A DNA stretch of 64,000 nucleotides from Verrucomicrobiota bacterium (GTDB lineage Bacteria; Verrucomicrobiota; Verrucomicrobiia; Opitutales; Coraliomargaritaceae). Where the stretch lies: assembly GCA_039815375.1 (NCBI GenBank), contig JBCBZJ010000016.1, forward strand, positions 1 through 64,000, given 5' to 3'. Below the pieces are notes generated by a model, which was not told the DNA's origin, searched no databases, and worked only from the letters and a program-made list of their open reading frames with translations. Within the stretch, counting starts at the first letter, position 1. Each line of letters starts with the position of its first letter. The position numbers were made by a program, and so were the translations under genes. This document shows positions 1 through 64,000 of this stretch, piece by piece.

Positions 1-535
1 CCCTGCCCTTCCACCAGAACCGATTTAAAGCGCTCCGCCCAGAGCGTGCCATAGCGCTGATGGGAACGGTTATACCAGACCGAGAAACGCTGTTTTACCG
101 CTTTCATGTATTCCGAGACATCACCCATCCGGGCCAACAGTCTCCTCCGAATCACCTCAGCTTCCTCACCACCGCCCTTCAGCTCCTTCTCCATCACCCC
201 GATCGAAGCGGTCTGGTATTTGGTCGGTTTCGGGTAAAGCACCCGGTAGCGCCGCAATAGCTCACGATCAGAGACTTTAGAGACATCCGGAACCCGTAGG
301 AGCACATGGAAGTGGTTCGACATCACGCAATACGTCAGCAGCTCCACCCCGCAGAAATCAGCCACCTGACCAAGCATCTTTCTCAAAACCTCCCTTTGCT
401 TTTCAAGTCGCCCAAAGGGCACCCACTTTCAAAGTCTCTTCGAGACTCACTTCGATCGCCATCTACGTGCTACCGCACTTCGTCCCTATCCTGAAAGAGA
501 CGCTCACCATTCACCGTCCGTGTCATCGTGTGATA
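1..535 (-). pseudogene. REP-associated tyrosine (HUH/Y1, RAYT-type) transposase, interrupted by an insertion; runs off the window edge
   Basis: Manual minus-strand translation: YHTMTRTVNGERLFQDR | insertion with in-frame TAG and frameshift | EVLRKMLGQVADFCGVELLTYCVMSNHFHVLLRVP...MKAVKQRFSVWYNRSHQRYGTLWAERFKSVLVE. Contains the HUH motif (NHFH) and the G-x-L-W-x-x-R-F-K-S motif. No convincing start codon upstream of YH. Confidence 0.9.
391..487 (-). mobile_element. 87-nt hairpin-rich insertion element (copy 1) with 5-bp direct repeats
   Basis: TCCCT at 391-395 and 483-487 flanks 396-482. Removing the element plus one repeat restores the transposase frame. Three hairpins; homologous to 1597-1675. 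Confidence 0.8.
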
Positions 536-596
536 TCGGTCGGGATAGCGAAACGAAATTAGAATCTTTAGGTTAATGAGGCATCTTGTCTCAGAT

Positions 597-1013
597 TCAC
601 TGCATGCCATCAACACCCTTACCTTTGGTAGTAACTGATTTTTGAGGGTCAGCAATTGTGCCATCTGCAAGAATTATGCGGGAGAAAGTGACTTTGGCCG
701 TTGTGGGTTTGCTTTGCGTATCGACTGTCAGCTTGAAGCTTTGAGCCTTTTCGGGCTGGAGTGGTTCCTTAGCAGCGGAATCACCTCCGATGATCCACTG
801 AGCTTTGTTGCCGACAACCTTGCCACCATCATCCATTAAAAATACCCAGACGCGGGCATCCTTAATCCCTTGCTCAAAAGTATTGTTCGCTTCGAGCTCA
901 ACCAAGGATGTATTCGAGCTGGCATCCAAAGACGAAACTGAAACCTCAAGATTTGCGAACATTGGCAAACACATTACCCCTAGGCTAATATACGTTAAAA
1001 ATAATAATTTCAT
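597..1013 (-). CDS. Hypothetical secreted beta-rich protein (138 aa)
   Basis: ORF with hydrophobic N-terminal signal peptide, alternating beta-strand pattern, low GC. Confidence 0.7.
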   Translation of the reverse strand: MKLLFLTYISLGVMCLPMFANLEVSVSSLDASSNTSLVELEANNTFEQGIKDARVWVFLMDDGGKVVGNKAQWIIGGDSAAKEPLQPEKAQSFKLTVDTQSKPTTAKVTFSRIILADGTIADPQKSVTTKGKGVDGMQ

Positions 1014-1043
1014 TAGTAAAAATTCAAGTAAACTGTCTAGTCT

Positions 1044-1421
1044 TCAAGAAAAACCTTCCTTCCAATACATAAACCAAAGCAGCGTAGAAATCGTCAAAAT
1101 CAACCTGCTTCCTTCCGAAAAATTAAATTCCACTTCAATGGGTATACTTATAAATACTGGCGTAAAGACAGACATCTGGGCAATCAGGATGCTCGTGCCG
1201 TCAACTATGTTTATTTTAGTTGCACTGCTACTTCTGGAAACAAGCGAAAGCAAGTATTTCCGGTCTTCGTAATTAATTTCCGCAGAAGTCCAATCTGAGT
1301 TTAGAAGTGAAACCGGCGCGGTTCCTATCGTACCTCTACAATCTTCTAGGGCGATCTCAGTAGAATTCATCCTTTTATTATAACTCATCCAAGTGGGTAG
1401 TTCACTATAGCCAAACTCCAT
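1044..1421 (-). CDS. Hypothetical protein (125 aa), possible orphan immunity protein
   Basis: ATG-started low-GC ORF co-oriented with the RHS locus; no recognisable motif. Confidence 0.5.
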   Translation of the reverse strand: MEFGYSELPTWMSYNKRMNSTEIALEDCRGTIGTAPVSLLNSDWTSAEINYEDRKYLLSLVSRSSSATKINIVDGTSILIAQMSVFTPVFISIPIEVEFNFSEGSRLILTISTLLWFMYWKEGFS

Positions 1422-1493
1422 ACGATATATTCTTTTAGATGTTCGGCTTTAACCAATCAGAACTCTCATTCAATTCGGGACTGATTCAGCGGG

Positions 1494-1750
1494 GCACTGA
1501 GCCCCGACTAACTTGCCGCGACTGGCACAACAGGATATTATGAGGAGTTTCTGTGTGACGTGGAGAGAGCTTGTCGAACGTAACGGCACCGAGCGACGGA
1601 GCGCGACAGCGCGGAGATGGCGAAGCCCCGAAGGGGTGAGGAAGGTGGGTGCCCTCCGGGCAACCTGACGAACAAAGCGAAGAAGAAACTGCACATAATA
1701 TCAAGTTGTGCTACCAAGCGGCCTCACCTTCCACGGGCGGGGCTCAGTGC
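1494..1750. repeat. Nested inverted repeats (13-bp outer, 28-bp inner), attC-like or MITE-like shell
   Basis: GCACTGAGCCCCG (1494-1506) and CGGGGCTCAGTGC (1738-1750) are perfect reverse complements. 1525-1552 GCACAACAGGATATTATGAGGAGTTTCT matches the reverse complement of 1684-1711 at 24/28. Confidence 0.85.
1592..1680 (+). mobile_element. 79-nt hairpin-rich element (copy 2) with 5-bp direct repeats
   Basis: AGCGA at 1592-1596 and 1676-1680 flanks 1597-1675; 57/79 identity by hand alignment to the reverse complement of 396-482. Confidence 0.8.
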
Positions 1751-1946
1751 GGGGGCGTGGGTCCCGGGCGGCATTTGCAAGAGGGAGAGCCGAGAGGCGA
1801 TTGGACAGCGGCAGCCGTTGCAGAGTTGCCCGAAGAAGCGGCCAAGCAAAACAAGAGGCGATCCCGCATTGCGCGACAGCGGAGTTGACGAGAGCGAAGC
1901 CGGTAAGATCGCAATGCGATCTGTTAGGCGAAGCGAAAGGAGTTGA

Positions 1947-2573
1947 TCAGGTATCGAGGGATATTTCATCCCAAGGCTCATCACATAAGATCCAGTCAAG
2001 TGCCTTGCGGCGATTTGCTACAACGTAAATTGGAACAACATTGGAGATTTGCTTTCCGTTCATTCCAGCAGCAATTAATCCCCAGTGGAGACAATAGGCT
2101 AGATCAGCTTCGACAAGGACTTCTTCAATGCCCCTAAACTTGATGCTACTCCTAAATTTCTGGCTGCTTTCGCCAGTCTTCACATTAGGAAACAAGCCGA
2201 TAAAATCGTTCGAGCAAAGCTGAGAGAAGTCAAAGCTACTATGAATCGAGAGAGCCCAAGTTAGAGCCCACAAGGACTCTACTTGCCCTTGAAACGACTT
2301 ACTGTCACCGCTGCCTTCGATTAAGTATTTACGCTCAATCGGTGAAAGCTGGTCAGCTAAACCTTCATCTTCTAACCAGCTCAATGCCGATTCAGAGGGG
2401 AATCCATAGGAGTGTGCGACTACGCCAAAAAGCGATAGGCTGCGCGTCAGTATTTCTTCTGGAGATCGGGAGACCTCCACCTCGTCCAAAAGCGGCAAAG
2501 ACTCATTGATCGGATATCCTAGACGATTCGCAACCTTCAAGGAGCCCTGCCTGATTTCTGATAACTGCATCAT
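1947..2573 (-). CDS. DUF4272-like protein; candidate cognate immunity protein of the RHS toxin
   Basis: Motifs ESLWALTWAL, DLAYCLHW, RRKALDWIL and C-terminal WDEISLDT; starts 5 nt after the RHS stop codon. Confidence 0.8.
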   Translation of the reverse strand: MMQLSEIRQGSLKVANRLGYPINESLPLLDEVEVSRSPEEILTRSLSLFGVVAHSYGFPSESALSWLEDEGLADQLSPIERKYLIEGSGDSKSFQGQVESLWALTWALSIHSSFDFSQLCSNDFIGLFPNVKTGESSQKFRSSIKFRGIEEVLVEADLAYCLHWGLIAAGMNGKQISNVVPIYVVANRRKALDWILCDEPWDEISLDT

Positions 2574-2578
2574 AAAGC

Positions 2579-5500
2579 CTAGAAGAACGTTCCGAATCCA
2601 CCAGTTCCATTTGGTCCAGGGTGAAGGACTGGCTGAAGCATAGGATTAGTATGCTCTCCCGTGCGCAGAAGTTGCATCACATTGGGATTATCAATTGGAT
2701 GGTGCCATACTGCGCCCGGTGGGTTCAAGAAGTTACGTCCTGCACCTGAGTTCATATGCTGCAGGACATCCGTTCCCAACTCAGCATCAAACATACTTCG
2801 TAATTGTGGACTATTTCCTAGTTGGTCAGCTAAGAAATTATTAGCAGACGTTCTATGCGCCCCTCGAGTCGTTCCACTAATGGGTGCCTCAAAGATAGCT
2901 TCATACTGATTGAAGTTCGTCCGAACGACATCGTCTACTCTGTTTGTGGCATTGAATTTTTGTAGTGCGCGACCACTGGCTCCGATATCATTCGCATATC
3001 TCGCTGGAACTCGTAAAGCATCATCCAACAAGCCAACACCTCCGACTTCGAGCCCAACCGAAGCATAATTTAAGGCAGCCGATCCGTAGTTTCCCTCATC
3101 AAGATCCACTGCCGCATTGTAAGACTGACCAAATGCGCCGACTACTGGGAAGTTACTACTATAGTCCATTACGGCACCAATCATGGGAACTTTCTCTCCC
3201 CTCAACACCGCATTGCGTTTAGCATCTTCCCAACCTCCAACGAATGTGTCGTGAGCAGCATCCTTCATATTGTTACCAACACGATGGAATGAGAAATCCG
3301 ACACGTAGCCCGAGGTGGTAGACCAAGCATTCGCTACACCATCTTTAAATACATCCCATCCAGTCTCTCGAACATAAGGTTGCTCATCAAAATTACCAAA
3401 ATCGCCCATTGGACTGAAGGCATACGAGGAAAGCTCACCGCCTCTTCCGGTTGGATCGACAAAGTTGATCGGGTCGCCATTAGCGAAGGAATAGAGGTCC
3501 ATCGACTCAGCGTGGCCAAGCGGATCGGGCGAGAGGAAGCGCCCGGAAACAGGATCATAGCAGCGGGCACCCATGTGTATGTAGCCCGTCGGATCATAGC
3601 GATAGCCTCGCCATGCGCTGGCTTCCCATAGTTTTGTCGTGACACTCGTTGAGTCCGTTTCACCCCACTCTTTTGGCGGTGGCTCTGATGCGACTCCGTA
3701 AGCCGTCGTATTGGTCGACCCGTAAACAATTCTATCTTCGACTCCAGACTCTATGTGCGCAACAACGTTGCCTAAGGTATCCAGCATCAAGGGGAAGTAG
3801 GTCGATAGACTCTCAAGGTAGGCAGCACATAATCCACCAATGCCGTGTAGACCCCCGTAGCTCCCATTTAGATCGGGGCCATAAATCTTCCAAGTGCGTG
3901 CGTCGTTTAGGCTAACGGAGACCTCCATATAGAGGATTTGCGGATCAAAAGTGCTTAGGTAGAGGTCTCCAGAGGGAGCGGTTGTGCCACTCGTAATCGA
4001 CTTGTATTCGACCTTAAGTCGTCGACCCAAGGGATCGTAAGTGGCGGTAAATTCGAATCCGTTGTTACTCGAATCAAGTGTCGTCAATCGGAGCAGTCGT
4101 CCGTTCGAATCCCAAATTAGTGTCTGAGTAACACCATCCTGATTTTGGCGTTGCTTTGTGTAGCCCTGCTCGTCGTAGACACTGTTAGTCCACTGATCAT
4201 TGCCTGAAGGACTACGCTCAAATCGAGAAACCTTCGTTTCACCAATTACAGATCCAGATTTATCTACCGGTGTAGCGCTTAGCTCGTATTGACCTGGAGC
4301 CAAATCAAGAGGAGCCGACCAAGCACCGTCTGCTGCATCAGGGTTAAATTCAACTTCGCCTATTGTTGTCTCTACACCGGTGGATAGGTTTGTTAGCGAA
4401 ACGATAACATTACTGGCACCACTTGAGCTCCCAGAGGCAAAATCCTCTGTTGTATTTACATTGACTAAACCTTCGGCCTCGCGGTGCATGCGCGCAAAGC
4501 GATCCAATCCAGTAGCCGGAATAGACCATAAAGTGCCACTTGGAATGTGGGGACCTAAAACATCGAAAGGTGGAAGCGTATGATCGAGATGCTTTTTTCG
4601 TCTGAGCACCCCGAGCTTGGATGCGTCGAAACCATAGTCGATTTTAATAAGGAGTGAGGGATCTAGCAATGGTGGCCACGCATCAGAAGGAAAATCAGGG
4701 CCCCAATCCGGAAGTATAAATGGATTAGAGGGGGCATCGTCGGAAAAATATGAACTGGCAAGAAAGTCCCCGACCGTTTCATGAGTTAATTGCCCACGGG
4801 CATTGTAAGTATAAAGGCCCATGGCCGATTCGGGCACGGTATTATTGCCATTTGTGCGGCCTGATTCGTAAAAGCCTGTCTTTGAGCGAAGACCATCTAC
4901 CCGCCAAGACTGTAAGGCAACTAAATCACCAGTTCCTACAATACCGTTCGTCAAAGTCGTCCTACTCTCGGCCAGACGTCCTGCATCGTAAGTCTCATTA
5001 TATTCACAAAGACTAGTTGCCCAGCTACTCGACATTCCACTCAAAAGGCCGCTGGTGCCGCGACCGAAACTGAATGCTTCCGAACCACCAGAGGTGTGTA
5101 CTGTGTTCGAGGAGACATATCCATCAGGATCGTGGTCGAAGACATAGCGTTGGACCGCATCGCCCAACTCTCCGGTCAGCAGCTCGGTGCGGCGTCCGGC
5201 GGCATCCCACTTTTGCTGGTAGCTGCTGTGCGTAGCCGCAGCAATCTGGATCGTCTCCTGATACAGTTGACCATGACCATCAGTGAGCCATGAGACCGAG
5301 GTATCCTCGTATGCTGCACTGATATAGTCACGGGTGACACTGGTGCGCACACCACGACGGTCGTAGGTGGCTGTTGTCGTGTAGCCCTGAATATCCGTAT
5401 TACCGGAATGCGTTTCAACGAGCACACGGTTGAAAGCATCGAAGCTCGTGTAATCACTTCGCAATCCTCGGGACAGATCCTTGGAGGTTTTCAGGAGACC

Positions 5501-8500
5501 GACGTATGGCGTATTCGACGTATAATACTCGAAACTACGTTCACGCGTCTTCTGCCCCTTGTTCTCCAGCCAGGATTCACGTGTGCGCCCCGCCAAGTCG
5601 TAGCGGATCTGCTCCGTCATCCCCCCCGGCATAATACGGGAGACCATTTCTCCAGCATCGTTGTAAACGAACTCGGTCGTCGCACCGTCGGGCAGAGTCG
5701 TTTTATGCAGACGGTTGAGGCCGTCCCATTCGTAGCGGGTGCGCTGGCCCATATAATCCTGAAAGAGCACTCTATTACCCGCTAAATCGTAGCGAGTGAG
5801 CTGGAAGCGATCACCTGCGCTACCACGATTTATCGAAAGCACGGGCTGGCCCCAAGTGTCGCTGTAGACCTTTTGATGCACGAGAGGATCTGACGAACCG
5901 GGATCGCCGGCGACTGATTCCACCCAGTGATGATTGGGATCATACTTATAGGAGGTTAGTCTTACAGGGCTGGTTGTGGGAAGATCGTTGGCGGCCCAAG
6001 CGAGCCCTGTGTCGTAGACACGTTCAGAGACGATTCGCCCCAGACTATCCGTCTGCGACAGAGACAGTTCGCCGAGGGCATTTTCTGTCCAAACCAAAAG
6101 ACCGTCTTTCGAATAGGCCTGTGTTACGCTGATTTCCGCTGAGAAGCCTGCCTCTGCCGCATTGAGCGTTGTCGCTACCAATGGACGGCTCAGACCGTCG
6201 TAGGTCTGAGTCGATATGTAGCCACCGCGGTCGGTCGTAGAAACGACATTACCTCGGCGATCGGAGACGGTCACCTCAGTGACCGTAAGGCTGGATGCAG
6301 GATCGATGTGAATGCTATTATCAGCATTATAAAAGGTCCGAGTCATCGTACGATTGGCATCATCATAAGTAGTGAGCCAATAGTTGCCATTGGCGAGATA
6401 GTCTTTTTCCAGACGGCCATCGAGGTAGTAAGTCTTGTAGAGGATGGTCCCATCCGGATTCTGCTGCTCAGTCAACTGGCCACGACTATTATAGAAATAA
6501 AGCGTAATACCACCTCGCGCATTCACGTGTTTGGAAAGCTGGTGCCCCGCCTCGTATTCGTAGCGCTCAGTTGTGAGCAATTCACCACTGTCACCATCAA
6601 AGCATTCCAACTTAGTCAATTGCCCCAAAGCATCGTATTCAAAGAGTTTGTAGTGCCCACGTGGGTCGGTCTGCTTACGCAGGTTACCAAACTTATCGTA
6701 CTCGTAGGTCGTGATCGGCTGGTCGAGAATATCGTCTCCCGCATAGACCTCGACTCCGGAACCATCGGAGGCAGCCTGCGACTTCCAGCGGAGTTCAGCG
6801 ATGATGCGTCCAGCACCGTCGTAATCACGGAAGACATAATCCTCGGGGTCAGCTTTTGGGCCGTTCTCCCACGTGACCTCGCCGTTGCCATTGTAGTAGA
6901 CTTCAGCACGGCTTAAGAGGGCACCTGCACTATCGTAGGTTTCAGACCATGTCCGGCGACCTCGACCATCGTAGCTAAAGCGATGTGTCGTGGTCGTCCC
7001 GGTGGCGCCTTGGAACTTCGTTTCAACCAACTCGTTACGGTAGTTGTAGAAGAATTCGCTCACCGGATCAAGCGCTACATCCGGCGTTGGGTCCCAGCCA
7101 CTGGTTATCGTGTAGCTGGTCTGGCTGGTGGCATAACCACGGTGGTCGTAGGTGAACTTTTGGTGCGCCGCGTCGGGATGACTGTCTCCAGAGTTGGCAC
7201 TGCTGAGGCCCGAACTCGTCTGCTCGAGGAGACCTCGAGTGAAGAAACCCGTTTCAGAATCGTCGACTTCGGTATAGCTGTTGCGCGCAGCGGAAATCAA
7301 GGTGCCTCCCTCGGAGACTTCGACACGGGTCGGCAGATAGGGGTAATCGCTATCTTCGTAAAACGTGCGCGTCTCGATGCCGCTCTCGTCTCTTGCATAG
7401 GTGATCAGGTTGAGGGCGTCATACTCGGCGAGTGTCGTGGAAACATCGATACCGTCATTGAGACCATCCAGATCGCCGACTGTCTTTTGCTGAATGATGT
7501 TACCTCGACTGTCATACCAAAAGTATGTGATTAGGCCGCGCTTGTCTTTGCGCCATTTAAGACTGCGGGGGTAACCGCCAGGTGAGTTATCGCCAAATCC
7601 AGTGAAGTCGGTCTCGTCGGCGATCACACCGCTTGAGTCTGGTGCATCGTTTGGATCCGTATGTTTCTGGGTGCTTGTATTCTGGATGTCATAGCGTTCG
7701 GTATACCATGCCTGCTCGACCTGCGTGCCCAATGGATCACGGGTTAGTGTAATCAGCTCGTTTGTATACTCGTAGAGGGTGCAGTTGGTATCATTTGCTG
7801 CGTCCTGAGGCGTGGAGCCTGTGGGCGTGTCATTATAATCGTAGACTCGGGTCCAACCTGAGAGTGAATCGCCCTCCTCCGTATGGTCGTAGACGAAAGT
7901 CGCAATGCGCTCGAGCTGGGTGCCCTGCCCCACTGTGGCGCGTTGTTCGGTGACTCGCCGCTCGTCGTCATAGTCATTTTCGAGAATGCGTCCATCTGGT
8001 TTGATCACCCGAATAATCAAGTGAGCTGAATACTCCTCGCCTGAACCGTCGTCTGTACGCAGTTCGTAATCGTATTTGACCACACTGTTGTCTGGACGAA
8101 GGACCTGAACAAGATCTGCGTTTTCGTCGTAGATATATTTTAGGCGACGCCCGTCATTTGTATACGCATCTGTAACCAAGCCGGAGCTGTTATATTCGAA
8201 TCCGAGAAAAGCGCCGTTACTGCACTGAACCTTAATAAGCTGACCATAATCCCATCGGCCCTCATTCTCTCCAAACTCAAAGCTAAGTGTATTCCCACGA
8301 TTATCCTTCCACTCCTTTAAATAGGGCCGTACGCGATCAAGACTCCCTATTGGGTAACCGATTCCATCATCCTCAAAGGTTCGGAGCGATCCGTCGGATC
8401 CATACAAGCGATAGACATTGATACTACTTTCATTCGTTTTCTCGATACGCTGGGCATACAGGTTAGAGAGACCACCAACACCTACTGGACGAAAATTGGA

Positions 8501-9322
8501 GAGCCCGGAATTGACCTCGTCCGAAACCGCCAGATCTGTTTTGACTCTCCACAATTCGATTTCGAGCCACTCCGTTCCATTCGTTTGCCCTGGAGTTTCC
8601 GAAGGCGATTCCACGACGGACTTCCAGACTTTGTTGCTACGCGAAACAAAAGTATTCAAATCATACGACGTGCTTGCGTTCCAAGCCTCCAGCTCACTTG
8701 TCGTTACCTTCGAATAATTGATGACGGTTCCATCCATCTCGGTTGCTGAAATCGTATTAGTTCCATCACCGGAATCCCGATCAGGAAAAACAAGGAATGG
8801 GGTTAGGCTCCGCTTCCAGCCATAACCAAACGCACCCACACCTCCCGTTCGGCTGAAATAATTACGCCGAATCTCCAGCGGGATCGGCCCACGAAGCGCC
8901 AGGTCCACCGTATCGACATAAAAGTCACCCGTTACTGGGTTCACAGGGTCGCCGACCATTGAGGCAATGGTCGCACCCTCACCCGAACCGTGCATTCCAT
9001 AATCATTGAAATCCAGAATACCCAAGGAGGTGTTCCTGTAAACGGCACTATTGTAGGCCTCCAGAGCATCGACATAATCTTCATCAGCCGCGGAAAGCTG
9101 CCACTGCGTCCAGTCGATATCAAGATCGAGACTTACCGACGCCGCGTCCCATTCAACCTCGGAAAACACAATCGAGCTCGTGTCAATCTGTTCATAGCCA
9201 CCGTCACTCGAGGCCGAAGTAGTCCAGTTTGAGAAGGACCCAATCGATTGCCCCGCACCACCCGCATGGCAGGTTGCTGCAGCAGCTAAAAGTAATGAAA
9301 TACTAAGTAATAAAGTCTTCAT
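2579..9322 (-). CDS. RHS repeat polymorphic toxin (2247 aa): signal peptide, DUF6531-like domain, YD repeats, RHS core, C-terminal WHH/HNH-type nuclease
   Basis: GDPVNPVTG...RRNYFS...FGYGW; many YDxxGR repeats; core MGARCYDPVSGRFLSPDPLG...PINFVDPTG; tip WHH..MQL..EH..LH..GG. Confidence 0.93.
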   Translation of the reverse strand: MKTLLLSISLLLAAAATCHAGGAGQSIGSFSNWTTSASSDGGYEQIDTSSIVFSEVEWDAASVSLDLDIDWTQWQLSAADEDYVDALEAYNSAVYRNTSLGILDFNDYGMHGSGEGATIASMVGDPVNPVTGDFYVDTVDLALRGPIPLEIRRNYFSRTGGVGAFGYGWKRSLTPFLVFPDRDSGDGTNTISATEMDGTVINYSKVTTSELEAWNASTSYDLNTFVSRSNKVWKSVVESPSETPGQTNGTEWLEIELWRVKTDLAVSDEVNSGLSNFRPVGVGGLSNLYAQRIEKTNESSINVYRLYGSDGSLRTFEDDGIGYPIGSLDRVRPYLKEWKDNRGNTLSFEFGENEGRWDYGQLIKVQCSNGAFLGFEYNSSGLVTDAYTNDGRRLKYIYDENADLVQVLRPDNSVVKYDYELRTDDGSGEEYSAHLIIRVIKPDGRILENDYDDERRVTEQRATVGQGTQLERIATFVYDHTEEGDSLSGWTRVYDYNDTPTGSTPQDAANDTNCTLYEYTNELITLTRDPLGTQVEQAWYTERYDIQNTSTQKHTDPNDAPDSSGVIADETDFTGFGDNSPGGYPRSLKWRKDKRGLITYFWYDSRGNIIQQKTVGDLDGLNDGIDVSTTLAEYDALNLITYARDESGIETRTFYEDSDYPYLPTRVEVSEGGTLISAARNSYTEVDDSETGFFTRGLLEQTSSGLSSANSGDSHPDAAHQKFTYDHRGYATSQTSYTITSGWDPTPDVALDPVSEFFYNYRNELVETKFQGATGTTTTHRFSYDGRGRRTWSETYDSAGALLSRAEVYYNGNGEVTWENGPKADPEDYVFRDYDGAGRIIAELRWKSQAASDGSGVEVYAGDDILDQPITTYEYDKFGNLRKQTDPRGHYKLFEYDALGQLTKLECFDGDSGELLTTERYEYEAGHQLSKHVNARGGITLYFYNSRGQLTEQQNPDGTILYKTYYLDGRLEKDYLANGNYWLTTYDDANRTMTRTFYNADNSIHIDPASSLTVTEVTVSDRRGNVVSTTDRGGYISTQTYDGLSRPLVATTLNAAEAGFSAEISVTQAYSKDGLLVWTENALGELSLSQTDSLGRIVSERVYDTGLAWAANDLPTTSPVRLTSYKYDPNHHWVESVAGDPGSSDPLVHQKVYSDTWGQPVLSINRGSAGDRFQLTRYDLAGNRVLFQDYMGQRTRYEWDGLNRLHKTTLPDGATTEFVYNDAGEMVSRIMPGGMTEQIRYDLAGRTRESWLENKGQKTRERSFEYYTSNTPYVGLLKTSKDLSRGLRSDYTSFDAFNRVLVETHSGNTDIQGYTTTATYDRRGVRTSVTRDYISAAYEDTSVSWLTDGHGQLYQETIQIAAATHSSYQQKWDAAGRRTELLTGELGDAVQRYVFDHDPDGYVSSNTVHTSGGSEAFSFGRGTSGLLSGMSSSWATSLCEYNETYDAGRLAESRTTLTNGIVGTGDLVALQSWRVDGLRSKTGFYESGRTNGNNTVPESAMGLYTYNARGQLTHETVGDFLASSYFSDDAPSNPFILPDWGPDFPSDAWPPLLDPSLLIKIDYGFDASKLGVLRRKKHLDHTLPPFDVLGPHIPSGTLWSIPATGLDRFARMHREAEGLVNVNTTEDFASGSSSGASNVIVSLTNLSTGVETTIGEVEFNPDAADGAWSAPLDLAPGQYELSATPVDKSGSVIGETKVSRFERSPSGNDQWTNSVYDEQGYTKQRQNQDGVTQTLIWDSNGRLLRLTTLDSSNNGFEFTATYDPLGRRLKVEYKSITSGTTAPSGDLYLSTFDPQILYMEVSVSLNDARTWKIYGPDLNGSYGGLHGIGGLCAAYLESLSTYFPLMLDTLGNVVAHIESGVEDRIVYGSTNTTAYGVASEPPPKEWGETDSTSVTTKLWEASAWRGYRYDPTGYIHMGARCYDPVSGRFLSPDPLGHAESMDLYSFANGDPINFVDPTGRGGELSSYAFSPMGDFGNFDEQPYVRETGWDVFKDGVANAWSTTSGYVSDFSFHRVGNNMKDAAHDTFVGGWEDAKRNAVLRGEKVPMIGAVMDYSSNFPVVGAFGQSYNAAVDLDEGNYGSAALNYASVGLEVGGVGLLDDALRVPARYANDIGASGRALQKFNATNRVDDVVRTNFNQYEAIFEAPISGTTRGAHRTSANNFLADQLGNSPQLRSMFDAELGTDVLQHMNSGAGRNFLNPPGAVWHHPIDNPNVMQLLRTGEHTNPMLQPVLHPGPNGTGGFGTFF

Positions 9323-9330
9323 AAAAAGTG

Positions 9331-12300
9331 TTATTCGGCATCAGGGTCGATTCCGAACTCAAATTCGAGGACTCGGTGTGAAGCATTGCTAGAAATCTCA
9401 GTGCTTCCAACAAAACGAAATCCAGGATTAGGGATTCCAGTAAAACCCGTAATTTCCCCCATATATTGATTCTCCCAGGTCGCAAAAGTCGATTGACCTA
9501 ACGAAGTCAGACAGAGTGTAGTTGACGCCCAACTTGCACTCCTTGTACCAAAATATATCCATTCACTCGGTAACCACCCACTTTTCGTTCGTCTGATAAC
9601 CATATCGGAACCCCTTGAAATATTCGGATCCCCTGTCGTTGCGACGACTCCAGAGTGAGGAATTATAGCACTGCCACTACTAGTTCCTAGATATATTACT
9701 GAACTGGAAATTCCACTAGAATCTACACTTGCTCGCTCGACGCGAAAGTTAGTTACCCCATCACCTGGACTGAAGGCACTTACTCTTGTAGGAAATATTA
9801 TCCTCGGAGGAGGAAAGCACCGAGAAAGGTCCCCATTACCTTCAGTTGCACTAGTCGGACGCTCCATCTGTTTCAGGAAGTTCGCTGTCAAGTCAGGAAC
9901 TGGACCATTTCTAACTTCAATCGAACGGTAGTTCCCTGATCCTTCGTAACCGCTTCCATCACTCCAGTTCTCAAGCCCATACCCCGGCTTAGGAATTGCC
10001 CAGACGCGGATTTTTGTCTGATACGGCACAGACTGGTAGTTGCTAGGGGAAACTTCCACACGTCCTTGGCTCTCATCCGCAGGATTAGGTGCAATATTTC
10101 CAACAACGTACTCCCGTATCCTACCATCCTGATAGATTGTTCCTCCCATCGTCCCTCGATAAGGCACAGGAGCCACGCCGGCACACTCCCTTCGGAAAGT
10201 GGGGCCAGTGTAATATTCATAATACTTGGGCGCGAGAAAGATGAGGCTTCCGAGTAGATTTGCCTCGTCGGTCTGTCCCGAGTTGAAACGCTCCTCGCGG
10301 ACCTCAAAGAACGACTGAATCTCGGGGAATAGGCTACTTTCTATGAGAGGCTCTGGATCGTCACCTTTTTCATGCTCAATCGTGATGCTATCGATCAGGT
10401 TACCTGAAATACCGTTTTCATAGTCCAGCCAATCCTGATAGGTGATCATGTAAACAGTATCACCGCGGTTCTTAGCCAAATGAAAAACTCGCATTGTCGA
10501 GACAGCTCCAAGCTGACCAAAATACTTGTTGATCGCCCCGTGCTCATAGGCTGACCCCTGACAACCTACTAAATGGTAAAAGTCGCGAGTTACATCGACA
10601 TCAGGTAGATTTCGCGCCAGATCGAAGGTCCCGTTTAAAAGGTAGCCAAATCGGGTAGGCTGGAATATATCGACTTTTGGAAACACTGGATTGTTTGCTT
10701 CATCCACATCAAGCCCGGCGAGCATCATACCGCTATCGTTGATATAGCGGACCTTGAGTAGACGAGCCATCTCCTGCTTAAAACGCGACGTATACTCCCA
10801 ATACTGCATCCCCATAAGATAGATACGGGTATCCAGTTCGATATCTGTGTCAGACTCAACGGATACATCCGAGCGCTCATACTCTGTCAATTCCTGACCA
10901 TGCAAAGCGAGCATCTCACGAGAGACGCTACCGAAGTGATTACAGACCGCATAGACGCCCTCATCCAAATACCAGACAAACTCATAGTCCAACTTCTGAC
11001 GCGCACCATCAAATGTGTCCTCTCTAAATCTTGTATCATCAAAGCCTGACCAAATGGAATCCCCTGTATCGGCCAGTCCGTCTAAAATGCCACTGAGATC
11101 TACATACGGACGATTTTTTCGACGCCTGATGTGCAGGACAGTATCCTCAAGACTATGACTTTGTGTGCCGGAATCTACCTTCTGAGCCGTAGTCTGAAAC
11201 GAATCTGATCCCTCAGAGCTGCTCAAAAGCGGCCAAGACTCTAGTTGACCTGAGCGATTACTTGTATCGTAGGCGCCCATACGCAAAGCGATCTCCTTGG
11301 TCGAAGATCCAGCCGATTGTGGTAAATTTTGCACGATAAGTTTCCGATTGTGCAGATCGCACACATTGATGGCCCCAGTTTCGATCAGGGCACCAGTGCT
11401 AGTTTCGTTGCCATCATCGTCGAATGTTACTCCGTAAAGCCGGTATTCGAGGGTATCGAAAATATCTGGTATCTCATCGAGACCGGCAAGAACGTCGACA
11501 TCTCCATCAAAATATGACGGTTCAGGGAAGTCCTGCCAGCGGGAGTAATAATTATTGCGGTATCGGTATTGCATACCGATATCCTCATCCAAGTTCACTT
11601 CCAGACCTTGCTCCCGCAGCTTCCACTCGACAAAGCGTGGGAAAAGGGCGAAAGGCTGATCATAGTCCGAAGCATAGCGCAAAGCGCGGTATTCACTTGG
11701 CAAATCCTCAGGAAGCGAGCCCAATACCTGAAGCACCTCTCCTTTGTCGGGCTCCGACTCGCCATTGTGCTGGAATGGAAGGATCTCTTCATTTGCGTTG
11801 AAATAGCCGATGACCCATTCCCAAGCGGTGTTGTAGTTATCCGGCATTAAGCTGAAGAGATCGAAACCTTCTTCAACTTCGATATCTTTAAGCCAAGGGA
11901 ATAGATGGACCCACTCGCCATTCGCACCACCGCCGCTGGAATCAATAAGTGCGACAACCCAAGGATAGTTGACCGGCACCTGAGCCGGTACATCACGATA
12001 TTGCCGAAGGTTGATACGCAGGATCGAACTGAGTAAATCTGTATCTAGTATCAGTTGATTGCGTTCTCCAGAAGCGTAACCGGCAGGAATCCCACATCTA
12101 CGCAGGAAATAGACCAGCAATGCGCATTGCTCGGTCGGAGAGCCTTTTTTTTCGAGGAATACTCCAAGTGCACTGCGCTGGACACCTCCAGGGTCCAAGG
12201 AGATCTCAGGCTCTGGAGATTGATTATAACTCAATTCGTCGATCAGTTCGATCTCGTTGAACACGTAGTTCGTCAGAGCGATAGGATCGAAATTGTGCTT

Positions 12301-15243
12301 GGCCACAAACTCATCTAAGACGCTATGGTGGCGTAGTTCCGGCGTAAGAGAGTCGGTGGTCGCGGGAGTTCTGTAGACTCTGATGTTATCGAAATAATAG
12401 AATTCATTGCTGCTGCTGGCGGCTGCGACGACTTTCAACTCTAAATCTGTTCCCGAGAGTCCCTCGATCTGAACAGACTGAACTTCGTTACCGTTGAAGT
12501 TGTCATTCTCGTAAAAAAACCGCTCCCATGGCCCTGAATCGACCCGAAAATATCCTGCGATGAAATCCGGCCCGTCTAACGACCCAGAGCTTTGGATATC
12601 TAAGCTAATTGCAACTGATGGATGAACCGCAATGTTGATTGTTTCCGAAACCCATTCTGGAGAGCTGCCGTTTCCGGTATTGGAGACCAAGAAGCGACCG
12701 TCCAAAACCTCGAACGTCCCACCTCCTGAAGTCACGCCCCAGATACTGTCGCCAGATCCTACAGTCGATCCATTTGGCAGATCGTTGAAATCTTCGAACC
12801 AGGACAGATTTTGAGCATATGAACCATTTGCATCATAGATGCGTGCCAATAGGTCAACCGCCTTATCCTGCTCGGGATTTTCCATCCGCAAATCCGCTGA
12901 TAGTGCTTGTTGCCCCTCAACTACAATATCGTCGAAGTAGTAATGCTCACTGCTTGAGTTGAGATTTCCTCGAATAACAAATCTCACCTGAGCACCTGCT
13001 AAGGAGTCGACATCAAACGCTAGTGTATCCGGAATGTTCTGATTAAAGTTCCCAAGAATCGCATCGCCCAAAGAAATCTCTGGATCGACAGTACTCGAAT
13101 CCCCATCATCGAGGACGTAGTAGAACTTGAGATAATCTGACCCGTCTTCCTCGAGGCTACCTGAACTTTGAACCGTTAGCATTATTCGCATGGAATCATA
13201 ATCACTAACGCTGAATAGAGCTGAGCTCCATGAGACTTCTCCTCTGGTATTTGAAAGCTGGAACCGTTCCCCCTGAACTGAAAATATTCCGAGATTTTGA
13301 ACCGTATCCCAGCTGGTAAAACCACTATCAGACATGGTCCCATTTGTGGTGCCAGTGAAATTCTCATACCAAATTACTTCACGTGGTGTTGACGAAAGTG
13401 CCAGCCCAGTGTCAGAGAGATTCTGTTGAGTGGCCGTCGCCGCTCCACTCTCTCCCTTGCCAGAGAGGTAGAATGGGAGCAGTGAGCTGCCAAAAGCAGT
13501 ATTCTTCTGCACTTCGACAGAATCACCAGCCCGAGATGCCTCACTGAAAGAAAGCGTATAGACTGGAGTGAACTGATCAGCTCCTAAAGACAAAGACGTC
13601 CCATCAAAACTAAGTGTCTTTGTCGCGCTCGCCGAAAGGGTATGATCAACGGACGAGTTTGTCTCGACGACATAAATATAGTCCGCGCGATCGGCGCGGT
13701 GCCAGACCATGAACTCGGGGGCATCATCGCCGAACTGGCGACTTAAGCCTAAGGTGGTATGAAGACCATAATCCTCGACCTCAACAGTCGAGCCTGCCAA
13801 AATAGCGTTACGCTCGTTTTCGCTAAGACTACCCGACTCGATCATTAAGTCATCTAAATCGATCTCAATCGTTCCCTCGTGCGAGTAATCGGCCTTGGAG
13901 TAGACCTGAATACGCATTTCCGAATCGGTGCTACTGATAGCACCGAGTGTGCCGGGATTAACAAAGAAAGCGTAGGGCACATGCTGAAGGAGAGATGAGC
14001 CACCAAACTGCTCGCCAAAATAAGCAAAACTGCCTGTAACGGATCGCGTCCAATAACTGGCTGAGAGCGACAGGTCAGAGGCCGAGTCTGTTAGATCGCC
14101 AAGTGCATAATAGGACACGCTTGAGAACGGGCGCCCTGCGTTAAAGACCTTGATTTCGGAAATCCAGGGATCACGCAAAACATCAAGGTAGTCGATATAC
14201 TCACCTATCGTTCCACTAAGCGATCTTACCGGCTTGCTGACACCCCGCTGGGTTCCCAGAGCGGAGACCCAGATCGAATCGAACGTAATGCTGTTGTAGC
14301 CGTAGCTAAATGTGCTCAGGAACTTGAGGTTATTTTCGTCTGGCGCAAAGACTTGCCGAATAGACAGGCGATTTAGCTTCGCTGGAAGCACACTGCCTGA
14401 ATCGCTCAAGGTGAGTTTGCCGTCTTCGACCTGCACCACTTTTGTCACCTGAGCGTGCCAGCCCGCGTAGCCCGTTTCAGTTTTCGTTTTGAAGGTTCCG
14501 GTCGACGCTCTTTCAATCAGCAGCTCATATTCTTCGGCTCCGTAACTGCTATCACCCAACCATAAGTCGACGAGGTAAACTCCGTCTGGAACCTGCAACT
14601 CCCAGTCAGCCTCATACCCATCTGACGATCGAAAGCGTCGATAGCTATCCCAAGCGACATCTAAAGATGCCGGCAAGCCTGAGTATGAACCAGCGACATC
14701 CGAGTAACCGTTCAACGATTGAGTCCATCCGTAAAAGAAATCACCTGCGACAGGCGATGTGACACTGCGATTGCCTAGAACGAGCCCCGTATCCAAAGCA
14801 ACTCCTGTGCCGGGGGCATATCCTTCGGACCCAAAATCTATGGTCAAATCCAAAGGGAGTACATTGACCCGCAAAGAATCATCAAAACTACTGCTATCCC
14901 TAGTAGTTTGTTCTCCCTCAGAATCAACCACCAGCACTGAAAAATCATGCTGGCCGGCATTGATGTTCGGCACGGGAGCTTTCCATATACCATTGTCATA
15001 CTCCATTTCGACAAGAAGCACGCTATTGTCGAAGAGTGAAACTGACTCGATCGTCACTCCTGCAGCGACCGCACCTGTGGGCAAAGTTACAGTCACCTGA
15101 GCCTCGTAGTCCATGCCAGCCATCAGATTGATGGGTCCAGCCCCCACAAAGGCGATCTCCTCATCAGCTGCCTGAAGCGAAGCACCACCGGATACAATAA
15201 GAGTAAAATACGAAATTACTTTTCGGAACTTCATTAGGATCAA
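9331..15243 (-). CDS. Large secreted multidomain protein (1970 aa): Ig-like, carbohydrate-binding-like beta-sandwiches, degenerate transglutaminase-like domain, InlB/Flg_new-like repeat
   Basis: Signal peptide; GSPTEQCALLVYFLRRCGIPAGYASG; two internal ~150-aa repeats; GRVEVSP...AIPKPGYGLENWS...LTANF. Confidence 0.85.
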   Translation of the reverse strand: MILMKFRKVISYFTLIVSGGASLQAADEEIAFVGAGPINLMAGMDYEAQVTVTLPTGAVAAGVTIESVSLFDNSVLLVEMEYDNGIWKAPVPNINAGQHDFSVLVVDSEGEQTTRDSSSFDDSLRVNVLPLDLTIDFGSEGYAPGTGVALDTGLVLGNRSVTSPVAGDFFYGWTQSLNGYSDVAGSYSGLPASLDVAWDSYRRFRSSDGYEADWELQVPDGVYLVDLWLGDSSYGAEEYELLIERASTGTFKTKTETGYAGWHAQVTKVVQVEDGKLTLSDSGSVLPAKLNRLSIRQVFAPDENNLKFLSTFSYGYNSITFDSIWVSALGTQRGVSKPVRSLSGTIGEYIDYLDVLRDPWISEIKVFNAGRPFSSVSYYALGDLTDSASDLSLSASYWTRSVTGSFAYFGEQFGGSSLLQHVPYAFFVNPGTLGAISSTDSEMRIQVYSKADYSHEGTIEIDLDDLMIESGSLSENERNAILAGSTVEVEDYGLHTTLGLSRQFGDDAPEFMVWHRADRADYIYVVETNSSVDHTLSASATKTLSFDGTSLSLGADQFTPVYTLSFSEASRAGDSVEVQKNTAFGSSLLPFYLSGKGESGAATATQQNLSDTGLALSSTPREVIWYENFTGTTNGTMSDSGFTSWDTVQNLGIFSVQGERFQLSNTRGEVSWSSALFSVSDYDSMRIMLTVQSSGSLEEDGSDYLKFYYVLDDGDSSTVDPEISLGDAILGNFNQNIPDTLAFDVDSLAGAQVRFVIRGNLNSSSEHYYFDDIVVEGQQALSADLRMENPEQDKAVDLLARIYDANGSYAQNLSWFEDFNDLPNGSTVGSGDSIWGVTSGGGTFEVLDGRFLVSNTGNGSSPEWVSETINIAVHPSVAISLDIQSSGSLDGPDFIAGYFRVDSGPWERFFYENDNFNGNEVQSVQIEGLSGTDLELKVVAAASSSNEFYYFDNIRVYRTPATTDSLTPELRHHSVLDEFVAKHNFDPIALTNYVFNEIELIDELSYNQSPEPEISLDPGGVQRSALGVFLEKKGSPTEQCALLVYFLRRCGIPAGYASGERNQLILDTDLLSSILRINLRQYRDVPAQVPVNYPWVVALIDSSGGGANGEWVHLFPWLKDIEVEEGFDLFSLMPDNYNTAWEWVIGYFNANEEILPFQHNGESEPDKGEVLQVLGSLPEDLPSEYRALRYASDYDQPFALFPRFVEWKLREQGLEVNLDEDIGMQYRYRNNYYSRWQDFPEPSYFDGDVDVLAGLDEIPDIFDTLEYRLYGVTFDDDGNETSTGALIETGAINVCDLHNRKLIVQNLPQSAGSSTKEIALRMGAYDTSNRSGQLESWPLLSSSEGSDSFQTTAQKVDSGTQSHSLEDTVLHIRRRKNRPYVDLSGILDGLADTGDSIWSGFDDTRFREDTFDGARQKLDYEFVWYLDEGVYAVCNHFGSVSREMLALHGQELTEYERSDVSVESDTDIELDTRIYLMGMQYWEYTSRFKQEMARLLKVRYINDSGMMLAGLDVDEANNPVFPKVDIFQPTRFGYLLNGTFDLARNLPDVDVTRDFYHLVGCQGSAYEHGAINKYFGQLGAVSTMRVFHLAKNRGDTVYMITYQDWLDYENGISGNLIDSITIEHEKGDDPEPLIESSLFPEIQSFFEVREERFNSGQTDEANLLGSLIFLAPKYYEYYTGPTFRRECAGVAPVPYRGTMGGTIYQDGRIREYVVGNIAPNPADESQGRVEVSPSNYQSVPYQTKIRVWAIPKPGYGLENWSDGSGYEGSGNYRSIEVRNGPVPDLTANFLKQMERPTSATEGNGDLSRCFPPPRIIFPTRVSAFSPGDGVTNFRVERASVDSSGISSSVIYLGTSSGSAIIPHSGVVATTGDPNISRGSDMVIRRTKSGWLPSEWIYFGTRSASWASTTLCLTSLGQSTFATWENQYMGEITGFTGIPNPGFRFVGSTEISSNASHRVLEFEFGIDPDAE

Positions 15244-15258
15244 AAATAATGAAAAGGA

Positions 15259-16746
15259 TTACAAACTTGGGTTGTGCGCCGGCACCTGAATCGTAACGGT
15301 CGGTAAGCTCACTGGTTGGTAACCGGCGTCCCGCGTTGCTAAATTAGAGTTGGGTTGCTCCAACTCCCATTTATCCAGTAGACCGTCCAAATCAGAATCC
15401 TCTGACATCCGAGTCTTGGAAGCCAAATACTCCCGCACAGTCTCCAACTGCGAATCGGTTAAGGCAAAATCAAAGACGAGACACTCGGCAATCTGCCCCG
15501 CAACTGTCCCACCCTGTCCAAGGTCCAAGCTATCCCAGCTCGACAACTGAGACATTCCGGTCTGCTCGGTTACGAAACCATTTACCGAAAGACGCCCCAC
15601 ACCACTGTTATAGACAAAACTGATAAGATGCCAGTGGTTCGCCTTGACTGTATCCGCCACCGAAACGAGTTGAGAAGCAGTATCCGTTTTCACAGTAACA
15701 GAACCGTCCACCGCAATACTCAATAGAAAGGCATCATTACCACTGCGGTCTCCCAGAGCCCAGCTATGTGACGCCAAGTCATCGACCCTTACGAACAGAT
15801 AAACTGTATAATCTGTCAACGAACCAGACAGCAAAGAAACCTCCAGTGTATCATCCACACCATCAAAATTGACTGCCGGATGATCAAAATACCCCTGCTC
15901 AACATATTGAGGCTGATGAGCGACAACTTGCTGAATCGCATGATTGTCCAACCCGGAATAATCCTCCCACTGGGCCACAGTACTTCCGTTCGCGTATTGA
16001 TCGGCACGCAGCCAAAGCACTGGAGCAAGGGATTGTGCTTCGGATGGATTCTCGTATTCTGCCAATTCTTCTGCATTATCCTGACCGTCGCCGTCAGCGT
16101 CATCCGAAGCCGTTTGGGTTAAACTCTGAAACCAATACCACTCCCAGTAATCAGGCAATGAATCTGAGTCACTATCAGTTCCAACATATGCGGAAATATC
16201 CCATGCAAATAGATTTTTTGCCTGCCCGATAAGTGCAATGCTTAGATTTTCAGGTGTTTGGTCGTCTCTCCACGGATACAAAGGTGAATTGTCCCCCTCC
16301 CCCTCATCCAATTGCAGGTGAGCCGGCTGGTAGCCAATTTCCGCAAACCTGTCATAGAATTTACTCGCGACGAACTTCAACTGACCAATCGCGGCGGGTG
16401 AAGAATAAGATGAATCCCGGTTCGGATCTTTAAATTCATTGATCGTGAAACCTGCACCTCCAATCGGCCCGAGCTGTTCGTCGAGCTCCTGAATGCCGAT
16501 ATCCGCCATGTGCAGCAGCTGTCCCTGCAGAATGGGCGACCAATTTCCGGAATCACCCAGTCTGGAAACATCAATCATGCTCTTGGCCGGGTCTGCATCA
16601 TACCACCATTCGGGATAACCGGCAGGCCAATTAATCTCGGGAGGGACTTGCCCCATCACGGATGCTGTTGATGCGAGAAGGCCTGCCAAAGCAGCTGGAA
16701 TTAAAGCTTTCTGATGAAATGACATCTTCTTGTGATTCAAATTCAT
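15259..16746 (-). CDS. Secreted LamG/concanavalin-like protein with DxDxDG calcium-binding repeats
   Basis: Signal peptide; DSDSDSLPDYWE, DADGDG, DSDLDGLLDKWE; LWLRAD...WEDYSG...NFDGVDD...WHLISFVY...GQIAE. Confidence 0.85.
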   Translation of the reverse strand: MNLNHKKMSFHQKALIPAALAGLLASTASVMGQVPPEINWPAGYPEWWYDADPAKSMIDVSRLGDSGNWSPILQGQLLHMADIGIQELDEQLGPIGGAGFTINEFKDPNRDSSYSSPAAIGQLKFVASKFYDRFAEIGYQPAHLQLDEGEGDNSPLYPWRDDQTPENLSIALIGQAKNLFAWDISAYVGTDSDSDSLPDYWEWYWFQSLTQTASDDADGDGQDNAEELAEYENPSEAQSLAPVLWLRADQYANGSTVAQWEDYSGLDNHAIQQVVAHQPQYVEQGYFDHPAVNFDGVDDTLEVSLLSGSLTDYTVYLFVRVDDLASHSWALGDRSGNDAFLLSIAVDGSVTVKTDTASQLVSVADTVKANHWHLISFVYNSGVGRLSVNGFVTEQTGMSQLSSWDSLDLGQGGTVAGQIAECLVFDFALTDSQLETVREYLASKTRMSEDSDLDGLLDKWELEQPNSNLATRDAGYQPVSLPTVTIQVPAHNPSL

Positions 16747-17261
16747 TACATGGAGTAAATATTACCAGTGAGCTGCGGTAGCGTTTGATCAGTTTGATGC
16801 ACGTCGGATTCCGGCAAATCGGATTTGTCCGAAGGAACTGCGGGGGCATCGAATGAAGCAATGTGAGGAATGTCAGCGTAAAACTGCGTGACAGAAGAAA
16901 GACGCTCTTCCCAAACGAGCGAAGTCTCCGGACCTTGTTCGACAAGATGAGCCGGAGTGCGTGAAATCTGGAGGCTGGAAGGCTGTTGTTCTGGCTGGGA
17001 GACAAACTTAAGACCGAAAAACATGGCAAATGCAGCTGCGAGTCCAGCAGCCATCCGAATAGGGAATCGGGCCATTCGTTGAACCGGAGCTACATCTGAC
17101 TGACTTAGCCGCTGTTTTGCTTCACTCAGAATAAAAGTATCCGTCGTCTCCGAAACTTTGATTTCCGGGCCGTTCGCATACTCTCTGAGTGAACGCAAAA
17201 AGGTATCCGGAAGTTGGGCTTCCGGGTGGTCCGAGTTAGAACTGTCTTCTGATTTTTGCAT
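16746..17261 (-). CDS. Putative anti-sigma factor (single transmembrane helix)
   Basis: Directly downstream of the ECF sigma gene; central AAGLAAAFAMFFGL helix; stop overlaps the next start (TAATG). Confidence 0.65.
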   Translation of the reverse strand: MQKSEDSSNSDHPEAQLPDTFLRSLREYANGPEIKVSETTDTFILSEAKQRLSQSDVAPVQRMARFPIRMAAGLAAAFAMFFGLKFVSQPEQQPSSLQISRTPAHLVEQGPETSLVWEERLSSVTQFYADIPHIASFDAPAVPSDKSDLPESDVHQTDQTLPQLTGNIYSM

Positions 17262-17384
17262 AACCTTCTATATACTTAAGCAATTTAAGCCCCCAAAAGG
17301 TTCATTTTATTTTCAGAAAAATGTATATTTTTCTAATAAAAATCTTAAGTGACTGAAAAGCAGAACCTTGCGAAAAAAGATGGC

Positions 17385-17969
17385 TCAAGTTTCTGCAAAT
17401 AAAGCCTGCAAGCGCTCATCTTGGCGTAAAAGCCCGACTGCAAAGTGTAAACGAGACTTCACCGTCCCTAAAGGCAGATCCATGGCTTGGGCCACTTCGC
17501 GAAGGCTCAGTTGATCGACAAAACGAAGAATCAACACTTCCCGCTGTTCCACCGAAAGCTTGGAGAGCGCATACTCAAACTCCTCCAGAGGAAACACTGC
17601 CGGTTGAGGCGCATACTCTGCACTTAGCACCAGCAAGCTCTCCTTGGAATCCGCCTCTCGCTCACGCTTGTGCTTCAAATTGAGCGAAAAGCTACGAACG
17701 ACCGGATACAAAAACGTCTTTAGCTGACAACGGAGCTCAAATCCCGGAAATTTACCGAGCAGATAGAGAAAAGTCTCCTGCAGCGCATCTTCGGAAGCCT
17801 CTGCATCACGGGTAAAACGATAAGCCAGCCGAACGACCCAATCCCGGGATCGTCGATACAGGGCCTCAAATGCTGCATGATTTCCTTCATTTACCGCATC
17901 AATTAATGCCTGATCGGTCCAATCTGCGAAGCCAGAAGCGCCTTGCGGAAATAGGTGTGGATCATGCAT
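17385..17969 (-). CDS. ECF-family RNA polymerase sigma factor
   Basis: AFEALY...EDALQETF (region 2) and LSVEQREVLILRF...SLREVAQAMDLPLGTVKSRLH (region 4); start placed at ATG 17969. Confidence 0.93.
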   Translation of the reverse strand: MHDPHLFPQGASGFADWTDQALIDAVNEGNHAAFEALYRRSRDWVVRLAYRFTRDAEASEDALQETFLYLLGKFPGFELRCQLKTFLYPVVRSFSLNLKHKREREADSKESLLVLSAEYAPQPAVFPLEEFEYALSKLSVEQREVLILRFVDQLSLREVAQAMDLPLGTVKSRLHFAVGLLRQDERLQALFAET

Positions 17970-18288
17970 ATAAATTAGGTAGCTAAGCAGCAATTTCACC
18001 CAACAAATGGGATTCAAGCCTCAACTACAAGTATCAAGGCGTTACGTATTTGCATCGCGCGCTTCATCCTTGGGCTGGCTTACTTTTTTTACACTGCACC
18101 TGAAGTTGCAGATCAACACCGAACGACTTTAATTCGGCCTTTCTTTAGCCTTTGGACGTTACAACCCCGAAGTAGATTGGATAACCAAGTAACCAGAGAT
18201 TTACAGCAAGGATTCCGAGCGCTAATCCGGTCGCTATCTTGTTAAGCAAAAAAGAGGTTCAAGGTGCTTTACGCAATTGTGCCCATCT

Positions 18289-18305
18289 TGGGGTGGCAGA
18301 CGGGA
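18289..18305 (-). repeat. 17-bp direct repeat of the tRNA-His 3' end (att-like)
   Basis: TGGGGTGGCAGACGGGA is identical at 18289-18305 and 18418-18434. Confidence 0.9.
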
Positions 18306-18417
18306 CTGCTTCTCCTGCTACATGTTTTCCGAGCGGCACATCCGTGCCTGAACACATTACGTCAAACCCGCTTGCTCGCAGACTCTCATCCCGCCTCTTA
18401 TTTTCACTCTATGAAAA

Positions 18418-18495
18418 TGGGGTGGCAGACGGGATTTGAACCCGCGACCCCTGGTACCACAAACCAGTGCTCTAACCAACTGAGCTACAACCACC
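18418..18495 (-). tRNA. tRNA-His (GTG)
   Basis: Cloverleaf G-GTGGTTG-TA-GCTC..GAGC-A-CTGGT-TTGTGGT-ACCAG..GCGGG-TTCAAAT-CCCGT-CTGCCAC-C-CCA; anticodon GTG, G-1 opposite discriminator C, encoded CCA. Confidence 0.96.
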
Positions 18496-18588
18496 ATATA
18501 GAGAAATGCATTCTGCATTTCAAAGAAAGTGGGAATGCTCATCTTCCCGGGGCTCTTGTCAATATCGCGTTGGATTAAATTTTAGGGG

Positions 18589-19440
18589 TCAGCCGATACG
18601 GGTCACCTCAACAGCGACATCCATCTCCGCATTTGAACTGCCACGGAATGTGCCTGAAAGCGGACGCACATCCGAATAGTCGCGGCCAACGGCGACTTTG
18701 ATATAGATCTCACTCGTGCGGCGATTATGCGTAGGGTCAAAGCCAGCCCAACCAATCCCAGGAAGGAAACAATCCACCCATGCATGAGAGACTGTGTTAT
18801 CGTCAGACGCCCCTGCCCTGCTCTCTTCCATCCAAAAATAGCCGCTGACGTATCGGGCCGGGATACCTGCTGCCCGACAAAGGGCGATCATAACATGAGC
18901 AAAATCCTGACAAACGCCCTCCCTTTCTAAAAAAACCGCACTCAAGGGAGTTTCGACGACGGTCGTGCCGGGTGCATAGGTGAAACCCGTGTGGATGAAG
19001 TACATAATCCGCTCTGCAGCGGTCTGAACGTCATGATACTCCCCCAAAACTTGCTTTGCTTCATGAATCACCATCAGACTGAGCGGAACACGTTCACTGG
19101 CGTGGAGAAAGTCATAGAGCCATTCGTCCTTTTGTAAATCCGGCAACAAAGACGGACAGGATGTTACAGAGAAATCGCGCGCGTCGGCGAAGGTTTCGAC
19201 CGTAGAACGCGCTGTAACCTCAAGCTTTTCGTGAGGATCAACCAATTCGAAACTATGCACCTGATTGGTGTAGAAATCGAGACGCCTCAGAATACTCGCA
19301 CCGCTTGGAGTAATATCCAGATTGAAGGTGTGGCAGAGTTGAAATTGGTCCGACACAGGGCAGAGATAGGCTTCGTTAAAGCTATCCTGAACCGGAGATT
19401 CATAGACATAGCTGGTCCTGTGTTGCACCTCGAACTTCAT
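18589..19440 (-). CDS. Transglutaminase-family protein with Bact_transglu_N-type N-terminus
   Basis: HRTSYVY N-terminus; intact triad GVCQDFAH / HAWV / FDPT; GRDYSDV. Confidence 0.92.
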   Translation of the reverse strand: MKFEVQHRTSYVYESPVQDSFNEAYLCPVSDQFQLCHTFNLDITPSGASILRRLDFYTNQVHSFELVDPHEKLEVTARSTVETFADARDFSVTSCPSLLPDLQKDEWLYDFLHASERVPLSLMVIHEAKQVLGEYHDVQTAAERIMYFIHTGFTYAPGTTVVETPLSAVFLEREGVCQDFAHVMIALCRAAGIPARYVSGYFWMEESRAGASDDNTVSHAWVDCFLPGIGWAGFDPTHNRRTSEIYIKVAVGRDYSDVRPLSGTFRGSSNAEMDVAVEVTRIG

Positions 19441-19462
19441 GGGGTTGAACTAGACTAATATG

Positions 19463-20467
19463 CTACTGCTGTTGCTGCTGAGCGGCAATTTCAGTTTCCA
19501 TATCGATATGAGGATGAAACATATAGCTTTTGTAAACCTCAACCCCGATCTCGACGAAACGTTCCTGCATCGCCTCAAGATACTCATGAAGACCCAGACT
19601 GAAAGCATCCGTAATTGTGTTGTATTTCAATTCACTGAGGAGCCGACCGGATGCATGTTCCGCAGGGTTTGAATACTCTCCCATTGGACAGCCTGAGATA
19701 CGGTGAAGGTTTTTATCCATTTCCCGAACACAAAATTGAATCGAACGCGGGAAGTAGTCGTTGAAGATTAAAAAGTCTGCGACCTTCAAAGGGTCGACGC
19801 TAGCTACATAAATCCGATGGTAGGCCTCAAATGCGCTACAAGACCGCAAAATGGCCGACCATTGCACGGCATCGACGGCGCCGCCGATCTCTTCGAGGCT
19901 GGGCAAAAGAATATGGTATTTGATGTCGAGGATGCGGCTGGTTTTATCAGCACGCTCAAGGAACTTGCCGACCTGCATGAAATAGAAGCCCTCTTTATGC
20001 GGAAAAGTCGAGTCAGTCAGACCCATGAAAAAATGGCTGTAGTCCTGAATCTGTTTATAAAACTCGTAAGGGCCACTGTCCCATACCTGTTTGGCGCTGT
20101 TTGACTTCAGGAAGAGGTAAGCCTGATTGATGCACTGCCACATTTCAGTCGAAAGCTGATCGCGGATCATACTGGCATTCTCACGGGCCGCCAGCATGCA
20201 GGACAGGATAGAGCTGGGGTTCTTCTTATTGAAAGTAAGAAACTCAGTGACGCTACTGGAGTCAGCTTGATCATAGAGCTCGTAGAATAGATCTTCATCG
20301 CCAGTGGCACGGATGACAGGCTCCCAGTGCTCTTTGAGCTTCAAATCATCCAACTCCTCGAAATCGAGCAAGAGCTGAAGATTCACGTCCAGCAGACGCG
20401 AAACATTCTCGGCCCGCTCAATGTAACGGCTCATCCAGTAAAGAGAATCTGCAACGCGTGAAAGCAT
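19463..20467 (-). CDS. Alpha-E domain protein
   Basis: MLSRVADSLYWMSRYIERAEN, ARENA, LERADKTSR, FPRSI; start at ATG 20467. Confidence 0.92.
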   Translation of the reverse strand: MLSRVADSLYWMSRYIERAENVSRLLDVNLQLLLDFEELDDLKLKEHWEPVIRATGDEDLFYELYDQADSSSVTEFLTFNKKNPSSILSCMLAARENASMIRDQLSTEMWQCINQAYLFLKSNSAKQVWDSGPYEFYKQIQDYSHFFMGLTDSTFPHKEGFYFMQVGKFLERADKTSRILDIKYHILLPSLEEIGGAVDAVQWSAILRSCSAFEAYHRIYVASVDPLKVADFLIFNDYFPRSIQFCVREMDKNLHRISGCPMGEYSNPAEHASGRLLSELKYNTITDAFSLGLHEYLEAMQERFVEIGVEVYKSYMFHPHIDMETEIAAQQQQQ

Positions 20468-20489
20468 ATCAGAAAGAGTCGGTTCGGGT

Positions 20490-21929
20490 TCAGCTGTCGG
20501 AATAAAGGACCCAGGTGTCTTTACTTCCTCCACCCTGAGACGAGTTGACCACAAGAGAGCCCTTACGCAGTGCGACACGAGTCAGGCCCCCCGGAACGAT
20601 GGTGGTCTTTTCCCCGGACAGGATATAGGGGCGCAGGTCGACATGCCGCCCCTCGAAATCGTTCCCGCACCAAGTCGGGTGGCGGGACAGCATAATGGGC
20701 GGCTGGGCAATAAAGTTGCGGGGGTCCTCCTTGATCAGGCCTCGAAATTTTTCGACCTCTTCCCGACTCGCGGCTGGCCCAATGAGCATTCCGTATCCAC
20801 CGGCTTCGTTAGTCGATTTCACGACGAGGTTTTCAAGGTTATCCAGAATATACTGATAGTGTTTTTCCTCTGATGCTATAAAGGTTTCGACCTGCCCCAG
20901 AATGGGCTCCTCGCTTAAATAGAAGCGAATCATGTCGGGCACAAAAGCGTAGATCAGTTTGTCGTCGGCAATACCGGTTCCAATGGCATTGGCGATATTC
21001 ACATTGCCAGCCCTCAAGGCGTTAACGAGCCCAGGAACACCTAAAGCAGAATCAGAGCGAAAGACACTCGGATCCAGAAAATCGTCGTCAACCCTTCTGT
21101 AGATTACATCTACCTGCTGGAGGCCCTGCGTCGTGCGCATATAGACTTTGAAATCACGAACGATCAGGTCATTGCCCTGGACAATTTCGATCCCCATCTG
21201 CCGCGCAAGGAAGCAATGCTCGAAGTAAGCACTGTTGTAATGCCCCGGAGTGAGCAGAACACAGACGGGGTTGTCCTTCTGGTAAGGAGCAATATATTTT
21301 AGCGTATTCAGCAGCTCTTCAGAATAGTTCTCAACTGGTCGAACACCCGCCCGAGGAAAGAAATACGGGAACGCACGCTTCATTGCTGCCCGGTTCTCAA
21401 GAAGGTAAGAGACGCCGGAAGGACAGCGGGCGTTATCCTCGAGCACAAGGTAGTTGCCCTGGTCATCACGAATCAAGTCGCTGCCGCAAATATGAATATA
21501 GATATCTTTCGGGACTTCGACACCCATGAACTCACGACGGAAATGCTTTCCCGATAAGATATAGCCTGCGGGAATGATTCCTTCCTTGATGATGCGTTGC
21601 TCGCCGTAGATATCCTTGAGGAAGAGATTAAGCGCCAAAATCCGCTGAGTTAGTCCACGCTCCAGATGTTCCCACTCTGTCTTCGGTATGATCCGGGGCA
21701 TTAAATCGAAAGGAAAAATTTTCTCCGTTCCTTCTCCGTCTCCATATACTGTGAAAGTAATGCCTTGCCTGAGGAATGAAAGATCAACCGTTTGCCGCTT
21801 TTGCTCGTAGGCCTCTTTGGTTAGACCCTCCATTCGGTTGAAAATCCCCTGGTAATGCGGACGGACGTTGCCCTCCGCATCAAACATCTCGTCAAAAAAC
21901 GAATTTGTGGCGTAACCTTCAAAAAACAT
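20490..21929 (-). CDS. Circularly permuted type 2 ATP-grasp protein
   Basis: [47 protein letters not shown]. Confidence 0.95.
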
Positions 21930-21985
21930 AGCAGTCGCTCCGAATTAGCAGATTATTTGCCGCATCAAAGGCTTTCTCAAAATAA

Positions 21986-22573
21986 CTATAGCTCAGAAGA
22001 CACTGCGATAGCCAACTGCCGAATACCTTCGTTCCAGGCAGCAACCAAACTCGATGCATCTCCTTTGCTCCAGCCCAAATCAGTAGCCCTAAATAGACCG
22101 GACACTGATTCACTATCAGAACTCGAAATTTCCCACCGCGCTTCCAACACGACTCGACCATCGATGTATGCGCTAAGCTGATAAACATGTAGCTTTATCT
22201 TCGGTATATCACGCGATGGATAAACCCATGGATAATAACCATAAACATCAATGTCGGATGCTTCTGCAGCAATGAACTCAGCCAACGCGCGTGAAAGGCC
22301 TTCTTCAATAGGCTCCGCCCAGCGCGCCGAACCCAGAGCCTTCAATTCACCATCAGCTTCCCGATATGCCAATTGACTTCCGGAGAGATAAACCGGCAGA
22401 TTCGGGCGTGAGATATAGATTCTTTTTTTATCTCCAGAGTCCTCACTGCCCTCAAATGATGATACTGGCCCAAGCGTATACAGCTTAGTCATATCAGGCG
22501 AAGGCTCGAGGTTGACGCAGGAAGTCGAGAGAGAAGCACCGAGTGCGATAAGGAAAAAGGCAGCGTATTTCAT
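21986..22573 (-). CDS. PqiC-like ABC transport auxiliary lipoprotein
   Basis: Lipobox-like STSC; LPVYL...RWAEPI motif; follows the MCE gene. Confidence 0.82.
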   Translation of the reverse strand: MKYAAFFLIALGASLSTSCVNLEPSPDMTKLYTLGPVSSFEGSEDSGDKKRIYISRPNLPVYLSGSQLAYREADGELKALGSARWAEPIEEGLSRALAEFIAAEASDIDVYGYYPWVYPSRDIPKIKLHVYQLSAYIDGRVVLEARWEISSSDSESVSGLFRATDLGWSKGDASSLVAAWNEGIRQLAIAVSSEL

Positions 22574-22582
22574 AGGATAAAT

Positions 22583-23590
22583 CTATTCTTCGGCTTCAGC
22601 TCGGCCTGTAAGCAAGGCCTTAGGATTACGTTCAAGGTAGTCCACCAGTTTACGGATGGATTGTGCTGTTCGACTGACCTCACGAAGTGTGTTTTCAGCC
22701 TCAAAGCGGACACTGCTATCCGGTTCAATCAGCAAACTCATCTTCGCCATCAGTTCATTTAAGTTCACCAAAGTCGCACCAAATTCCTGGGTCCTGACTT
22801 TAATGGAATCTGCGAGTGGGCCCTCCTTCATATTCAGAGAACTGGCAGTCGCACTAACTTCATCCAATGCGATCTTCAGGGATGACACAGTGCCTGCAAA
22901 GGACTCTGAGGAAAGGAAATCACCGATCTGGGTTGCAGCAGAAACGACAGAGTCACTCAGCTCTTCCGACTTAATCCCCGCCAGAACTACGGTGAGATTC
23001 TCCATCAAAAGGTTCAGATTGTCGTTCAGACGCTCGAGATCGATGCTCCCGAAATCAGAGATAAGCTTGGCAATGTCCTCAGTGATTTCCTCTAAGGATG
23101 AGCTGAGCGTAGGAATCTCCATCATCTCGCTCTCGCCGATCAAATGCCGTTGCAGGCCAGAGCTCCGTTCACGGTTAAAGCTGAACTCAATGAATAACTG
23201 CCCTGTGATAAAACTCTCAATCGTGAGTTCAGCTACCAGGCCACGGCGGATGGAGTCCCGTATAGATTCCGGGTCGAAAGTCTCATCGACGACACCGAGA
23301 TCATTTTCCAATCGAGTGCGGTCGATATTAATGATCACCGGAATCGCAGTTGAGTCGGGATGTTGACCCTCTGCTCGGATGAGAACTCGCTGCACAGTTC
23401 CGACAGGGACCCCCCGAAACTTCACCAGGCTGCCTTCATTCAGTCCGTTAACCGACTGATCAAAGAAAAGAATGAACCGCGTGTTTTTACTCAACAAACT
23501 CGACGATCCAAAAAACGCTATCATTCCAAGGAGCAAGGCAAGTGAAGCCACGACAAAAGCACCTACAAATTTTGGATTCGGTCTGTTCAT
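22583..23590 (-). CDS. MCE/MlaD-family protein
   Basis: N-terminal TM helix; SVNGLNEGSLVKFRGVPVG; C-terminal YLERNPKALL. Confidence 0.9.
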   Translation of the reverse strand: MNRPNPKFVGAFVVASLALLLGMIAFFGSSSLLSKNTRFILFFDQSVNGLNEGSLVKFRGVPVGTVQRVLIRAEGQHPDSTAIPVIINIDRTRLENDLGVVDETFDPESIRDSIRRGLVAELTIESFITGQLFIEFSFNRERSSGLQRHLIGESEMMEIPTLSSSLEEITEDIAKLISDFGSIDLERLNDNLNLLMENLTVVLAGIKSEELSDSVVSAATQIGDFLSSESFAGTVSSLKIALDEVSATASSLNMKEGPLADSIKVRTQEFGATLVNLNELMAKMSLLIEPDSSVRFEAENTLREVSRTAQSIRKLVDYLERNPKALLTGRAEAEE

Positions 23591-23631
23591 TTTCTCATGT
23601 GTTCTTTTTGTGAAAGATAGTTAGGAAATAT

Positions 23632-24417
23632 TCAATCATTAGCTCCGTCTGAATTTTCGAGGGCCAACTCCCCACGCTTGAGGAAATTCCTGACCTTTGG
23701 ATCGATTTCCGGATCGTTTACGAGCTCATTTGGATTTCCATCGCAGAGCAATGTCTTGGTTTCTGCATCGAGAAAGAGTGCGCTATCCGCGATCGCGAAG
23801 ATACTGGCTAGCTCGTGCGTCACAACAATCACCGTTGCACCAAGCGCATCACGCAGCTCAAGAATCAAGTCATCCAATCTTCTGGAACTCAATGGATCGA
23901 GGCCAGCAGAAGGCTCGTCGAAGAAGAGAATCTGCGGATCCAGTGCAATAGCTCGGGCCAACCCAGCTCGCTTGCGCATACCACCACTGAGTTCAGAGGG
24001 ATAGCGATGACCGAATCCACCCAACCCGACCAGAGAAAGTTTAAATTCAACCACTTGCTCGATCTCTGGAGTCGAGAGCCCAGTATACTGCTCGAGCGGC
24101 AATGCGATATTCTGTGCAACGGTCATCGAGCTCCATAGAGCACCACTTTGGAAAAGCACACCGAAACGACGACAGAACGCATCTCCGGATGATTGCTCCG
24201 GCTCAAAGCGATCTCCATCATAGTAAATGTCACCCTTCGAACTCTGCTCGAGCCCGATCATATGCTTCAGCAGAGTGCTCTTACCACAACCACTGCCTCC
24301 CATGATGATTTTAACCTCACCACGTTTAACCGTGAAATTAAGATCATTCATCACCACATAGTCTCCGTAAGCCATGGTGAGGTTTTGAACCGTAATCTTA
24401 TCTTGTGAGCCTTCCAT
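23632..24417 (-). CDS. mlaF: MlaF-type ABC transporter ATPase
   Basis: GGSGCGKS, LSGGMRKR, FDEPSAGLDP, VTHE. Confidence 0.88.
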   Translation of the reverse strand: MEGSQDKITVQNLTMAYGDYVVMNDLNFTVKRGEVKIIMGGSGCGKSTLLKHMIGLEQSSKGDIYYDGDRFEPEQSSGDAFCRRFGVLFQSGALWSSMTVAQNIALPLEQYTGLSTPEIEQVVEFKLSLVGLGGFGHRYPSELSGGMRKRAGLARAIALDPQILFFDEPSAGLDPLSSRRLDDLILELRDALGATVIVVTHELASIFAIADSALFLDAETKTLLCDGNPNELVNDPEIDPKVRNFLKRGELALENSDGAND

Positions 24418-24421
24418 TTCC

Positions 24422-25576
24422 TTAAATACCGATCATTTGGAAGAGAACGGCAAAGATCGCATCCGCGACGACGATCCATGTGATCGCAGTTACGACAGCC
24501 GACGTAGTAGCCAAACCGACAGCAGTTGCATCTTTACCACTATTCAAACCGCGATAACAACCCGAGACCGCGATAATCACGCCAAATACGACACTCTTGA
24601 ATAGTCCGACCAAAAAGTCCGATAGCGCCACAGCATTATCGACTTGATTGACATATTGGACAACGCCGACATCCGAGATCGCAATCGCGACAACCATGCC
24701 ACCAAGAATCGACACAAAGTCGGCGCAAGCACAGAGCAAGGGCATCATCAAAACTAACGCAAGCACGCGAGGCAGCACTAGAAACTGCATGGGAGATATC
24801 CCGAAAGTAGTTAGCGCATCAATCTCCTCATTTACCTTCATGCTACCAATTTGCGCAGCGAACGCAGCACCTGTCCGGCCAGCCATGATTACACCAGCCA
24901 TAACCGCCCCGAGCTCACGAGTTGTAGCCAAACCAACCAAGTCAGCCACGTAGATGTCTGCAGCAAACTTCTGCAACTGGATGACCCCGATGAACGCAAT
25001 GATCAAGCCGGTCAAAAAACTCAGCAAGGAAACAATCGGTAGTGCCATCGGCCCTGTCGACTGAAGCAGGTAAAAGAAGTCTTCCCTACGGAGCTGCGCT
25101 CTACCTCGCAACAGTTCAAAAAAATCGAGGGTTAGCTCTCCCAAAAAAGCGAAAAAGCCCTCAATCGCACCCCAGAAGCCAAGCGAATGCTCACCCAATC
25201 CCAAGAGCCAGCTACGCGCTTTAGTTTCCAAACGATTGGTGTTTTTCGGGATCGCAAGAGAGAGCCTCACCAAATTTTGAACACCTTCCGGCAAGCCATC
25301 CAGTTCACAGCTCAAGTCGTTCTCGCTGGCCCAGTCCTGACAGGCTCTTATAAATATGAGTAAGCCTGTATCCCACTCCTCAAGATGCTCCACGTCAAAA
25401 CGGATGGAAGTATAACGCGCTATATCAACACTTGCCAAGATATCTGATAGCTCAGGACGTTTCTCAGACAGCAACCAAGGACCGCAGAGCCTAAGAGTGA
25501 GGACGCAATCGTCGCCATCAGGATCGCTGCTGAGCGCGAAACACGCCGGCACAATCTTCTCTTGCTCACTCATCAA
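24422..25576 (-). CDS. mlaE: MlaE-type ABC permease with N-terminal STAS-like domain
   Basis: RELGAV...AGRTGAAFAAQIGSMKVNEEIDAL...LVLPR. Confidence 0.88.
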   Translation of the reverse strand: MMSEQEKIVPACFALSSDPDGDDCVLTLRLCGPWLLSEKRPELSDILASVDIARYTSIRFDVEHLEEWDTGLLIFIRACQDWASENDLSCELDGLPEGVQNLVRLSLAIPKNTNRLETKARSWLLGLGEHSLGFWGAIEGFFAFLGELTLDFFELLRGRAQLRREDFFYLLQSTGPMALPIVSLLSFLTGLIIAFIGVIQLQKFAADIYVADLVGLATTRELGAVMAGVIMAGRTGAAFAAQIGSMKVNEEIDALTTFGISPMQFLVLPRVLALVLMMPLLCACADFVSILGGMVVAIAISDVGVVQYVNQVDNAVALSDFLVGLFKSVVFGVIIAVSGCYRGLNSGKDATAVGLATTSAVVTAITWIVVADAIFAVLFQMIGI

Positions 25577-25678
25577 ATCGTTTTCAAATCACACCTTCGC
25601 TTGCCTTTCATGCCGGACGTGCCCATGGAATATTTCGTAGGGTGAACGATACACCTTGGCGAATAAAGCACATTTATT

Positions 25679-26335
25679 ATGCAAAACATCCTCTTCGACC
25701 TCGACGGCACCCTGATCGATCATTTCAGCGCGATCCACCGTGGAGTTGTCTATGCCCAACGTGAACTTGGCTTACCGGAGAGCGACTACCCAACTGTCCG
25801 CTCAACTGTGGGAGGATCCGTTCCCATTACCCTGGGAAAACTTTGCGGCATAGAACACGTTGACGCTGCAGAACCAATTTTCAAAAAACACTTCGCCGAG
25901 ATCATGTATGATGATGTTGAGGCACTCCCGGGCAGCGCAGAACTGCTTAAACAGCTCAAATTCAAAGGCTACAAACTAGCGGTATTCACCAACAAATATG
26001 AGGTCCATGCCGAAGCGATTCTCAAACACCTCGGCCTGACAGGGCATCTGGATGACGTAATCGGAACCGGACACGGCCACGGACTGCGAAAGCCCGATCC
26101 GCGTTTCACAATGGAAGCCCTCGAAAGAATGGACTGTGCTTCCGACGAGGCCATCATGATCGGCGACTCCCCTTATGACTACGCTGCCGCAGAGGCAGGC
26201 TGTCTTCCCTGCTACCTTGTCGCGACTGGAAGCCATAGCATCGCAAAACTTCACGAAGAGACGAACGCCACCGGAATTTATCATGACCTGATTGAACTCG
26301 GACATGAGCTATTTCGCATCTCTCTATCAAAGTAA
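25679..26335 (+). CDS. HAD-family hydrolase (phosphoglycolate phosphatase-like)
   Basis: FDLDGTL, TNK, KPDP, GDSPYD. Confidence 0.9.
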   Translation: MQNILFDLDGTLIDHFSAIHRGVVYAQRELGLPESDYPTVRSTVGGSVPITLGKLCGIEHVDAAEPIFKKHFAEIMYDDVEALPGSAELLKQLKFKGYKLAVFTNKYEVHAEAILKHLGLTGHLDDVIGTGHGHGLRKPDPRFTMEALERMDCASDEAIMIGDSPYDYAAAEAGCLPCYLVATGSHSIAKLHEETNATGIYHDLIELGHELFRISLSK

Positions 26336-26982
26336 TGTCTCTCCCATTTCCAAAAACCGTCCTTTGGGACATGGACGGCACCCTGATTGACCAAACCGCG
26401 CCAATTATTCGTTGCTATGTCGAAGTCATCACAAATCTGGGCTATCCTGAACCATCGCCTTCAGAAATCCACCGCAGCATGGGTGGGCCTATGGCGTCCA
26501 CTATGGGCCTTTTTATTGAACCAGATCTCCTTGAAGAAGCCTGTGCTGCCTTTCGAAGGCGCTTTCCCGAAATAATGTTCGAAGGACTTATCATTCTACC
26601 GGGTGCTCTTGAATTGATTGAATATTTTGCAGCTAGAGAGATCCCTCAGGCCATTTTCACGAACAAGCACGGCGAAACCGCCCGAGCTGTGAGCGAACAC
26701 TGTGGATTTGCAAAACACATCCCAGTTTGCATCGGAAATACGGATACAAAATGGGCCAAACCTGAAGCCGACTTAACCAACTATGTATTGCAAAAAATTC
26801 CTGCGACGAACGAGGCTGCAGTTCTCATTGGCGACTCACCGACTGACGTGCAGACGGCCCAAAATGCAGGTATCGAATGCTACGGCATCACGACTGGGGC
26901 GCATACCAAAGACGAACTCAAGCGAGCTGGTGCCCTACATTCTTTTGAAAGTTTAACTCAGCTGAAAATCCGTTTCAACTAA
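26335..26982 (+). CDS. HAD-family hydrolase (phosphoglycolate phosphatase-like), paralog of the upstream gene
   Basis: WDMDGTL, TNK, KPE, GDSPTD; TAATG overlap. Confidence 0.9.
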
Positions 26983-28211
26983 CCGAAGAAACGCTGCAGT
27001 TTTCTCACTGCGTTCGTGAGGCGCTCGACATCCCCGAAATCATTGTAAAACGCAAAGGATGCACGAGCCGTAGCGGGCAAACCATATCGCTTCAATAACG
27101 GTTGTGTGCAATGATGCCCCGCTCGAATCGCGACACCATCAGCATCCAAAAAAGTGCCAATGTCGTGCGGATGAATACCGTCGATAACAAAAGAGAGAAT
27201 CGATGCCTTATCTGGTGCAGTGCCGATAATTCGCAGGTCATCGACCTCACGAAGCGACTCAGTAGCTGCATGCAGAAGTGCTGTCTCGTGTGCGAGTGCA
27301 CCTTCACGATCCAACCGACTCATGTAATCAACCGCCGCCACGAGCCCAATAACACCGGAGATATGCGGTGTGCCCGCTTCGAATTTTGACGGAATCGGCT
27401 TGTAGGTCGTGCCCGCAAAATCGACCTGCTCAATCATATCTCCACCACTCTCGTATGGCGGGAATTTTTCAAGCCATTCACGCTTGCCCCACAGGACTCC
27501 GATTCCTGTCGGGCCAAGTAGCTTGTGAGCGGAAAAAACAAAGAAATCACAATCCAAAGCGGCGATGTCGACAGGCATATGTGGAACGGACTGGCAGCCA
27601 TCCAGTAGAACCGGGACTCCAAGCGCATGCGCTCGTTCAATCATCGTCTCGACTGGATTGATCGTGCCGAGAGAGTTCGAAACATGGACGATGCCTAGTA
27701 ACTTTGTCTTTTCAGAAAGCATACTACTGAAGGCATCGAGATCTATCTCGCCGTCTTCAGTAACCGGTATGACTCTAAGTTCGGCGCCGGTCTTTTCGGC
27801 TGCGATTTGCCATGGCACGATATTCGCATGATGCTCCATGTGGCTGATAAGGATCTCATCACCCTGCTTCAAAACGGTCTCGATGAAGCCATGCGCGACC
27901 AAGTTGATACCTTCAGTTGCACCTCTGACAAAGATGATCTCAGCAGGATCCGGCGCACCTATGAAATCTGCGATTTTGGAACGTGCCGACTCGTAAGCAT
28001 CTGTTGCCTGCTCACTCAGATAGTGCACTCCGCGGTGGATATTGGAATTCTCAGAGGTGTAATAGCGCTGTAATGTCTCAATAACAGAAGTGGGCTTTTG
28101 CGAAGTCGCACCATTATCCAGATACGTCAGGGGCTTGCCCCGCACATCTGTTGCCAGGATAGGAAAATCAGCCCGAATGCGGGCTATATCAAATGACTCT
28201 AATTCGCTCAC
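26979..28211 (-). CDS. sufS: SufS-type cysteine desulfurase
   Basis: [36 protein letters not shown]; start placed at GTG 28211 (uncertain). Confidence 0.92.
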
Positions 28212-28310
28212 GGGTCTTAATGTCCCTGCTTCATGAAGAATCTCAACGGAATTTAGACGAAATTTTCGGTAGAGCTTTGCGAGCTTTTGAACATCTTCTG
28301 AACAAAACTC

Positions 28311-28997
28311 TTGATGAAAGCCCGCAATCAATCCGGAAAGATTATTTTCACCGTCGTCGTTATCGCAGCGCTTATTACCGCCTCGATACTCGGGATTTCA
28401 TTCTATTTTTCCAGTTCGAGTATCCACAGTTTGCTGACCGAAAATCACAAGCTTAACAAAGCGATTCGCAATCTTACCGCCGAGCAGCAGATCGGCTACG
28501 CAAGCTTGGTCTCACAATCGAACGACGGTCTTGGAAATGTCCAGAGTCTGGTCAAGTTCGTGCAAACTGCCCCAGAGAATCCAGACGAAATCGTGTCCGA
28601 ACAGCTTTTTCCGATCAATGGCAATATCGTCCATTTTGATGCACTGATCGTAAAATTCAGCAGTCAGTATGTTCAGGACGGTAAAGGTCGCGCGCTTTAC
28701 CTCTGGCGAAGAATTTACGGAGAAAATACCGCACCAGGAGACGGAATGCTGATTGAAGCGCCGGGCGAGAGGCCGGAACGTTACAGTGCCATCACCAAAT
28801 CACTCCGACTGAAGAACCAGCTCGTTTTCTGGGATGCCATATGGGGCCTTGCGAACAATCCCAAACAGCTGAGCGAATACGGGGTGAGTGCGGTCTATGG
28901 AAACGCGATCTATACGAAGATGGAGCCCGGCAAAGTCTACGTCTTCAAAATCAGTGCTACCGGACAGATCTATCCGGAACTGGTCTATTTCGAATAG
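28311..28997 (+). CDS. Hypothetical membrane-anchored protein
   Basis: 228-aa ORF with N-terminal TM helix and short coiled coil. Confidence 0.75.
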
Positions 28998-28999
28998 CT

Positions 29000-29551
29000 T
29001 TACTGCGGCGGAGCCACCGGCCGTATGTTGCCGCCAAAGATACGCTTGTAGATTTCGTTCTCAGGCTGTCGGAGCTCGGCAATTGTAAAGCCCTTCCCTT
29101 TGACGTAGTAAGGTCCGTACCGGTAACTGGCTGCCAAAAGAGGATAGCTAAAGGAATCATGACTTTCCAAAAAATCGCGGCAGAAGGCCAAATAATCGAC
29201 ACCAACGCGAATGTTCGTTTTCCAATTCCATGCATGACGGTAGGACTCATCGGAGACTTCGCGCCATGCTGACTTCGTCAACTGCATCATACCGCGAGCC
29301 ACTGAGCTACGCGCCTTTGCATCCAAACTACTCTCCGCCCAGGCGAGTGCATAAACAAACTCAGGATCAATACCTTGTTCCGGTGCAACTTCATTGATGT
29401 AGTTCCAGACTTTAACCGGTGAGACCTGTTCCGAGTCGGAGCCAAGGGTCTTCGTCAAAATAAGAGCCAACAAGCCTGCTGCCAGTCCGAGCACTATGGC
29501 GAGACGTATCAATAAACGCTCATCGCGGCGATAACGCTGGTCAATCGGCAT
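29000..29551 (-). CDS. SLT-family lytic transglycosylase
   Basis: AESS, ARGMMQL, NIRVGVDYL, ASYRYG. Confidence 0.85.
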   Translation of the reverse strand: MPIDQRYRRDERLLIRLAIVLGLAAGLLALILTKTLGSDSEQVSPVKVWNYINEVAPEQGIDPEFVYALAWAESSLDAKARSSVARGMMQLTKSAWREVSDESYRHAWNWKTNIRVGVDYLAFCRDFLESHDSFSYPLLAASYRYGPYYVKGKGFTIAELRQPENEIYKRIFGGNIRPVAPPQ

Positions 29552-29607
29552 ATTTCCAAGCTTTTCGAAAAGACGAGAGCTGACAACCCAAAGGAATAAT
29601 AAATGTG

Positions 29608-30456
29608 TTACACTTCCTTAAAGCGACGGCCTTCGAGCACACTTTTCTTTTCCTCTTCAGAAGCCGCCTTCAGAGTTCTCATCCCAGGCCGGAAACGTAT
29701 CACGGTATTAAAGGCTTCCGGTAATTCGGACTTTGCATGAAAGGTGCGCACTTTTCCTTTGAAGGAGTAGTTCACTTTGGTCTCTCCCGAGTGAAGCATC
29801 ATGCGTTTCTCTCCAGTTTCCATCGTAACTTCCTTGTTGAAGCTAAAACTACCGTAGGTGCGGTCTCCCACAATCGGATGCCCATGTTTCTTGCACTGAA
29901 CGCGAAGCTGGTGGGTCCGCCCTGTAATCGGCATGAGTTTAACGAGCGAAACAGGAAAACCACCAGTTGGCTTAGCTATGCACTGGAAAGTCGTCTTTGC
30001 TTCAATCTTACGCCCTCCTTTTATAACACGCCTACCGTTGACCAGATCTTTACTGATCATATCGGACCAACTACCCGTCTTATTCTTGAGATGATGGCGG
30101 ACAAGCGCGTAGTAGGTCTTTTGAACCCGATGGGTTGCAAACATGATCTTGATTTCGGCTGTGATCTCCGGGTTCAGACCAATGAGAATCAGTCCGGAAG
30201 TCGGAGAATCGAGCCGATTGATAAGCCAGACCTTCTGTTCATTGCCCTGATCATCTTCCCAAAAATAAAATTCACCCTCATAGTCGTAACTTACAGTCAA
30301 CAAGGAGCGTTTAATGTCATCGCTCTTGTTCGGATGAGACATGATGTTATCAGGCTTTTCTAAAGCAACTAAGCCATCGTCATTCGAAGCAACGACGTGA
30401 ACGTCACGATTTAAAGGAAGGTCTTTAATTTTCGTATTTTGAGGCAAAGTCATCAT
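29608..30456 (-). CDS. RluA-family RNA pseudouridine synthase
   Basis: NRLDSPTSG, TGRTHQLRV, HPIVGD, LH. Confidence 0.92.
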   Translation of the reverse strand: MMTLPQNTKIKDLPLNRDVHVVASNDDGLVALEKPDNIMSHPNKSDDIKRSLLTVSYDYEGEFYFWEDDQGNEQKVWLINRLDSPTSGLILIGLNPEITAEIKIMFATHRVQKTYYALVRHHLKNKTGSWSDMISKDLVNGRRVIKGGRKIEAKTTFQCIAKPTGGFPVSLVKLMPITGRTHQLRVQCKKHGHPIVGDRTYGSFSFNKEVTMETGEKRMMLHSGETKVNYSFKGKVRTFHAKSELPEAFNTVIRFRPGMRTLKAASEEEKKSVLEGRRFKEV

Positions 30457-30502
30457 GCAAGGAAAGTGTCGAAAGACTGCACGAAAAGCACAATCTCAAT
30501 TC

Positions 30503-31600
30503 TCAGAGGTAGTTGAAAACAACATTCATCCAACGTTCCTCGCCGAAAACCTGAACCATTTCCTCAGTCCATGGCCGAAAGGGCGAACGCTTCGAAATAG
30601 CAGTCACACAGATCACTGTCGCAATTTCTCCGGCCGTGGTTTTCACGGCTTCGACATTGTCAACCGTGCCATCTGCCTTCATTCTAAAACGCACATAGAC
30701 TCGAGTCGATGTGTCGATTGGTTGGAAAAATTCAATCTCCTGATACCAGCCAATCTGCACTGCAGCATAGAATTGCTGTTCATATTCGCCGAACTCACTG
30801 AAGGTCGCATCAATCGCGATTGCACCACGACGGTTTGCAGAACCCTGTGACTTCATCAGCGGCCCGGTAATCAGCTCGGGTGCCAATCGTGGACGCGCCC
30901 TGGGCGTCGGCCGAGCCTCGACGGCTCCGCCAGCACCATCACCAGTCTGAACCTCAGGTTGAACCAGTTCAGGTGGTCGGTAAACGTTGATCGGCGCATC
31001 GGGAACGGGTTGCTCAAAAACCTCGGGCGCATCGGCAGTCAATTCCAACCGACTACCGGGCCCCTCTTCAGCTACTGGCTTTTGCTGGATAAAATTGGGA
31101 GCCGGCAAGGGTTGCACAGGGCTCACAGCAGCCAGCGCTCGAGCCCCCAGTTTGCCACCTTCGGTGCCCTGGCCTTCACCGGGCTTCGCAGCCGGTGAAT
31201 ACAAACCAGGCGGAACCGGAGGAACCTGCTCGGGCTGACCCTGCACAATTTTCTGCGATTCTCTCTCTCCATCTACCGAAGGCGTATTCGAAGCATCGCT
31301 GAGGGGATTCTCATCAGCAGCTTGTTGCGCTCGGAAAGAATATTGATCTTTGCGGTCAGGTTCGTTCTTGGGAACTTCCGGGTTGGCTTCGACAAACCGC
31401 AGCTCCTGAGGCTCAACCAGAGCTATTTCATAGATTACCGCCTCTTCATCCTTTACTTCGTGATGTGCAGGCATGACTCGGTCCGGCAAGAGCAACAGAA
31501 CAGCCAGATGCACCAATACAGTAATCGAAAAAGCAGCCCAAACTGTCTTCCAGCGGCCAGAGCGGAATTCATCAAAAGGATGCGTCAGTGCGGTCTGCAT
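30503..31600 (-). CDS. TonB/TolA-like protein (TM anchor, Pro-rich linker, TonB C-terminal-like domain)
   Basis: SITVLVH helix (S-x-H spacing like TonB), Pro-rich middle, VRFRMKADGTV...SPFRPW. Confidence 0.7.
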   Translation of the reverse strand: MQTALTHPFDEFRSGRWKTVWAAFSITVLVHLAVLLLLPDRVMPAHHEVKDEEAVIYEIALVEPQELRFVEANPEVPKNEPDRKDQYSFRAQQAADENPLSDASNTPSVDGERESQKIVQGQPEQVPPVPPGLYSPAAKPGEGQGTEGGKLGARALAAVSPVQPLPAPNFIQQKPVAEEGPGSRLELTADAPEVFEQPVPDAPINVYRPPELVQPEVQTGDGAGGAVEARPTPRARPRLAPELITGPLMKSQGSANRRGAIAIDATFSEFGEYEQQFYAAVQIGWYQEIEFFQPIDTSTRVYVRFRMKADGTVDNVEAVKTTAGEIATVICVTAISKRSPFRPWTEEMVQVFGEERWMNVVFNYL

Positions 31601-31633
31601 GTAAAATAACTTCGTTGAAGCAATATTCAGGCA

Positions 31634-32224
31634 TTAGACATTAAAATCAAAATCATGTTCAGCAAACCTGCGCTTCAGGGCCTGGATTGGCAGCCCCATC
31701 ACATTCTCGACAGAACCCTCGACCGACTCGATGATCCAGCTACGGGCCTGTTGAATGCCATAGGCTCCTGCCTTATCAAGCGGGTTGACCTGCTCGAAAT
31801 AGCGCTCAATTAGAGCATCATCCAAGACCTTGAAACGGACTTCACTATTTTCGACAAACAAATCCTTCAGGCTGCCCTCTTCCCAAAAAAGCGCAACACC
31901 GGTATACACTGTATGACTGCGTCCAGATAGGCGTTTCAGCATAGTGCGAGCTTCATCCATATCCACCGGCTTGTTCAAAACTTCATCGCCGAGTGCAACC
32001 GTTGTATCCGAACCAAGCACTAGAGAGTTCTGCCGCACGGGGCTCAAAGCAGAGGCCTTAAGTGCTGCATTTGCAGCCACCATCTCAGCCGGACCATTCC
32101 GAGGATCATTGTCTTCCTCTACATCGACAGGGCAGATCTCAAATCGTAGCCCCATTCGCTGGAGCAGTTCGCTCCGTCGTGGCGAGGCTGATGCTAGAAT
32201 CAAATTATCAGGACAGCGCGGCAT
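31634..32224 (-). CDS. maf: Maf-family nucleotide pyrophosphatase
   Basis: [28 protein letters not shown]. Confidence 0.92.
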
Positions 32225-32225
32225 C

Positions 32226-33581
32226 TTACTCGAGGACGCGCTCGACGGAGCCAACCGACCTCGCAAAAGCAAGACGACTCAATCCATAGAGATAAATAGC
32301 CCGAAGGTGACTGCGCTCAGCATCAGCCAGGCGCTGCTGCGCATCAATCAACTCAGTGTTGTCAGCCAAACCTTCCTTGTAACGTTCTCTGGCCTGCTCT
32401 ACCTCCTCCATACCCAGTCGAAGTTCATCACGAGCAAATTCGATCTGCGTGTAACGCGATTCCATATCCAACATAGCAAACTTAAATTCGCGCTCGATCC
32501 GAATCTGGAGTTGACGCATCGCATATTGGTTCTGTCGCACAGCTTGACTAGCCTCGCGCTTCTCTGCCTCGATCCGGTTGCCCTCCCAAATCGGCATGCT
32601 TGCCTCAATCCCTACGACCCAAGCTTCACCTTCATTACCGTCAAAGATCTTATTGCTATCGTAGCCCCATTCGCCGAACAGACTGATGTTGGGCAAACGC
32701 TGCCAGCCCGCAGCTTTTTTAGCCAGAATCGCTTGGTCCAGAAGCTTCAGCTGACTCTGAAATTCCGGTCGCATTTCAGTCAAGTCCACCATTTCACCAT
32801 AGCGCTTCAAGGCAGGCGGCGATTTGATTCCGTCGACGAGGGAACGGTCCAGCAGGAGGTCGAGATCGAGGTCGAGATCGAGCAAAGCCTTTAGCTGAAG
32901 AATCGAATTATCCGCGTTGGTTATCGCCTCCATCAAATCGCGTTTGACTGTAGCTAGACGAACATCCGCACGCGTCACATCGATCTTTACAGTGGCTCCC
33001 GCCTCGAACTGCTGCTTCGCCAATTTAAGAAGCTCTTCCTCCCGGGCTCGATTTCCTTCAAAAATCTCAACCTGCCTGAGGTCTCGCAAATGAGTAAAAT
33101 AAATGAGAATCGCCTGATCCAAGACATCCTGAAGAGCCACCTCGTAATCGAACTGCTGTATCGCGTAGGAAAGTTTGGCGAGTTTCCAATCCGCGAACCG
33201 TTGCGAATCAATCAAACTAATACTGCCTTCGACCCGAGCACCGAATGAATTAAAGATCACGGAACTTGGAAGTGCACCGGAGAAAAAGTCGGTTGAGAAT
33301 TTACTGCGTGTCTGCCGTGCACTTAATCCAAATTGCGGGAGCAGGGCCGCACGCTGCTGATAACTTTGCTCCAAAGCACGGCGAACCGATTCCTTCTGTA
33401 TCAGAAGTTCCAGATTCTGGGACTTCACTCGATCGATGACGTCCGGGACTGTCATGTAGAGTGGCTCCTCATTGCTGGAAACATCACCATTCCCCAGTGG
33501 AGCTTCCGAGACCACCTCAGCGATGGACCAACCGATACCGACAAAAAGGAACAGACTGAAAATCTTGAAAACTCGTGTCAT
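32226..33581 (-). CDS. TolC-family outer membrane protein
   Basis: Two repeats with LLPQ/RLPN, helical hairpins, MPIWEG, YKEG; signal peptide. Confidence 0.88.
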
Positions 33582-33681
33582 CGCAAAATAGTGGACATGT
33601 CGTAAGGTCAAAGGCAGCACTATCATCATTCTCGCCTAGACCTTTGCAAGTCGCCAATTCAAACAATTGTTTAATTTTTTC

Positions 33682-35331
33682 ATGAACATCGGTATTGCCC
33701 AGATAAACACCACAGTTGGTGACCTCTCCGGCAATAGAGAGTTGATCCTAAAGGCTTATCGGCAACTTACAGAGGAAGGTGCTGAGCTCGTGCTTTTCCC
33801 TGAACTGGCCGTCTGCGGTTACCCTCCGCGGGACCTACTCTTCAAGAGCCGGTTCGTCGAGGACACGGAAGCAACGCTTCGGGAAATCGCAGCCACGACG
33901 ACCGCAGTGCCCGCGGTAATCGGCTTCGTCGAATCGCGCAAGTTTGCCGACAAAGGTCGACCCTTCTACAACTCCGCTGCCTGGTGCGCCGAGGGCCAAA
34001 TCCAGCATATTGCTCGAAAGTCTCTCCTCCCGAATTATGACGTTTTCGACGAAGAGCGCTACTTCGAGCCGGCCAAAGGTCCAAGCGTGATCGAATGGGA
34101 GGGCAAAAAGGTCGGCATTACGATCTGCGAAGATATCTGGAACCATGAATCCATCCCCACCAGCCGCCGCTACTGCGACGACCCTGTTGCAGAACTCGCC
34201 GAGCAGAACATCGACTTGATGCTGAATTTGTCTGCCAGCCCATGGCACCAGGGTAAGAACGAAGCGCGCGAACCTCTTGTTCAGAATGCAGCCAAACGCT
34301 GTAAATGTGCTGCCGTTTATTGCAATGCGGTCGGTGGCAATGATGAACTCATCTTCGATGGCGGTAGCCTCGCGGTCGATCCCGAGCGTGGACTACTCGC
34401 AGGCCTTGCTGCCTTTAGAGAGGAGAACCAAGTCATCCATCTGGAAGACGGCCCGGCCTATTTTTCAGAGTATTTCAACCTAAAGGGGAATGCCGCTACT
34501 CAGGCAGCACTTGTTACCGGCCTCCACGACTATGCCAAAAAAAGCGGCTTCTCCAAAGCGCTGATCGGGCTTTCAGGTGGAATTGACTCAGCCGTTGTTT
34601 GCGCCTTAGCCGCAGAAGCTTTCGGATCCGAAAATGTTATCGGGATCGCCCTGCCCTCGGCAATTTCGAGTCAACATAGCCGTGACGACGCGGCCGCACT
34701 CGCCAAGAATCTCGGTATCGAATACCATGAAGTTGCAATTGCAGATACCGTGGCATCAGCCGAATCTGCGCTGGCTCCAATCTTTGGAGACCGGGAAAAA
34801 GATGTCACAGAAGAAAATATTCAGGCCCGCTCACGCGGACTCCTGCTCATGGCGATGTCGAACAAGTTTGGTGCGCTGCTGCTGACTACCGGCAACAAAA
34901 GCGAGATTTCTGTCGGCTACTGCACTCTATATGGAGACATGTGCGGCGGTTTGGCTGTGATCTCCGACTTGCCAAAAATGAAAGTTTACGCCCTCGCCCG
35001 TCATATCAACTCAGATGCCGGCAAGGAGCTGATACCGGTCAATACAATTGAAAAAGCGCCGTCCGCTGAGCTCCGCCCTGACCAAAAGGACGAAGACTCT
35101 CTTCCGCCCTATCCCGTGCTTGACGGCATCCTCCGCCTATATGTGGAAGAGGGCCTCTCCCGTGCAGAGATCGTCGAAAAAGGCTACGCAAACGGAATCG
35201 TCGACGATATTGTGCGTAAGGTCGACCTGAACGAATATAAACGCAAACAAGCCGCACCTGGTCTTAAAACAACACCGCTCGCTTTCGGCGTCGGCCGCCG
35301 CATTCCTATCGTCCAAAAATACATCAGTTAG
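33682..35331 (+). CDS. nadE: Glutamine-dependent NAD+ synthetase
   Basis: Nitrilase domain (FPEL, YDVFDE, ICED) plus [21 protein letters not shown]. Confidence 0.96.
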
Positions 35332-35402
35332 AATTAACAGATTTCGCAGATTTTCAGGATTCATTTTGTTCAAAGTAATCTGTGTCGTCTGCAGGTAAAA
35401 AT

Positions 35403-36680
35403 ATGAAGTCCTCTACCGACCTTTTCCAACGCGCGCAGCAGCTCATCCCTGGTGGCGTCAATTCCCCCGTTCGAGCCTTCCGATCCGTCGGCGGTGCGCC
35501 ATTCTTTACACGGTCTGCTCAGGGGGCAACTCTGACAACCAGCGACGGCAAAGAGCTAATCGACTTCGTCTGCACCTGGGGGCCGGCCGTTCACGGGCAC
35601 AACGATCCGGATATCCGTGCCGCTGTAGCCGCAGCACTCGACAATGGGACCAGCTTTGGCACTCCGAATCCTTACGAAGTCGAAATGGCCGAGCTCATCA
35701 TTGAATTGGTTCCATCTGTCGAAAAAGTCCGTCTCTGTAACTCCGGGACCGAAGCTACGATGTCAGCGATTCGCCTCGCTCGTGGCTACACTGGTCGCAA
35801 CAAGATCATAAAGTTTGCAGGCTGTTATCACGGCCACGTCGATTCGCTTCTCGTCAAGGCCGGATCCGGAGCACTTACCCTCGGCAACCCGGACAGTGCA
35901 GGTATACCCGCCGGATTTGCAGCCGAAACCCTCGTCCTCGATTACAATGATACGGAGGCCATCAGGAAATGCTTCCTCGAGCACGGTTCTGAAATCGCAG
36001 CGATCATCGTCGAGCCTTATCCTGCCAACTGCGGGCTAATTTTGCCAGATGAAGGTTACTTGGAATACCTTCGCGACTTATCTACCGAGAATGGCAGCGT
36101 GCTGATCTTCGACGAGGTCATGACCGGGTTTCGGCTGGCGGCCGGTGGTGTTCAGGAACGGGTCGGCATCACCCCGGATCTAACTGCGATGGGCAAAATC
36201 ATCGGTGGCGGCCTACCCGTCGGTGCCTTCGGCGGCAAAGCCGACATCATGGACCACCTCGCACCACTTGGTCCGGTCTATCAAGCCGGCACACTAAGCG
36301 GCAACCCTCTCGCCATGGCCGCAGGAATTGCAGCCCTTAAAAAACTAAAAGAACTGAATCCATATCCACTCTTTGAAAAACTCGGTGCGCAAATCCGGGA
36401 TGCACTAGTCGAAGCCGCAACCGCAAAGGGCCTACCGCTACAGGTTCCACAGGTCGGATCCATGTTTGCCCTCTTTTTCAGTGAGACTCCCGTCCGCAAC
36501 TACGAAGATGCCACCAGCAGCGCGATAGAGCATTTCAATACCGTTTTCCACTATGCCCTCGAGCACGGTGTCTACCTGCCACCTTCGGCCTACGAAACAT
36601 GCTTCCTCTGCACCGCGCACAATGGCGCTGCGATCGAAAAGGCAGCAACAATCTTAACCGACGGTATTAAGAGTATCTGA
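35403..36680 (+). CDS. hemL: Glutamate-1-semialdehyde 2,1-aminomutase
   Basis: [45 protein letters not shown]. Confidence 0.97.
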
Positions 36681-36686
36681 TTACAA

Positions 36687-37814
36687 TCACCAAGGCGTGA
36701 TCCGTCTCAACCAACGCGGAGGCTGCTCATAGGTCGGCACCGGACGATCTTCGGTCGGCATTTTCACATCAGGGTGCTTCAGCCAGACAGGCTCGATACG
36801 GATCTTACTTCGTTCGAATTCACCCAATCCCAGACTCGCGGCAAAAGGAAGTTGGCGTGGCATCGGGTCGATTTCGGGGAAACCTTCCAGTCGACGCAAA
36901 GTATTGATCCGGTCATAAAGCAAACGATCCAGCGCCACCGGATCGCTGCTCATCCAAAGCCGCGGCTCGGATCGAGTGTAAATCGCGTTGAAAAACGGGC
37001 CACCGATAAACTGATACGCTTCTAATGAGACGAAATTGAGAACGAGCCGTTCAGCTAACTCTGGTATCGCAGCAATCTCTGCGACAGCTGCCGATGCGGT
37101 GGCCTGATTAACTAGAAAACGACGGCTGTTGCTTACATTCCAGAGCGTTGCATTAGCCAAAGCTCCATCAATGCCGAGCGCTGGATCGTCGACACCAACT
37201 GCAAGATTGAGCCAAAAATCGACTTCAAAGAGAAGAGGCTCAGGCAAATAGCTTTTACGCTCCTCCATCCCCTCGCTCAATGAGTTGCGACGCCCCCCGT
37301 CAATCAAGAGCTGAGGCTCCTGCTGAAAAGCCGGCGGCAATGGGCTATCGTAGAACCAATCGGCATCGTAAAAATTACCACTATCCAATGCCAGAACCTG
37401 AGCTCCATCGAATTGAAAGTCATTCCCACTCAATGGCGGCATGATACCGGCAGAACGGAGCTGGTGCCCCGAGTAGTCAACGATCAGAATGTTCTCCCGC
37501 TCAAAGCCACGTGCTTCGAGTGATCTGATAACCGCCCGAATTAGCGCGCGCGGCGTGGCCAGGCCCCGGCCACCGCGAGCATTCACTTTGAGCCCGACCT
37601 TACCGCGTTTTTCGGGAGCGAGCGAGTTTCCAGTCGAAGATTCATAAACGGCTAAGAGTGCTTCAACCTCGGTGTAGTAGTCCGTCTGAGGTGCGAGATT
37701 TGCCTCCCAAACAAGTCCAAGTGGTCCACGCTGTGGTAAGCTGTCCGCTAACAAGTTGGGTATTAGGATCGAAGCAAGAAGAGACAGGCAAAGTAGTCCG
37801 CGAAACCTATCCAC
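36687..37814 (-). CDS. Secreted DUF362-like protein
   Basis: KVGLKVN, MSSDPVALD and LGLG motifs; start uncertain (GTG 37814 chosen before the hydrophobic signal). Confidence 0.62.
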   Translation of the reverse strand: MDRFRGLLCLSLLASILIPNLLADSLPQRGPLGLVWEANLAPQTDYYTEVEALLAVYESSTGNSLAPEKRGKVGLKVNARGGRGLATPRALIRAVIRSLEARGFERENILIVDYSGHQLRSAGIMPPLSGNDFQFDGAQVLALDSGNFYDADWFYDSPLPPAFQQEPQLLIDGGRRNSLSEGMEERKSYLPEPLLFEVDFWLNLAVGVDDPALGIDGALANATLWNVSNSRRFLVNQATASAAVAEIAAIPELAERLVLNFVSLEAYQFIGGPFFNAIYTRSEPRLWMSSDPVALDRLLYDRINTLRRLEGFPEIDPMPRQLPFAASLGLGEFERSKIRIEPVWLKHPDVKMPTEDRPVPTYEQPPRWLRRITPW

Positions 37815-37899
37815 TTGACAGGTAAAGAGGGGCCACGAAAGTGAGAGCTTCGCCGCGCTATCGTTATCATTGTGCACTGGATGCACAAAATTCTCAGAC

Positions 37900-39540
37900 A
37901 TGTTAAACGCAACTATCAAACCATTTCTCCTGCTTTTATTGATTGCGACACTTGGCGGCCTGACAGGTTGCAGTAGCCCCGAAGAAAAGCGGGCCAAACA
38001 AATCCAGAGCGCACTTGAGCTATACCGCGAAGGCAGCCACACCGAAGCGCTTGGTATTCTGGAGGATCTGGCTATCCTATTTCCCAACGATTCGGAAATA
38101 TTATACACAATGGGGAGAATTTATGCGACCGAGGGCGACTTTAGTATGGCCGCTTTTTTCTTGGAGCAGGCCCACCTCCAGGAACCCGATAATGTCGAGC
38201 TTCTTGACCAAACCTATCAGGCACTTTTCACGGCCGGCCAACCGAGCGGAAACACTTTGGAAAAACTCCTTGCGCTCTCGCCCGACCGTATGACGAACGA
38301 ACGCTGGGTCCGGCTCGGTGAATATCGTGTTGCCAATAACCAAACCGAAGCTGCGCTCGAAGCCTACCTTAAAGGCGTCAATCCGGACGAGGCTGAGCCG
38401 TCTCCTGAAACGGCTGCAGCCATTGGGCAACTTTTTGCCAAACTTGATAATGCACCCCAGGCAGCCGATTGGTTTGAAATAGCGGCGGGCAGCAACGATC
38501 CTTCCGCTCTCACTGCTCTATTCGGCCTTTTGGAAATACAGCTTGGTCAGCAATCCTGGACTGAAGCGGAAAGAACCATCGCGCGGCTGGAAAAGCAATT
38601 TCCCGGCGCAATCGACGCCAGCGAATGGAAAGAAGCCAGCGAAGAATTGAAAGAATGGCGCAAAGCCCAGGAAGTAATGAAAGCCAAGCTTGCGGCCGCC
38701 GAGGCCGCAAAAAAGGCCGAGGAAAAGGCTGCTCAGGCAACTGTCGAAGCACCCACTGAAGCAACAGAAGTCCTGGACGAGGCGGTAGAAGGCAAATCCC
38801 AAGTCATCGCGGATTTGGAAGCCGCAGAAGCTTTGGCAAATCAACCCGCAGAAGAAACCAGTGTTAGCATGGAACTTGCAGACGCTGCAGCAATTGAAGA
38901 AGCAGCGGATAAAACCAAAGCCATCACCTTCGACCCCAGTATCGCAGTTGAGCCCGCAGAGCCGAATCAGAGCTTCTCGGTCAGCTACGATGAAGAAGCT
39001 CGCTCACCCGAGACAAGCTATGCCGTCGAAGCAAGCGCGACTGAAGATACGACCTCTCCGGTTCAACCAGTCCTCCCGACCAAGACTGTTGACGAGCTGC
39101 TTGCCGATGCTGAGACCGCGGAGATTGATCGAGACTTTAAAGGCGCAATTCGTAAATACTGGTCCGCCCTGGGTATCGAGGATGAACGGGCTGATGTCTG
39201 GAACTTACTCTCCCGGGCATACCTCGTTGATTCACAGTTGAAGAACGCTGAGACCGCCGCTCTCGAATCCGTTCGCCTCGCGCCCAATGAAGTAAGCTAC
39301 ACGCTGGACTATCTTCGCGTCGCCCAAAGATCCTTGGAGCCCAAGGATTTTCTGGCCCAGCTTGAGACCGCCTACGACCGTTTTCCCTCCAGTCCGGAAA
39401 TTACACTTTCACTAGCACGCGCCCACGAACGTATCAGCAAAGATAACTTCGTCGCTCGTAATCTCTACCTTCGCTTTATTGATATCGCTCCGAACCATCC
39501 ACTGGTGCCCGAGGCTAGAGATGCAGTTGCGCGCCTGTAA
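37900..39540 (+). CDS. TPR-repeat lipoprotein
   Basis: Lipobox LTGC; TPR-like helices at both ends with an acidic linker. Confidence 0.85.
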   Translation: MLNATIKPFLLLLLIATLGGLTGCSSPEEKRAKQIQSALELYREGSHTEALGILEDLAILFPNDSEILYTMGRIYATEGDFSMAAFFLEQAHLQEPDNVELLDQTYQALFTAGQPSGNTLEKLLALSPDRMTNERWVRLGEYRVANNQTEAALEAYLKGVNPDEAEPSPETAAAIGQLFAKLDNAPQAADWFEIAAGSNDPSALTALFGLLEIQLGQQSWTEAERTIARLEKQFPGAIDASEWKEASEELKEWRKAQEVMKAKLAAAEAAKKAEEKAAQATVEAPTEATEVLDEAVEGKSQVIADLEAAEALANQPAEETSVSMELADAAAIEEAADKTKAITFDPSIAVEPAEPNQSFSVSYDEEARSPETSYAVEASATEDTTSPVQPVLPTKTVDELLADAETAEIDRDFKGAIRKYWSALGIEDERADVWNLLSRAYLVDSQLKNAETAALESVRLAPNEVSYTLDYLRVAQRSLEPKDFLAQLETAYDRFPSSPEITLSLARAHERISKDNFVARNLYLRFIDIAPNHPLVPEARDAVARL

Positions 39541-39602
39541 CGGGATTGGGAATTGCTCAATCAGAATCTAAATTCTAACTTCCGGAGTCATACTACTTCC
39601 TC

Positions 39603-41429
39603 TTGCCCCGAATCGCTCAAAGGTCGATTGAAGCAATCAAACACCAAGTCAACCTGGTGGATTTGGTTTCACCCTACGTCCAGCTCAAACGTGCCGGAAG
39701 GTCGTGGAAAGGCTTAAGCCCTTTCACTACCGAAAAGACACCTTCGTTCTACGTCCACCCGGATCGTGGCTTTTACAAGTGCTTTAGCACCGGCGAGGGC
39801 GGCGATGCATTCAGCTTCGTCATGAAGATGGAGAACCTTGAGTTCATTGAGGCCATCGAGTTTATCGCCAAGAAGTTCAATATAAATCTAGAATACGAAG
39901 AAGGCGGCCCTTCACGCGAAGAGATGTCGCTGCGCAAGCAGATTTTCGAGCTTCACGAGATTGCATGCGACTGGTTCCACCGTCAATTGGTCGAATCTGC
40001 CGAGGCTGCACCGGTCCGCACGTACTGGAGAGAGCAGCGAGGTTTCACCGGTGAAGTTGCGAAGGAATTCAAGATTGGATATGCACCTGCAGCGCAAAAC
40101 GCTTTCGCACTTCATTGTAAAGAACGTGGTGTCTCTATCGCCGCGATGCATCAATCCGGCCTCTTCTTCGCTCGAGACCGTGAACAGGAACATACTTATT
40201 TTAAATCACGCTTTCGCGGCCGGCTGATGATTCCTATCCGCGACGTGCAGGGCCGAGTCGTAGCCTTTACTGCACGCCAGCTCGAACAGACGCCCCAGGA
40301 CGATCCGGCTCGGGACGCGAAATATATTAACTCACCTGAGACACCGGTCTTTCACAAAGGCCGCATCCTCTTCGGTCTCGACCATGCCCGCACCTACCTC
40401 AAGGAAGGCGACAGCTTTCTTCTAGTCGAAGGCCAGCTCGATGCTATCCGCTGTTGGACTGTCGGGCTGCACACCGCAGTTGCACCGCAGGGCACAGCCA
40501 TAACAGACGAGCAACTCGCCCTCCTCCGCCGCTACGAACCTTCCAGCGTCGAGTGTCTTCTGGACGGTGATTCTGCAGGCCGCAAGGCTGCGATCCGAGC
40601 ACTTCCCCTAGCCTTCAAAGCAAGCCTCGAATTCCGCTACCTTCTATTGCCGGAAAAAGTCGATCCGGACGACCTCCTCCGTGAAAAAGGTGCCGCTGCA
40701 CTCGAAACACTTAGAAAGACCTCCAAAAATGGAATCGAGCTGAGTATAGCGGACAGCTTACCCGAAGATCGAGAAGCCAGCACAAGAGACAAGACCGTCG
40801 CATTGCGCAATGTCTTTGAACTGTTGACTCATGTTACTTCTGAAGTCGCTCGAGAGGACTATATCCAGACTGCGTCCCGACTTCTGAATGTGGATCCGCA
40901 GGCTGCACTTCGGGACTACAATCAATTTGCGCGTCAAAAGCCCGTAGCAAATAGGGCAGGCAGCCCTGAAGATACCCAAGAAGGGAGCAAAGACCCGCTA
41001 TTGACACAAGCAACATGGGAACTACTTTGGCTCGTTTTACATCATCCGGAATACGCCATGTCTGTTTCGGAAATAATTGATTACGAATGGATTAATATAA
41101 ATTCACCAGCTGGACGCTTTCTTGCCAGATTGCTTGCCGAACTGCGCGAAGGCCTGATCGAAAGCAGTGACCAAATTGAAAATCTAATCGACAGTAGTGA
41201 AGACAGACAAGTTCTGGCCGACATTCATTCACGCGACTTGGAGGTCGAAGAACCAAAAGAACACATCGAATTCTGCCTCAAGCGTCTCTTCAGAAAACAC
41301 CACGAAATACGAATTAAGGAACTGGAACAAAAGATACTCAACGCTGACCCCGAAGAACAACTCAAGCTCATGAAAGAGCGCAAAGAACTTCACGCAGCAC
41401 TCTCCAAACCATTTGAAATCCAGATCTAG
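39603..41429 (+). CDS. dnaG: DNA primase
   Basis: [40 protein letters not shown]. Confidence 0.96.
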
Positions 41430-41466
41430 CTCAACCTTTTCAATCTCTTCCCAACAACAATATACT

Positions 41467-43485
41467 ATGCCCGCCGCGAAAAAGAAAACCGCCAAAAAGA
41501 AAGCGAAGAAAGCAGCTCCCGAGAAAGCTGTAAAAAAAGCCGCCAAGAAAGCGGTTAAGAAAAAAATTCCTGCAAAAAAGGCTGCGAAGAAGTCTCCCGC
41601 GAAAAAGAAAGTTGCTGCAAAGAAAACGACGAAAAAAGCGGCCGCTAAAAAGCCAGCAGGGAAAACTTCCGAAACCAAGAAAGCAGCAGCTCCTAAAAGA
41701 AAGGCCTCGGAAACCGAAGAGACTGCCGAGTCTAAGGAAGAAGCCGAGATCGAGCTTGAAGCGGCGACTAAGAAAGTCGCGCGTAAGCGTAAGCTCTCCG
41801 TCAAGGCTCAGGAAAAGCTCAATGAACGCATCCGTAGCTTGATTCGCCTTTCCAAGGAACAAAGTTTCCTGACTTACAAAGATATCAACAAGGCGCTGCC
41901 GGACTCGGTCAACAATCCGGAAGAAATTGAGAACGTCATCTCTATCCTTCAGAATCTGGAGGTTGAAATTCTCGACGATTCAGAAGTCGAGGCTTTTAAA
42001 GCCCGTCAGGAGGAAAGCGAAGAAAAGGAAGTGCGCAGTTCGCAGAATGACATCCTCGACGATCCCGTCCGGATGTATCTCAAACAGATGGGCCAGGTCC
42101 CCCTCCTCACCCGCGAGGAAGAAGTTGCCATTTCCAAGCGCATTGAAAAAGCTGAACTTCGTGCTCAGGACGCCCTGTTTTCTACTGCGCTGACACTTGA
42201 GTTCCAGAACGATGTCGTTCAGAAGCTACTCAACCGCGAAGAACGTTTCGACCGAGTCGTGCTCGATAAGAAGATCGAAAGTCGTGAAGCCTACTTCAAC
42301 AGCTTGCCCAAGCTGCTCGAAGAAGCGCACAAACTGGGTGACCGAATTTATACTGCCTGGGATAGTTGCCAGACGGCGAGCAGCGATTCCAACGCGAAGC
42401 GCGCGCGCACGAGGATGAAAAAATACGAGGACGAGCTCCGCAAAGTCCTGCGTAAATATTGCCTTAAACTCAAGTGCTTCGAGGAATTCCTGAACAACTT
42501 AAATCCGGTTTACCGTGAGATCAGCAACCTCTATGAAGACCTTGACGCTGCAAATCAGGTTTCCGCTCGCCGCCGCAAGAAAGTTGATGTCAAGGCGGTC
42601 AACAAACGCCTCGATGCCCTAAAAGTTGAATTCAAAATGGACCCGGCCGAATTCCGCGATATCATTCGCGAAGTTCGCACTGGTATGCGCGAGGCCCACA
42701 AGGCCAAGACTGAAATGGTCGAAGCTAACCTCCGTCTGGTTATTTCCATCGCAAAGAAATACACCAACCGTGGCCTATCTTTCCTGGACCTGATTCAGGA
42801 AGGCAATATGGGCCTGATGAAAGCGGTAGAAAAATTCGAGTATCGGCGCGGCTACAAGTTCTCCACTTACGCTACCTGGTGGATCCGTCAGGCCATCACA
42901 CGCTCTATTGCCGACCAGGCCCGGACCATCCGGATACCGGTTCACATGATCGAAACACTCAACAAGGTCATGCAGGTCCAGAAACAACTTCTTCAGGAGC
43001 TCGGCCACGAGCCGACCGCAGAGGAAGTTGCTGATGAAATGCGCCTCCCGCTTGAGCGTGTTCAGTCCATCATGAAGATGGCGCAGCAACCGATTTCTCT
43101 GCAAAGCCCGGTCGGGGATTCCGACGATACCAATTTCGGTGACTTTATTGAAGATAAAGGGGCAGAAAACCCCTACGATATGACGGCCTACAGCTTGCTG
43201 CGTGAAAAGATCACAGACGTCCTCGACTCCTTGACCGAACGCGAACGGCGCGTGCTTTCACTTCGTTTCGGCCTCGCTGACGGCTACTCTCGAACCCTCG
43301 AAGAAGTTGGACGTCAGTTCAAGGTGACTCGTGAGCGTATTCGCCAGATTGAAGCCAAAGCCCTTCGGAAAATGCGCCACCCGACTCGTATTCGCCAGCT
43401 CCACGGTTTCTTTGAGGGTGACATCAATCTCGAAAAGCCCGGCATGGACAGCATTAAACGAGAAAACGAAAAAGCTAAAAAGTAA
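41467..43485 (+). CDS. rpoD: Primary sigma factor with Ala/Lys-rich N-terminal extension
   Basis: [43 protein letters not shown]. Confidence 0.97.
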
Positions 43486-43489
43486 CGCC

Positions 43490-43897
43490 ATGCGGACTTA
43501 CCCAATTACATTCCTCACACTTGTCACTGCACTCTTCCTTTCCGCTTGCGGTGGCAATGAGCAAGTCCGTATCACTGAAGGCAGCCAACAAATCGGTTCT
43601 TCACCGACCGGCACTGTTTACAGCACGAGCGAGGCGAGCATTGTTCACGTCGACGAAATCACACGCATCGCAACTTTCAGCAACGGCAACCAATTTGCCG
43701 AAAGCGCGTTCCTTGTCGTAAATGACCAAAACGGCCAACAAACCGGCCTCTTGAAAGCTATCCCGCAACGCGAAACGGGCCTGCGCACAGCAGATATCCT
43801 CGAAGGCGAACCAGGCATTAACGATACCGTCAGTCTTGCGTCAGAGGAAGAGAGCGCTAAACTTAGTAAAATATATCGTGACCCTGAAAGAGAATAA
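43490..43897 (+). CDS. Hypothetical lipoprotein
   Basis: ATG 43490, lipobox LSAC. Confidence 0.78.
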   Translation: MRTYPITFLTLVTALFLSACGGNEQVRITEGSQQIGSSPTGTVYSTSEASIVHVDEITRIATFSNGNQFAESAFLVVNDQNGQQTGLLKAIPQRETGLRTADILEGEPGINDTVSLASEEESAKLSKIYRDPERE

Positions 43898-43938
43898 TCG
43901 TATGATGGGTCTATCAAAAATCTAAACTCCGTCTTATC

Positions 43939-44211
43939 ATGACACCATTTGCTTTTATTCAAAATCTCTCCAGTTGGGAAATAGTTCTCATCTTTCTTGT
44001 TGTTTTGCTTTTCTTTGGTGCAAAGCGTCTGCCCGAGCTTTTCCGTTCTTTTGGTAAATCGATGAAAGAGTTCAAAAAAGCGACGACCGAGATCGAGGAG
44101 GACATTCGCTCTGCAATGGAGGATGAGCCAAAGCCCTCGACATCAGCTTCAAAACAGGTCGACACGCAAGTCGTCGCATCAACCGAAAGCGAAGACACCA
44201 GTAAAGCCTAA
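43939..44211 (+). CDS. tatA: Twin-arginine translocase TatA/E subunit
   Basis: LLFFGAKRLPEL.RS.GK..KEFKKA. Confidence 0.93.
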   Translation: MTPFAFIQNLSSWEIVLIFLVVLLFFGAKRLPELFRSFGKSMKEFKKATTEIEEDIRSAMEDEPKPSTSASKQVDTQVVASTESEDTSKA

Positions 44212-44237
44212 TTACCAAATCAGGTAACACTTTTCCT

Positions 44238-44267
44238 AAAGCGTGCTTCCTGCGAAGTGCGCTTTTT
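44238..44267 (+). terminator. Probable intrinsic terminator
   Basis: AAAGCGTGCTT-N6-AAGTGCGCTTT hairpin (with G-U pairs) followed by T-rich sequence after tatA. Confidence 0.6.
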
Positions 44268-44368
44268 CATTTCTTTAGTAGTTAGGGAGGCTTGCCCTTA
44301 AGCCCCCGAAATTCATTTTTCGAATGCGGACTGTGGAGTCCTTAGGGCAGGTCTCCCTCCTCTAGCCT

Positions 44369-46816
44369 ATGGAAATACGCCAAAAACTCCTCCAGCTTTT
44401 CGGAGCAAAAGATTACGTTCCCATGCGTCGCATGGAGATTGTTTCGGTGCTCAAACTCAATAAGGACCAGACGAGACAGCTTCATAGCCTGCTCGACGAT
44501 ATGCTGGAACGCGGCGAAATCGCGAAAGTCAAAAAGGATCGTCTTTGCATTCCTAAAGACGCCGACCTCGTCAGTGGCCGAATCGTTTTCAAACAAAGCG
44601 GGTCGGCCACCCTACTCCCGGACACACAGCCTGGACTAGGCATCTCGGATGGCTATCCGGTTTCAGCTGAAGATACTGGTGTTGCGATGCATGGCGATCA
44701 AGTGCTTGCACGGATCAACGAGCGACCAAAACGCACTTTCGGTCGGCGTGGGAAAAACCAGCGCCCGGCCCATGACCCCCACGCCAAGCCCGGTGTGCGG
44801 GTGATTCGTATTCTTAAACGCGCACGGGAGACAATTGTCGGCACTCTCGAACAAGGCCGACATGCCAGCTTCGTTGTCCCGGACGATCCGCGTATCATTC
44901 AGGATATTCTGGTGCAGGACCCGAGAAATTCCGGCCTGCGCCCCATTCCGAAGAAGGGTGACAAAGTCGTTGTCAAAATGCTCGAATGGCGGCAGCGGCA
45001 CCTGAATCCCGAAGGCGAGATCGTCGACGTGCTTGGGCAAACCCACGAACCCGACGCCGAGTTCAAGGCAATTCTCTATAAATATGATCTCGATCCCAAA
45101 TTTCCGGCGGCGGTCGAGAAACAAACCGAAGAAATACCGGACGCCGTTCAGCCTGAAGACATTGGCCATCGGAAGGACTGCCGCGAGCTCTTTACTTTCA
45201 CGATCGACCCGGACGATGCGAAGGACTTTGACGATGCGCTTTCGTTGGAGGAGCTCGGAGACGGCAAGGTTCGTATCGGCGTCCACATCGCAGATGTCAG
45301 CGGCTACGTCAAACCCGGCAGCCCACTTGATGTGGAAGCTCAGGAACGTGGGAATAGCACCTACCTGGTCGGCACCGTCATTCCAATGCTACCTCACGCA
45401 CTCTCCAATGGACTCTGCTCATTGGTTGAAGACCAGGATCGTCTGACCAAGACCTGCTTCATCACCTACAACGAAAAAGCGGAGATCGTCGGCGTAGAAT
45501 TTGCCAACACTGTCATCCGTAGTAACAAGCGCCTCACTTACGCGCAGGCCTACGCTTTCATGACAGAGGATAGTCTGGACGCCGTCCGAGCCACGCCACT
45601 ACCTCCAAAGCACCAGACCGGATCGACCGGGCGCCCGCTCACGGACCTGAACAAAGAGGAGATGGGCACGCTGCAATCTCACATTGGTCAGCTATGGCAC
45701 ATTGCCTCACAGCTTCGAAAGAAACGCTTCCGCAAGGGATCACTCGATCTCGAGATGACTGAGATCAAGATCTACGTCGACGAGGAGGGCTATGCCGACC
45801 GGATCGAAAAGCAAAATCACGACCATAGCCACCAGCTCATTGAAGAGTTCATGCTTGGAGCCAACGAGCAGGTTGCCCGCGTGATGAAGCGCGAGAATTT
45901 CCCTAGCCTCTATCGAGTTCACGATGAACCCGAAGAAGAAAAGCTTTCCGAACTCCGTGAAACCATGATCACCTTTGGTGTGCCTTGCGGCAACCTGACC
46001 AAACCACGCGAAATGGCCGCACTGCTCAAAAAGCTAAAGGACCATCCGCAGGGCTACACACTCAAGGTCCACGTTCTACGCAGTCTTAAACAAGCTCAAT
46101 ACCGAGCCAGTGCAGACGGCCACTACGGGCTTGCCAAACCGGACTACACCCACTTCACCTCTCCCATCCGTCGCTACTCCGACCTCGTCGTTCATCGCGT
46201 GCTCGACAACTACCTGCATAAAAAAGGCGCAGATTCTGCCCTCGCCGAACCCGAGGTCCGCTACACACAAAACAAACTCGATGGGCTCGGCGACCACCTC
46301 AGTATCACAGAGCGCAATTCAACCGATGCCGAACGCGAGTCGGTCAAAACCAAGCTCCTTGAATTCTACGAGCGTCAGCTGCAGAAAGACGATCAGCAAC
46401 ACTTCCAGGCCATCATTACAGACGTCAAAAACCATGGTCTCTATATCGAGCTGACCGATTCACTGGCATTCGGGATGGTCCATGTTTCCACACTCGACGA
46501 CGACTTCTACTATCCCAACGAAGACGGCAGCGCACTTGTTGGCCGCCGCAAGCGCCAGGCCTATGCGCTGGGCCAGCATATCATGGTCACAGTTGAACGT
46601 GTCGACCGCTTCAAGCGCCAGATCGACTTCCGCGTGGTTCACCCCAGTGAATCCGAAAAACCGGTCAAGAAAGCAGTGCGTGCCACTCGACCCTTCGCCA
46701 AACGCTCAAAGGGCCGAAAAGCGGAGCTCACCAAAAAGCTGAAACCGCGCAGCAAAGCTAAAAAAGGCAAAGTCCTGACCAAGCCTCCGAAAAAAATTAG
46801 AAGGAAAGAAAAGTAA
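44369..46816 (+). CDS. rnr: Ribonuclease R
   Basis: [25 protein letters not shown]1 domain, basic C-terminal tail. Confidence 0.94.
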
Positions 46817-47403
46817 TTGAATACCGAGGATCCTTGCGCGCCTTTTCGACAACCTCAGCCTTCACTCTCGGGGTTAGGCAAATGCAATATAGTTTGAGAG
46901 GGTTTTTCTTAAGAATAGGACATATTTGTATAAAAAATGGGCGATGAATCATCACCGCAAAAGGTACTTCCTCCAAAGGCTCAATCGTTTGAACTCGAAG
47001 GAAACGACGTTTCAGGACGGAGCTGAGATTCTGTATTCTAAACGTCAATTCGAAGCCACCTGAAGAAAAGCTTGGTGGCGAGCCTCGCTTTCAGTTCGGC
47101 GAGTATGAGCATGTCCAATTGGCGGATGATACAACTGGACCCATTGGCAACGGGGAACAATTCCTCTACCGTATTATTGCACTCGCTTGCTGGAGCGGCA
47201 CCCAAGTCGACAACATCGACAATAACACGCCACTCGTAGCGCCTTCTTTGGCGCGCGCAGATGTCTGATTGGGACCGCAAGTTTTCGCTTTTAAAACAAA
47301 TGCCAACATCGCTGATCGAGGACTGAGATTGCTACTGAAAAGATAAATCCAGTAAGGTCCTCAGTGCGATTGCAAAATCTATGATTTTAAATTGTGTCAC
47401 CGG

Positions 47404-48507
47404 ATGCGTTTCACGAGCTTAGCATTAGTCTGTTTACTTAGCCTTGGTGTCATCGGTTGCCAGACAGCCAAAGATAGTCACAGAACCGATAAGCCATCCC
47501 CTGTTGTTCCCAAGTCCTACGTTTTCGGCTGGGGGGTGTTGCCATCTAAACTTGCGACTCCCAGCGGCGGCAACACCCTCGGCGCGAAGTATACGGCTTC
47601 TGAGCCTCAGGCAGTTGAAATCCCCGAAGATGCGACTGCCTTCGAAAAAGACCGAGCTGCGATTCTCGCCCTCGCCGGAAGCTACAAAGTTGACTTCCAT
47701 TTTATGGAGACCATGGGGCTCACACCAGAGTTTGAGAAGCGAGGACGCTACAACTCCTGGGGAACCGAACTTGTCGAAGTGCTCGAAGACACTGGAGATT
47801 TCATCAGCCTACAGCACACACTTGTAATGTTCTTCGATGAACCTGACATGCCATCCGAGCCGATGGTCATGAAACACTGGCGACAAGACTGGACTTATCA
47901 GGATAGCACAGTCTTTGCCTTTCAGGGCGATCTCACCTGGAAACGTAAGCAAATCAAACCTAAGGATGTCAAAGGTGCATGGACACAGGCAGTCTTTCAG
48001 GTCGACGACTCGCCTCGCTATGAAGTAGTTGGTCGATGGGTGCACTATGGCAATCTGAGCAGATGGACTAGTGAACTCGACGCTAGACCACTCCCCCGCA
48101 GAGAGTTTTCCCAACGCTCCGATTATAAACTTCTGGAAGGGACTCATCAGATTTCACTCACGCCAACAGGCTGGGTGCATCAGCAGAACAATCTTAAACG
48201 GACCAGCACGATGGACGACTCCGTCGTACCCGTTTACCTCTCCACCGAGATCGGTATTAACCGCTACACCCGTATCGATGAACCGGTCTTAACCGAAGCG
48301 GCCGCCGAATACTTCGAAACCGCCGGTGATTATTGGGCCTCTGTCCGTGACGTCTGGAAGGATCTCTTGAACTCACGAGACGAAATTGCACTGCTCAAAA
48401 CAGTCGATAACCGCCCGCAGTTCATGCCGCATTTCGAAGCGGCTACCAATGAATCGAGCACCACAGAGACCGCCCGCGAGATTATTGAGTCTTACCTGAT
48501 CGATTAA
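47404..48507 (+). CDS. DUF6607-like lipoprotein
   Basis: Lipobox VIGC; DRAAILA, KHWRQDW, QVDDSPRY, RPLPRRE, GWVH motifs. Confidence 0.75.
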   Translation: MRFTSLALVCLLSLGVIGCQTAKDSHRTDKPSPVVPKSYVFGWGVLPSKLATPSGGNTLGAKYTASEPQAVEIPEDATAFEKDRAAILALAGSYKVDFHFMETMGLTPEFEKRGRYNSWGTELVEVLEDTGDFISLQHTLVMFFDEPDMPSEPMVMKHWRQDWTYQDSTVFAFQGDLTWKRKQIKPKDVKGAWTQAVFQVDDSPRYEVVGRWVHYGNLSRWTSELDARPLPRREFSQRSDYKLLEGTHQISLTPTGWVHQQNNLKRTSTMDDSVVPVYLSTEIGINRYTRIDEPVLTEAAAEYFETAGDYWASVRDVWKDLLNSRDEIALLKTVDNRPQFMPHFEAATNESSTTETAREIIESYLID

Positions 48508-48510
48508 AGA

Positions 48511-48532
48511 AGCCGTATCAATTGATGCGGCT
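48511..48532. terminator. Hairpin between convergent genes
   Basis: AGCCGTATCA-AT-TGATGCGGCT near-perfect palindrome; no clear U-tract. Confidence 0.4.
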
Positions 48533-48623
48533 CATACTCAATCAAAACCCGAAGTCAGTTCGCTAAATGTGTTTTGGCATTTTGCGAACGTCATAGGTAT
48601 CAAACCTAAAGCCTATCCCCAGT

Positions 48624-50123
48624 CTAGATTATCTCTAAGCGTTCGAGAAACTGTCTGGCATTCGCCCGGTGCATTGCTCGCTTATCGTCGGACATACGCT
48701 GCCAGGACCGTGTCATCATGGAAAGCCGCGGGTTACTTGAAAAGAAGGCTTCGTGATCTCCAATGAAACTCCAATAGAGGCCATCCCAAATATGACACCA
48801 ATCACCTGCTTTGTAGTGCGACATCTTTCGAATGTAGTTTGAACCGGAAATATACGGCTTCGTCGTAAATGTGCCTCCATCAGCAAACTGTGACATTCCA
48901 TAGACATTGGGCACCATCACCCAGTCATACGCGTCGATGTAGAATTCCATGAACCAGTGATAGATCGCATTTGGATCGAAACGGCAAAGCAGCATAAAAT
49001 TACCAATTACCATGAGACGCTCAATATGATGACCCCACGCATGATCGATAGCATGTCGAATCGCATCGTCGACTGGTGGTATACCCGTTTCACCGGTATA
49101 GAAAGCCTGAGGAATACTGCGTTCGTGCTTCCAGTAGTTACCGTTCCGAATCTCCACGCCCCGGTGCTTGTAAATCCCATACATGAACTCTCGCCAGCCG
49201 ATGATTTGCCGAATAAAGCCCTCCAGAGAGTTCATTGGAATTTCGTTTTCTCTCGAAAATTTAAGTGCTTCATCGACGACCTCGCGTGGTGTCAGTAGGC
49301 CGACATTGATCATGGGAGAAAGCACCGAGTGAAAGAGCGTCCGATGCTCGAGATGAAGTGCATCTTCATAGGGGCCGAAATCACGAAAGCGATCTTTGAG
49401 AAAAGTCTCCAGCCATGATTTTGCAGCTGAACGCGTAACTGGCCAATTGAAGGATTCAATCGAACCGAGATTACCGCCAAAGTGCGATTCAATATATTCG
49501 AGAGCTTCGCTTACGTAAGCATTCGCCTGAATAGAAGGCTCATCGGGGAGTTTCATATCCTTCGGCACGCGTTTCCGATTATCTTCATCAAACGACCAAC
49601 GTCCACCCGCTGGTGAATCGCCTTCCATTAGGATGTCCAGATACTTGCGCTGGTCCTTGTAAAAATTCGCCATGAATGGACGCTTACGAACGGGTCCCGT
49701 ATGCTTGTCGAGCAACTCCCTATCCGAGATGAACGCAGGCGAGGTTTCGATAACGAGTTCAACTCCAAATTCATCAGCTACTTTATTCAGCCGTTTTTCC
49801 AGAATGAAATCATGTGGGTCGGCGATGTGTATGCGCCCGACCGATTCCTTCAGAATAGACTTCAGAACTGTCCGTGAGTCGCTCGCACCATCTTTTGGGC
49901 AGTCAATATAGTGAACCTCGTAGCCGCGACGCTCAATCTCAGCGGCGTAGGCTTTCATGCTAGCTCGATGAAATACTAACCGCTGCTTATGAACATTTAA
50001 CCTATGATGACGATCCGTCCCAAAGAAAAGCGGGTCCTCAATTAAGTAAACCGGCACTTCCTTCGAAAATGCAGGATGCGGGCTGAAAAGTTGATGCGGA
50101 TAAATAAGGCTTATAGATGACAT
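48624..50123 (-). CDS. Cryptochrome/photolyase family protein (PhrB-like, bacterial (6-4) clade)
   Basis: HKQRL, GGRWSFDEDNR, FGPYEDA, EGFIRQIIGWRE, HHIERLM, DAYDWVMVPNV, TKPY. Confidence 0.92.
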   Translation of the reverse strand: MSSISLIYPHQLFSPHPAFSKEVPVYLIEDPLFFGTDRHHRLNVHKQRLVFHRASMKAYAAEIERRGYEVHYIDCPKDGASDSRTVLKSILKESVGRIHIADPHDFILEKRLNKVADEFGVELVIETSPAFISDRELLDKHTGPVRKRPFMANFYKDQRKYLDILMEGDSPAGGRWSFDEDNRKRVPKDMKLPDEPSIQANAYVSEALEYIESHFGGNLGSIESFNWPVTRSAAKSWLETFLKDRFRDFGPYEDALHLEHRTLFHSVLSPMINVGLLTPREVVDEALKFSRENEIPMNSLEGFIRQIIGWREFMYGIYKHRGVEIRNGNYWKHERSIPQAFYTGETGIPPVDDAIRHAIDHAWGHHIERLMVIGNFMLLCRFDPNAIYHWFMEFYIDAYDWVMVPNVYGMSQFADGGTFTTKPYISGSNYIRKMSHYKAGDWCHIWDGLYWSFIGDHEAFFSSNPRLSMMTRSWQRMSDDKRAMHRANARQFLERLEII

Positions 50124-50368
50124 AGCAATCTGCCGAATAACCTTCGACTATAACGGAACGCTTCGATTCGTAAAACTTTACAAAAAGGAGCATACGCTAC
50201 TTGTAGTTAAAAAAGTCGCCTCCCAGGCAACGCAGCTCCGTCCAAGATCGTGCAATCTCTCGAAACGCCCCACCAAATCCCCCGACATGCAAAACCTTAG
50301 AGCGCGAAGCTAGTGCATACATCATTTCATTTTACCTCGTTCAGATTTAATTCTTACTAGAATGCATA

Positions 50369-51028
50369 ATGTCCAAAGCTCTCTCTACCATCGAAGAAGT
50401 CATCCGTGCACGGGTGACCGAGAAAGTCCTGTCCACCTTAGAACAGCGTGCATCGGTCCCTGCTGAAATCGAGGCCCGGAACCGTCCACTCGTCGAGTCA
50501 GCTATCGAGACCGCCGGCTGGGCACCTTTCCACTACCCACGAGATGCTGATCGTATCGCTGAGCCCTGGCGTGCGTATGCTCTCTGGAATGAGAAAACCC
50601 GCAAACTCGCTCGCTTTCTTTCCGAAGACCTGAAACTAAACAGTAAAGAACCGCAGCTGGCGGCCGCCTGCTCTGCACTTGTATTGGTGACGTGGATACC
50701 GGAAAAAGTCCCTGCATCCAGTAGCCAGACAGAGGATCCAGCCGTAATCCGCAATGAAGAACATCTCGCCGCCAGTTCGGCAATGGTTCAGAATCTTCTG
50801 CTTGCGCTTACTGCTTACGGCATTGGCAACTACTGGTCCAGCGGCGGCAAACTGCGCGGACCCGACGCATTCAACTATCTTGGTATTCCTGAATCAGAAC
50901 GACTACTGGCTGCTGTTTTTATTGAATATCCAGAGATGCGCGACGTGAAATATGGCGAAACAATACGCAAGCCCGGATCTCTTCGAACGAAGCGAAGCAA
51001 AAGCTGGGCTCGAAACATTCAGTTATAA
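50369..51028 (+). CDS. Nitroreductase-family protein
   Basis: AGWAP, EPWR, VQNLLLALTA.GIG.YWSSG. Confidence 0.85.
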   Translation: MSKALSTIEEVIRARVTEKVLSTLEQRASVPAEIEARNRPLVESAIETAGWAPFHYPRDADRIAEPWRAYALWNEKTRKLARFLSEDLKLNSKEPQLAAACSALVLVTWIPEKVPASSSQTEDPAVIRNEEHLAASSAMVQNLLLALTAYGIGNYWSSGGKLRGPDAFNYLGIPESERLLAAVFIEYPEMRDVKYGETIRKPGSLRTKRSKSWARNIQL

Positions 51029-51029
51029 A

Positions 51030-53222
51030 TTAGAACCTGTAAGTCGCAGAGACGCTCATATTTTGCTTATCTCCGACGTAGACACCACCTCCAGCCGCAT
51101 CCCGCCCAACGATGTAGTCTTGGTCGAAAAGATTACGAACGGTGAGACCAAGCTTCCATCGCTTTTCCGTAAAACCAAGGTGCAGATTGACCACGTCATA
51201 GCCCTCGATGCTTTGGTTATTCAGGAGGTCACCGTTGGAAAAAAAGTCATCAACAACCGTCCAATCTGCAGCCAGGTGCCATCGATCCAAGAATTCGTAA
51301 CGCCCCCAAAACGCAGCACTGTAACTCGGTGCTCCAGGAAATTCATTTCCTTCAACTTCAAAACCAGGGCCTCCACTGGGGAACTCAGTAAACTTGGTGT
51401 GAACATACCCAAGTGAAGCACCGATCGTGAGTTTTTCCATCGGTTGCCAGCTGACCTCAAATTCAGTGCCATATACTTCGGAACGCCCTGCATTGACTGT
51501 TAGCGGAAAGCTCAGGTCGGGCCCACCATTCGGGTCTATTGCAGTCTGCTCAATCTCAACCTGTTGATCAACCCAATCGTAAAAGAAGATGTTCGCGTTA
51601 AGCCTCAGCCGATTATCCAGCCATTCCGAACGATAGGAAATTTCATAGCTTCGAAGGTATTCTGCATCTACGACCGGATTGACCCCAAGTTCTTCGGCCG
51701 AAAATTCTGAATCGATGAACTGCGCGAAGCCTGCACGATAGCCCTCCGAGTAAATGAAGGACAACGACTGTTCTGGTCGGAACTGCCAGGTCAGCGAAGC
51801 CCTGGGCAGGAAGGCATCGAACTCACCTGAGGTTTCGTCAAGCTCGTCCGGATCAGGCGAGCGATCCAGAAAAGAGTTTTCAAATTCCTCTTCGTCGTAA
51901 CGTGCCCCAAGTGAAAGCATCAGTTTCTCCATGATCGGGATGTTCCACTCTGCAAAGATCGCCCGATTCTCCGTCGTATTGTCGGCTCTCAAATCCTGCC
52001 GGACGGTCGTTCCAGCTGGTGGTTCGAACATCAGCCGGACAACCGAATCGCGATCAAACTCCAAATGCGAGTAAAACAAGCCGACAAATCCGCTCAAACG
52101 CCCCTCCTCCACTTCGCCGTAATTGAGCCGCAACTCCTGGGCAAAATCGCGGTCTTCCCGAACTTCATCGCGGTCGTAGAAGGACTGTGGAGTCAGATAA
52201 CTTGTCGACGTCAAGGTGTAGGAACTCGTCGAGCTCAGTTCCCAATCCTCACCCAAAGCGTAGCGACCACGCAACACATGGAGATCGATTTCGGTCTCGC
52301 GGGTTTCAGCAAAAATAAATCCATCAAACCCGAAGCGACGATCAAACGGGTCGGCACCCACACTACCATCAACAGCTGAATTAGACGGACTATCCTCTAC
52401 CCGATTGTAAATCGCCTCCAGTTCCAAACCTGGCACGAAACTCGGAGTAAAAAGCAATTTGCTCCGAAGCATCTCATATTCGTCCTCCGCAAACGTTTCC
52501 AGCTCGGGGCTCGCGTATTCGATATCCAGCTCCCGCTCAATCTTCTCTGCTGCGACCCTAAAGGCCAGTTGATCATCGATCAACGGTCCCGAGACCATCA
52601 AAGCTCCTTCTCGACGATCCAACTCACCAAAAATCCCCCGGGCAGCCGCTTCCCAAAAATAGGTCGGTGAGTTCGTCTCAATCAGGATCAATCCAGCCAG
52701 CGCATTGCGGCCCTGACGTGTCGACTGCGGGCCCCGATAGACCTCGATCCGGCCGACATCCCAAGAACCTCTGGCACCGCGCCGAATGCCCTCAAAGGTC
52801 TGCGTCACCCCGTCGACCACCAATGTGGAAGTAGGCCGCAACTGTGCACCCGGCTGCCCGACCCCTTCGGAGTTGATGCCTCGAATCGTGAATCCGCTGT
52901 TCGCCCCGTTCGCGACAACAGACTGAGCGTTTGCGACAAAGCGCAAACTGTCTCGAAAGTCGACGACATCGTAATCCTGAATGAGGATCTCGTCGATTAC
53001 CGCGAGACTGTCGATGGTGGTTTGCGTGGTGCGCTCCATCTTCGTTCCGGTTACTACAAACTCATCGAGCGCCACAATTGGCACCTCTCCGTTTTCAGAA
53101 TTGGCCTGTGCATAAGACACGGGCCAGCCGAAGCAACTCACGGAAAAGGCACTCCCAAGCATAATGATGCGATTTAAAACCATCTCTCGTTTGGACCTCC
53201 GATCCATAGCCGTAGAAGTCAA
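51030..53222 (-). CDS. TonB-dependent receptor
   Basis: TonB box DEFVVTG, TIRGI, IEVYRGPQST..GRNA, VRNLFD, terminal YRF. Confidence 0.94.
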   Translation of the reverse strand: MTSTAMDRRSKREMVLNRIIMLGSAFSVSCFGWPVSYAQANSENGEVPIVALDEFVVTGTKMERTTQTTIDSLAVIDEILIQDYDVVDFRDSLRFVANAQSVVANGANSGFTIRGINSEGVGQPGAQLRPTSTLVVDGVTQTFEGIRRGARGSWDVGRIEVYRGPQSTRQGRNALAGLILIETNSPTYFWEAAARGIFGELDRREGALMVSGPLIDDQLAFRVAAEKIERELDIEYASPELETFAEDEYEMLRSKLLFTPSFVPGLELEAIYNRVEDSPSNSAVDGSVGADPFDRRFGFDGFIFAETRETEIDLHVLRGRYALGEDWELSSTSSYTLTSTSYLTPQSFYDRDEVREDRDFAQELRLNYGEVEEGRLSGFVGLFYSHLEFDRDSVVRLMFEPPAGTTVRQDLRADNTTENRAIFAEWNIPIMEKLMLSLGARYDEEEFENSFLDRSPDPDELDETSGEFDAFLPRASLTWQFRPEQSLSFIYSEGYRAGFAQFIDSEFSAEELGVNPVVDAEYLRSYEISYRSEWLDNRLRLNANIFFYDWVDQQVEIEQTAIDPNGGPDLSFPLTVNAGRSEVYGTEFEVSWQPMEKLTIGASLGYVHTKFTEFPSGGPGFEVEGNEFPGAPSYSAAFWGRYEFLDRWHLAADWTVVDDFFSNGDLLNNQSIEGYDVVNLHLGFTEKRWKLGLTVRNLFDQDYIVGRDAAGGGVYVGDKQNMSVSATYRF

Positions 53223-54157
53223 TTTGAAATCACAATCGCGTAGAAGCGTTGATCCTCCTCACTACTGTCCGGGTCAACGACCTGCTTCGCACTGCCGTCG
53301 CCCGTGATCAGGCCGCCCAGGTTCGCCCAGGTCGGGATCGCACCCGCACCGGCTAGCTCACTGGTCCATTTGACCTGATAGAAATTGCCCGCGACCGAAG
53401 AAAATTGGACTACCGCATCCCCCTCGGAAAATGTGATCGACGGTGTGACTGGAACGATTGGCGTGGGCGGGGCACTGATTTCCGGAGCGAAAGTAGGTGT
53501 GCCCTCGAAATCCCATTCCTGACGAGCCTCGACTTGAGGAAAAGGTGAAGGAAGTTGAACCAACACAGTATCATCGACTGAAAGTTCAAAACTCGATGCA
53601 CTCATGGTAAGCGTCCCGTCATAGGAATCGGCTGCACCTGAAAAGGTAAATCCAATATCGGCCGAAAAAGTCATACTTTGGACCACCCCATCCAATAGAG
53701 TGACGCTACCCGCCACAGAACTCAATGCAGTCGCATAATTCCCGCCTGCGACAGAAAGGCTGGACCCTGATACGTAAGGATCGAAATCGAAACCGGCGTC
53801 TATAATCGAAATTGTCTCACTACCTTGACCTGTGATTTCGGCACTCAGAGTGAGCGTTCCGACATCCGCCCAGTTGCTTTCGGTTGGAAAGCCGTCAACA
53901 CCAGAATTGAAAAGCGCATCGCTATCGATGTCATACATCCCGTCCGGCGACCGGTTGATCTGAGCATAAGCATTCGAAAAATAATCGTAGAATCGGCCGC
54001 CCCCATCAGCAGTAAGACTAACAACAATATCTGCTCTCGTTACTTGATCTGAATGTACCGCAGTAATCAGAAGAAGTCCTGAAACACGAAGAGCAGACCG
54101 ACGAATCCTTTGCATCTTTGAATCAGACCACGAACCAGCCCGGAATCGAGCATTCAT
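53219..54157 (-). CDS. Secreted beta-rich protein with Pro-rich linker and C-terminal 'RFY' domain
   Basis: ATGA/TTGA overlaps with neighbouring genes; PPTPIVPVTP linker; YQVKWTSEL..W..RFY tail. Confidence 0.78.
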   Translation of the reverse strand: MNARFRAGSWSDSKMQRIRRSALRVSGLLLITAVHSDQVTRADIVVSLTADGGGRFYDYFSNAYAQINRSPDGMYDIDSDALFNSGVDGFPTESNWADVGTLTLSAEITGQGSETISIIDAGFDFDPYVSGSSLSVAGGNYATALSSVAGSVTLLDGVVQSMTFSADIGFTFSGAADSYDGTLTMSASSFELSVDDTVLVQLPSPFPQVEARQEWDFEGTPTFAPEISAPPTPIVPVTPSITFSEGDAVVQFSSVAGNFYQVKWTSELAGAGAIPTWANLGGLITGDGSAKQVVDPDSSEEDQRFYAIVISN

Positions 54158-54933
54158 CTACCCGCTCTTCTACGACGGACCGTTGAGAATCCAAGGGCTC
54201 CAAGGCCTAAAAAGAGTGTAAGAAGGCTTGGTTCAGGAACCACAACTCCATCAAGTGTCAATGTTGTGGGCGGGAGGTTGGCAAATGCAGCAGAAGTCGA
54301 CCCCCTAAAAATTCGCTCGTTGGCATTTGGATTGCCACCAGGAAGCTGACTCCCATCAGGTTGCCAGGTGGTTAGGGAACCACCGATCAACCAATCACCA
54401 CCCAAGTCGATCGATGATTGAATCGATGCGAGCGCGTCCGAGTTGAGCGTAATCGTTTGGAAGGTCCCGCTGTCATCCAGCGTATTCACCGAGGAATCGG
54501 TCGTCAGGGTCCCGTAGGACGTTCCTGTCCCCAGATCAGCAAATACACCCAGCGCATTGGTAAAGCTGGCAATATCGGACGCGGAGCTACTGCCGACGTC
54601 AAAAAACGTAATCGTTTCTGAAGAATCGGGAGAATCATAGGAGGTCGAGCCCTGCCCGTTCTCTCCGGGATGAAAAAACGTGATGGTCGCACTCGTGACC
54701 GTTCCGGAGAGATTGCTCAAATCAAAGACATGAAAATTGCGTGTCACCTCAGCCCTGCTACCACTACTGCCAGTGGCTCGAACTTGATACGCTTCTCCGT
54801 AGCCAGCAAAAAAAACAAAGTCATCGATCGAACCACGGTTCGTCGTTGTCACATCAACCGAAGCAGACGCATTGTTCATACTCCAAAGCGTAGCAAACAG
54901 GACAAGGTTCGTTTTTCTAAAAGCGTTTTGCAT
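54154..54933 (-). CDS. PEP-CTERM protein
   Basis: Signal peptide; VPEPS + hydrophobic helix + RRRR. Confidence 0.9.
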   Translation of the reverse strand: MQNAFRKTNLVLFATLWSMNNASASVDVTTTNRGSIDDFVFFAGYGEAYQVRATGSSGSRAEVTRNFHVFDLSNLSGTVTSATITFFHPGENGQGSTSYDSPDSSETITFFDVGSSSASDIASFTNALGVFADLGTGTSYGTLTTDSSVNTLDDSGTFQTITLNSDALASIQSSIDLGGDWLIGGSLTTWQPDGSQLPGGNPNANERIFRGSTSAAFANLPPTTLTLDGVVVPEPSLLTLFLGLGALGFSTVRRRRAGR

Positions 54934-55134
54934 CGTTAATCGATTGGCTGGAAATAATTATGCGTAAACAGGGTCCTTTGGTTCCCTGATCTCAATTCCG
55001 TTCATACAGATCACTTTCGGTGCTGGGAAATTTTTTATAAATCCAAGTTTTATAACTATCTTCTCTGTCTGATTCGGTGAAAATTCGACTTCTCGATTCA
55101 GCCTGAATCTTCGAAGAAAATGTGCTTGCTGGAT

Positions 55135-55160
55135 AAAAAAACCGCCGTGATTGGCGGTTT
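55135..55160 (-). terminator. Intrinsic terminator after the first PEP-CTERM gene
   Basis: Minus strand AAACCGCC-AATCAC-GGCGGTTTTTTT. Confidence 0.75.
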
Positions 55161-55202
55161 GAAAGTTGGACGAGCTCTCAAAAGGGAGTGGATGCAAGAA
55201 CC

Positions 55203-55931
55203 CTAAGATCGGCGCCGACGGTTCGCTGCAAAATTGAATGCCACAATTCCAAAAAGCACCGCAAATATGGAAGGCTCCGGCACGACCTGCGTGAACACTG
55301 TTCCACTATCCAACTGAAAAGCCGACTGAGCAAGGAAAGGACTGCCAATATAAAACAGTTGATATTCCGCCATTCCGCTGAGGTCCAATCCGGAGAGGTC
55401 CCATTGGAATTGATTTACAGTAGTGCCACCGAAGTCAATCGGATCGCCAGCAGATGTGGCGGTAAAATCGGCCGGTAAGGCCGTGAAGAGATCATTTGAG
55501 TCACTGTCCAGAATAGTCAATGTAGGTTCGGCAATGAAGCCACCCAAGGCTTCGATCTGGAATACCACTGTTTCCAGCCCTGCAAGCGGAGCCGAGTTAA
55601 CCGTAACAAACTGGCCAGGTGAAGTATGAGAATAAATCGACTCTGATGCGAAATATCCGCCACCGCCTACTTTAAAGATAAACGCGTTGTTTGCAGATCC
55701 TACATCAGTTGCGCCAACCGGAGCTCCCCAAGCATCCTCGAATTCGCTGATCGAATCCGGCCAAACGGGCCCGGGGAAGTTTGTTCCGTTAAGATCTGAC
55801 CACCCTTCATACTCAGTGGTTCCTGAGAGCGAGATATTGACCAAGCCTAATGCAGGGCTTGCCAAAGCAATAAGAGAAATCCCGACTAGGAATTTGGTTA
55901 ATTTTGCCTGAGTTCGACTATGCGTTTTCAT
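55203..55931 (-). CDS. PEP-CTERM protein
   Basis: ATG 55931, signal peptide; VPEPS + hydrophobic helix + RRRRS. Confidence 0.9.
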   Translation of the reverse strand: MKTHSRTQAKLTKFLVGISLIALASPALGLVNISLSGTTEYEGWSDLNGTNFPGPVWPDSISEFEDAWGAPVGATDVGSANNAFIFKVGGGGYFASESIYSHTSPGQFVTVNSAPLAGLETVVFQIEALGGFIAEPTLTILDSDSNDLFTALPADFTATSAGDPIDFGGTTVNQFQWDLSGLDLSGMAEYQLFYIGSPFLAQSAFQLDSGTVFTQVVPEPSIFAVLFGIVAFNFAANRRRRS

Positions 55932-55936
55932 GATTA

Positions 55937-55991
55937 TGAGACTCAATTACAACTTTAAATACCATGTCAATGCTTTTGAGACTCATTTTCA
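55937..55991. promoter_or_regulatory. Two Fur-like 7-1-7 boxes flanking a TTGACA -35 hexamer
   Basis: TGAGACTCAATTACA (55937-55951) and TGAGACTCATTTTCA (55977-55991); TTGACA on the minus strand at 55965-55970. Confidence 0.55.
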
Positions 55992-56348
55992 TAAATAATT
56001 TAAAGATGCTCTTCACAAGAAAGAAGAGACAAGCACAGTTTGCATACGGAACGTCATAAAGCACCGTAACACCTCTCTATTGAGCAGTGAACGGATTACT
56101 TAACCGAAGCAAATAGGCTCGCGCAAATACGTCAGTAAGACCGGGAAAGTCTCTGCATAGAGGTCCAGGCGACCAGAAAAGATGCCCCGGCCGTCGACGG
56201 TAACGAAGAACATCAAGCCGCCCGTTTGGCAGTGGTGCAAAATCTTCTGTTCGCTAAAAAACCGAAATCAGAGATCAAAAAGACTACTCAAACGGCCCGG
56301 CTCCAACAAGGCTCTGGATTCTGGACATTGAAAAGCCTACCGCCAAAC

Positions 56349-56897
56349 TTACTCCACCACCTTCATTATCCCGGCCATATTGGCGAAGATGTGCCCCGGG
56401 AAGGAGCAGACAAAGTCATAAATGCCAACTCCCGGAGCGGTGAATTCAACCGTGTCTTCCTCACCGGGACCGATCAATTTTGTGTAGGCCAGCACCCTAC
56501 TGTCATTGAGCGGGACATAGTCCGTATCTGCGGCTTTGACTGAATCCGTGGCAAACTTCTGCTTGTCTGTTCCAGCCTGGAGGATAACCACGTTATGCCC
56601 CATCGCTGCTTTCGGAAGCTTTCCGGTATTTTTGAAAACCAAAGTAACTTTCGAACCGGACTTCACGGTAAATTCTTTCACGTCGAACTGCATCATGTCA
56701 TTCCCTGTAATCAGGACGACAGGGGCGCTCTCTGCAGAGAAGTCTTTTGATTTCGCATCTAGAGGAGTTTCGGAAGCGTGAGCTGCGTGGTCATCCATGT
56801 GATGCGCATGATCATGAGTCGCTTCATCCTCCTTTGAGCCACCGCAAGCCACAAGGAGAAGACAAAGTGAAAGGCAAAAGTAATTTCTTATCAGCAT
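56349..56897 (-). CDS. Azurin/auracyanin-like blue copper lipoprotein
   Basis: Lipobox LVAC; GNDMMQFD, MGHNVV, CSFPGH....M copper ligands; His-rich linker. Confidence 0.9.
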   Translation of the reverse strand: MLIRNYFCLSLCLLLVACGGSKEDEATHDHAHHMDDHAAHASETPLDAKSKDFSAESAPVVLITGNDMMQFDVKEFTVKSGSKVTLVFKNTGKLPKAAMGHNVVILQAGTDKQKFATDSVKAADTDYVPLNDSRVLAYTKLIGPGEEDTVEFTAPGVGIYDFVCSFPGHIFANMAGIMKVVE

Positions 56898-57078
56898 ATC
56901 TTTGGATTCTAAGCGTCGAATTTGGATTATCAAGGCGCACTTGGGTTTCATTCATTGAAAGTGCAACTGCTTTGGCAGCATCACGGTTAGTGTCTTTGCG
57001 ACCGAAGCGAAGAAACATCATCATTTTTAATGCCAAGATAAAGAATGGATACCTAATAAATAGATAAAAACGTTACTC

Positions 57079-58425
57079 TTATTGGGCTGCTTCGATCGCT
57101 TCGATGTAGCGTTTCAAACCGGCACTCGGTTTCAACGAATCGGCCTCCCGCAGAAACTCGAGAGCGTTCTTGAAATCGCCTTTGTCGACCTCGAGACGAC
57201 CAAGCGCCACCAGCGCTTCATGCTTTTTGTCCGGCACCGACAGAGCACGTTGCAAATAGAACTCAGCCTCGGGGAAAGCTTTGCCCCGACGGAACGCCTC
57301 CGCCAGCAGAAGGAGAGCTTCACCGTTTAAAGGAGAGGACTTCACGATAGGCTCTAGCGCAAAGATTGCGGCTTTGCCATCACCCTGCTCAAGTTTAAGG
57401 CCGGCTTTTGCTACAGAAAGTTGAATCTCCGCGTCATCTTCGAGATCAACGGGAAGCACAGCTTCAAGAGTCGCAAGATATCGCTCAGCCTCTGGAAAAA
57501 GCCCACGGCTTACGAGGAATTCCAGTGGACGTAGCGATTGATCCATGCCCTCGAAGCCATGAATACGCAATGAAGTCTCATAAGCTTCAAGTGCAAGGAA
57601 GTGGTTGTCTTCGCGCAGGTGAACATTGCCAAGAAGCTGCAACGCATTACGGCTGGCATCCCCCCGGCCACGCAACACCTCGAGATTGGCGATAGCGTCC
57701 TCATAACGTTCCTGCTCAAGATAGGCATTTGCCTGGAGAAGCCAGAGGTCGGTGCTCTGCGGACGCTCTGCAATCAACTCATCGAAAAGTCCGATCGCCT
57801 CATCACCGCGATTCATTGCCAACAGGGACTGCGCTTGTCCCTGTTTGAAGTCCATGCTGTCCGGCTTAAAGATACGAGCCTTCTCATAAGCACTGAGCGC
57901 ACTTTGATACTTCTCTCCTATAAGGTAAGCGTAGGCCAGTAACCCGTAACTTTGAGCGTCGCCACCGCCCAGGGCGATCACCTTAAGCCAAGTATCAATC
58001 GAAGCTTCGAAACGGTCGGTTTGTACCAGAATAAAACCGAGTGTGCGGTGCGCACGGCGGAAGTCCGGGAACTTCCTGATGGCAGTGCGAAGGGCCTTCT
58101 CCGAGCGATCCAGCTGATCGAGCTGGTAGTAAAGATTGCCTAAGAGAAAATCGAAGGCGGCGGTCGAGTCTGTCTTCAGCCCCGCCTCAAGCTCGCGGGC
58201 AGCACCCGCGGGATCATTCTGTAAAAAGGGCTCGATCTTCTCATAGAGCGGCCGATCCTCCTGCGTTACCTCCGGCTCGATCTTGGAATTTATTCCGTAG
58301 CTTCCAAGAAATCGGGCGCGGAAGTCGGGTGCAGCAGGACCGGAGTCGGTCAGTGTAAACGATTGCACCTGCCCCAAAGTCAGGAGGAACAGAGACGAAA
58401 TGCTAAGTAAGTATTTGGGTTTCAT
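57079..58425 (-). CDS. TPR protein (TtpD-like) of the TonB operon
   Basis: Signal peptide and multiple TPR repeats; position after tonB. Confidence 0.85.
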   Translation of the reverse strand: MKPKYLLSISSLFLLTLGQVQSFTLTDSGPAAPDFRARFLGSYGINSKIEPEVTQEDRPLYEKIEPFLQNDPAGAARELEAGLKTDSTAAFDFLLGNLYYQLDQLDRSEKALRTAIRKFPDFRRAHRTLGFILVQTDRFEASIDTWLKVIALGGGDAQSYGLLAYAYLIGEKYQSALSAYEKARIFKPDSMDFKQGQAQSLLAMNRGDEAIGLFDELIAERPQSTDLWLLQANAYLEQERYEDAIANLEVLRGRGDASRNALQLLGNVHLREDNHFLALEAYETSLRIHGFEGMDQSLRPLEFLVSRGLFPEAERYLATLEAVLPVDLEDDAEIQLSVAKAGLKLEQGDGKAAIFALEPIVKSSPLNGEALLLLAEAFRRGKAFPEAEFYLQRALSVPDKKHEALVALGRLEVDKGDFKNALEFLREADSLKPSAGLKRYIEAIEAAQ

Positions 58426-58457
58426 ATCAAGGAGTCTGCGAGCGTTCTTCTTCCGAT

Positions 58458-59117
58458 CTATTCGCTGTTCAAAGTAAGCGGAAAGGTGCCACGCACCCGG
58501 ACGTATCGGCCTTCGATTTTCTGGAGCTTAAACCGCGCACCCTCTACAATCCGCTTTGCGCTGGGAATAAATTCGTCATGAGTGGCCGACTCGATCCGGA
58601 CAAACTCGGCACGTCCGTTCGGAAGAATATCGATCACCACGAGCACCTTGCCCTGCTTGATACCGCGACGCAAAAGCGAGGGGGGAAAGCGGAAACTCGG
58701 CCGATTCATCAAACTCGGTGCTTCCGGCAGATCATCAAAGGTAAACATGCGCTCGATTTCCTGTGCAACCTCCTGCATCACGAGATCAGGAGAAGGCACA
58801 CCGATCGCAATCGCATCTCCAGTGCCGGCATTCAAATCGATATCCAGCGCGTTGATCGTAATCGGTGGCGGAACCTGCACTAACTCGGGCGGTGGTGGCT
58901 CCGGGAGCGGTTCGCTATCGTCCGGTGGTGGAGGTGGTACATTCGGAGGTGGCGGCGCCAGCACAACTTCACGGATGAGCAAATCGACTTTCTTCACCGG
59001 ATCCAGTATCTGCGTCAGCGGAATAAGTAGAAACAGTAGTACGGAAACAATAGCCGCACCAAGGACCACCAAAATCGGCGTTCCTTTCCATCGGCTGTTC
59101 GGGAAACTTGTTTCCAT
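58458..59117 (-). CDS. tonB: Energy transducer TonB
   Basis: TM anchor, poly-Pro, C-terminal FPP..RRGIKQGKV...ARF domain. Confidence 0.85.
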   Translation of the reverse strand: METSFPNSRWKGTPILVVLGAAIVSVLLFLLIPLTQILDPVKKVDLLIREVVLAPPPPNVPPPPPDDSEPLPEPPPPELVQVPPPITINALDIDLNAGTGDAIAIGVPSPDLVMQEVAQEIERMFTFDDLPEAPSLMNRPSFRFPPSLLRRGIKQGKVLVVIDILPNGRAEFVRIESATHDEFIPSAKRIVEGARFKLQKIEGRYVRVRGTFPLTLNSE

Positions 59118-59128
59118 TTGTCCGGGAG

Positions 59129-59542
59129 CTAGCGCGCGAGCTCCGAAGCAAGGTTAATACGAGTGGCACCGGCCAGAGAGGCCTCGTCATGAACACGGGT
59201 GTAGAGTTCAATTGAAGACTTCTTGTCAGCCTGGATAATGACAGGCATTTCCTCGTCGTCTTTCAGAAGGCGACGCACAATGCCGCGCACCCCGCGCACC
59301 CCGATCTCATTGCCTCCGTAGACCACACGACTATCTTCGGTGATCGCGATGAGGATCGACTCTTTTTCGAGATCGTCTGCGGACGCCGCTTCGGGCCGCT
59401 TCACCTCAACGCCGGTCTCTTCGACGAAGACCGTCGTAACAATGAAGAAAATTAGCAGAATGAACACGATGTCGATCAACGGAGAGACATTGATCTCTTC
59501 GCTCTTTGACGTGTTGGAGTAAAGTAGGCGTCGTTGTTTCAT
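59129..59542 (-). CDS. exbD: ExbD/TolR
   Basis: [23 protein letters not shown]. Confidence 0.92.
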
Positions 59543-59692
59543 TCCCTCATATCTTTTTGAATCGTTGATTCACTTTATCTGCGTTCATTTTTTGAAAATG
59601 GAAGTGGCTCGGATTCGGTTCAGGAAAATACCTTTCAAAGCTAGCATTTTTAACGTTTCTACTCATCACACTTTTTCATCTATCAACGCAAA

Positions 59693-60337
59693 TTAGCGGT
59701 TTAAATCTCCGACTTCCGTTCCTTTAGGCATCCGGCCATTCGACCGAATCACCAAGCGGGTATTAAAACGCTCCAGTCGTGCGATGCAGTGAAACAGCGT
59801 ATTGCGACGCTGAATAACCAGAGAGAGCAGGACCATCGCGGGAACCGAAATAACCAGCCCTGTCTGTGTCGTAATCAGTGCTTCGGAGATACCCATGACA
59901 ATACCGTCGAAACGACTCCCCAGCTGCTCGACCATTCCGTTGAAGGTAGAGAGCATGCCGGTAACAGTTCCCAACAAACCCAGAAGCGGTCCAGTCGTTA
60001 TGATGATCGCTAGAAAACGAATGCGCCGGTCAATTGGCGGCAGGTATTCGTTACGCACTTCGGTAAAGTGCCGCTTCACCTCCTCAGAATCACGCGCCTG
60101 GAAACTCACCAGACAACGCAAAGGCGATAGCTCTTTATCCAATCGGCCTGCGATCTCTCCCGAGCCGAGCTTGTGAACGCGAGAGCGCACGAGAAAGTGG
60201 AAGTGCACCCGGCAGAAGAGATCCAACGCAGTTGCATAGATGAAGAACGTCAAAACCAGAAGAGGTAACATCAACCAGCCACCACTCGTCCATATGCTGA
60301 GCGCCTGATCAATAAGACTGTCGTTTTTCGTAAGCAT
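59693..60337 (-). CDS. exbB: ExbB/TolQ/MotA proton channel
   Basis: PLLGLLGTVTGM, GISEALITTQTGL. Confidence 0.88.
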   Translation of the reverse strand: MLTKNDSLIDQALSIWTSGGWLMLPLLVLTFFIYATALDLFCRVHFHFLVRSRVHKLGSGEIAGRLDKELSPLRCLVSFQARDSEEVKRHFTEVRNEYLPPIDRRIRFLAIIITTGPLLGLLGTVTGMLSTFNGMVEQLGSRFDGIVMGISEALITTQTGLVISVPAMVLLSLVIQRRNTLFHCIARLERFNTRLVIRSNGRMPKGTEVGDLNR

Positions 60338-60460
60338 TCGTTATCTAACGCACCGTAAGTTAACGTTGATTTCTAGTATTGAGATCGACCCAAAGCAAAT
60401 CTTCCAACGCTTCCCGTATCATCTGAAAATTGATTCACTTAAATTAACGGTTCAAAAAAA

Positions 60461-61855
60461 TCACTTCGCGGTTCGTGAAAGTCCGTTGACGAAGGTGACG
60501 GCTGACTTCTCGAGATAGGCCATAACACCGGCAACTTTCCGGGAGAGAATCGCGTGGAGGACAAGAGCGGGAATCGCGAGCACAAGGCCAAGCTCAGTCG
60601 TGATGAGCGCTTCGGAGATACCGGAAATCAGAGGCTTCGGATCGCCCGCACCATAGACCGTCATGAGACGGAAGGTCTTGATAATACCCGTTACGGTGCC
60701 GAGCAGCCCCAGCAGCGGAGCTGCCGCTGCCGTCACCGCAATCACATTGAGAAAGCGTTCCAGGGCCGGCTGAATACCGAGCATCGATTCATACATTACT
60801 TCTTCGACCATCTCGACAGACTCATCCGAGTGATCGACGGCAACCATGAGCATATCACGGGCCGGCTGCGGCTGCGCTGCAGCGATCTTCCTCGCACGCT
60901 CAAGACGACCCTCTCGAATCGCCTTGACGATATCATGGATCACCATCGGCTTCGGGTGGCGAATCGTGAAGACTTGGAACAGCTTCCAGATAGCAACAAC
61001 CGTCGCAACCAGTGCAAAGAGTAAAATCGGATAGACCCAGACCCCGCCTTTCCTGATGTGTTCGACAGGTGTGTCACGAGTTGAGGCCATGGCGATGGCA
61101 TCCCCGAGTGTGGGATCGATAGGAAGAACCCCACTTTCGGAAGCAGCTGCCGCCCTGACCTCTTCCGCCATACTTCCAGAGAGTGCGAGAACCTGCGGAT
61201 CCAAAGCGAGAGTCTCTTCGACGAGCCCGGCAAGTTCGCTATCGGCACTTGAAAAATAGAGTATCGGGCCGATCTGCAGGAACTGGCCCTGTTCCAGACT
61301 GCCTTCCGGTGTTAACGCCTTACCCGCATAACGCTGCCCACCGAGAAGTGCATCCAAATGTGCCTTCGATTCCTGAAGCAGCGCGAGTCCACGGTCTAAT
61401 TTTTCCAATTCATCCGAAGCCGGATCTTCGAGGAACAGATTATAAGAGCGAATACCCTCCGCGAGTTGGGCGCGCTCGCCGGATGAGAGTGCTGCCTCGT
61501 AGTCGGCAATATAGTCTGGAAGCAGCGTGCGACGAACGTAATTCACCTGAGCCTCGCGGGCGAATACCCGAGCGCGCAGTGCTTCCAGCTCAACTGTGCG
61601 GCTATCGCGCAGTCGCTGTACCTGCTCTACATCGCTGGCCAGCTCTTTGGCTTTTGCCTCTTTTGAGGCAAGATCACGGGCAAGTGGAATCTGCTCTGTT
61701 TTAATCTCACTACGCAGCTCACTCAAACGGAGCAATGCATCTTCAAGCTTGGCTTCCTGGTCGAGAGCAATTTGTCCTAGAGACTGCCCGTTACTAAAGA
61801 GTACCGTGCTCATCGAAGTCGCGAGCAAAAGAAAGTTGCGAAGCAAGTTTCTCAT
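60461..61855 (-). CDS. Long ExbB-like (TtpC-type) protein with periplasmic coiled coil
   Basis: Signal peptide, coiled coil, PIDPT, APLLGLLGTVTG, GISEALITTELGL. Confidence 0.88.
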   Translation of the reverse strand: MRNLLRNFLLLATSMSTVLFSNGQSLGQIALDQEAKLEDALLRLSELRSEIKTEQIPLARDLASKEAKAKELASDVEQVQRLRDSRTVELEALRARVFAREAQVNYVRRTLLPDYIADYEAALSSGERAQLAEGIRSYNLFLEDPASDELEKLDRGLALLQESKAHLDALLGGQRYAGKALTPEGSLEQGQFLQIGPILYFSSADSELAGLVEETLALDPQVLALSGSMAEEVRAAAASESGVLPIDPTLGDAIAMASTRDTPVEHIRKGGVWVYPILLFALVATVVAIWKLFQVFTIRHPKPMVIHDIVKAIREGRLERARKIAAAQPQPARDMLMVAVDHSDESVEMVEEVMYESMLGIQPALERFLNVIAVTAAAAPLLGLLGTVTGIIKTFRLMTVYGAGDPKPLISGISEALITTELGLVLAIPALVLHAILSRKVAGVMAYLEKSAVTFVNGLSRTAK

Positions 61856-62628
61856 TCTGCCACCTCCTTATTCGCGATACCATGAACGGGTAGATTGATA
61901 AACCTCGGCTCTGCCAGTTCCCCATCAAGCAGTTGTATGGCCTCAAGTATAGCGCTTCCCAACTCCGGTTGAGACTCCCATTGCCAGCCGGACTCAGTCG
62001 GCACACCATAGCCTGCATCATTTGGAGCCAGATAGTAGGCCTGCCCTAGCCCAATATAGAGAGTCCGGACAGACGCCTCGCTTCCGTCGCCGGGCAAATC
62101 ACGAATTGATTCCGACAGGTGTAGGGCACTGTCGAACTGACGGATACGCCCCATCATACTGACCACGGTACGCATGCGTTCGCCGATGTTTAGCTCCTTG
62201 TCCTCACCATCGGCTGGTAGTCTCTGGTAAGCCGCCTCCAGATCATCAGCCAGAGGTTCCGGAAGCTGCGACTGCAACTTGTGCAAATCGGATTCAATAC
62301 CGGCTAAAAAGGCCTCGATGCGCCTCGACTTCGCCAGGGCAAGATCCTCACGCGCTAACAAATCCGCTCGCTCATCATCTGCTGCAGTCACCCCTGCCTC
62401 ACTCTCAGTCAGCTCTTCTTCGAGTCGCTCAATCCTCTGTGTCTCGACAGTGATGAGATCCTGAAGTAGCTGTTCGCGCTGCACCCAATCGGCTGCTTCG
62501 CGGGAAATGGCCTTCTCCGTCGTAACCCACTCCTTGACCACAGTTCGTGCATTATCGAGCGCTTCCGGCGAGGCCGATAGACTCAACGCAGGAATCAAAA
62601 ATACTAAAGTTTTCCAGCTCATAAACAT
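61852..62628 (-). CDS. DUF3450-like (TtpB-type) protein
   Basis: Coiled coil, LYIGLGQAYY, W.W; first gene before ttpC; ATG 62628 with GGGAG RBS. Confidence 0.8.
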   Translation of the reverse strand: MFMSWKTLVFLIPALSLSASPEALDNARTVVKEWVTTEKAISREAADWVQREQLLQDLITVETQRIERLEEELTESEAGVTAADDERADLLAREDLALAKSRRIEAFLAGIESDLHKLQSQLPEPLADDLEAAYQRLPADGEDKELNIGERMRTVVSMMGRIRQFDSALHLSESIRDLPGDGSEASVRTLYIGLGQAYYLAPNDAGYGVPTESGWQWESQPELGSAILEAIQLLDGELAEPRFINLPVHGIANKEVAE

Positions 62629-62633
62629 AAATA

Positions 62634-62684
62634 CTCCCACTACCTCATGGAGTAGTGGGAGATTGATTTCAAGACTCAGTCGCA
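62634..62684 (-). promoter_or_regulatory. RBS-sequestering hairpin plus Fur-like box upstream of the TonB operon
   Basis: Perfect 10-bp stem 62634-62643/62652-62661 containing GGGAG; CAAGACTCAGTCGCA at 62670-62684. Confidence 0.55.
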
Positions 62685-62731
62685 ATTAGGTATCCCAACG
62701 ATGCCAAAGCAACAAAAACAGAACTTTCAGC

Positions 62732-64000
62732 TTAAAAAGTAAGCCCCGCAGTCAGATAGAACGTCCGAGGCTCGCCACGCTTGGCGAAAGTGACATCGGT
62801 CGTATTCAAAACATAAAAGTGATCCGTGATGTTCTTCACTCCCAAATTGATGTAGAGTTCACCAAAATCTAACTCGGTCGTGTAGGTAATATTCATGTTG
62901 TGGATGATGCCCTGAGCAGGCAGATCGGTTGGCGAGCTTGTAAGCGTCGCACTAATCGGGCCATTGCCGTATCCGTCGTCCATATAATCGATACCGTAAC
63001 CGAACGTGAAACCATCGAGGCCGATACCGTCCAGATCGAAGGAGTTCCAAATCACAAGCTTGTTGTATGGCACACCCAGAAAACGGTCTCCAGGACCCTG
63101 AGTGCCGGTTCCTGCGTCGATCACCTCAGTATCCGTATAGGCATAGCTCAGGTAGATATTCCAGAAGTCATTGATTTGTCCGGTCACATCGACTTCAAGA
63201 CCCCGGCTGCGCACTTCACCCACGAGAACCGAGGCATCCGGATCAATTGGGTCCTGCCCAAGGATGTTCTCCTTCGTCAAATCATAGATTGCAATCGTGC
63301 TACTCAACTTTCCATCAAACCAGGAGGAGCGGAGTCCCAACTCATACTGAGTGCCTTCTTCCGGCTCCGTGATCAGATTATCATTACGATCAATTGCGAG
63401 CCCACCTTGTGGCAGGTAGGACTGCGCGTAGCTTGCATATATGCTGTGATCATCAGTGATGCCATAGACTCCTCCGATCCGTGGCACCCAGGCAGACTCA
63501 GACACATCATCACGGATCACTCCGGCAGCTCCATCTTGCCCAAAGCTCTCACTCTGACTTGATTTCGACTCAGAGTATCGCAGCCCGGCAAGAATACTTA
63601 AATTCAATTCAGGTATGTTGATCGCATCCTGAAGGTTGATGCCAAACTCCTCGTATTCCAATTTAGTCTGAGTAAATGGCGGTGAGTCCTCGTAATTCGT
63701 GAGGTGATCATAGGCAGGATTATCCGGATCAAAAATATTAACCGCAGGCGGCAATGCGAATAATTGTGCAAACGCGGCAGCCTGCTCAGCCGGCGTGCTG
63801 AATGGATTGAGCAAGACAGGCACAGGCCCAGCGATGGAATTGAAATAGCCCTGATTCTTAATCTTCGTCTTAGAATAGTTCGCGCCGATCAACAATTGAT
63901 GCTCCATGCCAGCAAGCTCCTTTTCCCAGATGAAGTGACCGCCGGCATAGCTGGTCTCCGAACCGCGCTGCTGATCAAAGGCAGAACGCGACGAGATACC
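62732..64000 (-). CDS. TonB-dependent (siderophore-type) receptor, 5' part outside the window
   Basis: Frame open to the window edge; PEEGTQYELG, GEVRSRGLE, VKNITD, GEPRTF..TF. Confidence 0.92.
   Translation of the reverse strand, partial: GISSRSAFDQQRGSETSYAGGHFIWEKELAGMEHQLLIGANYSKTKIKNQGYFNSIAGPVPVLLNPFSTPAEQAAAFAQLFALPPAVNIFDPDNPAYDHLTNYEDSPPFTQTKLEYEEFGINLQDAINIPELNLSILAGLRYSESKSSQSESFGQDGAAGVIRDDVSESAWVPRIGGVYGITDDHSIYASYAQSYLPQGGLAIDRNDNLITEPEEGTQYELGLRSSWFDGKLSSTIAIYDLTKENILGQDPIDPDASVLVGEVRSRGLEVDVTGQINDFWNIYLSYAYTDTEVIDAGTGTQGPGDRFLGVPYNKLVIWNSFDLDGIGLDGFTFGYGIDYMDDGYGNGPISATLTSSPTDLPAQGIIHNMNITYTTELDFGELYINLGVKNITDHFYVLNTTDVTFAKRGEPRTFYLTAGLTF

Follow-up and report, generated by a model that had tools for sequence, protein, structure and literature searches.

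The two copies and their hosts

The window analysed here is a 64,000-nt stretch of DNA from a Verrucomicrobiota bacterium of the order Opitutales, and two copies of a gene-less element lie near its start. Copy 1 occupies positions 396..483 on the minus strand; it reads ACG...AAGC followed by an AA tail, and the covariance model of the family matches 398-483 with 69 bits. Copy 2 occupies 1596..1675 on the plus strand, reads ACG...GAAC with an AA tail, and is matched with 71 bits. The net insertion is 86 nt (398-483) for copy 1, as given by a frame test, by homologues and by empty alleles in public contigs, and 78 nt (1596-1673) for copy 2, for which two public contigs match only 1594-1675; these contigs carry relatives of copy 2 in other contexts.

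An earlier note on this DNA had aligned the reverse complement of 396-482 with 1597-1675 at 57 of 79 positions, with one 8-nt gap. This alignment is reproduced exactly (2000 shuffles give 37 matches at most), and the two copies match each other at E ~1e-6 in a blastn search of the whole 3.56-Mb genome. The bounds have to be shifted: the 5' end lies one base further out (A483 and A1596), and the right-hand ends proposed there (396 and 1675) include the AA tail.

In copy 1 (minus strand throughout), hairpin H1 (GTGC-GGTA-GCAC) lies at 467..478, has covarying pairs and GNA on both sides, and is probably extended by a GNA/GNA internal loop. The linker GNAGATGG, at 459..466, corresponds to near-invariant alignment columns; H2, which is variable and has a C-GAA-G loop, and H3 (GTCTC-GAA-GAGAC) together occupy 434..458, and H4 (398..434) consists of an outer stem with tandem G-A pairs, a GGG bulge and TGCCC-loop-GGGCR. 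The same parts of copy 2 (plus strand) are H1 at 1601-1612, the linker at 1613-1620, a minimal H2 at 1621-1625, H3 at 1625-1637 and H4 at 1636-1673.

Copy 1 splits a Y1/RAYT transposase gene (3..584, minus strand), whose start region is decayed and which runs off the contig end. This gene matches PF01797 (E 5e-9), scores below the cut-off of NF047646 and has a paralogue on C32. The insertion point is the Glu codon of a D-R-E motif. Removing 86 nt gives F-Q-D-R-E-R-E-V-L-R, with the spacing of the C32 paralogue and of 14 of the 15 homologue rows shown, while removing 92 nt leaves the protein two residues short. The host of copy 2 is an imperfect inverted repeat of 257 nt (1494..1750, no strand assigned), which carries the copy in its loop and whose arms are 1494-1506/1738-1750 and 1525-1552/1684-1711. 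A relative of this repeat, on C62, does not contain the element; no empty allele of the copy 2 site itself was found in public contigs.

Each copy is bordered by a short pair, AGGGA for copy 1 (391..395 with 483-487, minus strand) and AGCGA for copy 2 (1676..1680 with 1592-1596, plus strand), which the earlier note took for a 5-bp target duplication or crossover site, AGSGA. The pairs do exist in the sequence, but they are coincidental: this geometry occurs at two of 140 distinct insertion sites, which are the two window copies. The abutting duplication is 0 nt at 126 of the 140 sites and 6-7 nt at eight, which look like pre-existing tandem arrays. The AGGGA pair consists of host codons and is chance R-E-R-E coding, and the comparison of filled and empty sites proposed in the note gives a clear answer for copy 1, since public contigs from two runs of a single study contain empty RAYT alleles, which have a net 86 nt less and show no duplication. 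The AGCGA pair is host sequence and, by analogy with the rest of the family, would not be a duplication either. The element targets a G that is in most cases followed by two purines, and these are converted to AA.

Insertions in genes occur in both orientations. Exact removal of the element restores the frames of IS66, IS91, RHS, Vsr and dehydratase genes in which it lies on the sense strand, and those of integrase and RAYT genes in which it lies on the antisense strand; the antisense insertions exclude an intron. A copy on C45 lies within Y-D-G-W|N-R-I of an RHS gene, in frame and without any repeat.

Fold and distribution of the family

The element consists of a head ACG-N-A, H1 (4 bp with a GNNA loop), the linker, the variable H2, H3, and H4, which has an 11-position outer stem, the GGG bulge and TGCCC-loop-GGGCR and closes at the last C; then comes the AA tail. 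Its usual length is about 80-110 bases. The three stems named in the earlier note are present in 29 family members, where they covary (0.317, against 0.132 ± 0.010 in shuffled alignments, reached in 0 of 500, and 0.05-0.09 in slid controls). Double changes occur at 20 of 29 pairs, and related sequences inflate this covariation. The fold had nonetheless to be completed: the fourth, variable hairpin (H2) was absent from it; only AGATGG is conserved in the linker that had been called invariant, AGATGGCGA, whose CGA opens H2; and stem 3 continues outwards, being the inner part of an outer stem of 11 bp, which includes tandem G-A pairs and has its closing pair at the last C. H1 also covaries, unforced, in a set selected on the 3' side (CG/CG 47, TG/CA 17, CA/TG 3, CC/GG 1, CT/AG 1, others 3). 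The unpaired AGATGG and GGG bulge are conserved, and GNAG tetramers flank H1. The ends, ACGNAG and RC-AA, are not complementary, which agrees with the absence of terminal inverted repeats described earlier.

It is established that d(GNA) mini-hairpins and sheared GA pairs are features of DNA. A count over 144 elements gives 140 GNA triloops, compared with 28 for the opposite strand; tetraloops are GNYA in 102 cases and GNRA in 32, never UUCG; and tandem 5'GA/5'GA pairs number 63, against 2 of the other order. This points to a fold of the DNA type, not of the RNA type. The analysis supports the proposal that the element is mobile, non-autonomous, kept for its fold and active as ssDNA. Single-sequence folding is weak evidence in this respect (z -2.2 for copy 1 and -0.2 for copy 2), and the folded strand is weakly biased to the G-rich strand (87 of 140), a bias that is confounded with gene orientation.

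The covariance-model search suggested in the earlier note found further copies, both in this genome and in relatives. A profile of three copies retrieved more of them in this genome, where at least six are mapped, and a model built from 29 copies gives 197 matches in 35 of the 61 genomes of the window's family. In a sample of the phylum in which 29 candidates were scored per genome, 14 of 140 other genomes match, all of them in two families of the window's order (8 of 13 and 6 of 7). One full copy is found in a record labelled Akkermansia (L128), so that the boundary is not strict. A 25-letter head pattern retrieves at least 124 stretches in species-representative genomes; by title, 111 of those listed belong to Verrucomicrobiota, 5 are labelled 'uncultured bacterium' and 8 come from other taxa; in these last eight the head is not followed by the remainder of the element. 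Parsing of 126 distinct head matches gave complete elements, 76-149 nt long, in 80 cases, the others being without a 3' motif (39), mis-parsed and dropped (5) or without an end (2). An independent 3' pattern has 106 distinct matches in metagenomes, 80 of them with the head within 220 nt. Copy 2 has no match in plasmid and phage collections, and viral contigs contain two loci with the 5' pattern and none with the 3' pattern.

Rfam returns nothing on the element in positions 1-4000 of the window (E up to 5) or at 20 further loci (E up to 2), and NCBIfam has no match for two in-frame peptides encoded by the element. No description of the family was found in the literature searched, which agrees with the earlier note's statement that it is not a named family; the coverage did not extend to subscription journals and ISfinder, and the additional files of PMC3733652 may bear on novelty. 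The family is real and apparently has not been described before; it is a variant, found in Opitutales, of the small ssDNA elements that are non-autonomous, and its joint is unusual.

The near-identical copies carried by one complete chromosome (G207) in diverged flanks are the sign of recent spread. Ten of its 16 copies are 81 nt long (eight identical, two with one change) and lie at one codon of RAYT paralogues; the median identity of their flanks is only 57% and 70% on the two sides, and these flanks are mosaic. Repeated insertion and conversion both fit. RAYT genes are frequent hosts of the family. Copies also occur within heptamer arrays, in REP-like loops, in duplicated tRNA fragments and inside other copies; the lone orphan end in this genome could be traced to a copy of 130 nt that contains a nested insert. 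Sister elements share the head but are shorter (26-65 nt); they too insert at G|AA, in the T-loops of tRNAs, and they flank a small GIY-YIG gene in two tRNA-tail arrays.

The joint with the target

The covariance model holds no flank positions. The base before the element (-1) is G in 67 of its 69 hits; behind the element, A occupies +1 in 67 of them and +2 in 54. Among 253 filled sites, 74 have an empty-like allele in the DNA examined, 24 of which were set aside because of gaps near the joint; 42 ungapped best pairs correspond to 29 events, the members of a pair being paralogues and not true ancestors. In these 29 pairs the left flank differs at the background rate (14%), whereas +2 differs in 13 (p 6e-5 against that background), 12 times by a change from G to A; a non-A base is kept at +2 in four pairs. 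Five differences are seen at +1, all to A, but the parser required A at this position.

In G130, the sequence is G-(91 nt)-AAAC in three IS91 copies that are filled and G-AGAC in the empty one; the empty allele is 99.2% identical over 120 nt, and +2 is the only difference. Six tRNA-Ser remnants have AATGG after the insert, while the four intact tRNA copies shown have AGTGG. In the RAYT genes of G207, the 10 filled sites are G|AA and the empty ones are G|GA (14 of 16) or G|AA (2 of 16).

The element enters after a G, with an exact 5' joint and without duplication, and the two target bases that follow the joint are mostly turned into AA. Families whose empty allele is AG are hit as often as those with AA (13 versus 10), unlike what strong target choice would give, and from this we infer that AA is the element's own tail. 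Target choice among paralogues could nevertheless mimic part of the AA excess, as the G207 sites illustrate. As to a general need for a hairpin at the target, the mean folding energy there equals that of shuffled sequences, and there is only a weak complementarity between -2 and +3 (z 3.7, with related sites in the set).

How the element may move

No long autonomous form was found among the matches listed, none of the 417 5' heads and 298 3' ends making a pair over a long distance. Neither is there a recurrent neighbour gene, Pfam scans of the neighbours returning mixed hosts, nor, among the matches listed, are there ends common to an autonomous tnpA/tnpB element. Head and tail have no match at IS91 loci except for inserted copies. 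IS91 was found in 9 of the 61 genomes, all positive for the element, and was not found in 26 of the 35 positive ones; these two observations led us to reject an IS91 derivative, which would share its ends with an IS91 element and have a tetranucleotide target.

The presence of the element tracks genome size (rho 0.63 over 61 genomes), and co-occurrence with four of the five candidate families fades once size is taken into account (partial rho 0.10 for the RAYT subfamily, 0.11 for IS91, 0.02 for reverse transcriptase (RT) and 0.21 for GxxExxY, none significant). The RAYT subfamily of the host gene was not found in 13 of the 35 positive genomes, including 3 of the 10 with high copy numbers. Conversely, eight RAYT-positive genomes do not have the element, and one of these has 34 RAYT matches. 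Other Y1 clades were looked at in six genomes, and G067, which has eight copies, gives no PF01797 match at 1e-4. The earlier note proposed to assay cleavage by a repaired RAYT; a role of this enzyme as the mover is not supported, and, judging from sequence, the neighbouring RAYT is the host of an insertion and a candidate mover at most.

Orientation-specific insertion without duplication, with hairpins at the ends, is typical of HUH transposons and suggests movement of this type. Replitron-1 is a case in which the insertion follows RG and the left end is exact, while the right ends are fuzzy and derive from the donor (PMC10288648). Replitron-N1 and the non-autonomous Helitrons share with our element an orientation-specific entry after (R)G, an exact left end, a fuzzy right end and a terminal hairpin; a further likeness to Helitrons is that element and right flank begin with the same base. 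In contrast, these systems are eukaryotic and their autonomous partners are known; in Replitrons the terminal repeats are direct, and bases are added at the fuzzy ends where two are replaced here (PMC10288648).

We tentatively favor, at somewhat less than even confidence, a transfer in trans in which an HUH-type enzyme (Y1 or Rep-like) would nick at the head and transfer the 5' A of the element to the 3'-OH of the target G, giving the exact left joint. The opposite end would be released imprecisely, carrying two A's of the donor flank; these would anneal opposite +1 and +2 of the target and displace its bases, host repair would seal the junction, and replication would then fix the loop. Besides the possible target choice and the use of paralogues in the pairs, already mentioned, other observations stand against this: neither an autonomous element nor a dedicated neighbour gene was found in the loci examined, HUH families do not track the element when genome size is removed, and the characterised RAYTs rely on a GTAG guide and cleave at CT or CA (PMC8266576), which differs from the present joint.

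The first rival, which we regard as unlikely, is that a small single-domain GIY-YIG ssDNA nuclease, similar to Ssn, cuts by the head and that host annealing and repair copy the element without any transposase. Extra GIY-YIG genes (the count minus one for UvrC) are found in 28 of 35 positive genomes versus 9 of 26 others, and in all 10 high-copy genomes. The association remains after correction for genome size (partial rho 0.38, p 0.003) and is the only survivor of five families tested over 61 genomes, but these genomes are kin and not independent. The element or its sisters also come close to such genes: the element adjoins a small GIY-YIG gene at 2 of 24 loci, and sisters do so at two more, in the tRNA-tail arrays mentioned above; one full element lies about 110 nt behind such a gene. 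The cut that SsnA makes in ssDNA is immediately upstream of an oriented hairpin, and the Ssn/NTS-SRM system likewise has oriented ssDNA hairpin repeats (PMC11893778, in the part available). On the contrary, no small standalone GIY-YIG gene was found at 1e-4 in G130 or in G207 with its 16 copies, and a GIY-YIG motif lies within 1.5 kb at no more than one of 30 sister loci. The SRM consists of one hairpin of 20-50 nt with a CGTC tag, which was not found here, and the accessible text on Ssn reports neither strand transfer nor DNA mobilisation (PMC11893778).

It may also be, although we would put it below even chances, that the elements and their sisters form one modular superfamily, from 26 to about 150 nt, with a single head and exchangeable 3' modules, and that they use a novel copy-in chemistry, joining to G with replacement by AA, the mover being a small GIY-YIG nuclease or an unannotated protein.

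Compared with in-trans HUH-type transfer, a peel-and-paste reaction of the IS200/IS605 or RAYT kind with a strict G|AA target seems improbable. The AA excess would then reflect which paralogues can be hit; the A's at +1 and +2, the empty sites of G207 that are mostly not G|AA, the GNAG tetramers beside H1 that resemble guides and the frequency of RAYT hosts would all fit. But AG alleles are hit as often as AA, which we take to argue against such a choice; the G130 pair has AG when empty and AA when filled; and the RAYT subfamily was not found in three high-copy genomes. As far as the source consulted describes it, the IS200/IS605 target is defined on the 5' side by guide pairing (PMC8266576), while here one base is constrained in 5' and two in 3'. 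A derivative of IS200/IS605 with a conserved 4-5-nt 5' target and an unconstrained 3' flank was rejected, since only the G at -1 is strongly conserved and the 3' side is AA. The REP sequences, as the accessible text presents them, are palindromes of 20-40 nt tagged with GTAG or CGTC, usually in inverted doublets (PMC3733652). Like REPs and REPINs, the element is a non-autonomous, oriented ssDNA hairpin structure with GNAG beside H1, and RAYT genes are present in many of the same genomes (PMC3733652, PMC3116915). Unlike them, it is a single unit of four domains, with no tagged palindrome, inverted doublet or REPtron; its joints are not CT or CA, and it sits inside RAYT genes and REP-like repeats instead of flanking them.

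An enzyme-free origin is improbable too. In this reading, stalled forks would switch templates and paralogues would undergo gene conversion, with G and AA as microhomology. The overwriting of target bases would suit primer realignment, the G207 flanks are mosaic, and many copies lie in tandem arrays and duplicated tRNA fragments. However, the ends do not shift by a single base over more than 100 unrelated sites, the family has a narrow phylogenetic range, and the conservation of AGATGG and of the GGG bulge argues for a reader of the sequence.

We consider a movement as RNA, either as a self-splicing mini-intron or as a retro-element using target-primed reverse transcription, to be very unlikely. 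Many coding insertions are on the sense strand, and target-primed synthesis would account for the replaced bases; R2 elements cause a 2-bp target loss, and an RNA route has reportedly been proposed for the SDRs of cyanobacteria. But antisense insertions split integrase (L145, L151) and RAYT genes, the loops are of the DNA type, Rfam has no match, RT was found neither in 5 of the 10 high-copy genomes nor in this one, and the lengths are spread evenly over the three frames (31/27/24). A 5-bp duplication or crossover core AGSGA, suggested by the pairs at both window copies, is hardly tenable and is refuted for copy 1 and for the family by the 2 sites in 140, by the misfit of the 92-nt removal, by empty alleles 86 nt shorter and by the C45 copy.

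Other known classes fit no better. A MITE was rejected, since there are neither terminal inverted repeats nor a target-site duplication of fixed length. Integron attC sites are single RYYYAAC...GTTRRRY hairpins with a G|TT crossover; this register does not restore the RAYT frame, and the present fold has four domains. The Rickettsia palindromic elements are structured, about 100 nt long, and can be in frame in genes. The present element resembles them in size, structure and the in-frame RHS copy; unlike them, it has no frame preference, is mostly disruptive, and its peptides match nothing in NCBIfam. The closest parallel may be SDR1-8 of Nostocaceae, which Elhai et al. in 2008 are said to have described as gene-less, 21-27 nt long, lineage-confined and with compensatory changes. 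Both are gene-less, have a compensatory fold, occur in heptamer arrays and transposons, nest in themselves and, as reported for SDRs, are confined to a lineage. The differences are the 76-149 nt and four hairpin domains found in Verrucomicrobiota, the DNA-type loops, and the G|RR target with AA replacement; the 26-nt sisters do fall in the SDR length range, unlike the full elements. One of these repeats, SDR5, is linked to HIP1 in the part of the source available (PMC5861425).

How repeats of less than 150 nt, such as SDRs, RPEs and CGTC REPs, spread when they have no inverted repeats and leave no duplications is an old question. This family offers ends that are exact to the base, a joint signature that can be tested with oligonucleotides, near-identical filled and empty alleles, and a recent burst on a complete chromosome. 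If real, a small enzyme able to write some 100 nt of structured DNA after almost any G, nested cargo being tolerated, would be of interest as a tool. Since the element can saturate the same site in diverged transposase paralogues, it may act as a brake on RAYT and IS91 elements. Last, the insert accounts for frameshifted RAYT, IS66, IS91, integrase and RHS genes in Opitutales.

Host genes, and copies in the window's genome

In the genome G207, PF01797 (RAYT/Y1 proteins) is matched 46 times on one chromosome, and the element breaks 10 of these paralogues, all of them at the same codon. Non-mobile genes can also be hosts. At the locus L194, a gene coding for a dTDP-glucose dehydratase-like protein is split by the insertion, and PF16363 is matched on both sides of it.

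The genome from which the window comes (G000) contains four copies of the element besides the two of the window. Three are located on contig C12, at 17962-18059, 19371-19468 and 27184-27313; the last, on the minus strand, has a damaged head and an insert of about 50 nt nested in H2. The fourth (contig C45, 5749-5835) lies in-frame within an RHS gene.

Nesting and the inner H4 hairpin

The element is also found inside itself, at L340, L370, L397, L429, L382 and L409, and the nested copies all occupy one internal site in H4; several of them have 4 additional bases behind the AA. Other small hairpins are inserted in H1, H3 and H4 of the element at L213, L211, L198, L207, L075 and L356, and the ends of the element are intact in these cases.

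The inner hairpin of H4 (about 18 nt) may be a separate micro-element, since it is found alone, without the head, in AACAAAG-type tandem repeats (L348, L363, L403, L407 and L433).

Sister elements in tRNA tails

The sister elements, 26 to 65 nt long, have the head in common with the element, a shorter H1 and different 3' modules. One is present in the window's genome (contig C10, 25927-25952, minus strand), and further loci are L457-L486. Their head pattern was matched in 35 of the 61 genomes of the family, with 0 matches in the control. Of the 19 tRNA loci that were parsed, 15 have the sister element in a duplicated tRNA tail, where it occupies the G|AA of the T-loop. L449 (G058, contig C3) and L443 (G067, contig C20) are arrays of tRNA-Ser tails in which one unit contains a small GIY-YIG gene, with sister elements on either side.

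Transposase and integrase units, and the surroundings of an RHS gene in the window

At L258 and L252, in two high-copy genomes, short Y1 transposase genes lie between direct repeats of 88-101 nt; these repeats have no relation to the element. Tandem units of an integrase and an IS91-Y2 transposase, with genes between them and ends that look attC-like by eye, are seen at L275, L270 and L079. In the genome G206, such integrase and IS91-Y2 tandem units contain several copies of the element.

At 597-2573 of the window, three short genes, one of which is a DUF4272 gene, follow downstream of an RHS gene, with structured spacers between them; positions 1574-1580 and 1923-1929 resemble attC cores, as judged by eye.
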